Below are positions 1 through 32,127 of a DNA stretch of 32,127 bases, piece after piece. The position numbers were made by a program, and so were the translations under genes. Source of the DNA: a bacterium (lineage in GTDB: Bacteria > Patescibacteriota > Minisyncoccia > Phycocordibacterales > Phycocordibacteraceae); the NCBI GenBank assembly GCA_021784875.1, contig JAJYHF010000032.1:1-32127 (forward strand). Reading direction: 5' to 3'. The stretch's first letter is position 1. The number at the start of each line of letters is the position of its first letter. Below the pieces are notes generated by a model. That model was not told where the DNA came from and did no database searches. It saw only the letters and a program-made list of their open reading frames with translations.

Positions 1-132
1 TGCCGGCCGCTCCGCAGAGCGTTCACGCCGAACAGGCCCGCCTCGACGAGGCGCAGCCCGATGACCTGAGTGATCCGAGTGACCAGACGAGCTCCCGCCC
101 GTCGACTGATGATGCCATCTTCCTATTTGCAT
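1..132 (-). CDS. 5' end of a gene running off the window; low-complexity Gly/Ser/Arg/His-rich N-terminus
   Basis: ATG at 132-130 opens a stop-free frame to base 1 (MQIGRWHHQSTGGSSSGHSDHSGHRAAPRRGGPVRRERSAERPA) after an AT-rich spacer. The product cannot be identified from this fragment. Confidence 0.5.
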   Translation of the reverse strand, partial: MQIGRWHHQSTGGSSSGHSDHSGHRAAPRRGGPVRRERSAERPA

Positions 133-202
133 GTTGAATATGTAAGACAAGTAAAAAACAAACCTATGCAGGCCTGCTCTCGCTTCGTATTGAGAGAAAA
201 GC

Positions 203-520
203 TTAAGAGATTGAGTCGATCTTCACCTTGAGAACTGGCTGGCGGTGGCCGTTGCGCTTGTAGTAGCGGCTCTTCGGCTTGTACTTCACCACCTCGACTT
301 TCTTCGCCTTCCCGGCGAGAACAACGGTGCCCTTGACCTCCGCGCCTTTGATAGTCGGCGCGCCGATGGTCGTGTCCGAGCCGTTGTCGACGAGGAGCAC
401 CTCGCCGAAGACAACCGTGTCACCTTTTTTCAAATCCCCCGGGAGCTTCTCAATAGCGATCGTGTCGCCCTTTTGGACGACATACTGCTTCCCGCCGGTC
501 TTGATCACGGCCACTTCCAT
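203..520 (-). CDS. rplU: 50S ribosomal protein L21
   Basis: MEVAVIKTGGKQYVV...KYKPKSRYYKRNGHRQP matches L21 motifs. Start trimmed to the ATG at 520. Confidence 0.97.
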   Translation of the reverse strand: MEVAVIKTGGKQYVVQKGDTIAIEKLPGDLKKGDTVVFGEVLLVDNGSDTTIGAPTIKGAEVKGTVVLAGKAKKVEVVKYKPKSRYYKRNGHRQPVLKVKIDSIS

Positions 521-586
521 AGTCCCTATAAGGTAGCATTCCTGGCCAAAAAAGGCAATATACGAAAGGTGGACTGAATACAACCC

Positions 587-1633
587 TTATTCTTCTACTG
601 TAGGCTTCTCGAGTAGCTCAGGCTCAAGCCCGATCTTCTCGCCCGCGATGCGGTAGACGTCCTTGTCTATCTTGCCCAATTCCTTATAGCCACTGTTGTA
701 GTGCGAGACGGTCGTGCCCAAGGAGACGCCGAGCTTCTTATAGAAGGCTTCGTAGGCGCCCAAGTGCTTCCCGAGCTCGCCCACGCGCTTCTGGATATCT
801 TCGGCGCGCTTTTCGATCTCGAGCGCCTTCAATCCCTGCATGACCGTCTGGAGATAGGCCAGGAAAGAGGTCGGCGAGACGATGATGACCTTATACTTCC
901 CCGCCGCGCGCTGGATCAGGTTCTCGTCTTCTCCGCCGCCCACTTGGTTCGTGAGGAGGTCGTAATAGATGCCCTCGCTCGGGATGAACATGAAGGCGAA
1001 GTCCATCGTCCCTTCCTCAGGACGGATGTACTTGGCCGTTTCCTGGATGCGGAGCTTGAGGTCGTTGACGAACGCCTTCTCCAGAGCCGGCTTCTCCTCC
1101 GGCGCGGCCGAGACGAGGCGGTTATAGTTCTCAAGGGAAAATTTGGAGTCGACCGGGACGACCTTGTCATTCACGAAGACGGCTGCGTCGACGATCTCGC
1201 CGTTCTTGAAGGGATACTGGACCTGATACATTCCCGGCGGAAGGACGTTCTTCAGCACCGTCTCGAGATAATATTCGCCGAGGACGCCGCGCTGCTTCGG
1301 GTTCTTCAAGATATCCTGGAGGCTCTTCAGTTGTTCGGCGTAGCCCTGGGTCTGACGGCCGATCTCCTTCACCGAGGTAAGCTCCTCAGTGATCTCCTTC
1401 ACGAGCCGGTTCGACTCGGCAAATTGGCGATGGGCACTCTCCTGCATCGCTTTCGACGATTCAGCAACGCGCGCGTCGAGCGTCTTCGAGAGTTCCTGGA
1501 GCTGCTGCTGCAGGAGAAGGAGGCTACCGGAATCTTCCGGCTTTTCAGCCTTCTGGACCTTCTTGAGCAGGTTCCAAAGGAGCGCGAAACCGACGATGAT
1601 TATTATGAGTATGAAGAAGGCGAAGACATCCAT
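587..1633 (-). CDS. rmuC: DNA recombination protein RmuC
   Basis: N-terminal TM helix and coiled coil, then RGVLGEYYLE, VPVDSKF, FAFMFIPSEG and IVSPTSF motifs. Start at ATG 1633. Confidence 0.93.
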   Translation of the reverse strand: MDVFAFFILIIIIVGFALLWNLLKKVQKAEKPEDSGSLLLLQQQLQELSKTLDARVAESSKAMQESAHRQFAESNRLVKEITEELTSVKEIGRQTQGYAEQLKSLQDILKNPKQRGVLGEYYLETVLKNVLPPGMYQVQYPFKNGEIVDAAVFVNDKVVPVDSKFSLENYNRLVSAAPEEKPALEKAFVNDLKLRIQETAKYIRPEEGTMDFAFMFIPSEGIYYDLLTNQVGGGEDENLIQRAAGKYKVIIVSPTSFLAYLQTVMQGLKALEIEKRAEDIQKRVGELGKHLGAYEAFYKKLGVSLGTTVSHYNSGYKELGKIDKDVYRIAGEKIGLEPELLEKPTVEE

Positions 1634-1639
1634 GCCTGT

Positions 1640-1647
1640 AGTATACT
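1640..1647. promoter_or_regulatory. Palindromic bidirectional -10 element (AGTATACT) between rmuC and the YqeY gene
   Basis: TATACT reads on both strands within a 22-bp divergent spacer. It lies 6 nt from the rmuC ATG and 8 nt from the YqeY ATG. Confidence 0.7.
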
Positions 1648-1655
1648 CTACCCAT

Positions 1656-2111
1656 ATGGCTATCCACGAAAACCTGAAGAAAGCGATCCCCGACGCGATG
1701 CGGGCTAAAGACGAAGTGAAGCTCCGGACGCTCCGCTCCCTCGTCACTGCGATGACGAACGAGGTCGTCGCCAAGAAGCGCAAGCCCGACGAGTTCCTGG
1801 AGGATGACGAGGCGCTCGCGGTCTTGAAGCGTGCGGCGAGCCAGCGCAGGGACTCGATCGAACAGTTCGAGAAGGCTGGCCGGCAGGAGCTCGCCGAGCC
1901 CGAGAAGGCCGAGTTCGCCCTTATCGAGTCCTACCTCCCTGCCATGATGCCGCGCGAAGAGATCGAAGCGATCGCGAAGGCCAAGATGGCCGAGCTGGGG
2001 ATATCGGACAAGGCCGAGGCGGGTAAATTTACCGGCCTCCTTATGAAGGAATTGAAAGGCCAAGCCGACGGCGCGGACGTCAAAGCCGTTGTGGATACCT
2101 TGCTTGCCTAA
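1656..2111 (+). CDS. GatB/YqeY domain protein
   Basis: LKKAIPDAMRAKDEVKLRTLR...QRRDSIEQFEKAGRQELAEPEKAE...YLP is the YqeY pattern. Confidence 0.92.
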   Translation: MAIHENLKKAIPDAMRAKDEVKLRTLRSLVTAMTNEVVAKKRKPDEFLEDDEALAVLKRAASQRRDSIEQFEKAGRQELAEPEKAEFALIESYLPAMMPREEIEAIAKAKMAELGISDKAEAGKFTGLLMKELKGQADGADVKAVVDTLLA

Positions 2112-2164
2112 TGGAGAAGGTGTCTAATATAGGAAGATAGACCTTTCATTATAGGAGGAAAATC

Positions 2165-2401
2165 ATGCGAGAAGGAATTCCACAAAACGTGCGCCAGGCG
2201 TGGGCAATCGGAGATGAAGAAGCGCTTCACAACATCAGCAGCGCCGGCGGGAAAGCCGCCGCGCAAAAACGCGCCGCGCAAAAGAAAACTGAGGCAGAAA
2301 GAATCAAACGGCTAACGGACGAAGCCACCAGACAAAACGCTATGCTCTATTCCGAGCACGACGGCGACGTCCTCCCTCCTCCTGAAATCATCGAAGACTA
2401 G
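2165..2401 (+). CDS. Small hypothetical protein (78 aa)
   Basis: AGGAGG SD at 2153-2158, TAATAT at 2125-2130 and a terminator directly after the stop. ISSAGGKAAA weakly resembles KGG-type repeats. Confidence 0.7.
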   Translation: MREGIPQNVRQAWAIGDEEALHNISSAGGKAAAQKRAAQKKTEAERIKRLTDEATRQNAMLYSEHDGDVLPPPEIIED

Positions 2402-2460
2402 CGCGGGCCTCTCCAAGAAGGCTCCGCGCCTTCTTTTTCTTTCTTTCCTTTTCTTTTTCT
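2401..2460 (+). terminator. Intrinsic terminator
   Basis: GC-rich hairpin GCGCGG...CCGCGC followed by a long T/C tract. Confidence 0.75.
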
Positions 2461-2484
2461 GATATAAAGGCATTGTGCGGATGA

Positions 2485-2557
2485 GGCCTTATCGTCTAGG
2501 GGTCTAGGACACATCCCTCTCACGGATGGAACCCGGGTTCGAATCCCGGTAAGGTCA
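2485..2557 (+). tRNA. tRNA-Glu (anticodon CTC), CCA not encoded
   Basis: Acceptor stem GGCCTTA/TAAGGTC, anticodon arm CATCC-CTCTCAC-GGATG and T arm CCGGG-TTCGAAT-CCCGG. The discriminator A is followed by CAA. Confidence 0.95.
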
Positions 2558-2603
2558 CAATCAGCACGGAGGGACACACGGCGATTCTTTCCTTGCGTTT
2601 TAG

Positions 2604-5600
2604 TTAAAGCATTCCTTTCACCAATCTTCGTGTCATCGGCCCGAAGTATCCGGTCGCCGGGAGGCCATGAGCGGCCTGGAAGCGCACGAGAGCGCGATAG
2701 GTGGCGGGGCCGAAGTAGTCGGTTTCGTTTCCGAGAGAACCGGGGCCGGTTCGGGAGACGGTGAAGCCGTGCGTGTTAAGGAACTGCTGAAGCTCCTTAA
2801 CCTCCGGGAGGTTAGCATGGAAGGCGAGGTTAGCCGTAAAGATCGGAACGGAAGCCGTCGAAGGAGCGGTTTGGGTGGAAGAAGGTCGATCTAGAAGGGC
2901 GGCGTGAACACTGTTGATGGTATTCTGATCAGCGCCAAAAGAGGTGAGAAGGAAGAGAATGGCGTTGATCTGGTTGCTAGTGAGGCTGGAGGAAGTGCCG
3001 GTCGGCACGACGGCAGCGGTCACCGTGTCGGTTGTGGTAGCGACGCTGTTGCTGCTTGCGGGAACGGCCGAAGCTGTGGGCACCGAGACGGCACCGCCCC
3101 CTCCCCCGCCGCCGCTCGAAACGATTATCGAACCACCTCCCCCACCGCCTCCTCCGGATGAGGCAGACGCTATCGAGAAACTTATTGCATAGTCCGTTGT
3201 GTTGGCATTGCCTGAGGAATCTTGACAACGGACGTAATAGGTATATGAATTTCCATCTGAAAGTCCAATTATTGTGGTGGAGTGCGATGTTGTCCCCGTA
3301 GTTGTAAAAGTATCGGTCATTGAGGAATAGCTGGTATTCGCCGTTGTAGAATATCTGCAGGTAGCGTTTTCATTGGTAGTTACCGAAAGAGTGGTTTGGG
3401 TGGTGCCAGATGAGAGAGAGCTTGATGGGGAGCCGCCAGAGAGAACTGGGGGGATGGTGTCTACCGTAGCGGAAGAAGCGGAAAATTGAGAAAATGTTTG
3501 GGTAGTAAATTGGCAGACTCCGCTAGCAACAGTGCACGTGGTTCCGGTATTGGTCCAAGAAGAACTGCCTGGTTCTTCACGAAGAATGGTGAGGGTCTGG
3601 CCGTTATAAGAAGAACTTATTGGGATTTGGATAGTAACGAGGTTATTAGAAGCTAAAGAGTGGGTCGGGTCACCGAACGACACTGCGCCCAAGGAGACAT
3701 AGCCGGATGGAATGTTTGATGTGGACACGGTTGAAGTAGCATCCATCTGGCTGAAGTCGATGGTCGCGGTGGCGGACATGGTCGTATTGGAAGGAACAGT
3801 AACTACTGCTCCGCTTCCAAGTGTTATTTGGACCTTGTTATTGAATGTGATTTGCTCAGTCGAAGTGGCGGTTCCGGTAGTCGCATAAACCACGTCGGGA
3901 GAAAGAATCGCCTTGCTCAGGTTTTTCCAGGGCGTCGAAGCACTGTAGCCTGAATTTAAATCGCTCCCCGATGACGACAAATAATACGAATGCGTATATT
4001 TATATGCCCCCATATCCCAAAAATTTTGCGGACGATAGAGGCCGTTGATGTCGGTTGTGATTAGAGAGCTCACTGTGGAGGTTCCTGAATTGACGGCAGG
4101 ACTGGTCGATTGGAGGGTAAAATTATTTGCGCTTGGATTGGAAAAAAGCGGATCGGAGTTAACCGGACTTGATTCCCAAGCCGGTGGAGTCCCGGCGTTA
4201 TACCATAAGTCGTTCGCAGCCGTACCAGGATTATAGCTTCCCCCAAAATAAGGAAAGTCAGTGGGGTTTTGAGTCGCGTATATGATGTTATTTCTGAAAT
4301 CTATCGAACCACTCCCGGCACCTCCCCCGCTAAATAGATCTCCGGTTGTTGTAGTTCCGTTGCCGGTCCAAAAACCGTAAGTGATCGCGCATTGTCCAGC
4401 GTCATAAGCGGTCTGATCCCCCCAGCCATAAACCGTATTGTTATAAAATTGTATCTGAGCATAATTATTAACGCCATGAAAAGCCGCGAACGAACACCAA
4501 ACGGTGCCGTCCACCATGGCCGGCCCCTGCCCCACGTTTACGAATAAATTATTATAAATCTTGACGGGCATCGAATAGCAAACGCTCGAGGTGGTCCCCC
4601 CGCTGCCCACATCAACAGCCGTGCCGCGTTGATTTACGACGACATTGTCATGCATCAGTATTGGGCTGCTGTAGTCGCCACATACTCCTTCATCATACAA
4701 ATGGAGCGCATGCTCCGCTTTGTTGTTGGCTAGATAATTCCAACCCAACTCATAGCCTCCTCTTATGCTCCCGCCTCGATTACTCAAATAAAAGTCATGC
4801 TCCAATTTCGAGGTGGAATCACAACCCCAATCATGTATGTAATTTCCCAAAGCTTTTATATTGCTTATGACGTCAACTGAAGAATTATAATTATCACTTC
4901 CGGCTATTGCGCCGCTTTCTCCGGTTGCGCAAGTCTGGTCGGTTATCTCATTACCGACATAACGCGCCGCTTGAAATGAATTGAAGCCGGTCTGATCGGC
5001 AATGGCAGTTATTTTGGAAAAATTCCAGAAATTAGAAGCACTATTATAATTCGCTACCGCCGCCTGACCGTTCGACAGTCCATAAAAAGTGACTCTGGAA
5101 TCCGGGTACGCGACCGCCGATATATTATCACCGCTCGAACCGCTGCAATGATAAATGGAAAAATTAGTAGCCGTCACGCCATTCTCTAGATAAACGATGT
5201 CGCCGGGAGAAACGAGGCAGCTCCTGGTCCCGTCCATATGGGACACCGTAGCCCACGGCGCAGACCAAGAGCCATCACCCGTCGTGTCGCTTCCGGAAGA
5301 AGCTATGAAATAGATTGAACCGGATTTTATAGTAAAAGGCAGGACATTCGAATTGACGCCGTTCACCGCCACATAAATCTTCGCCGCTCCATCGGCAGCC
5401 TGCGCTGGAATGGAAAAAGCGATCTCCTGCATCTTTTGATAATTATTATAAAGAACGGCCGGACCCCCTGGTAATTGCCCGTCAGCATTTTTCCAATAAT
5501 AAATGTAGGTCGCGGGATATGTATTCCCGGCCGAGTCTTTTATATAAACATCTGATGTTCCTTGTGACGCTCCGAGGTTGTCTCCCCAAATTGTAACAAT

Positions 5601-7238
5601 TGCTCCGCTCCCCTTTCCGTCGCCCAATCCGGTTTTGGGACCGGACGTGATGTCGGAGAAATTAAGAATCGGAGAATTATGCGTAGTTACCGGAACTGTC
5701 CCGTTTGAAGAAACGGACGCGGCCGAATTTCCGGCTATGTTAGTGGCAACAACAGAAAAAGTATAACTTGTACCACTAGCCAGACCGCCGACAGTGATGT
5801 TATTCCCCGTGCTAGTAGCTGTTATATTGTCAGGACTAGAGGTGACTGTATATTTAGTGATTGCCGAACCATTTGATGAAGGAATGGAAAAAGAAATAAC
5901 AGCCGAATCATAACCGGAAGCCATAGCAGCAACGTTTGTCGGGGCACCAGGAACGGCACAAGGAGTGGTGGAAACGACATTAGAAGAAAGCGAATCCCCA
6001 TTGGCATTTCGAGCAACGACTTCAAAATCATAGCCTTGACCGTTTGTAAGGCTGGTTATTATTGCATTTGTTTGCGTGGGACTTATTGTGGTAGCCAAAG
6101 AAAATGTTTGGGATCCCGTTTGGCGATCGTAAATAAGATAATTGGTAATTGCCGAACCGTTATCCGTGGTTGGAGCGATCCAAGAGAGCGAAACTTGCGT
6201 GTTGCCGAAAGCCGCCGCAAGTGATTGCGGTGCTGTAGGAGCGCCAACACTGACTGTTGTTGAAGCGGTAGTTGTTCCATATGAATTAGCCACTGAAAGC
6301 GTGTAGGTTGTTGTGACTGCCGGACCAATTACGACAGAACTCGATGTAGCGGTAGATTGGCTGCCTATACCGTTATCGACACTTACCGAAGTCGGCGTCC
6401 CGATTATATTCCAGGCCAAAGTTGAAGTAGCACCAGGCTGTATCGAACTCGGAGTGGCAGAAAAAGAAGAGATGATGGGAAGAGAGGCGTCTTTAAATGC
6501 AATGGCTGCTAACGCCGCCTTACTGCTCGCCGTTGACCAGACTGGGGCGGTTCCGTCATATGTATTGAGGCTGCCGCCTACGCACAATTGACTCGTAATA
6601 CCTATATCGGAAAAAATACAATTAAAAGGGTCAGAATAGGCACCGCTAATAGCGGTAGTTGTAGCATTAGAAACATCCATCAGCTGCAAGATCAGATCAT
6701 TCGTGCCATTCAGAGACAGCCCGACTCCGTTATGATTTACGCTGAATGAATTATCCCCTCGTTCGCCGGCGGTATCAAACGTAATGGGTCCGTTTGTACT
6801 CGCGTACTCCAAGACATTGGCTGCCACGTGCCACTGCGCCGAAGCAAAAGTCCAACTGATCGTTGTAGTCGTACTGGCGCTGCTCAACGTGTAAGCGCAT
6901 TGCGTTGAATAACCGCTGCTCGATCCATACCACCCAAAACATCCAGAAGTGGCCGGCAAAACCCAATTACTACCCCCGGTTACGCTGGAAATGACCGACG
7001 ACGAGACACTCTCTCCCGAAACCGCCAGCACCAGGAGATCCCCGTCTCCCGGTGCCGGCACGGTTACGGAGCAATGCGTGGAATCAGCGCATGTTGGAGT
7101 AGAGGTGGAATTCTGTATCAAAGTCCACCCTGATGACGCGTTGGCGATATGTGCGAAGGCGAATATACTTCCCACAAAGATAAGCAGCGCAAGGGAAAAC
7201 CTGGTATAAAATGCTTTTTGCGACACATGAGGACGCAT
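2604..7238 (-). CDS. Large exported multidomain surface protein: signal peptide, Ig-like and 2 FN3 domains, probable right-handed beta-helix, further Ig/FN3-like domains, Gly linker, C-terminal peptidoglycan-binding domain
   Basis: Signal peptide ends AHIANA. FN3 motifs (APTAPQSL...LSWIAP...NGSAITNY...LTNGQGYDFEV) and a beta-helix end (DPLF...NFTLQSTSPAVNSG...DMGAY) are present. The C-terminus VKELQQFLN...YFGPATYRALVRFQAAHGLPATGYFGPMTR is PG-binding-like. Start at ATG 7238. Confidence 0.85.
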   Translation of the reverse strand: MRPHVSQKAFYTRFSLALLIFVGSIFAFAHIANASSGWTLIQNSTSTPTCADSTHCSVTVPAPGDGDLLVLAVSGESVSSSVISSVTGGSNWVLPATSGCFGWYGSSSGYSTQCAYTLSSASTTTTISWTFASAQWHVAANVLEYASTNGPITFDTAGERGDNSFSVNHNGVGLSLNGTNDLILQLMDVSNATTTAISGAYSDPFNCIFSDIGITSQLCVGGSLNTYDGTAPVWSTASSKAALAAIAFKDASLPIISSFSATPSSIQPGATSTLAWNIIGTPTSVSVDNGIGSQSTATSSSVVIGPAVTTTYTLSVANSYGTTTASTTVSVGAPTAPQSLAAAFGNTQVSLSWIAPTTDNGSAITNYLIYDRQTGSQTFSLATTISPTQTNAIITSLTNGQGYDFEVVARNANGDSLSSNVVSTTPCAVPGAPTNVAAMASGYDSAVISFSIPSSNGSAITKYTVTSSPDNITATSTGNNITVGGLASGTSYTFSVVATNIAGNSAASVSSNGTVPVTTHNSPILNFSDITSGPKTGLGDGKGSGAIVTIWGDNLGASQGTSDVYIKDSAGNTYPATYIYYWKNADGQLPGGPAVLYNNYQKMQEIAFSIPAQAADGAAKIYVAVNGVNSNVLPFTIKSGSIYFIASSGSDTTGDGSWSAPWATVSHMDGTRSCLVSPGDIVYLENGVTATNFSIYHCSGSSGDNISAVAYPDSRVTFYGLSNGQAAVANYNSASNFWNFSKITAIADQTGFNSFQAARYVGNEITDQTCATGESGAIAGSDNYNSSVDVISNIKALGNYIHDWGCDSTSKLEHDFYLSNRGGSIRGGYELGWNYLANNKAEHALHLYDEGVCGDYSSPILMHDNVVVNQRGTAVDVGSGGTTSSVCYSMPVKIYNNLFVNVGQGPAMVDGTVWCSFAAFHGVNNYAQIQFYNNTVYGWGDQTAYDAGQCAITYGFWTGNGTTTTGDLFSGGGAGSGSIDFRNNIIYATQNPTDFPYFGGSYNPGTAANDLWYNAGTPPAWESSPVNSDPLFSNPSANNFTLQSTSPAVNSGTSTVSSLITTDINGLYRPQNFWDMGAYKYTHSYYLSSSGSDLNSGYSASTPWKNLSKAILSPDVVYATTGTATSTEQITFNNKVQITLGSGAVVTVPSNTTMSATATIDFSQMDATSTVSTSNIPSGYVSLGAVSFGDPTHSLASNNLVTIQIPISSSYNGQTLTILREEPGSSSWTNTGTTCTVASGVCQFTTQTFSQFSASSATVDTIPPVLSGGSPSSSLSSGTTQTTLSVTTNENATCRYSTTANTSYSSMTDTFTTTGTTSHSTTIIGLSDGNSYTYYVRCQDSSGNANTTDYAISFSIASASSGGGGGGGGSIIVSSGGGGGGGAVSVPTASAVPASSNSVATTTDTVTAAVVPTGTSSSLTSNQINAILFLLTSFGADQNTINSVHAALLDRPSSTQTAPSTASVPIFTANLAFHANLPEVKELQQFLNTHGFTVSRTGPGSLGNETDYFGPATYRALVRFQAAHGLPATGYFGPMTRRLVKGML

Positions 7239-7390
7239 GCTTATAAGGATACCTGATTCTTCTATCCGCAACCACTCATGTCCACAACGCATAACATGAC
7301 TCAGCAATCGGCTCGATCTCGAAGAGCTTTGAATCTGATATCGTTGCGGTAACGATGTTTTCATTCAAACGCACTCATGATACCGGGTAT

Positions 7391-7855
7391 ATGAAAGAAA
7401 AAGATATCCGCCTCGTGTTCGACATAAGCCTCATCTTGAAAGGCGTGGATGCGCTCGTGGAGGTGGCCGGGGGGCTGCTCGCTTTTTTCGTATCCAAGCA
7501 GTTCCTCGTCACGCTCGCGACCCTCGTCACGCGCGGCGAGCTCGCCGAGGATCCGCACGACGTCATCGCCCATTACCTTCTCCAGGCGGCGCAGAACTTC
7601 TCGATCGGCGAACAGCATTTTGCCGCTTTCTACCTGATCGGCCACGGTGCCGTGAAGCTCTGGCTCGTCATCGGTCTCCTGCGCGGCAAGCTCTGGTACT
7701 ATCCGGTCGCTCTCGTCGTCTTCACGCTCTTTATCCTCTATCAGGCGTACCTCTTCGTCTTTAACGCCTCGATCTGGCTCGTCGCGATCACCATAGTCGA
7801 TATGGTCGTCGTTGCCCTCACCTGGCACGAATGGCGCTACCGTCGGCGGATGTAG
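7391..7855 (+). CDS. DUF2127-like integral membrane protein
   Basis: Four hydrophobic segments with ISLILKGVDALVEVAGG, ELAEDPHD, YLIGHGAVKL and LTWHEW. Confidence 0.8.
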   Translation: MKEKDIRLVFDISLILKGVDALVEVAGGLLAFFVSKQFLVTLATLVTRGELAEDPHDVIAHYLLQAAQNFSIGEQHFAAFYLIGHGAVKLWLVIGLLRGKLWYYPVALVVFTLFILYQAYLFVFNASIWLVAITIVDMVVVALTWHEWRYRRRM

Positions 7856-8286
7856 AATTTCTTTTGGGCGTGATTCTCAAGCACTTCGCGGGTCGGGAAA
7901 TAGAGCGGGGTCGGAAGATTATGTAAATCGAACCATCGCCATTCGACGATCTCGTCCGGCTCCCGAACGCTCGCTTCGCCCTCCCACGCATGTGCGATAA
8001 GCCCGACGGTCACGAAATGTGCGTGAGCGTTCTTGCAGTTGTGCACCGAGATGACCTCGGGATCCTTGATGCGGATGCCGGTCTCTTCCTCAACTTCGCG
8101 CAAAGCGCCTTCTTCGAACTCTTCTCCCCAGTCGAGCTTCCCGCCCGGGAGCGTCCATTCCCCCGCGCTCCGAAACGACGAATCGGCCTTGTCTGGGTCG
8201 GGATGCCGTAAGCCGAGCAACACTTTTCCATCCTTCTCCAAGATGACGCCGAATCCTCCGCGAACGTATTTCTTTTCGTCTGCCAT
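7837..8286 (-). CDS. NUDIX hydrolase (MutT/NUDT15-like)
   Basis: Nudix box GGKLDWGEEFEEGALREVEEETG, plus the EPDEIVEWRWF...PTPLYFP tail. Confidence 0.92.
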   Translation of the reverse strand: MADEKKYVRGGFGVILEKDGKVLLGLRHPDPDKADSSFRSAGEWTLPGGKLDWGEEFEEGALREVEEETGIRIKDPEVISVHNCKNAHAHFVTVGLIAHAWEGEASVREPDEIVEWRWFDLHNLPTPLYFPTREVLENHAQKKFYIRRR

Positions 8287-8309
8287 GCGGCGAGTATATC
8301 ACCCGGCCG

Positions 8310-9596
8310 TCATGCCTTCCGCTTCCATCTCTTCTCCTGGCGGACGAGACGAGAGGCGTCATCAAGGTCGGCGAGGAGAGCCCGGACGATGCGTTCGGTA
8401 CGGATCGACTGGGAGCCTTTCACCAAGATGACGTCGCCCGCGCGGACAAGCGCGGGGAGCGCTGCCGCGGCAGCGAACGAGTCGTCGAAATGCATGGTCT
8501 CGACCTCGCCCGCGGCCAAGACGAAAGCCTTCGCGCGGATGCCAACCGCGACGACGAGATTGGCCGCCTCGCCCGCGAGCGCGCCGATGCGTTCATGCTC
8601 CGCCACCGAATAGCGCCCGAGCTCGAGCATGTCGCCGAGAACGGCGATACGCCTCCCGGCGCGCGGGAAGGCCGCGAGCGTCGCGAGCGCTTCCTCGACG
8701 GCGGCGGGCGACGAATTATAGGAATCGTCGATGATGACTGAACCGTTTCTGCCGGAGAAGAGGCGGCTCCGGCCGGGCGGCGGCTCGTAGGCCGCGAGCG
8801 CGGCGAGTGCCTCGCCGGTCGGGATGCTGAAGGCAGCCGCAAGGGCGAGAGCAGCCGCGGCCGGCAGGATTTGCGTCTTCCCAAGCGAACCTCTTACGAC
8901 CAACTCCTCCTGCGCGCCACCCTCCGAGACGATCGCGTGCATCCCCGCAACCTTCTCCTCTTCCTCATAGAAATCGATCGCGCTGACCCGTATATTCGCG
9001 TCCTTACTCACGCCGTAGGTCATGACTCGCGCCGACGTGCCACGCGCCGCTTCGAGTGCATAAAGGTCGTCGGCGCAGACGATGAGCGGCGCTCCGGCAG
9101 GGAGCGCGTACGCTGGCGAGAACTCCTCTTCGCGCACCGCCTCAGGCGAGGCGTAGGCCTCGACGTGTACCGGTATCTCCGGCAGGCGGGTGATCACGAC
9201 CGCGTCGGGCGTCACGATGCGCAGGATGCGCGCGAGGTCGCCCGGCTCCTCCGCTCCCACCTCGAGCACGAGCAGGTTCGGGAAATGATTCGGCAACAAG
9301 AGGAGCGCGAGCACGCTTTTAGCGATGCCAGTCCAGGCAAATAGGTTACGTCCCGGATCCTTCTTCACGCCAAAAATCGCGTAAGGGACGCCGAATTCGG
9401 TGTTGAAATTCTTCTCGCTCTTGCGCACGAAGAAGCGCGGCGCAAGCGCGGCGGCGGCAGCGTCCTTGGTCGACGTCTTCCCTACCGATCCGCTCACCAT
9501 CACGACCTTCGGACGGTAGCGGCGGATGATCGCATAGGCGAAGAAGCCGAGAAACGCGGCGGCGAATGATTTGACGATACGCTTGAGCATAGCCAT
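8310..9596 (-). CDS. murF: UDP-N-acetylmuramoyl-tripeptide--D-alanyl-D-alanine ligase
   Basis: GSVGKTSTK, IIDDSYNSSP, AVLGDMLELG and ILVKGS motifs. Confidence 0.92.
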   Translation of the reverse strand: MAMLKRIVKSFAAAFLGFFAYAIIRRYRPKVVMVSGSVGKTSTKDAAAAALAPRFFVRKSEKNFNTEFGVPYAIFGVKKDPGRNLFAWTGIAKSVLALLLLPNHFPNLLVLEVGAEEPGDLARILRIVTPDAVVITRLPEIPVHVEAYASPEAVREEEFSPAYALPAGAPLIVCADDLYALEAARGTSARVMTYGVSKDANIRVSAIDFYEEEEKVAGMHAIVSEGGAQEELVVRGSLGKTQILPAAAALALAAAFSIPTGEALAALAAYEPPPGRSRLFSGRNGSVIIDDSYNSSPAAVEEALATLAAFPRAGRRIAVLGDMLELGRYSVAEHERIGALAGEAANLVVAVGIRAKAFVLAAGEVETMHFDDSFAAAAALPALVRAGDVILVKGSQSIRTERIVRALLADLDDASRLVRQEKRWKRKA

Positions 9597-9628
9597 AGGA
9601 AGATGTTACCGCGCACCGGCGCGAAGCG

Positions 9629-11398
9629 CTATTCCGGCACGCGCGCCGGCAGCGGGAGCACGTCTGCAGGGTCGGGCGGAATATTGTAGTAATCAATGAG
9701 GAAGTTCGTAAGATCCATGAACGTGGGAGTCAACGTCTCCGACGCGTAGGTGACTCCCTGCGGCCGATTCGTGAAGAGGAGTATCACGAAGCGTGGCGCA
9801 TATGCCGGGAAGAACCCGAAGAACGAATGGAAATAGACGTCCGAGTAGTAGCCGCCGCCGGGCCTCTCGACCTGCGCGGTTCCGGTCTTCGCCGCGACCG
9901 GGACATCCGCGTATTGGGCCGACGGATCAGAGTCGATGACGAGCTTCGCATCGTTCGGGTAGACCGTAACGAGCATTTTCGTCACCTCACGGGCGGTATC
10001 CGCTGAGAATACCTGCCCGGCATTCGGCCAATCGAGCGTGCGCGTCACGCCGGAATCGAGCTTAATACCCGATACGAGATGCGGCGTCTCCATGATGCCG
10101 CCATTAGCGACTGCCGCCAGGGCGCGCAGCATCGCGACCGGCGTGACCGCGATACCTTGCCCGAACGACATGTTGTCGAAATTCACCTGCTGCGTGGTGT
10201 CGAGATTGCTGATGAGTCCCCGCTGCTCGTCCGGAAGGTCGATGCCGGTCAGGTTGCCGAAGTAGCTTTCGAAATACTTACGGAAAAGCGGCTGGCCGAG
10301 CTTCGTCGCGACCCAGGACGCGCCGACGTTGAGCGAATGCTCGATGACTTGTGTCATGTCGGTCGTACCGCGCGGCTTGAAATCGTAGTTGCAGATCCGC
10401 GCGGTATTGACCGTGATGCAGCCGGTATCATCGTATGTGGAATCTGGTGTGACGGCGTCTGCGTCGAGGCCGGCCGCCATGGTGAGCGGCTTCATGATGC
10501 TGCCGAACTCGTACACGTTCTCGACGAGCGGGTTGCGCAAGAGCGACGGGTCGATCGAGGCGAGGTCATTCGGATCGAATGACGGATAACTCCCGAGCGC
10601 GATGATCGCGCCCGTTTTCGGGTCCATGATGATACCTCCGGTCTCCTGGCTCGAATATCGCTTCGCAGCCCGCTCAAGGTCGTCCATAAGCCGCGTCTCA
10701 ACCTCTGGCTCGATCGTGGTCACGACATCGCCTTCGTGCGCGTCCTGCGGCGAGACGAGAAGATTCCCGACATTGGAAAAGATTTCCGCGAAGAAATTCT
10801 TATACAGGCCGTCGCCTGAACGCGAGAGCGTGTTGTCATAGCTGGCTTCGAGACCGGTCTGGCCGGTAAGCGTGTCGCCGGACCCATAGGAAACGATACC
10901 GATCGACTGGGCAGCGAGATCGCCGCCTGGGTACAATCGCCAACGCTCGCGCAAGACCTGCACGCCCGGGACTGCAAGTGCGGCGAGCGCCTGTCCGTCG
11001 ACGTCATCGAGATGATGCGCGACCTCGACATACACCAGGCTCTTCTTGGCAGCCGCCGCGAGGAACGCGTCATGCGAGATCAAGTCCGTCGAGGAAGCGA
11101 CGCGCGCGATCGCGGCATACGCCGCCTCAGGGTCCTTGAGCGTCTGCGGGTTGATCGCGACGAGGAATCCGGTCGCGAGCGTTGCCGCGCTGATGAGCGT
11201 CCCATCCTTCTGCGTGAAGTAGATCGAGCCACGGTCGAAAAGACCGCTCCCGCTCGAGGCGAACTGCTTGTCAGCCTTCAACGCATAATCCTGGCCGTGT
11301 ACGACCTCGACGAAATAGAGGCGGGCGACGATGAGGAACGTGATAAGGGCGATGGCCCCGAGTACAAGACGGATACGACCTCGGAACTGTGCGCGCAT
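9629..11398 (-). CDS. ftsI: Class B penicillin-binding protein (FtsI-like transpeptidase)
   Basis: N-terminal TM, SIMK (SxxK), SLN (SxN) and KTGT motifs, in dcw position. Confidence 0.88.
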   Translation of the reverse strand: MRAQFRGRIRLVLGAIALITFLIVARLYFVEVVHGQDYALKADKQFASSGSGLFDRGSIYFTQKDGTLISAATLATGFLVAINPQTLKDPEAAYAAIARVASSTDLISHDAFLAAAAKKSLVYVEVAHHLDDVDGQALAALAVPGVQVLRERWRLYPGGDLAAQSIGIVSYGSGDTLTGQTGLEASYDNTLSRSGDGLYKNFFAEIFSNVGNLLVSPQDAHEGDVVTTIEPEVETRLMDDLERAAKRYSSQETGGIIMDPKTGAIIALGSYPSFDPNDLASIDPSLLRNPLVENVYEFGSIMKPLTMAAGLDADAVTPDSTYDDTGCITVNTARICNYDFKPRGTTDMTQVIEHSLNVGASWVATKLGQPLFRKYFESYFGNLTGIDLPDEQRGLISNLDTTQQVNFDNMSFGQGIAVTPVAMLRALAAVANGGIMETPHLVSGIKLDSGVTRTLDWPNAGQVFSADTAREVTKMLVTVYPNDAKLVIDSDPSAQYADVPVAAKTGTAQVERPGGGYYSDVYFHSFFGFFPAYAPRFVILLFTNRPQGVTYASETLTPTFMDLTNFLIDYYNIPPDPADVLPLPARVPE

Positions 11399-11406
11399 AC
11401 GGTTCG

Positions 11407-11700
11407 CTAACGCAGGGCGGTCGCGCTCGTCGACGGTACGTAGACCGTCGCGACAGGAGCGGCGTAGCCCTCTACGGAATAATCAGTCGCCGTGATGCGC
11501 GCGACGGCAGCGAGGTACTGTCCTTCGAGCGTAGCTACCGCCGAATCGTCGTCCCGGACCGACTGCGAGAAGCTGATCGTAAGCGCGGCATAGCTCATGA
11601 CGACGGCGATAAGCGCGATATAGACGACCGCGAGGATGCCGACCGTGCCAGAAAGGACCGCGACAGGAGACCAAGGGAGATGGAAGCGGTTGTTACGCAT
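11407..11700 (-). CDS. Small bitopic membrane protein in the ftsL position
   Basis: A single TM followed by a short helical region, located between rsmH and ftsI. Confidence 0.7.
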   Translation of the reverse strand: MRNNRFHLPWSPVAVLSGTVGILAVVYIALIAVVMSYAALTISFSQSVRDDDSAVATLEGQYLAAVARITATDYSVEGYAAPVATVYVPSTSATALR

Positions 11701-12577
11701 AAGAAAAGATGCGGAGTTTCGCACTCCGGGCACGGCGGTTCGCGAGCACCTCGACGCGAGAAGGCATGATCGGCTTCTGCAGCCGACCGCCAGGAGCCGC
11801 ATCGCGCAGGATATGCTTCACGATGCGGTCCTCGGCGCTATGGAACGAGATGACTGCCAGACGGCCGTCTTCGGCAAGCGCCGCAAGCGCAGCCGCGAGC
11901 CCTTCGCGCAAGGCGCCGAACTCGTCATTAGTCGCGATACGGAGCGCTTGGAAGGTCTTGGTCGCCGGATGGGTCTTGCGTCGGTGATACCACGCGGGCG
12001 TACCTGCGAGCACCGCAGCGACCAAGGCGCCGGTCGTGAGGATGCGCTCCTTCGCGCGCACCTCGACGATCGCCCGCGCTATACCGCGCGCGAACCGTTC
12101 TTCGCCGTAAGCGTAGAGGATATCGGCGAGCGCCTCTTCGGGATAGCTGTTGACGATGTCAGCCGCCGTCTCCCCTCCCTCGCCATAGGTCATGAGGAGC
12201 GGCTCGTCCTTCTGGAAGGAGAAGCCGCGCGGTGCCGCCACCTGGTAGCCGCTCCAACCGAGGTCGAAGAGGATCTTGTCGATATGCCCGATACCGAGAC
12301 GCGCGAGAATGCGGGTAAGGTTGCGGAAGTTGTCGTTGACGATATGCGCGACCGGCCGCTCGGGTCGGCGATCCTGCGCATACGCTTCACGACCGCGTTC
12401 GACCGCCGCCGGATCGGCGTCGATGCCGATGATGACCCCGCCCTCGCCGAGACGCGCGAGGAGCGCGTTGAAGTGCCCCGCCCCGCCGATCGTCGCGTCG
12501 ACGACCGTATCGCTCGACTGCACGTCGAGCGCTTCAAGCACTTCGCTCATAAGCACACTGTCGTGGCGAGCCTCCAT
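11693..12577 (-). CDS. rsmH: 16S rRNA m4C1402 methyltransferase
   Basis: HDSVL, VDATIGGAGH, DLGWS, RGFSF, YGEE, HPATKTFQALRIATNDE, ISFHSAEDRIVK and RARSAKLR. Confidence 0.96.
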   Translation of the reverse strand: MEARHDSVLMSEVLEALDVQSSDTVVDATIGGAGHFNALLARLGEGGVIIGIDADPAAVERGREAYAQDRRPERPVAHIVNDNFRNLTRILARLGIGHIDKILFDLGWSGYQVAAPRGFSFQKDEPLLMTYGEGGETAADIVNSYPEEALADILYAYGEERFARGIARAIVEVRAKERILTTGALVAAVLAGTPAWYHRRKTHPATKTFQALRIATNDEFGALREGLAAALAALAEDGRLAVISFHSAEDRIVKHILRDAAPGGRLQKPIMPSRVEVLANRRARSAKLRIFSYA

Positions 12578-12578
12578 A

Positions 12579-13001
12579 TCAATGGTCGACCTTCTCGGCG
12601 AAAGAATCCGCATCGCGTTCGATGTCGGCCGTGTACCGCTTCCAGGCACCTTCTTCCCAGATCTCGACCCGGTCGGCAACACCGGCGACGACAGCCTTAT
12701 CCTTGATCGAGGCAAACGACTTCAGAGAATCGGGGATGAGCACGCGACCCGCCTTGTCGACCTCGGCTTCGGCAGACCCGGCGAGAAAAAGCCTCGCGAG
12801 ACCGCGCCGCGCCGCGCCGCCGTTCACGTCGGCAGCATAGGCGCGCGCCTCCTCCTCCCACGCCTTACGCGAGTAGACGTTCAGACAATGATCGAGGCCG
12901 CGCGTCACGACGACGACGCGACCGAGCTCCTTCCGGAACTTCGCCGGAATCGAGATTCGATTCTTCGTGTCGAGGGTGTGCAGGTATTCTCCGAGGAACA
13001 T
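12579..13001 (-). CDS. mraZ: Transcriptional regulator MraZ
   Basis: MFLGEYLHTLDTKNRISIPAKFR...VDKAGRVLIP...RVEIW. Confidence 0.96.
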   Translation of the reverse strand: MFLGEYLHTLDTKNRISIPAKFRKELGRVVVVTRGLDHCLNVYSRKAWEEEARAYAADVNGGAARRGLARLFLAGSAEAEVDKAGRVLIPDSLKSFASIKDKAVVAGVADRVEIWEEGAWKRYTADIERDADSFAEKVDH

Positions 13002-13039
13002 GGCAGGAGGCTTGCGAGCGGAGAGGATTATCCCTTCTC

Positions 13040-13085
13040 CCCACTTCACTAACCATGTTTGGCATTATATCCCACTCTGCCCCAC
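13040..13085 (-). promoter_or_regulatory. dcw promoter with GTGGG MraZ boxes and TATAAT -10
   Basis: Minus strand reads GTGGG-gcaga-GTGGG-a-TATAAT (13085-13064), with a third GTGGG at 13044-13040. Confidence 0.75.
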
Positions 13086-13098
13086 CGCTTGGGACCGG

Positions 13099-13107
13099 TT
13101 ATCCACA
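13099..13107 (+). promoter_or_regulatory. Consensus DnaA box
   Basis: TTATCCACA in the divergent spacer upstream of mraZ. Confidence 0.5.
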
Positions 13108-13242
13108 CGTCCGATGATTAAGCGAAATTTAACGGCAAAAGTCCATACTTTGTTCCTAGATGAACAACCCGCCAGGCCTATTAAGTAAGTGCCACACCCT
13201 TTTATCAGCCATCACTCGCCTCTTATGATTATGATCACTTCT

Positions 13243-13899
13243 ATGACCAAACGCGAAGGCGTCTTTATCGGAGCCTTGCTCGCCATCGCGATAATCGGTG
13301 CGTTCCATGCTCCGGCGCATGCGCAGGTCAGCAACCGCACGCCGATCGGCAGCCAGCTCTCCCTCGGCTCGACCGGCGCGAATGTGACGCGATTGCAGCA
13401 GTTCCTCGCGACCAACCCGCTCATCTATCCGCAAGGCATCGTGAGCGGCTATTACGGCCCGCTCACGCGGACGGCCGTCGACCAGTTCCAGATCGGCTAC
13501 GGCCTGCCGCCGGTCGGACAGGTCGGTCCCTTGACGCTCGCGAAGATAAACGCCCTTATCGCTGCAGGGGACATACCGGACGTCTCTGCGCCGTCTGAAA
13601 GCAATGTCACCGCGACACCGGCATCGACCAGCGCGACCATAGCCTGGATGACGAACGAGCTCGCGATCGGGAAGGTGCACTACGCCACTACCCCGATCTC
13701 CATGTTTGAGACGAGCGCCGCGAAGACCGAACCGGTCATAAGCGGGTCAGTACTCACGGAATCAGCTCCGACAATAAGCCATTCGGTCACCCTCTCCAAC
13801 CTCATGCCGAACACGCTCTATTATTATGTCGTCGAATCAATCGATCCGCCGGGCAACGTATCAGTGACGCTCCCCGCCACCTTCACGACGATGCCCTGA
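13243..13899 (+). CDS. Exported protein with peptidoglycan-binding domain and C-terminal FN3-like domain
   Basis: Signal peptide ends PAHA. LSLGSTGANVTRLQQFL...GYYGPLTRTAVDQFQ...GQVGPLT is followed by ATIAWMTNE...HSVTLSNLMPNTLYYY. TATGAT lies 7 nt before the ATG. Confidence 0.88.
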   Translation: MTKREGVFIGALLAIAIIGAFHAPAHAQVSNRTPIGSQLSLGSTGANVTRLQQFLATNPLIYPQGIVSGYYGPLTRTAVDQFQIGYGLPPVGQVGPLTLAKINALIAAGDIPDVSAPSESNVTATPASTSATIAWMTNELAIGKVHYATTPISMFETSAAKTEPVISGSVLTESAPTISHSVTLSNLMPNTLYYYVVESIDPPGNVSVTLPATFTTMP

Positions 13900-13906
13900 T
13901 AGTCTT

Positions 13907-15481
13907 TTAGAGCTGCTGTGCGGCTTCAGAGAGGCGCGTGATAACGAAATCGTGTGGAAGGCCGGCGAGGAACCAACCCGCTTTGGGACCGGAGTCGCGG
14001 CCGAGGAAGATGCGGTAAATCGCCTGGAAGAGCTCTTTCGGCGCTATGGGCGTTTCTTCTTTCAGCTCGTGCAAACGGGCGTGAATGTCTTCGCCTGAGC
14101 GTTTGTCGCCTTGTATGAAATCCGCGAGCGCTCCGAGCGCTTTCTTCTGAGCGCCTGTGAGGTCTGCTTTCGGTAGTGTCATCTGTACCTTGTACAGGAA
14201 TTCTTCCGGCGCATACGTATCCAGCCAATGGCGCGCATAATGCGCGCGCCCGTTTACTGCCAACACTTCTTCCTGGGTTATCGTGGATCCTTTGGCTCGT
14301 TCCGCTTCATTTTCCAAAGAGAGATGCGGCATCTGCACGATGAACGCGACCTCGCGAAATCGCATCTGCCATGGCAGAGGCAGCGTCGCCTGATCCTCGG
14401 GCAGCTGGCAGAAAGTATAGAGGCGAGAATGGTCGTCGACGGCGCCTGAGCGCACCGCTTCAGCGAGCTCATCGTACCAATCGTAGAGGCGCGGCACCGA
14501 ATCGCCGGAGGGGTCGACGTCTATCTGCTGATTGATCTCCCTTCCGATGAGCGCAAGACGGAAGACCTGGGGCGGGAAGAGGTCGCTCATATCCTTAGCA
14601 GAACTGCCCTGCCCCTTCGAGGAGGACATCTTCTTCCCGCCGACGAGGAAGAATTCGTAGGGAATGTCGAAAGGCGGTTCATAGTCGAAGACCTCGCGTG
14701 CGATGTGATTCGCCACGTCGCGCGAACCGCCTTTGGTCGAATGGTCCTTGCCACCTCCCTCGATGTCGACACCGTTCACTACCCATTTCGCCGCCCACTC
14801 AGCCTTCCAGAAAAGCTTCCCTGTCCCTTTCCAGGGTGCGACACGACCGGAATGTCCGCAAGGAACGGAACCGTCGGGAGACCGGTCGCAGGTGTAACCG
14901 ACCATCTCGCCGTCGAAGTCGTAGGAGCGCGTCGTCATTATCTTTCCGCACTGTTCGCAGATGGCCGAGAACGGGAGCCACGACTCGTCCTTCTCGCTTC
15001 CGGAAACTTCCTTGAGGATGCGGCGAATGTCGCCTGATCGCTCGAGCGCAGTCCTGATAAGCGGATCCATCTTCCCTGAGCGATAGAGCTCAGTGAGCCG
15101 GTAATAAGCGGGAGTGAAGCCGGCTTTCTTATGCACGGCGATGAACTCATCGCCATAGTATTCGGCGAAGTTAGCATACCCAGGCTCCGGGCTCGGGACG
15201 GCATAAAGCGGCTTCCCGAGATGCTCTTTGAACTTTTCCGCGTCGAGATAACCCGGAATCGAATCGAAAGGATCGAAATCGTTTATCTCGAAACGATACG
15301 CGTTCGCGATGCCCTGCTCCGAGAGTGCTTCGCCGACGAGCCCGTGAATGGCGACACCGCGCATGCTTCCGACATGCACCCGACCCGAGATCGTCTTCTC
15401 GTCACGGATGAGGAACGTCTTGCCGTCGCGCGGCTTGCGCGTCTTCACTATCTCACCCGCTATCCGATCGGCCCACAGCAT
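13907..15481 (-). CDS. lysS: Lysine--tRNA ligase, class I
   Basis: SGRVHVG (HIGH-like), KLFWKAEWAAKW, GKDH, KMSSSKG and the C-terminal SGPKAG. Confidence 0.95.
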   Translation of the reverse strand: MLWADRIAGEIVKTRKPRDGKTFLIRDEKTISGRVHVGSMRGVAIHGLVGEALSEQGIANAYRFEINDFDPFDSIPGYLDAEKFKEHLGKPLYAVPSPEPGYANFAEYYGDEFIAVHKKAGFTPAYYRLTELYRSGKMDPLIRTALERSGDIRRILKEVSGSEKDESWLPFSAICEQCGKIMTTRSYDFDGEMVGYTCDRSPDGSVPCGHSGRVAPWKGTGKLFWKAEWAAKWVVNGVDIEGGGKDHSTKGGSRDVANHIAREVFDYEPPFDIPYEFFLVGGKKMSSSKGQGSSAKDMSDLFPPQVFRLALIGREINQQIDVDPSGDSVPRLYDWYDELAEAVRSGAVDDHSRLYTFCQLPEDQATLPLPWQMRFREVAFIVQMPHLSLENEAERAKGSTITQEEVLAVNGRAHYARHWLDTYAPEEFLYKVQMTLPKADLTGAQKKALGALADFIQGDKRSGEDIHARLHELKEETPIAPKELFQAIYRIFLGRDSGPKAGWFLAGLPHDFVITRLSEAAQQL

Positions 15482-15502
15482 GTGGCGTATCGTAGCACAA
15501 AC

Positions 15503-15979
15503 CTACGCCACCTTCTCGATCGTGTAGGTCTGGCGGCCGGCGGGGGTATCGAAGGTGAAGGTGTCGCCCTTCTTCTTGCCCATGAGTGCTGCGCCGAGCG
15601 GAGAGACGTGCGAGAGCTTCTTCACGCGCATGTCGGCCTCCTCGCTGCCGACGATGGTGTACTCGTGCACCTCCGCGCTCCCCTCCTTCTTGATCGAGAC
15701 CTTGGAGCCGAAGCTGACCTCGTCCTTCTTCTTGTTGTCGGTGAGGATCTTCGTATTCTTCACGAGGTCCTCGAGCTTCTTGATACGCTCCTCGGTCGCG
15801 GCCTGCAGGTCGCGCGCCTCCTGGTATTCGGCATTCTCCGAGAGGTCACCGAGCGCACGGGCGTATTCGAGGTTCTTGGCGATCTCGGTGCGACGGACCG
15901 TCTTCAGATATTCGAGCTCTTTGATCATCTCATCGAACTTCTCCTTCGAGACGACGTCATGGTTGGTGGTGTCATTCAT
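15503..15979 (-). CDS. greA: Transcription elongation factor GreA
   Basis: ARALGDLSENAEYQEAR and SPLGAALMGKKKGD. Confidence 0.96.
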   Translation of the reverse strand: MNDTTNHDVVSKEKFDEMIKELEYLKTVRRTEIAKNLEYARALGDLSENAEYQEARDLQAATEERIKKLEDLVKNTKILTDNKKKDEVSFGSKVSIKKEGSAEVHEYTIVGSEEADMRVKKLSHVSPLGAALMGKKKGDTFTFDTPAGRQTYTIEKVA

Positions 15980-16023
15980 AGTGCGCGTTATTGTACGCGA
16001 CCCCCACGCAGGCGCAAGGGCGG

Positions 16024-16032
16024 TGTGGATAA
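16024..16032 (-). promoter_or_regulatory. Consensus DnaA box
   Basis: TGTGGATAA in the greA/trxB divergent spacer. Confidence 0.45.
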
Positions 16033-16095
16033 ATCGCCTATCCTGCGACACGAGCGGTGGCAGGAGCGAGGCGGGTGCGATACACTGGTATACAT

Positions 16096-17043
16096 ATGCA
16101 AACGGACTATGAAGCGATCATTATCGGCGGCGGCCCGGCAGGCGTCGCGGCAGGGATCTATGCGGCGCGCAAGCGCTTGAAGACGCTCCTCGTCGCTGAA
16201 GAGATCGGCGGTCAATCGACCGTCTCCTCGCGCATCGAGAACTGGGTCGGCACGCCCGTGATCAGTGGCGCCGACCTCGGGAAGGCTATGCGCTCGCATC
16301 TCGATTCGGTCGCCGACACCGGCGGGAAGGATTCGACCCTCACGCTCGCGCTCGGCGAGCGCGCCGTCTCGCTCGCGAAGAGCGGCGACGGATTCATCGC
16401 GACCACCACGTCGGGCAAGGCGCTCACCGCCAAGGCCGTACTCATCGCCACCGGCGCCGCACACCGCAAGCTCGATATCCCCGGCGCGGACCGCTTCGAG
16501 CACAAGGGCGTCACCTACTGCGCCTCCTGCGACGGGCCGGTCTTCTCAGGCCAGGACGTCGCGGTCGTGGGCGGCGGCAACGCCGGCTTCGATGCGGCCT
16601 CCCAGCTCCTCGCTTACGCGAAGTCCGTCACCCTCCTCCACCGCCGGAGCGAATTCAAGGCCGACCCGGAGACCGTCGAGAAGGTTCTCGCACATCCGAA
16701 CATGCGCACCATCATGCCCGTCGAACCGGTCGCTGTGGAGGGCGGCCAGTTCGTCACCGGCCTCGTCTATAAGGACATCAACACCGGCGAGACCCATGAA
16801 CTCCCTGTCGCGGGCGTCTTCGTCGAGATCGGCGTCGTCCCGAGCACTGATCTCGTGAAAGGGCTCCTCGAGCTCGACCAGACCGGGCACATCCCCGTCG
16901 ACGCGCGCACGCAGCGCACCGCGGTCGCGGGCGTCTGGGCGGCGGGCGACTGCACCGACGAGCTCTACCATCAGAACAACATCGCCGCCGGCGACGGCGC
17001 CAAGGCGATGGAGGATCTCTACCTCTGGTTTAAGAAGCAGTAA
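16096..17043 (+). CDS. trxB: Thioredoxin reductase / AhpF C-terminal-like FAD-dependent disulfide reductase
   Basis: GGGPAG, GVTYCASCDG (CxxC), GGGNAG and WAAGD. Confidence 0.88.
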   Translation: MQTDYEAIIIGGGPAGVAAGIYAARKRLKTLLVAEEIGGQSTVSSRIENWVGTPVISGADLGKAMRSHLDSVADTGGKDSTLTLALGERAVSLAKSGDGFIATTTSGKALTAKAVLIATGAAHRKLDIPGADRFEHKGVTYCASCDGPVFSGQDVAVVGGGNAGFDAASQLLAYAKSVTLLHRRSEFKADPETVEKVLAHPNMRTIMPVEPVAVEGGQFVTGLVYKDINTGETHELPVAGVFVEIGVVPSTDLVKGLLELDQTGHIPVDARTQRTAVAGVWAAGDCTDELYHQNNIAAGDGAKAMEDLYLWFKKQ

Positions 17044-17055
17044 AAGTCCATATGT

Positions 17056-17099
17056 AAAAAGAAACGCGCTCGCGAGAGGACAAGCCTCAAGCGAGCGCG
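17056..17099 (-). terminator. Intrinsic terminator for the minus-strand ORFan, possibly bidirectional
   Basis: CGCGCTCGC (17065-17073) pairs with GCGAGCGCG (17091-17099), followed on the minus strand by TTTCTTTTT. Confidence 0.75.
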
Positions 17100-17109
17100 G
17101 ATCCCGATA

Positions 17110-17427
17110 CTACCGGGAGATAAGGAGGTTGATGGCTCCGTCTCCGTCTTCCAGACGGACGACCTGCACCGTTTCTTTTTCGCTCGCAGCGAAGAGGACT
17201 GCCGACATACCAGGACGCTCTAAGAGCTGGACAATTCCATCGACCATTATTTTCTGTTGGAACACAGGGTAACTTATCAATCGATTGCAAAGATTTTTCG
17301 CGGTAATCGTCAATCGGACTACCTTTCCCTTTCCTCCAGCACCCCAAAGCCCATACTCGAGATAACTACAGCTTTCAGATCTTTCTGCTCCACCCGGTAC
17401 TAAAGACATGATATCTACTCTCTTCAT
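17110..17427 (-). CDS. Hypothetical protein (105 aa), lower GC than neighbours
   Basis: AAGGAGG SD precedes ATG 17427, and a terminator follows the stop. Confidence 0.65.
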   Translation of the reverse strand: MKRVDIMSLVPGGAERSESCSYLEYGLWGAGGKGKVVRLTITAKNLCNRLISYPVFQQKIMVDGIVQLLERPGMSAVLFAASEKETVQVVRLEDGDGAINLLISR

Positions 17428-17526
17428 CTGCTGCCTCCTTTTTTGCCCGAGATTCGCGGAGATGTGCCGATCTCCTCTCGCGGCATTTGAATGTTCGTGG
17501 CACCCGGACTTAAGATAGCACAAACG

Positions 17527-18195
17527 TTACAACCAGTCAATGGGCGCTTCGCCGTGGGCGGCGAGGTAAGCGTTCGCCTGGCTGAAATGCTTGCTGCCGA
17601 AGAAGCCGGACGCGGCCGAGAAGGGCGAGGGGTGCGCCGCCTCGAGGACGAGGTGCTTGGTGCGGTCGATGTGCGCGCCTTTCTGCTTCGCATAATTGCC
17701 CCAGAGCATGAAGACGAGATGCTCACGCTCCCGCGAGAGTGCGGCTATGGCCGCGTCGGTGAAGCGCTCCCAGCCCTGGCCTTGGTGCGAGCCGGCGGAG
17801 CGCGCGCGGACGGTCAGCGTCGCATTGAGGAGCAGGACACCTTGCTTCGCCCAGCGGGTGAGGTCGCCCGAGCGATGCGCGAGCGGTACCCCTAGATCAC
17901 TTTCGATCTCTTTGAAGATGTTCTGGAGCGAAGGCGGCACCGAGACGCCGTCCTCGACGGCGAAGGCGAGGCCGTTCGCCTGCCGCGCGCCGTGGTAAGG
18001 GTCTTGGCCGAGGATGACCACCTTAACCTTGCCGAACGGGCAGAGGTCGAAGGCCCGGAAGATCTCCTTAGGCGGCGGATAGACCGCACCCTTCTTGTAT
18101 TCTTCCTTCACGAACGAGACGAGCTCGGCGAAGTAGGGTTGCTCGAACTCGCTCGCGAGGTGCTCCTTCCAGGACGGGTCGATCTTCACTTCCAT
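17527..18195 (-). CDS. ung: Uracil-DNA glycosylase (family 1)
   Basis: ILGQDPYH, PPSLQNI, QGVLLLN and HPSPFSA. Confidence 0.97.
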   Translation of the reverse strand: MEVKIDPSWKEHLASEFEQPYFAELVSFVKEEYKKGAVYPPPKEIFRAFDLCPFGKVKVVILGQDPYHGARQANGLAFAVEDGVSVPPSLQNIFKEIESDLGVPLAHRSGDLTRWAKQGVLLLNATLTVRARSAGSHQGQGWERFTDAAIAALSREREHLVFMLWGNYAKQKGAHIDRTKHLVLEAAHPSPFSAASGFFGSKHFSQANAYLAAHGEAPIDWL

Positions 18196-18207
18196 GCCGC
18201 GAGCATA

Positions 18208-18813
18208 TCACGTCACGAGCGGGACGAAGATATAGCCCTCGTGGCAGGTCAGTGAGAAGACATCGCCCGCGCGGGAGACGACACAGATGGCGGAGCCGAC
18301 GGGAATCACCATGCGGCCACCGTCTTTGAGCTGCCGCTTGAGCACTTCGGGAATCTCGCGAGCTGCTGCTGATACGAGAATACGGTCGAAGACTTCCCCC
18401 GGCATACCAAGTTCCTCCCCTGCCCGCTCGATGCGCGCGTTTCTTGGCGCGAGCTTCGCGAGGTTCTCTTGGCCGAAGGCGACGAGCTCGGGAACGATTT
18501 CGATGCCGATGATGCTTCCTTCCTCGCCAACCAGCCGAGCGAGAAGCGCGGTCGTATAGCCCGAACCACTGCCGATATCGAGCACGCGGTCGCCCTCTCG
18601 TACCTCGAGCCATTCCAGGCACCGCGCCACGACGGTCGGCTGCGAGATCGTCTGCCCCGCCCTCGTAGGGAGCGCCGTGTCCTCATAGGCGAGCTCGCGC
18701 TCTTCTTCCGGCACGAAGAGCGCCCGGTCGACCGCGCGGAACGCTTCTTCCACCTCCTTCGTCCGTATCGCGCCGACCCCCTTCAAATACTCAACGAGCG
18801 CATCATTGCTCAT
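18208..18813 (-). CDS. pcm: Protein-L-isoaspartate O-methyltransferase
   Basis: AYEDTALP...GQTISQP, VLDIGSGSGY, FDRILVSAA and FVPL. Confidence 0.93.
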   Translation of the reverse strand: MSNDALVEYLKGVGAIRTKEVEEAFRAVDRALFVPEEERELAYEDTALPTRAGQTISQPTVVARCLEWLEVREGDRVLDIGSGSGYTTALLARLVGEEGSIIGIEIVPELVAFGQENLAKLAPRNARIERAGEELGMPGEVFDRILVSAAAREIPEVLKRQLKDGGRMVIPVGSAICVVSRAGDVFSLTCHEGYIFVPLVT

Positions 18814-18858
18814 GCCCGCAGTAAACAGCGCAGGCTTGATTACTTCGATGAAGCCCAG

Positions 18859-19650
18859 TCATTTCTTGTGCGCATGATGGATGGCCTGGAGCGCTTTGCC
18901 GGCCGCTTCGCGATAGGTACAGAAGTCGCAGGGTCCGCCGCCGAAGGCGGTCCCGATCGCCGGGATCTCGTCGCTCACGAGCATCGCCTTCAAGTCGTAG
19001 AGTGCCGGTTCGACCCAAGCATCGGAACCTGCGTACGGGATCAGCTTCACGTCGAACTCGAGCTTCGCGTCGAAAGCCTCCGCATCCGAGTCGCCGTTCA
19101 CGTAGACGAAGTAGCCCGTCGGCGAGACGGCGAAGCCATTCCGGCGGAAGAGCCATTGGTAGATCTCCATCTGGCGCTTGTAGGCATCGTAGAGGTCATC
19201 CTCGGTCGAGGGGCCGACCTTCTTGCTCGTCGCCTTGTAGTCGACGATGATGAGCTCGCCTGCGGACGTCACCCAGGCATCATCGATACCGCCGCGCAGG
19301 ATGAGGTTCGTCGGCTCGTGAAGATAGGCGATGCCGCGCCGCAACGCATCGCGCCACTCGTCCATCCGCTCGTCAGCGAACGGTACGGCGTCGATGCCAT
19401 AGTGTGCCATGAACGGATGCGCCGTCCCCGCAGCACGGTGCGCGTCGAACTCGCGCTTCAGGAGCTCGTCGACCGCGTTGTTAAGGGTAAAGGAGGGGCC
19501 AGAGGGACGCTTCACGCCGAGCCGAAGATCGAGATACGCGCAACGCGGGCACTCGACGAAGAGGTCGAGCTTCGATCGGCTCAGCTTGAAAGGCTCCGGT
19601 GAGGCAGGATCGAACGTCCTGGAACGATGACTGGGCGCCGCCATGGTCAA
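18859..19650 (-). CDS. PD-(D/E)XK nuclease family protein (RecB/AddB/Cas4-like fold)
   Basis: LSRSK...CPRC, GGIDD, IIVDYKAT, QMEIY and C-terminal CDFC. The start is TTG 19650 or ATG 19644. Confidence 0.88.
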   Translation of the reverse strand: MTMAAPSHRSRTFDPASPEPFKLSRSKLDLFVECPRCAYLDLRLGVKRPSGPSFTLNNAVDELLKREFDAHRAAGTAHPFMAHYGIDAVPFADERMDEWRDALRRGIAYLHEPTNLILRGGIDDAWVTSAGELIIVDYKATSKKVGPSTEDDLYDAYKRQMEIYQWLFRRNGFAVSPTGYFVYVNGDSDAEAFDAKLEFDVKLIPYAGSDAWVEPALYDLKAMLVSDEIPAIGTAFGGGPCDFCTYREAAGKALQAIHHAHKK

Positions 19651-20144
19651 TCCGTCGTTACGAAGCGTGCGATGACGGGTTCGCCGGTCGTGAAGTCGAT
19701 ATAGACGCTGTTCTTGGTCGGATCGAAACCGCCGTCACCGTTGTCATCGCGGTAGAGCTCTATCGCATAAGCGCGACCAGGTTCGGTCCCGCGCAGGAGC
19801 GGAATGGTAACCTGGCTCCGGGGCCCGCCGACACGCAGCGCGCCGAGGACGTTCCCGAGAGCGGTCCCGTCCGTCTCGCGCACGGCGACCCAGACGCCCG
19901 GCGGCGGCACCGTCACCGACTCGACGACGACCGAATCGCCGGAGGGCTGGTCGGCGACCGAGACCGCACCACTCTCCGACTCAGAGGGCGGCGTGCTCGA
20001 AGCGTCGCTCGATGACGGAACAGCAGAAAAGACCGGCGATAGCGCGATGCGGGACACGCCGGAACCGGAAAACCACGCGGCCGCGAGCAGAGCGCCGAGT
20101 ATGACGCCGATGATGAAAGAACTCATTGAGAAGCGCTCGGTCAT
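19647..20144 (-). CDS. Membrane-anchored/exported hypothetical protein with a beta-sandwich domain
   Basis: N-terminal TM, Ser/Pro linker, then VSVADQPSGDSVVVESV...WVAVRE...LGA...LYRDDNGDGGFD. Confidence 0.8.
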   Translation of the reverse strand: MTERFSMSSFIIGVILGALLAAAWFSGSGVSRIALSPVFSAVPSSSDASSTPPSESESGAVSVADQPSGDSVVVESVTVPPPGVWVAVRETDGTALGNVLGALRVGGPRSQVTIPLLRGTEPGRAYAIELYRDDNGDGGFDPTKNSVYIDFTTGEPVIARFVTTD

Positions 20145-21040
20145 ACCGGTTCAGGGAGCGCGAGTAGGCCTTCTGCCTCGGCGAAGATCTCTCCCACCCG
20201 CTCGGGCGAGAGGTGGAGCGGTTCGAGCACGCGACGATCCTGGACGACCTCATCTACGGTGACGACGCCCGCATCGATAGAGAGACGCTTCTCGGCACGC
20301 GAAAGACCGGTGAGCGCGGTAATCGGGTACACCTTCGCGCGCGCCATGCGCATGAAGAGACTGTTATCCGCCGGATAGCTCCACCCCAGGAGCTCGACGC
20401 CCGCGCAGGAGGCGTAGGCGATCGCTTCGGACGTGAATTTGGTGTTTGTCACGAGAATGCCGCGATCGATCGGGCACGAACTCTTCGAAGGATTGCAGGA
20501 GAAGATATCGTCAAAACGGCTCTTGACGTACAGCGCGACTTTCAGGTCGGTCTTGTAGCCGGGGTCGTTGTGGTATTTCAGCTCGGCAGCGAGATAAGCG
20601 TTCTGCCCTGGGTGCGACGCATAAAAATCGACCTCATGCACAACGCACTTCCCCTGCATCAGCTTGCGCGTCTCGACCTGCCACCCTTCCTTCCGGTAAA
20701 GGCGCGAGACGAAATCCTCGAAGGGGTGCCCGGAAGGGCCGAGCTCGAGAAGCGCGCGGCGGAGCGCATAGCGCGCAGCGACCGGCCGACCCTCATGCTG
20801 GCGCAGGAGCGTGAAGGCACGGCGATAGATCTCTTTCGAGAGCGCGCCGTGCGTGATCGTGCGGGTGACAGCATCCGCGATGTGCGCCGCCGTGTGCTCT
20901 CCTGCTCCCGCCCGTCGCAACGACGTGACGAGGCGTGCAGAATCGAAGGCTTCGCGGGAACCATCCGCCTTAATGATGATTGGCGGCGCTGTGGTGGCCA
21001 GCCCGTCTGTTCCGCCTACGATAGGAGAGAACGTCGTCAT
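20141..21040 (-). CDS. ATP-cone domain fused to an Mrr-like/PD-(D/E)XK endonuclease domain
   Basis: IIKADGSREAFDSARLVTSLRRAG is ATP-cone-like. FEDFV...HEVD...AELKYH...ILVTNTKFTSEAIAYA is Mrr-like. Confidence 0.85.
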   Translation of the reverse strand: MTTFSPIVGGTDGLATTAPPIIIKADGSREAFDSARLVTSLRRAGAGEHTAAHIADAVTRTITHGALSKEIYRRAFTLLRQHEGRPVAARYALRRALLELGPSGHPFEDFVSRLYRKEGWQVETRKLMQGKCVVHEVDFYASHPGQNAYLAAELKYHNDPGYKTDLKVALYVKSRFDDIFSCNPSKSSCPIDRGILVTNTKFTSEAIAYASCAGVELLGWSYPADNSLFMRMARAKVYPITALTGLSRAEKRLSIDAGVVTVDEVVQDRRVLEPLHLSPERVGEIFAEAEGLLALPEPV

Positions 21041-21480
21041 GGCGTTATCGTCTGCGCCGAGCTCGTCGAGGTGGTTGCCGCGACGCCGTTTACCGTCACC
21101 TCGATTGGCACGTCTGCTGGCGCAGCGAGCGCCGCCGAGAAGGTCACGGGCGTCGGCTCCTGCAGACAGATGCCGGAATCCGGAGGCATATCGATCGCCA
21201 CGGCGATGACGGGCGAGCTCGACGCACCGGTAAGGCTCGCTTCGGCGGTCGCGCTCATGCAAGCGTCCGGAGCCTCGAGCGAGCCACTGATCGTGTGCGT
21301 CCCTTTCTTAAAAGAATCCCGCAGAGTGACGACGGGCGTGCTCGTCGCGACAGGAGGAGACGACGACGGAGGAAGCACGCCATCACGCGCACTGGGCGCT
21401 GAAAGGATGAAGCCGATGACGAGGAAAAAGATGATAATCGCGGCGGCAGTCCAGAGACGCATGGTGCGCGTGGGATTCAT
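21037..21480 (-). CDS. Membrane-anchored/exported hypothetical protein with a Cys pair
   Basis: N-terminal TM, Pro/Ser linker, and PDAC...ICLQ. Confidence 0.8.
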   Translation of the reverse strand: MNPTRTMRLWTAAAIIIFFLVIGFILSAPSARDGVLPPSSSPPVATSTPVVTLRDSFKKGTHTISGSLEAPDACMSATAEASLTGASSSPVIAVAIDMPPDSGICLQEPTPVTFSAALAAPADVPIEVTVNGVAATTSTSSAQTITP

Positions 21481-22487
21481 GCGGTTATGATACCACCCCC
21501 CTGCAATCCGCCGCCATCATCATAGAAGACGAGCGACTGACCGGGCGCAGGCATCTCAGGAAGCGTAGCGTCGCTCACGAACCGGGCGCCGTCGACGCGC
21601 CCCCGCACGCGCGCGCCTCGATAACGGTACTGCGCCTCGACCGCACGTGTAGGATCGCCGAGCCAGTTCGCGCTCGCGAAGGCGATTTCCGGGCGTGCGC
21701 GTGCGGGGGCGCGAGCCCGCTCCTTCCCCACTGTGAGCGTGTTCGCCTTGAGATCCTTGGCGAGGACATACCATGGCCCTGGGGTCGCACCGGCGAGCGC
21801 GACGCGCTCGCCGATCGTGTGGAGAAGCACGCCATCGTGCACCCCCACCTCGCGACCCTCTTCGTCGAGCGCCCGCCCCGGTGCCTCGCCGAACTCGCTC
21901 TTCAAGAACTCTTCGACCGAGACGTCGCCGAGGAAGCAGATCCCCTGACTGTCGTGCTTCTCCGCGACCGGCAGCTTGAACCGCTTCGCGAGCTTACGCA
22001 CTTTCTCCTTCTCCATTCCTCCTACCGGGAAGATTGTCGCATCGAGCGCCTCCTTCGGCACCGCCCAGAGGAAATAGCTCTGGTCCTTCGCTCCGCTGCG
22101 GTAGTGTCCGGTCGCGAGCGCATCCGCACCCTGCTCCATCGCATAACGGTAGAACGCGCCGAACTTCACCTCTCGGTTGCACATCACGTCAGGGTTCGGC
22201 GTCCGCCCAGCGGCGTATTCGGCGAGAAGATAATCGATGACGCCCTTCTTGTATTCAACGCTCGCGTCGAAGGTGCGGAACGGAATCTTGAGTCGCGCCG
22301 CAACCCGCATCGCATCGCGTCGATCCGCCGCCCAGGTGCAGGGCATCCCGGGCGGGTACCAGCCCTTGATGAATACGCCCGTCACTCGCGCCCCTGCCCG
22401 CTTAAGGAGTGCGGCCGACACGGCGGAATCCACCCCGCCTGAGAGCCCGACGAAGATGTTTTTCCCTTTTGCGTCCTTAACTTCCAT
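21477..22487 (-). CDS. mnmA: tRNA 2-thiouridylase MnmA
   Basis: SGGVDS, RTPNPDVMCN, ATGHY, KDQSYFL, DSQGICF and PGQSLVFY. Confidence 0.96.
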   Translation of the reverse strand: MEVKDAKGKNIFVGLSGGVDSAVSAALLKRAGARVTGVFIKGWYPPGMPCTWAADRRDAMRVAARLKIPFRTFDASVEYKKGVIDYLLAEYAAGRTPNPDVMCNREVKFGAFYRYAMEQGADALATGHYRSGAKDQSYFLWAVPKEALDATIFPVGGMEKEKVRKLAKRFKLPVAEKHDSQGICFLGDVSVEEFLKSEFGEAPGRALDEEGREVGVHDGVLLHTIGERVALAGATPGPWYVLAKDLKANTLTVGKERARAPARARPEIAFASANWLGDPTRAVEAQYRYRGARVRGRVDGARFVSDATLPEMPAPGQSLVFYDDGGGLQGGGIITA

Positions 22488-22547
22488 GCTTTTAGGATAT
22501 CAAAATACCGAGCATCACGCCGTACATGCCCGGCTTGCGTGGATCCC

Positions 22548-23450
22548 TCACTTGCTCGTCGCCAGCCCGTACCGCCTTATGTTGGCTTGGTGGCTAGCAA
22601 AAGTGGTCGCGTAGTGCATAAGGCCGTCGCGGCCGGTGAGATAATAAAGATAATTACTTGAGGTTGGATGGATAGCCGCTTCAAGCGCGTCGAGACCAGG
22701 GTTCGCGATGGGAGCGGGCGGGAGGCCCGTGTGCTGATACGTGTCAGGTGCGGCATCGACCTGGAGCGGCATGCCGAGCGCGAGGCGATGCCAGAGGATA
22801 CCGGAGATGAGGCGGCGGTCGGCGGGAGTCTTCGCCTCTTTCTCGATGATTGACGCCATCGTGACGATATCGGAGAGCGAGTGTCCCGATGCGTCGATGC
22901 CGTCCGAGAGCGACGCAGTCTTATCGTCGAAATTCTCCCGCATCGCCTCGACGATCGAGGCAGCGGTCGCGGAAGGCGGAAAGAAGTAGGTATCCGGGAA
23001 GAGGTACCCTTGGTACGGCTCTGCGGCGGCGACAAAGTCGCTCTCTGTGACGCTCGGGAATGCTGCGGCGACCTGTCCGGCCATCGCCCGCACGGTCGCC
23101 CCCTCGATGAAGGTGACGCGCGTAAGCGGCAGACCGTACGCGCCGGTCGTTATCCGATACGCGACCGCGAAGAGGTTCTCCGGCGCGTCGAAGCGATAGA
23201 CACCAGCCCGAATCCAGCCGCTCGCGCCCGCAAGGCGCAAGAGAAAGCGAAGGAGCGCGGGATGCGCTATGACCCGCTCCTCACCGAGCTGCTCTGCGAC
23301 TGCGGGCGCGGAAGCGCCTTGCGCGATGGCGACGATGCTCTCGCCGGCCGGGAAATCGCGCGGCGGCGCGACGAGCGAGTAACCGCCGATGAGCACGGCC
23401 GCCACCAGGCACGCGGCGATCCAAGGAAAAAGCTCTTTCAGGCGCAGCAT
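22548..23450 (-). CDS. mltG: Endolytic transglycosylase MltG (YceG family)
   Basis: N-terminal TM, VTFIEG, GYLFPDTY, ASIIEKE and GLPPAPIANPG. Confidence 0.92.
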   Translation of the reverse strand: MLRLKELFPWIAACLVAAVLIGGYSLVAPPRDFPAGESIVAIAQGASAPAVAEQLGEERVIAHPALLRFLLRLAGASGWIRAGVYRFDAPENLFAVAYRITTGAYGLPLTRVTFIEGATVRAMAGQVAAAFPSVTESDFVAAAEPYQGYLFPDTYFFPPSATAASIVEAMRENFDDKTASLSDGIDASGHSLSDIVTMASIIEKEAKTPADRRLISGILWHRLALGMPLQVDAAPDTYQHTGLPPAPIANPGLDALEAAIHPTSSNYLYYLTGRDGLMHYATTFASHQANIRRYGLATSK

Positions 23451-23454
23451 GCGA

Positions 23455-24798
23455 CTAGACGGGCAGGTTGCTCGGCGCCTCAGCGGTGGCAGAGCCGATG
23501 CGGCTGAGACTCGGCGTCTCGATCGCCATCGACGGGACATGGAAGATCGTCGCGAGCTCCTCAGTGCTCATCACCATCGCGTCCTTCGCCTGATCGACCG
23601 GCTCATGGAAGAACTGGCGGCGACGGAAGGCCTCGACGAGGTCGTTGCGCACGATGTTCTTGCGCTTGTCGACGCCGGTCTCCCAAGGGTAATCGTCGAA
23701 CTGCGTCATTCCGCCCGTCGGCCCGATCCCGTTCCATCCTTCGGCGGAGAAGTGGCGGAAGATGCCGGTCAGGGCGGTAATCACGCTCGCGTTGAAAGAA
23801 CCGGGCCGTGCGAGATAGATGCCGCGTGCGCCGACGTCGAACGCCTGTTTCGAGACATTGCGTTCGATGGCGGCAATCTTCTCCATCTGACCCTTGGTCG
23901 GGTTCGGGAAGCCGGGCACCTCCTTACCCGTCGCGGGATCCTTGTATGGTTCGCGTGTCTGCTCACGAATCTTCTTAATCAGCTCATCGGCCTTGTCTTT
24001 CCAGGTATAAGCCTTCCCTTTTTCATTCTTCTTAGCGTATTTCTCGCCTTTATGCGTACGGATGATGAACTGGAGCCAGAGGTACTCACCCTTCCCGAGG
24101 GAACCCATCGTCTCGACGAGGTTCGCGAGCGGGTCGACCTGCTCGTACTCCTTCTGCACCTTGTCGAGGCCGTACTCGACGTAGGTCTTGATCGGTACCG
24201 GATCGTCCTCAGCGTGTTTGAAATCGCAGCCCCAAATGACGAAGTCCTCCGGCTTCGCACTGATCAGGCGCGTATAGTCCGGTGCCTCGACAACCTGCAC
24301 GCCCGGATACTGCGCATAGAGCTGCGCCTCGACAAGGCGACGAAATCCTTCTCGCGTCCAGATGAAGAAATGAACCTGCCCTTCCAAGGAAGCGATCTCC
24401 AAGGACCACCAAGGGCGTACCTTGCCTTGGACAAATTTCGCGTACCAGGTGCCCTCGCCCGGACCGTGATGGATGCCCGAGAAGAAAGCCTCCATCGCGA
24501 GCGGCGTCTTGGCGAGGCTGCGCGGCGGCCTGATCTCAAGAAGAACGTATTTCTGTTTCGCGATGAATTCAGAGCGCTTCAGGATAACCCAGAGCTCCCA
24601 GGCGCCACCGATAAGGAGAAACGGCAGCCAGACAGGTGCGAGAAAGAGCGCAAGATCGGTCGCCGAGGAGACGCCGCGCGGCATGAAGAGGAACGCGACC
24701 GCGAGCGCCGCGAGACCGAGGATGAGGAGCGGCCACGGATCGATACGGACACCGAAGTTTCCCTTCAGCTTCTTCGTGATATCCCCCGGAAAGGCCAT
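23455..24798 (-). CDS. Conserved hypothetical membrane protein of a type common in CPR genomes
   Basis: Two N-terminal TMs, then LLEIRPP, SLEIAS, YAQYP...EAPDY, PIKTY and STEELATIFHVP. It resembles the N-terminal partner domains of DUF87/VirD4-like ATPases (recalled, not searched). Confidence 0.8.
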   Translation of the reverse strand: MAFPGDITKKLKGNFGVRIDPWPLLILGLAALAVAFLFMPRGVSSATDLALFLAPVWLPFLLIGGAWELWVILKRSEFIAKQKYVLLEIRPPRSLAKTPLAMEAFFSGIHHGPGEGTWYAKFVQGKVRPWWSLEIASLEGQVHFFIWTREGFRRLVEAQLYAQYPGVQVVEAPDYTRLISAKPEDFVIWGCDFKHAEDDPVPIKTYVEYGLDKVQKEYEQVDPLANLVETMGSLGKGEYLWLQFIIRTHKGEKYAKKNEKGKAYTWKDKADELIKKIREQTREPYKDPATGKEVPGFPNPTKGQMEKIAAIERNVSKQAFDVGARGIYLARPGSFNASVITALTGIFRHFSAEGWNGIGPTGGMTQFDDYPWETGVDKRKNIVRNDLVEAFRRRQFFHEPVDQAKDAMVMSTEELATIFHVPSMAIETPSLSRIGSATAEAPSNLPV

Positions 24799-24835
24799 GC
24801 GACCAAGTATAGCAGGTCAGCGAGGGCGAAAGCGT

Positions 24836-26089
24836 TTATTTCTTCAGACTTCTAGAACGTGCTTTCCGATGCTGCGACAAAGAGAACCGGTGCGACTCGC
24901 TGTTCGCGAGGACGATGTCGGCCTCGGAAGCACGAGCGGCACGCGCGCCGGTAATCTCGCGCGGGCGGTGTCGTTCATCCTTCACCACCGCCACGACCGG
25001 GATCGCGAGACTCGCCTCGGCGAGCACCGCCTCGGTCGCCTTCTTCTGCGCCTTTCCGCCGTCGACGACGATAACGTTCGGCAACGGCCACTCGGGATGA
25101 CCGAGCCGGCGCACGAGCACCTCGCGCAGCGAGGCGATGTCGTCATTCTTCTGAACCCCTTTGATGCGGAAGGTGCGGTACGCCTTCTTCTCCGGGACGC
25201 CATCGACGACAGCGACCATCACGCCGATCGCGTCTCTCCCTGCGAGGTGAGCAGTGTCGTAAGCTTCGATCCGCGCGCCGGCGAAGCCGGCGCGTTCCTC
25301 CTCGCGTTCCTTCTTAATAAGCGAGACGTCCTGGACATGGTCGAGCGCGAAAAGCTCGCGTCGTAGCTCTGCGGCTTCCTCGAACCGCTCCTCCGCTGCC
25401 GCCTGCTTCATGTCGCGTTCGAGCGCCTTTCGCAGTTCCGTGACACGCCCGCTGAGAAGGAGCGCGACCCGCCGGATGGTCTGCCGATATGCTTTCTGAT
25501 CGAGCGCCCCCTTCTTCGCCAAGGCTTCGAAGGGCAGGTGCGGATACTGTCCGATCTGGCGGTTGAACTCGATTCTCGCGTGCAGGTGTCCACTCTTCGT
25601 TGTGACGGGCTTCGGCGTGTCGTAGAACGGGAAGATCTTCCGGATGAGCCGCAAGGCCTCCTTCAGCTGCGTGCCGTTCGGGAACGGGCCGAACGTGTGC
25701 GAGAGGGGCACGTCCGACTTTCCTAGATCTTTTCCGCGCACTATGAGCACGCGCGGCCACTCCTCTCTCGTGATGACGACGTAGAGGAATGTCTTGTCGT
25801 CCTTCCCTTCCACATTCGCCTTCGGCTGATACTTCTTGATGAGTGCCGCCTCCCGTACGAGCGCCTCTAGGACCGTCGACGCGGTCTCGTGGCTCACGCG
25901 ATCCGCGCGCGTCACCATGTCCACGATGCGCGGCCCTCTGGTCGCTATGAGATCATCATCAAAATAGCTTCGCACCCTGTCGCGCAAGCTCGTCGCCTTC
26001 CCGACGTAGAGCACCTGTCTCCCCTTCTTAAACAGATACACCCCTGGCAGATCCGGCAGGTCGAACTTATTTAGATCGCTTCTTTGCAT
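24836..26089 (-). CDS. uvrC: Excinuclease ABC subunit C, short form
   Basis: GIY-YIG (PGVYLF...YVGKATSLRDRVRSYF), UVR (ERFEEAAELR) and RNase H-like (IEAYDTAH, VVDGG) domains. No C-terminal HhH. Confidence 0.92.
   Translation of the reverse strand: MQRSDLNKFDLPDLPGVYLFKKGRQVLYVGKATSLRDRVRSYFDDDLIATRGPRIVDMVTRADRVSHETASTVLEALVREAALIKKYQPKANVEGKDDKTFLYVVITREEWPRVLIVRGKDLGKSDVPLSHTFGPFPNGTQLKEALRLIRKIFPFYDTPKPVTTKSGHLHARIEFNRQIGQYPHLPFEALAKKGALDQKAYRQTIRRVALLLSGRVTELRKALERDMKQAAAEERFEEAAELRRELFALDHVQDVSLIKKEREEERAGFAGARIEAYDTAHLAGRDAIGVMVAVVDGVPEKKAYRTFRIKGVQKNDDIASLREVLVRRLGHPEWPLPNVIVVDGGKAQKKATEAVLAEASLAIPVVAVVKDERHRPREITGARAARASEADIVLANSESHRFSLSQHRKARSRSLKK
25507..25535. repeat. Short palindromic element in uvrC encoding PFEALAKKG
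   Basis: CCCTTC-TTC-GCCAAGGC-TTC-GAAGGG nested hairpin. Confidence 0.5.
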
Positions 26090-28772
26090 GGCGTTTCAGC
26101 ACGCGGGCGAGATAGTCGCCAGTGTAGGTGCCGGAGGCGGTGACCTCTTCGGGCGTGCCCTTCGCGACGACTTTGCCGCCGCCGGCGCCGCCCTCAGGAC
26201 CGAAGTCGATGATATAGTCGGCCGATTTGATGACGTCGAGGTTGTGCTCGATCACGACGACCGTGTTGCCGCGCGCGACGAGCTCCTGAAGGATCTCGAT
26301 GAGCTTCTTCACGTCGTCGTAGTGGAGGCCGACGGTGGGCTCGTCGAGGAGGTAGATGGTCTTCATCGTCGTCGGGCGATAGAGCTCGGCCGCGATCTTG
26401 ACCCGCTGCGCTTCCCCGCCCGAGAGGGTCGTCGCGCTCTGGCCGAGGGTGAGGTACTCGAGCCCGGTCGCGTTCAATTGTGCGAGGCGTTCTTGGATCG
26501 CCGGGATGTCGGCGAAGAACTGCTCCGCCTCCTCGACCGTCATCTGCAGGACCTCGTAGATATTCTTGCCGCGGTAAGTGACTTCCAAAGTTTCTTTCAT
26601 GAATCGTTTCCCTTCGCAGACATCGCAGGTGACGTAGACCGTCGGAAGGAAGTGCATCTCGACGGCGACGACGCCGTTCCCCTGACAAGCCTCGCAGCGC
26701 CCGCCGGGGACGTTGAAGGAGAAGCGACCCGGCTTCCAGCCTCGGGCGCGAGCCTCGCTCGTCGCGGCGAAGAGGTCGCGGATGTGGGTCATCGCGCCGG
26801 TGTAGGTGGCCGGGTTGCTGCGCGGCGTGCGGCCGATCGGCGACTGATCGATGAGGACGACGCGGCCGGCATATTCGCTGCCGGTGAGCGACGCGACATG
26901 CTCGAGTTGAGCGTCTTTCTTCCGCCACGACTTTAGCCGGTCGTTGGTCCGTTTGACGAGATTCCGGTGCAGGATGTCGTAAAGGAAGGTCGACTTCCCC
27001 GAGCCGGAGACGCCGGTGATGGCGACGAGCTTCCCGAGCGGGATGTCGATATTCTGGTTCACGAGATTGTGTAGCGTCGCACCGCGCACCTTGAGCCACC
27101 CGCGTTCGGCGGTACGACGCGTTTCCGGAACGGAAATCTCCTTCTCCTGTCGAAGGTAGCTGAGTGTCGAAGAACCGCTCTCGTTCTTCTTCGCGGTAAG
27201 GAGGTCGCCAAGCCAGCCCGAGACGACGACATGACCGCCGTGCACGCCCGCGCCAGGCCCCACGTCGACGATGTAGTCGGCAGAGTAGATGGTGTCCTCG
27301 TCATGCTCGACGACGATGATGGTGTTGCCGAGTTCCTTCAGGGTGAGGAGCGTCTTAATGAGGCGGTCGTTGTCGCGCTGATGAAGGCCGATGGTCGGCT
27401 CGTCGAGGACATACAAGGCGCCCGTGAGCCCGCTCCCGAGCTGCGAGGCGAGGCGGATGCGCTGCGCTTCCCCGCCCGAGAGCGTAGCGGCCGAACGATC
27501 GAGCGTGAGGTAGTCGAGGCCGACATCGAGCATGAACGAGAGCCGGCTCCCGATCTCTTTCAGGATCGGTGCGGCGACTTCGCGTTTCATCTCGGAGAGC
27601 TCGAGCGAGTCGACGAAGTCCTTCGCCTCGCGGATGGACATGCTGGTGAAGTCGACGATGTTCTTGCCGAGCGGTGATTCGGAGAAGTCAGACTTCTTTG
27701 AATTCTTGAAGTCCGACTTCTCCGAATCGCCTTTCAAGTACACCCGCAGCGCCTCCGGCCGCAGGCGTTTCCCTTCGCAGACCGGGCAGGGCTCCTCTGA
27801 GAAGAGCGACTTGGTCCCGAGCCCGTTACAGGCCGGGCAGGCGCCATAGGGCGAATTGAAGGAGAAGAGCCGCGGCTCCACCTCGGGGAATGACGATCCG
27901 TCATCCGGACAGATGAATTTCGACGAGAGTGTCTCGAGCGTGCCATCCGCATGCTTTATCTTCACTAATCCGTCGGCCTCCTTGAGCGCGAGCTCGAGCG
28001 CCTCGGAGAGCCGCTCGCGCGCGTTCTGGGTCGAGCGCGCGAACTCGCTCACATAAATCGAGTCGACGACCGCGTCGATGTCGTGCCGCTTGTTGCGGTC
28101 GAGGATCACCTTCTCGCGCAAGGACTGTTGCTTGCCGTCGATGACGACCTTCTCGAAGCCTTTGCCGAGGAGGTCATAGAGGAGCTGGTAATACTCCCCC
28201 TTCCTGCCGACAACGACCGGCGCATAGACAGTCACCGCGCTCTTGTCGACCGCAACGCCCATCACCTGCGTTCCCGATTCTTTCCGTTTCGCCTCGACGC
28301 GGGCGAACACCATCTTGATCATCTCCTCCTTCGAGAGACGCGTGATGGGGACGTCGTGATTGACGCAATAAGGCTGACCGACGCGCGCATAGAGCACACG
28401 CAAATAGTCGTAGATCTCGGTCACCGTCGCGACGGTCGAGCGCGGATTGTTCGAGCGGCTCTTCTGGTCGATAGAGATGGCGGGCGAGAGGCCGGTGATC
28501 TCGTCGACGTCCGGCTTCGGCATCTGATTGAGGAACTGCCGCGCATAGGCCGAGAGCGACTCGACGTAGCGCCGCTGCCCTTCGGCGAAGATGGTGTCGA
28601 ACGCGAGCGAGGACTTCCCGCTCCCCGAGAGGCCGGTGATCACCGTCATGGCCCCGCGCGGCATCTCGACGTCGATATTCTTCAAATTATGCGTGCGCGC
28701 ACCTCTCACTGAGAGCCAATCGCTCCCGTGATGGTGCCCGTGTTCCTCTTTTTTGCTCGGTTTCTTTTGCAT
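26067..28772 (-). CDS. uvrA: Excinuclease ABC subunit A
   Basis: Two Walker A motifs (GLSGSGKS, GVSGSGKS), two LSGGEAQR motifs and Zn-finger CxxC motifs. Confidence 0.98.
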   Translation of the reverse strand: MQKKPSKKEEHGHHHGSDWLSVRGARTHNLKNIDVEMPRGAMTVITGLSGSGKSSLAFDTIFAEGQRRYVESLSAYARQFLNQMPKPDVDEITGLSPAISIDQKSRSNNPRSTVATVTEIYDYLRVLYARVGQPYCVNHDVPITRLSKEEMIKMVFARVEAKRKESGTQVMGVAVDKSAVTVYAPVVVGRKGEYYQLLYDLLGKGFEKVVIDGKQQSLREKVILDRNKRHDIDAVVDSIYVSEFARSTQNARERLSEALELALKEADGLVKIKHADGTLETLSSKFICPDDGSSFPEVEPRLFSFNSPYGACPACNGLGTKSLFSEEPCPVCEGKRLRPEALRVYLKGDSEKSDFKNSKKSDFSESPLGKNIVDFTSMSIREAKDFVDSLELSEMKREVAAPILKEIGSRLSFMLDVGLDYLTLDRSAATLSGGEAQRIRLASQLGSGLTGALYVLDEPTIGLHQRDNDRLIKTLLTLKELGNTIIVVEHDEDTIYSADYIVDVGPGAGVHGGHVVVSGWLGDLLTAKKNESGSSTLSYLRQEKEISVPETRRTAERGWLKVRGATLHNLVNQNIDIPLGKLVAITGVSGSGKSTFLYDILHRNLVKRTNDRLKSWRKKDAQLEHVASLTGSEYAGRVVLIDQSPIGRTPRSNPATYTGAMTHIRDLFAATSEARARGWKPGRFSFNVPGGRCEACQGNGVVAVEMHFLPTVYVTCDVCEGKRFMKETLEVTYRGKNIYEVLQMTVEEAEQFFADIPAIQERLAQLNATGLEYLTLGQSATTLSGGEAQRVKIAAELYRPTTMKTIYLLDEPTVGLHYDDVKKLIEILQELVARGNTVVVIEHNLDVIKSADYIIDFGPEGGAGGGKVVAKGTPEEVTASGTYTGDYLARVLKRHAKKRSK
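27673..27731. repeat. Nested palindromic (REPIN-like) in-frame insertion in uvrA
   Basis: 24-bp arms GGTGATTCGGAGAAGTCAGACTTC and GAAGTCCGACTTCTCCGAATCGCC (2 mismatches) around an 11-nt spacer. Confidence 0.9.
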
Positions 28773-28780
28773 GCTTAAAT

Positions 28781-28815
28781 CCTGCCCGTGGCGGGGCAGG
28801 TACGAAGTGATTATA
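28781..28815 (-). promoter_or_regulatory. uvrA promoter (TGG-TATAAT) with a GC hairpin in the leader
   Basis: TATAAT at 28815-28810 and CCTGCCC/GGGCAGG stem at 28781-28800. Confidence 0.65.
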
Positions 28816-28823
28816 CCATATCC

Positions 28824-30923
28824 CTATTTCCCTGACAGCGGCTTACGGGTGCGGGGTTTCTTTTTCGGACCGGCTCCTTCGAGCTTATAGATCTCGTCGC
28901 GGATGAGAGCGGCGGTCTCGAAGTCGAGCCGCTCGACCGCTTCGGCCATCTCTTCCCTCTTCTGCTCGATAAGCGCCTTCGGGTCTTTCTTATAGGAAAG
29001 CTCGTCGAGCGCGAGAAGCTCTTCCACCGTCTTCTGATGCTCGCTCCGCATCGTTTCGGCGATGTCCTTGATCTCTTTTTGAATGGTCTTCGGCGTGATG
29101 CCGTGCTTCGTGTTGTAGGCGAGCTGGAGCTCGCGGCGGCGGTTCGTTTCTGAAATAGCTTTTTCGAGCGATCCGGTCATGACGTCGGCATACAGGATGA
29201 CGCGGCCTTGGACGTTCCTCGCCGCGCGGCCGATCGTCTGGATGAGCGAGGTCTCGGAGCGGAGGAACCCTTCCTTATCCGCGTCGAGGATGCCGACGAG
29301 CTCGACCTCCGGCAGGTCGAGCCCCTCGCGCAGGAGGTTGACGCCGACGAGGATATCGAACTCCCCTTTGCGAAACTTGGTGAGGATCTCGATACGGTCG
29401 ATCGTCTTCACGTCGGAGTGGAGATACTCGGCTTTGATGCCCTTCTCGCGCAAGAACGCGGAGAGGTCTTCGGCCATCTGCTTGGTGAGCGTGGTCGCGA
29501 GCGCGCGTCCGCCGCCTCTGATGACCTTCTCCGCTTCCTCGATGAAATCCGCGACCTGACCGGGATACGCCACAGGTTTGAGTAAGGTCAGACCTTCCTC
29601 AGCTGCTGAGTAAGGTCTGACCTTACTCATTCCTTCAGAAACGGGACGAATGATGAGCTCCGGGTCGAGGAGACCGGTCGGGCGAATGATCTGTTCGACG
29701 ACTTGATCGGAATGCCCCCGCTCGTAGGGGCCGGGCGTCGCACTGGTATAAATGGTCTGTCCCGTCCTTTCAGTGAACTCTTCGAAGGTGAGCGGTCGAT
29801 TGTCGCGCGCCGAGGGGAGGCGGAAGCCGTATTCGACAAGATTATCCTTACGGGAACGGTCTCCCGCGTACATGCCGCCGAGCTGCGGGACGGTGACGTG
29901 CGACTCGTCTATGACGGTGAGGAAGTCGGGGTCGCATCGCTTGAAATAGTCGAGGAGCGTGTAGGGCGGCTCGCCCGGCGCGCGGCCGTCGAAATGGCGC
30001 GAATAGTTCTCGATGCCGTTGACGTAACCCACCGCACGGATCATCGCGATGTCGTTCAACGTCCGCCGCTTCAAGCGTTCGGCCTCAAGGGGTTTCTCCT
30101 CCCGCTTGAATCTTGCCAGCTGCTCGTCGAGCTCTGCTTTGATGTCGGCCAACGCGCGTTCGCGCTCCTCCTCGCTCGTGACGAAGTGCTTGGCCGGAAA
30201 GATGAAGACATTCTCCGGTTCCCCAAGCTTCGCGCGCGAGATCGGGTCGAGCTTCTCGACGTGTGCGACCTTACTTTCATCAAAAATGACACGGTAGATA
30301 ACCCGTTCGTTCACGGGCATAAGCTCGAGCGCGTTGCCGACCGCCCGGAGCTGCCCTGGCTCAAGGTCGGCGGTCGTCCGCTCGAAGTAGATGCCGACGA
30401 GCGTGCGGATGAGGCTCGCGCGATCGCCTTCAGAGCCCTTCTGTATCTTCACATTCACCTTCTCGTATTCTTCCGGCGAGCCGAGACCATAGATCGCGGA
30501 AACGGACGCGACGATGATGACATCCCTTCGCGTGAGCAGGGCTTGCGTTGCCGCGTGGCGGAGACGGTCGATCTCAGCATTGATCATCGCCTCCTTCTCG
30601 ATGTAGGTGTCGGAGTGCGCGATGTAAGCTTCCGGCTGGTAGTAATCGTAGTAAGAAACAAAATAGTGCACCGCGTTCTTGGGGAAGAATTCGCGATACT
30701 CCTGCGCGAGCTGGGCGGCGAGCGTCTTGTTGTGCGCGAGGACGAGCGTCGGCTTGTCGGCCTTCGCGATCACGTTCGCCATCGTGAAGGTCTTACCCGT
30801 CCCCGTCGCGCCGAAGAGCGTCTGGCGGCGCACGCCCTGCCCCAACCCTTCTTCAAGGGCCTTGATCGCCTGCGGCTGATCGCCGGCGGGCTGGTATGGG
30901 AGATGGAGCTTGAAGTCAGCCAT
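28824..30923 (-). CDS. uvrB: Excinuclease ABC subunit B
   Basis: GATGTGKT, YYDYYQPEAY, IDESH, NLLREGLD, QTIGRAARN and a C-terminal UVR domain. Confidence 0.98.
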   Translation of the reverse strand: MADFKLHLPYQPAGDQPQAIKALEEGLGQGVRRQTLFGATGTGKTFTMANVIAKADKPTLVLAHNKTLAAQLAQEYREFFPKNAVHYFVSYYDYYQPEAYIAHSDTYIEKEAMINAEIDRLRHAATQALLTRRDVIIVASVSAIYGLGSPEEYEKVNVKIQKGSEGDRASLIRTLVGIYFERTTADLEPGQLRAVGNALELMPVNERVIYRVIFDESKVAHVEKLDPISRAKLGEPENVFIFPAKHFVTSEEERERALADIKAELDEQLARFKREEKPLEAERLKRRTLNDIAMIRAVGYVNGIENYSRHFDGRAPGEPPYTLLDYFKRCDPDFLTVIDESHVTVPQLGGMYAGDRSRKDNLVEYGFRLPSARDNRPLTFEEFTERTGQTIYTSATPGPYERGHSDQVVEQIIRPTGLLDPELIIRPVSEGMSKVRPYSAAEEGLTLLKPVAYPGQVADFIEEAEKVIRGGGRALATTLTKQMAEDLSAFLREKGIKAEYLHSDVKTIDRIEILTKFRKGEFDILVGVNLLREGLDLPEVELVGILDADKEGFLRSETSLIQTIGRAARNVQGRVILYADVMTGSLEKAISETNRRRELQLAYNTKHGITPKTIQKEIKDIAETMRSEHQKTVEELLALDELSYKKDPKALIEQKREEMAEAVERLDFETAALIRDEIYKLEGAGPKKKPRTRKPLSGK
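29579..29629. repeat. Nested palindromic (REPIN-like) in-frame insertion in uvrB
   Basis: 51-bp near-perfect palindrome centred on 29604 (24 of 25 pairs), with two AAGGTCWGACCTT cores. Confidence 0.9.
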
Positions 30924-32127
30924 AGTAATTTCTTATAAAATCCGCGCGGTAGGCGTCGAAACGGTTGCCGAGGATGGACTGGCGCGCGCCGGCGACCAGG
31001 TCGAGGATGAAGCCGAGGTTATGCATCGAGGCGATGATTGGGCCGAGCATCTCGCCCGAGCGCAGGAGGTGCGAGACATATGCCAATGAGAACTCGGCAG
31101 AAGTCAGACTTCTAGAATCCGTATTGAAGTCTGACTTCAAGCCGAGTTCGGAGAGTACGGTGAAGTCGTTGCGATATTTTTCGTTCGTGAGATGGACGAT
31201 GCCGCGCTTCGTATAGATAGAGCCGTGGCGGCCGAGGCGCGTCGGCGCGACGCAGTCGAAGAGGTCCATCCCGTTCGCGATGCCTTCGAGAAGGTCGCCC
31301 GGTTCGCCGATGCCGAGGAAGTGCCGCGGCAGCTCATCGGGCAACTCCCCCACCGCCGCCTGGAGCGCACCGCGCATGTCCTCCTTCGAGAAGGAACCGC
31401 CGATGCCGATGCCATCGAACCCCATCTCAGCGATCGCACGCGCCGATTCGCGCCGCAGATCCTCATGCCGACCGCCCTGCACGATACCGAAGATCGCCTG
31501 CTTGTCGCGCGCGTCGAGATTCTGCCGATGCGCCTTCAAGCTGCGCTCGGCCCAGCGGTGCGTGCGCTCCATCGCCTCGCGCTGATACTCATAGGGCTCG
31601 GTCGGCGCAGTGCATTCGTCGAAGGCGAAGAAGATGTCCGCGCCGAGCGCATGCTGGATCTCGACCGATCGCTCGGGCGTGAAGCGGTGAAGCGAGCCGT
31701 CGAGATGCGACGTGAAGGTGACGCCTTCATCATCGATCACCGCGAGCTGGCCGTGCTGGCTCGCGACGCTCTCGTCGTAGACGGCGACTTGGTCCTGTTT
31801 TTCCGTCACTTCTCCTTTGGTGAATTTCGAAATAGTCTTGCCGAACGCCGCACCAAGCGAGAACACCTGGAACCCACCCGAATCGGTGATGGTCGGTCCC
31901 TCCCAGCCCATGAACGGCGCGAGGCCGCCCGCCTGCTTCACGGTTTGCTCGCCGGGTTGGAGGTAGAGATGGTAGGTGTTCGCGAGGACGACCTCAACAC
32001 CGAGGCTCTTCAGGTCGCGCGGCAGGACGCCCTTCACGCCGGCTTTGGTACCGACCGGGGAGAACGCGGGCGTGCGGATGGCGCCGTGCGGCGTCTCGAT
32101 GACGCCGGCGCGCGCTCGGCCTTTGGC
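30916..32127 (-). CDS. tgt: tRNA-guanine transglycosylase (5' end outside the window)
   Basis: TPHGAIRTPAF..VGT, LANTYHL, TDSGGFQVFS, FDEC, GIVQGG, DLFDCVAPTR and HNL. Confidence 0.96.
   Translation of the reverse strand, partial: AKGRARAGVIETPHGAIRTPAFSPVGTKAGVKGVLPRDLKSLGVEVVLANTYHLYLQPGEQTVKQAGGLAPFMGWEGPTITDSGGFQVFSLGAAFGKTISKFTKGEVTEKQDQVAVYDESVASQHGQLAVIDDEGVTFTSHLDGSLHRFTPERSVEIQHALGADIFFAFDECTAPTEPYEYQREAMERTHRWAERSLKAHRQNLDARDKQAIFGIVQGGRHEDLRRESARAIAEMGFDGIGIGGSFSKEDMRGALQAAVGELPDELPRHFLGIGEPGDLLEGIANGMDLFDCVAPTRLGRHGSIYTKRGIVHLTNEKYRNDFTVLSELGLKSDFNTDSRSLTSAEFSLAYVSHLLRSGEMLGPIIASMHNLGFILDLVAGARQSILGNRFDAYRADFIRNYYG
31090..31149. repeat. Nested palindromic (REPIN-like) in-frame insertion in tgt
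   Basis: GAACTCGGC-A-GAAGTCAGACTTC-N13-GAAGTCTGACTTC-AA-GCCGAGTTC. Confidence 0.9.

What the first reader, a model, noticed from the sequence alone, without database searches (positions are those of the whole stretch)
27673..31149. A family of nested palindromic elements inserted in frame in three adjacent housekeeping genes (uvrA, uvrB, tgt)
Seen: three 51-60 bp inverted repeats at 27673-27731, 29579-29629 and 31090-31149 share one design. Each has two 13-bp self-complementary cores separated by 11-15 nt and enclosed by copy-specific outer arms. The cores are GAAGTCNGACTTC in uvrA and tgt and AAGGTCNGACCTT in uvrB, so the substitutions compensate and keep the pairing. All three leave the gene open and are read in different frames (KSDF, RSLTS, KVRP, GLTL). 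Known: paired palindromes of this kind resemble REPINs mobilised by RAYT/IS200-like Y1 transposases, and in-frame coding insertions are described for Rickettsia palindromic elements. Inference: this is a non-autonomous selfish element, or a structured DNA/RNA signal, that colonises coding sequence in a genome with little intergenic space and adds new peptide loops. No transposase is present in this window.
Basis: partly seen in the sequence, partly recalled or inferred. Interest (0 to 1): 0.88.

Follow-up and report, generated by a model that had tools for sequence, protein, structure and literature searches.

The report
Palindromic mobile repeats inside repair genes
Three short hairpin-forming DNA repeats sit in frame inside the uvrA, uvrB and tgt genes of a tiny-genome bacterium; they look like small mobile elements tied to a transposase gene found elsewhere in the same genome, a kind of element already described in other bacteria.

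Summary
Three nested palindromes lie at 27673-27731 (uvrA), 29574-29634 (uvrB) and 31090-31149 (tgt). All three are in frame. They are absent from solved homologues and from close relatives.

They are REP/REPIN-like doublets. On contig C24 of the same genome, a 237-aa Y1/HUH gene is flanked by four copies of the 23-25-bp palindrome that makes up the uvrB doublet. Its nearest known family is the REP-associated tyrosine transposase (RAYT). The same doublet also sits in dnaE and tsaD.

All 8 doublets found in this genome lie inside open frames of nucleic-acid enzymes. In 5 of the 8, only one of six frames is open, and the host gene uses that frame. In 4 of those 5, the one base that breaks the palindrome removes a stop codon.

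Across the genus, RAYT-like paralogues each carry their own flanking palindrome. Different palindromes occupy the same UvrA, UvrB and Tgt loops in different species.

Di Nocera et al. 2013 already reported REPs inside uvrA, uvrB and dnaE. I therefore rate this a new variant of a known kind, here in Patescibacteria. Transposition and translation are inferred, not shown.

The parts
26067..28772 (-). uvrA coding sequence (901 aa), host of element 1
   Evidence: ORF list. phmmer to UvrA structures, 2r6f E = 5.6e-292.
27673..27731 (.). Element 1, a REP-like doublet inside uvrA. It is read as DSEKSDFKNSKKSDFSES. Net insertion is 14 aa compared with genus relatives.
   Evidence: Inverted repeat I2. 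A 21-residue gap against 2r6f. Empty sites of 22 aa in G013, G004, G006 and in 8 of 26 genus loci read. DNA fold z = -6.5.
27684..27696 (.). uvrA core 1, GAAGTCAGACTTC
27708..27720 (.). uvrA core 2, GAAGTCCGACTTC. The 11-nt spacer between the cores is identical to that of the doublet in the HhH-GPD gene on contig C32.
28824..30923 (-). uvrB coding sequence (699 aa), host of element 2
   Evidence: ORF list. phmmer to UvrB structures, 9gy7_E E = 6.1e-231.
29574..29634 (.). Element 2, a REP doublet inside uvrB: two 23-nt units at 29579-29601 and 29607-29629 with a 5-nt spacer. It is read as MSKVRPYSAAEEGLTLLK. Query residues 430-454 have no counterpart in solved UvrB.
   Evidence: The units match those flanking the RAYT-like gene on C24. 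Sister genomes G011 and G016 have the empty 14-aa form. DNA fold z = -9.3.
30916..32127 (-). tgt coding sequence. Its 5' end runs off the window.
   Evidence: ORF list. phmmer to Tgt structures, E about 1e-80.
31090..31149 (.). Element 3, a REP-like doublet inside tgt (cores 31100-31112 and 31126-31138). It is read as ELGLKSDFNTDSRSLTSAEF and lies where other Tgt proteins carry the CxCxxC zinc loop.
   Evidence: The same element is at the same site in G006. One unit matches the G006 RAYT-flanking unit at 21 of 23 positions, against a maximum of 14 of 23 in 300 random 80-mers. DNA fold z = -8.0.

Best explanation
The three palindromes are inverted doublets of short REP-type hairpin units, the REPIN design. 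They are non-autonomous elements associated with RAYT-like Y1 (HUH) single-strand DNA transposases.

The uvrB doublet belongs to the family whose RAYT-like gene is present in this genome on contig C24. The tgt doublet belongs to a family whose RAYT-like gene survives in a relative (G006) but was not found in this 90%-complete assembly. The uvrA doublet is a sister copy of one in an HhH-GPD repair gene, and no cognate transposase was identified for it.

Inferred mechanism: the transposase binds the hairpins that the units form in single-stranded DNA, cuts out the doublet and re-inserts it without a target duplication. In a 0.5-Mb genome with almost no intergenic DNA, the insertions that survive fall in permissive surface loops, add a multiple of three bases and keep an open frame. 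They are therefore transcribed and translated as extra loop peptides.

The copy-specific outer arms are best explained by later hairpin-templated extension of the palindrome into flanking sequence. This is an inference from a single comparison.

What is shown: the anatomy, repetition, empty sites, the association with the RAYT-like gene, and frame behaviour. What is inferred: transposition by this protein, translation, neutrality, and arm extension.
For: 1. The elements are insertions.
- UvrB residues 430-454 and a 21-residue stretch of UvrA have no counterpart in solved structures.
- 15 of 30 UvrB loci have the short 42-nt form. These include G011 and G016, the sisters of the window's genome.
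- 8 of 26 UvrA loci read have the short 22-aa form.

2. The elements are repeated.
- The genome holds 11 units of TGAGTAAGGTCWGACCTTACTCA.
- Doublets lie in dnaE, tsaD, uvrB, uvrA, tgt, an HhH-GPD gene, miaA and a VirD4-like frame.

3. There is a cognate transposase.
- The C24 gene matches PF01797 at 30.9 bits (cut-off 23).
- Its only NCBIfam hit is REP_Tyr_transpos.
- The HxH motif and the tyrosines are invariant in a 16-sequence alignment.
- Four units flank the gene, and the last one contains its stop codon.

4. The pattern is general.
- 37 of 61 genus genomes have such genes, with up to 10 diverged copies each.
- 26 of 30 loci share a 10-mer or longer in both 200-nt flanks, against 1 of 27 displaced controls. 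In most of these the shared word is the palindrome.
- In G013 and G024 the uvrB doublet has the palindrome that flanks a RAYT-like paralogue of that same genome.
- In G024, units or doublets lie in frame in RecG, LepA, UvrB, Tgt, LigA, a class-V aminotransferase and TsaD.

5. Frame behaviour points to read-through.
- 5 of the 8 doublets have exactly 1 of 6 frames open, and the host gene uses that frame.
- The only palindrome-breaking base turns TAA into GAA in the dnaE, tsaD and uvrB doublets, and TGA into TGC in miaA.
- Spacer variants differ by 3 nt between copies and within the metagenome.

6. There is a precedent. Intragenic REP dimers in uvrA, uvrB and dnaE are described in PMC3733652.
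Against: - There is no direct evidence of transposition, transcription or translation. No RNA run holds the stretch.
- The C24 protein scores 24 bits against the RayT equivalog cut-off of 80. Eight further paralogues score 21.9-52.5 bits.
- A profile search of solved structures gave only E of about 1 to ISDra2 TnpA. No structure model could be made because the tool was off.
- The units carry no GTAG or CGTC tag.
- No cognate transposase was found in this genome for the uvrA and tgt elements. The uvrA element matches the G006 unit at only 15 of 23 positions, barely above the random maximum of 14.
- No shared target motif or target duplication is seen. With three copies of the family, a target rule cannot be excluded or shown.
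- Use of the same three loops by many unrelated palindromes is explained here by selection alone. That was not tested against targeted insertion.
Confidence: 0.82

Rival explanations
1. The hairpins are functional signals kept by selection at these sites. They could be an mRNA structure that tunes translation or decay of repair and tRNA-modification genes, or DNA sites bound by the RAYT-like protein as a regulator. On this reading they are not passengers, and the RAYT-like protein is a domesticated partner.
For: The same loops of UvrA, UvrB and Tgt carry strong hairpins in many species although the sequences differ. The hosts are nucleic-acid enzymes in both genomes surveyed. PMC3733652 notes that repair genes are sometimes the only REP-bearing genes in a species. 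RAYTs are discussed in the literature as domesticated, single-copy genes (abstract of 10.1101/119735, seen in the listing).
Against: Sister species lack the hairpins entirely and keep intact genes. Within one site the hairpins belong to unrelated families and vary in length and position. Some sites hold decayed, non-palindromic remnants. There is no Rfam match beyond sub-threshold miRNA-type hairpins.
Confidence: 0.08
2. The palindromes arise and grow in place through replication errors (intrastrand template switching or snap-back synthesis) at a few fragile or permissive sites, without a transposase. On this reading the link to the Y1 gene is incidental.
For: The uvrA, tgt and HhH-GPD elements have copy-specific outer arms that extend the palindrome beyond the shared cores. 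In tgt, the window's genome has a right arm complementary to the left arm (GAACTCGGC/GCCGAGTTC) and one extra codon, whereas G006 at the same site keeps the G-F-T reading that most relatives have.
Against: Identical 23-nt units occur at 11 places, and nearly identical doublets in three unrelated genes share the same rare substitution. The units flank the Y1 gene in 26 of 30 loci against 1 of 27 controls. The palindrome sequence changes along with the Y1 paralogue. Local errors cannot place the same sequence in dnaE, tsaD and uvrB.
Confidence: 0.05
3. The peptides are native, functional loops of these proteins, and the DNA palindromy is a by-product.
For: The genes are intact, and the loops are hydrophilic and lie at domain boundaries.
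Against: The same peptide, KSDFKNSKKSDF, occurs in UvrA and in an unrelated HhH-GPD protein. SKVRPYS..EEGLTLL occurs in DnaE, TsaD and UvrB. Close relatives lack these peptides. The same words occur in non-coding DNA around the Y1 gene.
Confidence: 0.02

Closest known systems
REP/REPIN-RAYT systems ('REPtrons'; Bertels & Rainey 2011, PMC3116915, abstract seen; Di Nocera et al. 2013, PMC3733652, passages read)
   Same: Short hairpin units occur as singles and as inverted doublets. A Y1/HUH gene is flanked by its own units. The Y1 genes are one or a few diverged copies rather than identical copies. Each Y1 lineage has its own unit sequence. No target duplication is seen. PMC3733652 also reports intragenic dimers coding 20-30 aa, many of them in uvrA, uvrB, dnaE and RNA-binding enzymes.
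   Different: The units are perfect 23-25-bp palindromes without a GTAG or CGTC tag. The protein is about 235 aa with a long C-terminal extension and falls below NCBI's RayT cut-off. All 8 doublets in this genome are inside genes rather than extragenic. Up to 10 paralogues occur in genomes of 0.5-1 Mb. The host is a Patescibacterium. My searches found no paper linking RAYT to that phylum.
Rickettsia palindromic elements (RPEs), as summarised in PMC3733652
   Same: Palindromic repeats are inserted in frame in housekeeping genes of a reduced genome and appear to be tolerated as extra peptide segments. R. conorii uvrB and dnaE are among the hosts.
   Different: According to that paper, RPE-4/-6 are CGTC-tagged REPs without a dedicated transposase. 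Here a cognate Y1 gene is present. I recall RPE-1 being roughly 100-150 bp, about twice the size of these 48-60-bp elements. No sequence comparison with RPEs was made.
IS200/IS605 elements and their miniature derivatives
   Same: They use the same transposase superfamily (PF01797), recognise hairpins in single-stranded DNA and make no target duplication. These properties are established knowledge that I recall, not results of any call.
   Different: The genome has a separate true IS200 TnpA (C9; NF033573 at 112 bits) that is not flanked by these palindromes. The RAYT-like proteins do not reach the IS200 model.
Coding palindromes in Nematomorpha mitochondrial genes (PMC6649704, abstract only)
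   Same: Perfect inverted repeats are embedded in frame in protein-coding genes.
   Different: Those are organellar, much longer (up to 284 bp), and no transposase is linked to them. This is an analogy only.

Membership tests
REP/REPIN-RAYT system | A Y1 (HUH) transposase-fold gene with an HxH motif and a catalytic tyrosine | tested here: met
   PF01797 at 30.9 bits against a cut-off of 23. H84, H86, Y140 and Y144 are invariant in 16 sequences. The NHFHLL and YI..(N/K) motifs are conserved in 30 paralogues. The fold itself was not modelled because the tool was off.
REP/REPIN-RAYT system | Scores as RayT by NCBI's equivalog model NF047646 | tested here: not met
   24 bits against a cut-off of 80. 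Eight paralogues score 21.9-52.5 bits. It is nevertheless the only NCBIfam family hit.
REP/REPIN-RAYT system | The transposase gene is flanked on both sides by the repeat it is associated with | tested here: met
   Units lie at C24:145-171, 262-284, 318-342 and 1073-1099 around the ORF at 364-1077. 26 of 30 genus loci share a 10-mer or longer in both flanks, against 1 of 27 controls.
REP/REPIN-RAYT system | The same units are dispersed in the genome as singles and inverted doublets | tested here: met
   11 units at 7 loci on 5 contigs: 3 doublets, 1 single, and 4 units beside the gene. The central base is A in one unit and T in the other, so the units are inverted.
REP/REPIN-RAYT system | Extragenic location | tested here: not met
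   8 of 8 doublets lie in long open frames. Seven lie within or between Pfam-matched domains. The VirD4-like one is in an unmatched C-terminal tail. The two other singles are intergenic and overlap a stop codon.
REP/REPIN-RAYT system | A GTAG (or CGTC) tetranucleotide tag at one end of the unit (PMC3733652) | tested here: not met
   The flanks of the 11 units are shown. None has GTAG/CTAC or CGTC/GACG next to the stem.
REP/REPIN-RAYT system | The protein cleaves and rejoins its REP in single-stranded DNA | not testable with these tools
   This needs biochemistry.
Rickettsia palindromic elements | In-frame insertion in functional genes | tested here: met
Rickettsia palindromic elements | Sequence or size class of described RPE families | not tested
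   No RPE sequence was fetched. The size difference is recalled from memory.
Inteins / self-splicing introns | A splicing domain or ribozyme that removes the insert | tested here: not met
   The inserts are 48-60 nt. There is no Rfam family match. The frame-preserving and stop-removing substitutions argue for read-through.

The most novel reading that the evidence does not exclude
Patescibacteria may host a phylum-wide radiation of RAYT-like/REP systems whose doublets have adapted to live inside coding sequence. These would be 'coding-competent REPINs' that carry a stop-removing substitution and spread as a unit. Their repeated landing in the same loops of UvrA, UvrB, Tgt and other nucleic-acid enzymes would then be directed rather than only filtered by selection. 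For example, insertion could target earlier hairpins or DNA that these enzymes expose. That would explain why REPs turn up in uvrA and uvrB in phyla as distant as Rickettsia, Opitutus and these bacteria.
Probability: 0.2. Interest if true: 0.8.

Novelty: new variant of a known kind. Interest (0 to 1): 0.6.

Why it matters
REPINs are usually described as extragenic, and they have been studied mostly in Proteobacteria. In this genome with almost no intergenic DNA, the same kind of element lives inside essential genes.

Three features make the lineage useful:
- Up to ten transposase paralogues occur per genome, each with its own hairpin.
- At least six or seven different hairpins occupy one UvrB loop across a single genus.
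- The palindromes have a visible signature of adaptation to being translated: their only imperfection removes a stop codon.

This is a compact natural system for two questions. How does a Y1 transposase co-evolve with its DNA hairpin? How do selfish insertions create new protein loops? It also adds independent cases to the unexplained observation that REPs favour uvrA and uvrB.

There is a practical side. These repeats break assemblies and lengthen 'housekeeping' proteins in genomes recovered from metagenomes, which affects annotation and marker-gene alignments.

Tried and rejected
- Operator or SOS-box reading: rejected. The palindromes lie mid-gene, are translated in frame, differ between species at one site and flank a transposase gene.
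- Intron, intein or translational bypass: rejected on size, on the lack of an Rfam match and on the stop-removing substitutions.
- C34:4-111, a weak Y1 hit on the contig that carries the miaA doublet, was considered as a second RAYT. It is a partial copy of the IS200 TnpA of C9, so it was rejected.
- Target motif or target duplication: I compared the flanks of the 3 doublets of the C24 family and of the units in G024. No shared word was seen. The sample is too small to exclude one.
- Sequence search of solved structures with a 16-sequence profile gave only E of about 1 to ISDra2 TnpA, so it is not used as support.
- Expression: no RNA holder was listed.
- Laying contigs of 4 DNA runs from one mine-drainage study: identical contigs bridge the uvrA and uvrB elements. 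These runs may be the source of the assembly and are not independent. No trustworthy contig joins across an empty site. The listed joints are marked 'between: not known' at 88% likeness and probably come from other organisms. A 3-nt deletion at 29603 in the uvrB spacer is the only variant worth noting.
- GC-rich palindromes elsewhere in the genome: coding status could not be judged from open frames in 60% G+C DNA, so I left them.
- Papers: PMC3733652 was read as passages only. Its Additional file 3, which lists intragenic REPs, could not be seen and may hold closer precedents. For all other papers I saw only the search listing or the abstract. The claim that RAYT has not been linked to Patescibacteria rests alone. 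The 27 joint hits looked unrelated, judging from the 10 listed.

Full report
**The observation.** The window is contig C14 of a 517-kb, 46-contig genome with 60% G+C. Three adjacent genes on the minus strand are uvrA (26067-28772), uvrB (28824-30923) and tgt (30916 to beyond the window end). The three palindromes are present as described. Their 13-bp cores are exact and far above chance: 4 against 0.26 expected, and 2 against 0.05 expected. As single-stranded DNA they fold with z-scores of -6.5, -9.3 and -8.0, and 0 of 200 shuffles do as well.

**They are insertions.**
- Against solved structures, UvrB residues 430-454 have no counterpart: the aligned chain runs 428 to 429 without a break.
- UvrA has a 21-residue gap at the element.
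- In Tgt the element lies where Zymomonas Tgt has its CxCxxC zinc loop.
- I read the UvrB site in 30 loci (the window plus 29 relatives). 15 have a 42-nt form and 9 carry a clear hairpin insert (L001, L004, L005, L006, L009, L010, L014, L016, L028). Each hairpin has a different sequence.
- On a UvrB tree the window's genome groups with G011 and G016, both empty (support 91/78 and 97/94). G013 (filled) pairs with G008 (empty). Many forks are unresolved, so I do not count events precisely.
- For UvrA, 26 of 30 genus loci could be read. 8 have the 22-aa form and 18 are longer. Strong hairpins of several unrelated sequences occur in G000, G024, G023, G014 and G049.
- For Tgt, 17 loci were read. 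The window's element recurs at the same site in G006. Other palindromes sit there in G024, G009, G002 and G023.

**They are a repeat family with a transposase gene.**
- Scanning the whole genome for the core gives 23 units and 8 close pairs. Triplet-block shuffles give a mean of 2.06 units and no pairs.
- The uvrB units are a 23-nt palindrome that occurs 11 times: doublets in uvrB, dnaE (C1) and tsaD (C7), a single on C15, and four copies on C24.
- A search of the genome with Pfam Y1_Tnp found a gene on C24. It is a 237-aa ORF at 364-1077. One unit lies 22 nt upstream, two more lie further upstream, and one contains its stop codon.
- The protein passes the Pfam cut-off (30.9 against 23 bits). 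Its only NCBIfam hit is the REP-associated tyrosine transposase model, well below that model's cut-off (24 against 80 bits).
- The second strong hit in the genome, on C9, is an ordinary IS200 TnpA. The weak C34 hit is a partial copy of it.

**The association holds beyond this genome.**
- 37 of 61 genomes of the genus have homologues, with up to 10 diverged copies each.
- In 26 of 30 fetched loci the two 200-nt flanks share a word of 10 nt or more, against 1 of 27 for displaced windows. One search shows that this word is usually a 19-33-bp palindrome that differs from locus to locus.
- Closer paralogues have more similar palindromes.
- In G013 the uvrB doublet has the core that flanks a paralogue at G013:C9:2110-2694. 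In G024 the uvrB doublet has the unit that flanks G024:C2:58223-58870 (with 24).
- The tgt element of the window matches the unit flanking the G006 paralogue at 21 of 23 positions, against a maximum of 14 in 300 random 80-mers. The uvrA element matches at only 15 of 23.
- The uvrA doublet shares its cores, its 11-nt spacer and the peptide KSDFKNSKKSDF with the doublet in the HhH-GPD gene on C32.
- A profile of the family finds it in 86 of 301 sampled genomes of the phylum, covering 77 of 248 genera.
- Public records name the bearers as Paceibacterota, Parcubacteria, Kaiserbacteria and similar.

**Where they sit and how they are read.**
- All 8 doublets in this genome lie in long open frames: DnaE, a VirD4/TraG-like protein, TsaD, UvrA, UvrB, Tgt, an HhH-GPD glycosylase and MiaA. 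The VirD4-like case lies outside the Pfam-matched part and is less certain.
- The two singles away from the transposase gene are intergenic and overlap the upstream gene's stop codon.
- In G024, a 100%-complete relative, units or doublets lie in frame in RecG, LepA, UvrB, Tgt, LigA, a class-V aminotransferase and TsaD. Three of the ten frames tested had no Pfam match.
- Translating each doublet in six frames shows that the dnaE, tsaD, uvrB, miaA and VirD4-like doublets have exactly one open frame, and the host gene reads that frame.
- In the three doublets of the C24 family, the only base that breaks the palindrome changes TAA to GAA. In miaA it changes TGA to TGC.
- All three C24-family doublets carry the same substitution out of seven possible single-base escapes from TAA. 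This favours spread of an already stop-free doublet over three independent repairs. That is an inference.
- The spacers differ by 3 nt between copies. A 3-nt deletion variant of the uvrB spacer is present in metagenome contigs.

**Mechanism.** By analogy with IS200/IS605 and RAYT enzymes, I infer that the protein recognises the hairpins in single-stranded DNA and moves the doublet without a target duplication. That analogy is established knowledge which I recall; it was not tested here. No duplication or common flank is visible. I attribute the repeated use of three loops to purifying selection in a genome with very little non-coding DNA, but targeted insertion was not excluded. The outer arms of the tgt element look like a later extension. 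The window's right arm is complementary to its left arm and adds a codon, whereas G006 and most relatives read G-F-T there.

**What is known.** Di Nocera et al. 2013 (PMC3733652; passages only) report REPs inside genes. More than half of them are dimers coding 20-30 aa, and many lie in uvrA, uvrB, dnaE and RNA-binding enzymes of Opitutus, Rickettsia, Thioalkalivibrio and others. They also report tyrosine-transposase genes flanked by REPs or by self-complementary inverted repeats. The principle is therefore in print. The following appear new, as far as my searches reach:
- the host phylum;
- the untagged, perfectly palindromic units;
- the long RAYT-like clade with many paralogues per small genome;
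- the all-intragenic distribution of doublets;
- the stop-removing asymmetry;
- the turnover of hairpins at fixed loops.

**Limits.** Transposition, transcription and translation are not shown. The supplements of the key paper were not seen. Relatives are not independent samples. The host-gene bias towards nucleic-acid enzymes was noticed after the fact and not tested against a gene-content null.

Noticed in passing
G014:C21 and G020:C8 (uvrB loci): UvrB lies in open frames of 1100-1245 aa. Query residues 1-50 are separated from the rest by about 1.5 kb of open frame, which looks like an intein near the ATP-binding motif.
   Followed up: no
window 26067-28772 (uvrA): This UvrA lacks about 116 residues corresponding to residues 304-419 of the Geobacillus structure 2r6f. 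The alignment jumps from chain residue 303 to 420.
   Followed up: no
window 30916-32127 (tgt) and genus relatives L003-L022: Tgt throughout the genus lacks the three zinc-binding cysteines (CxCxxC) that order-level relatives and Zymomonas Tgt keep. The histidine further on is retained.
   Followed up: partly
window 21791-21813; also G000:C1:2719-2743, C1:7716-7742, C27:9716-9740 and others: A second set of G+C-rich perfect palindromes occurs, many with TCC, GGA or GAA loops. Together with terminator-like hairpins they make up most of the 57 perfect palindromes found, against 1-6 in shuffles. Whether they are coding or a repeat family is unknown.
   Followed up: partly
G000:C9:6687-7052 and G000:C34:4-111: There is a true IS200-type TnpA (143 aa, NF033573 at 112 bits) and a partial second copy at a contig edge. 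Neither is flanked by the palindromes studied here.
   Followed up: yes
L060 (G006 RAYT-like gene), unit at 1937-1959: One REP unit lies inside the RAYT-like ORF itself and is read in frame as LKSDFN.
   Followed up: partly
window 29603: Metagenome contigs from the likely source study include a variant with 3 nt missing from the spacer of the uvrB doublet. It is carried by one contig in each of two runs.
   Followed up: no
L077 (G024:C2:21883-21922): A hybrid pair occurs: one unit of the TGGACAC family lies 8 nt from one unit of the GGACATC family, near the start of a 236-aa frame. This suggests that units of different families can land next to each other.
   Followed up: no
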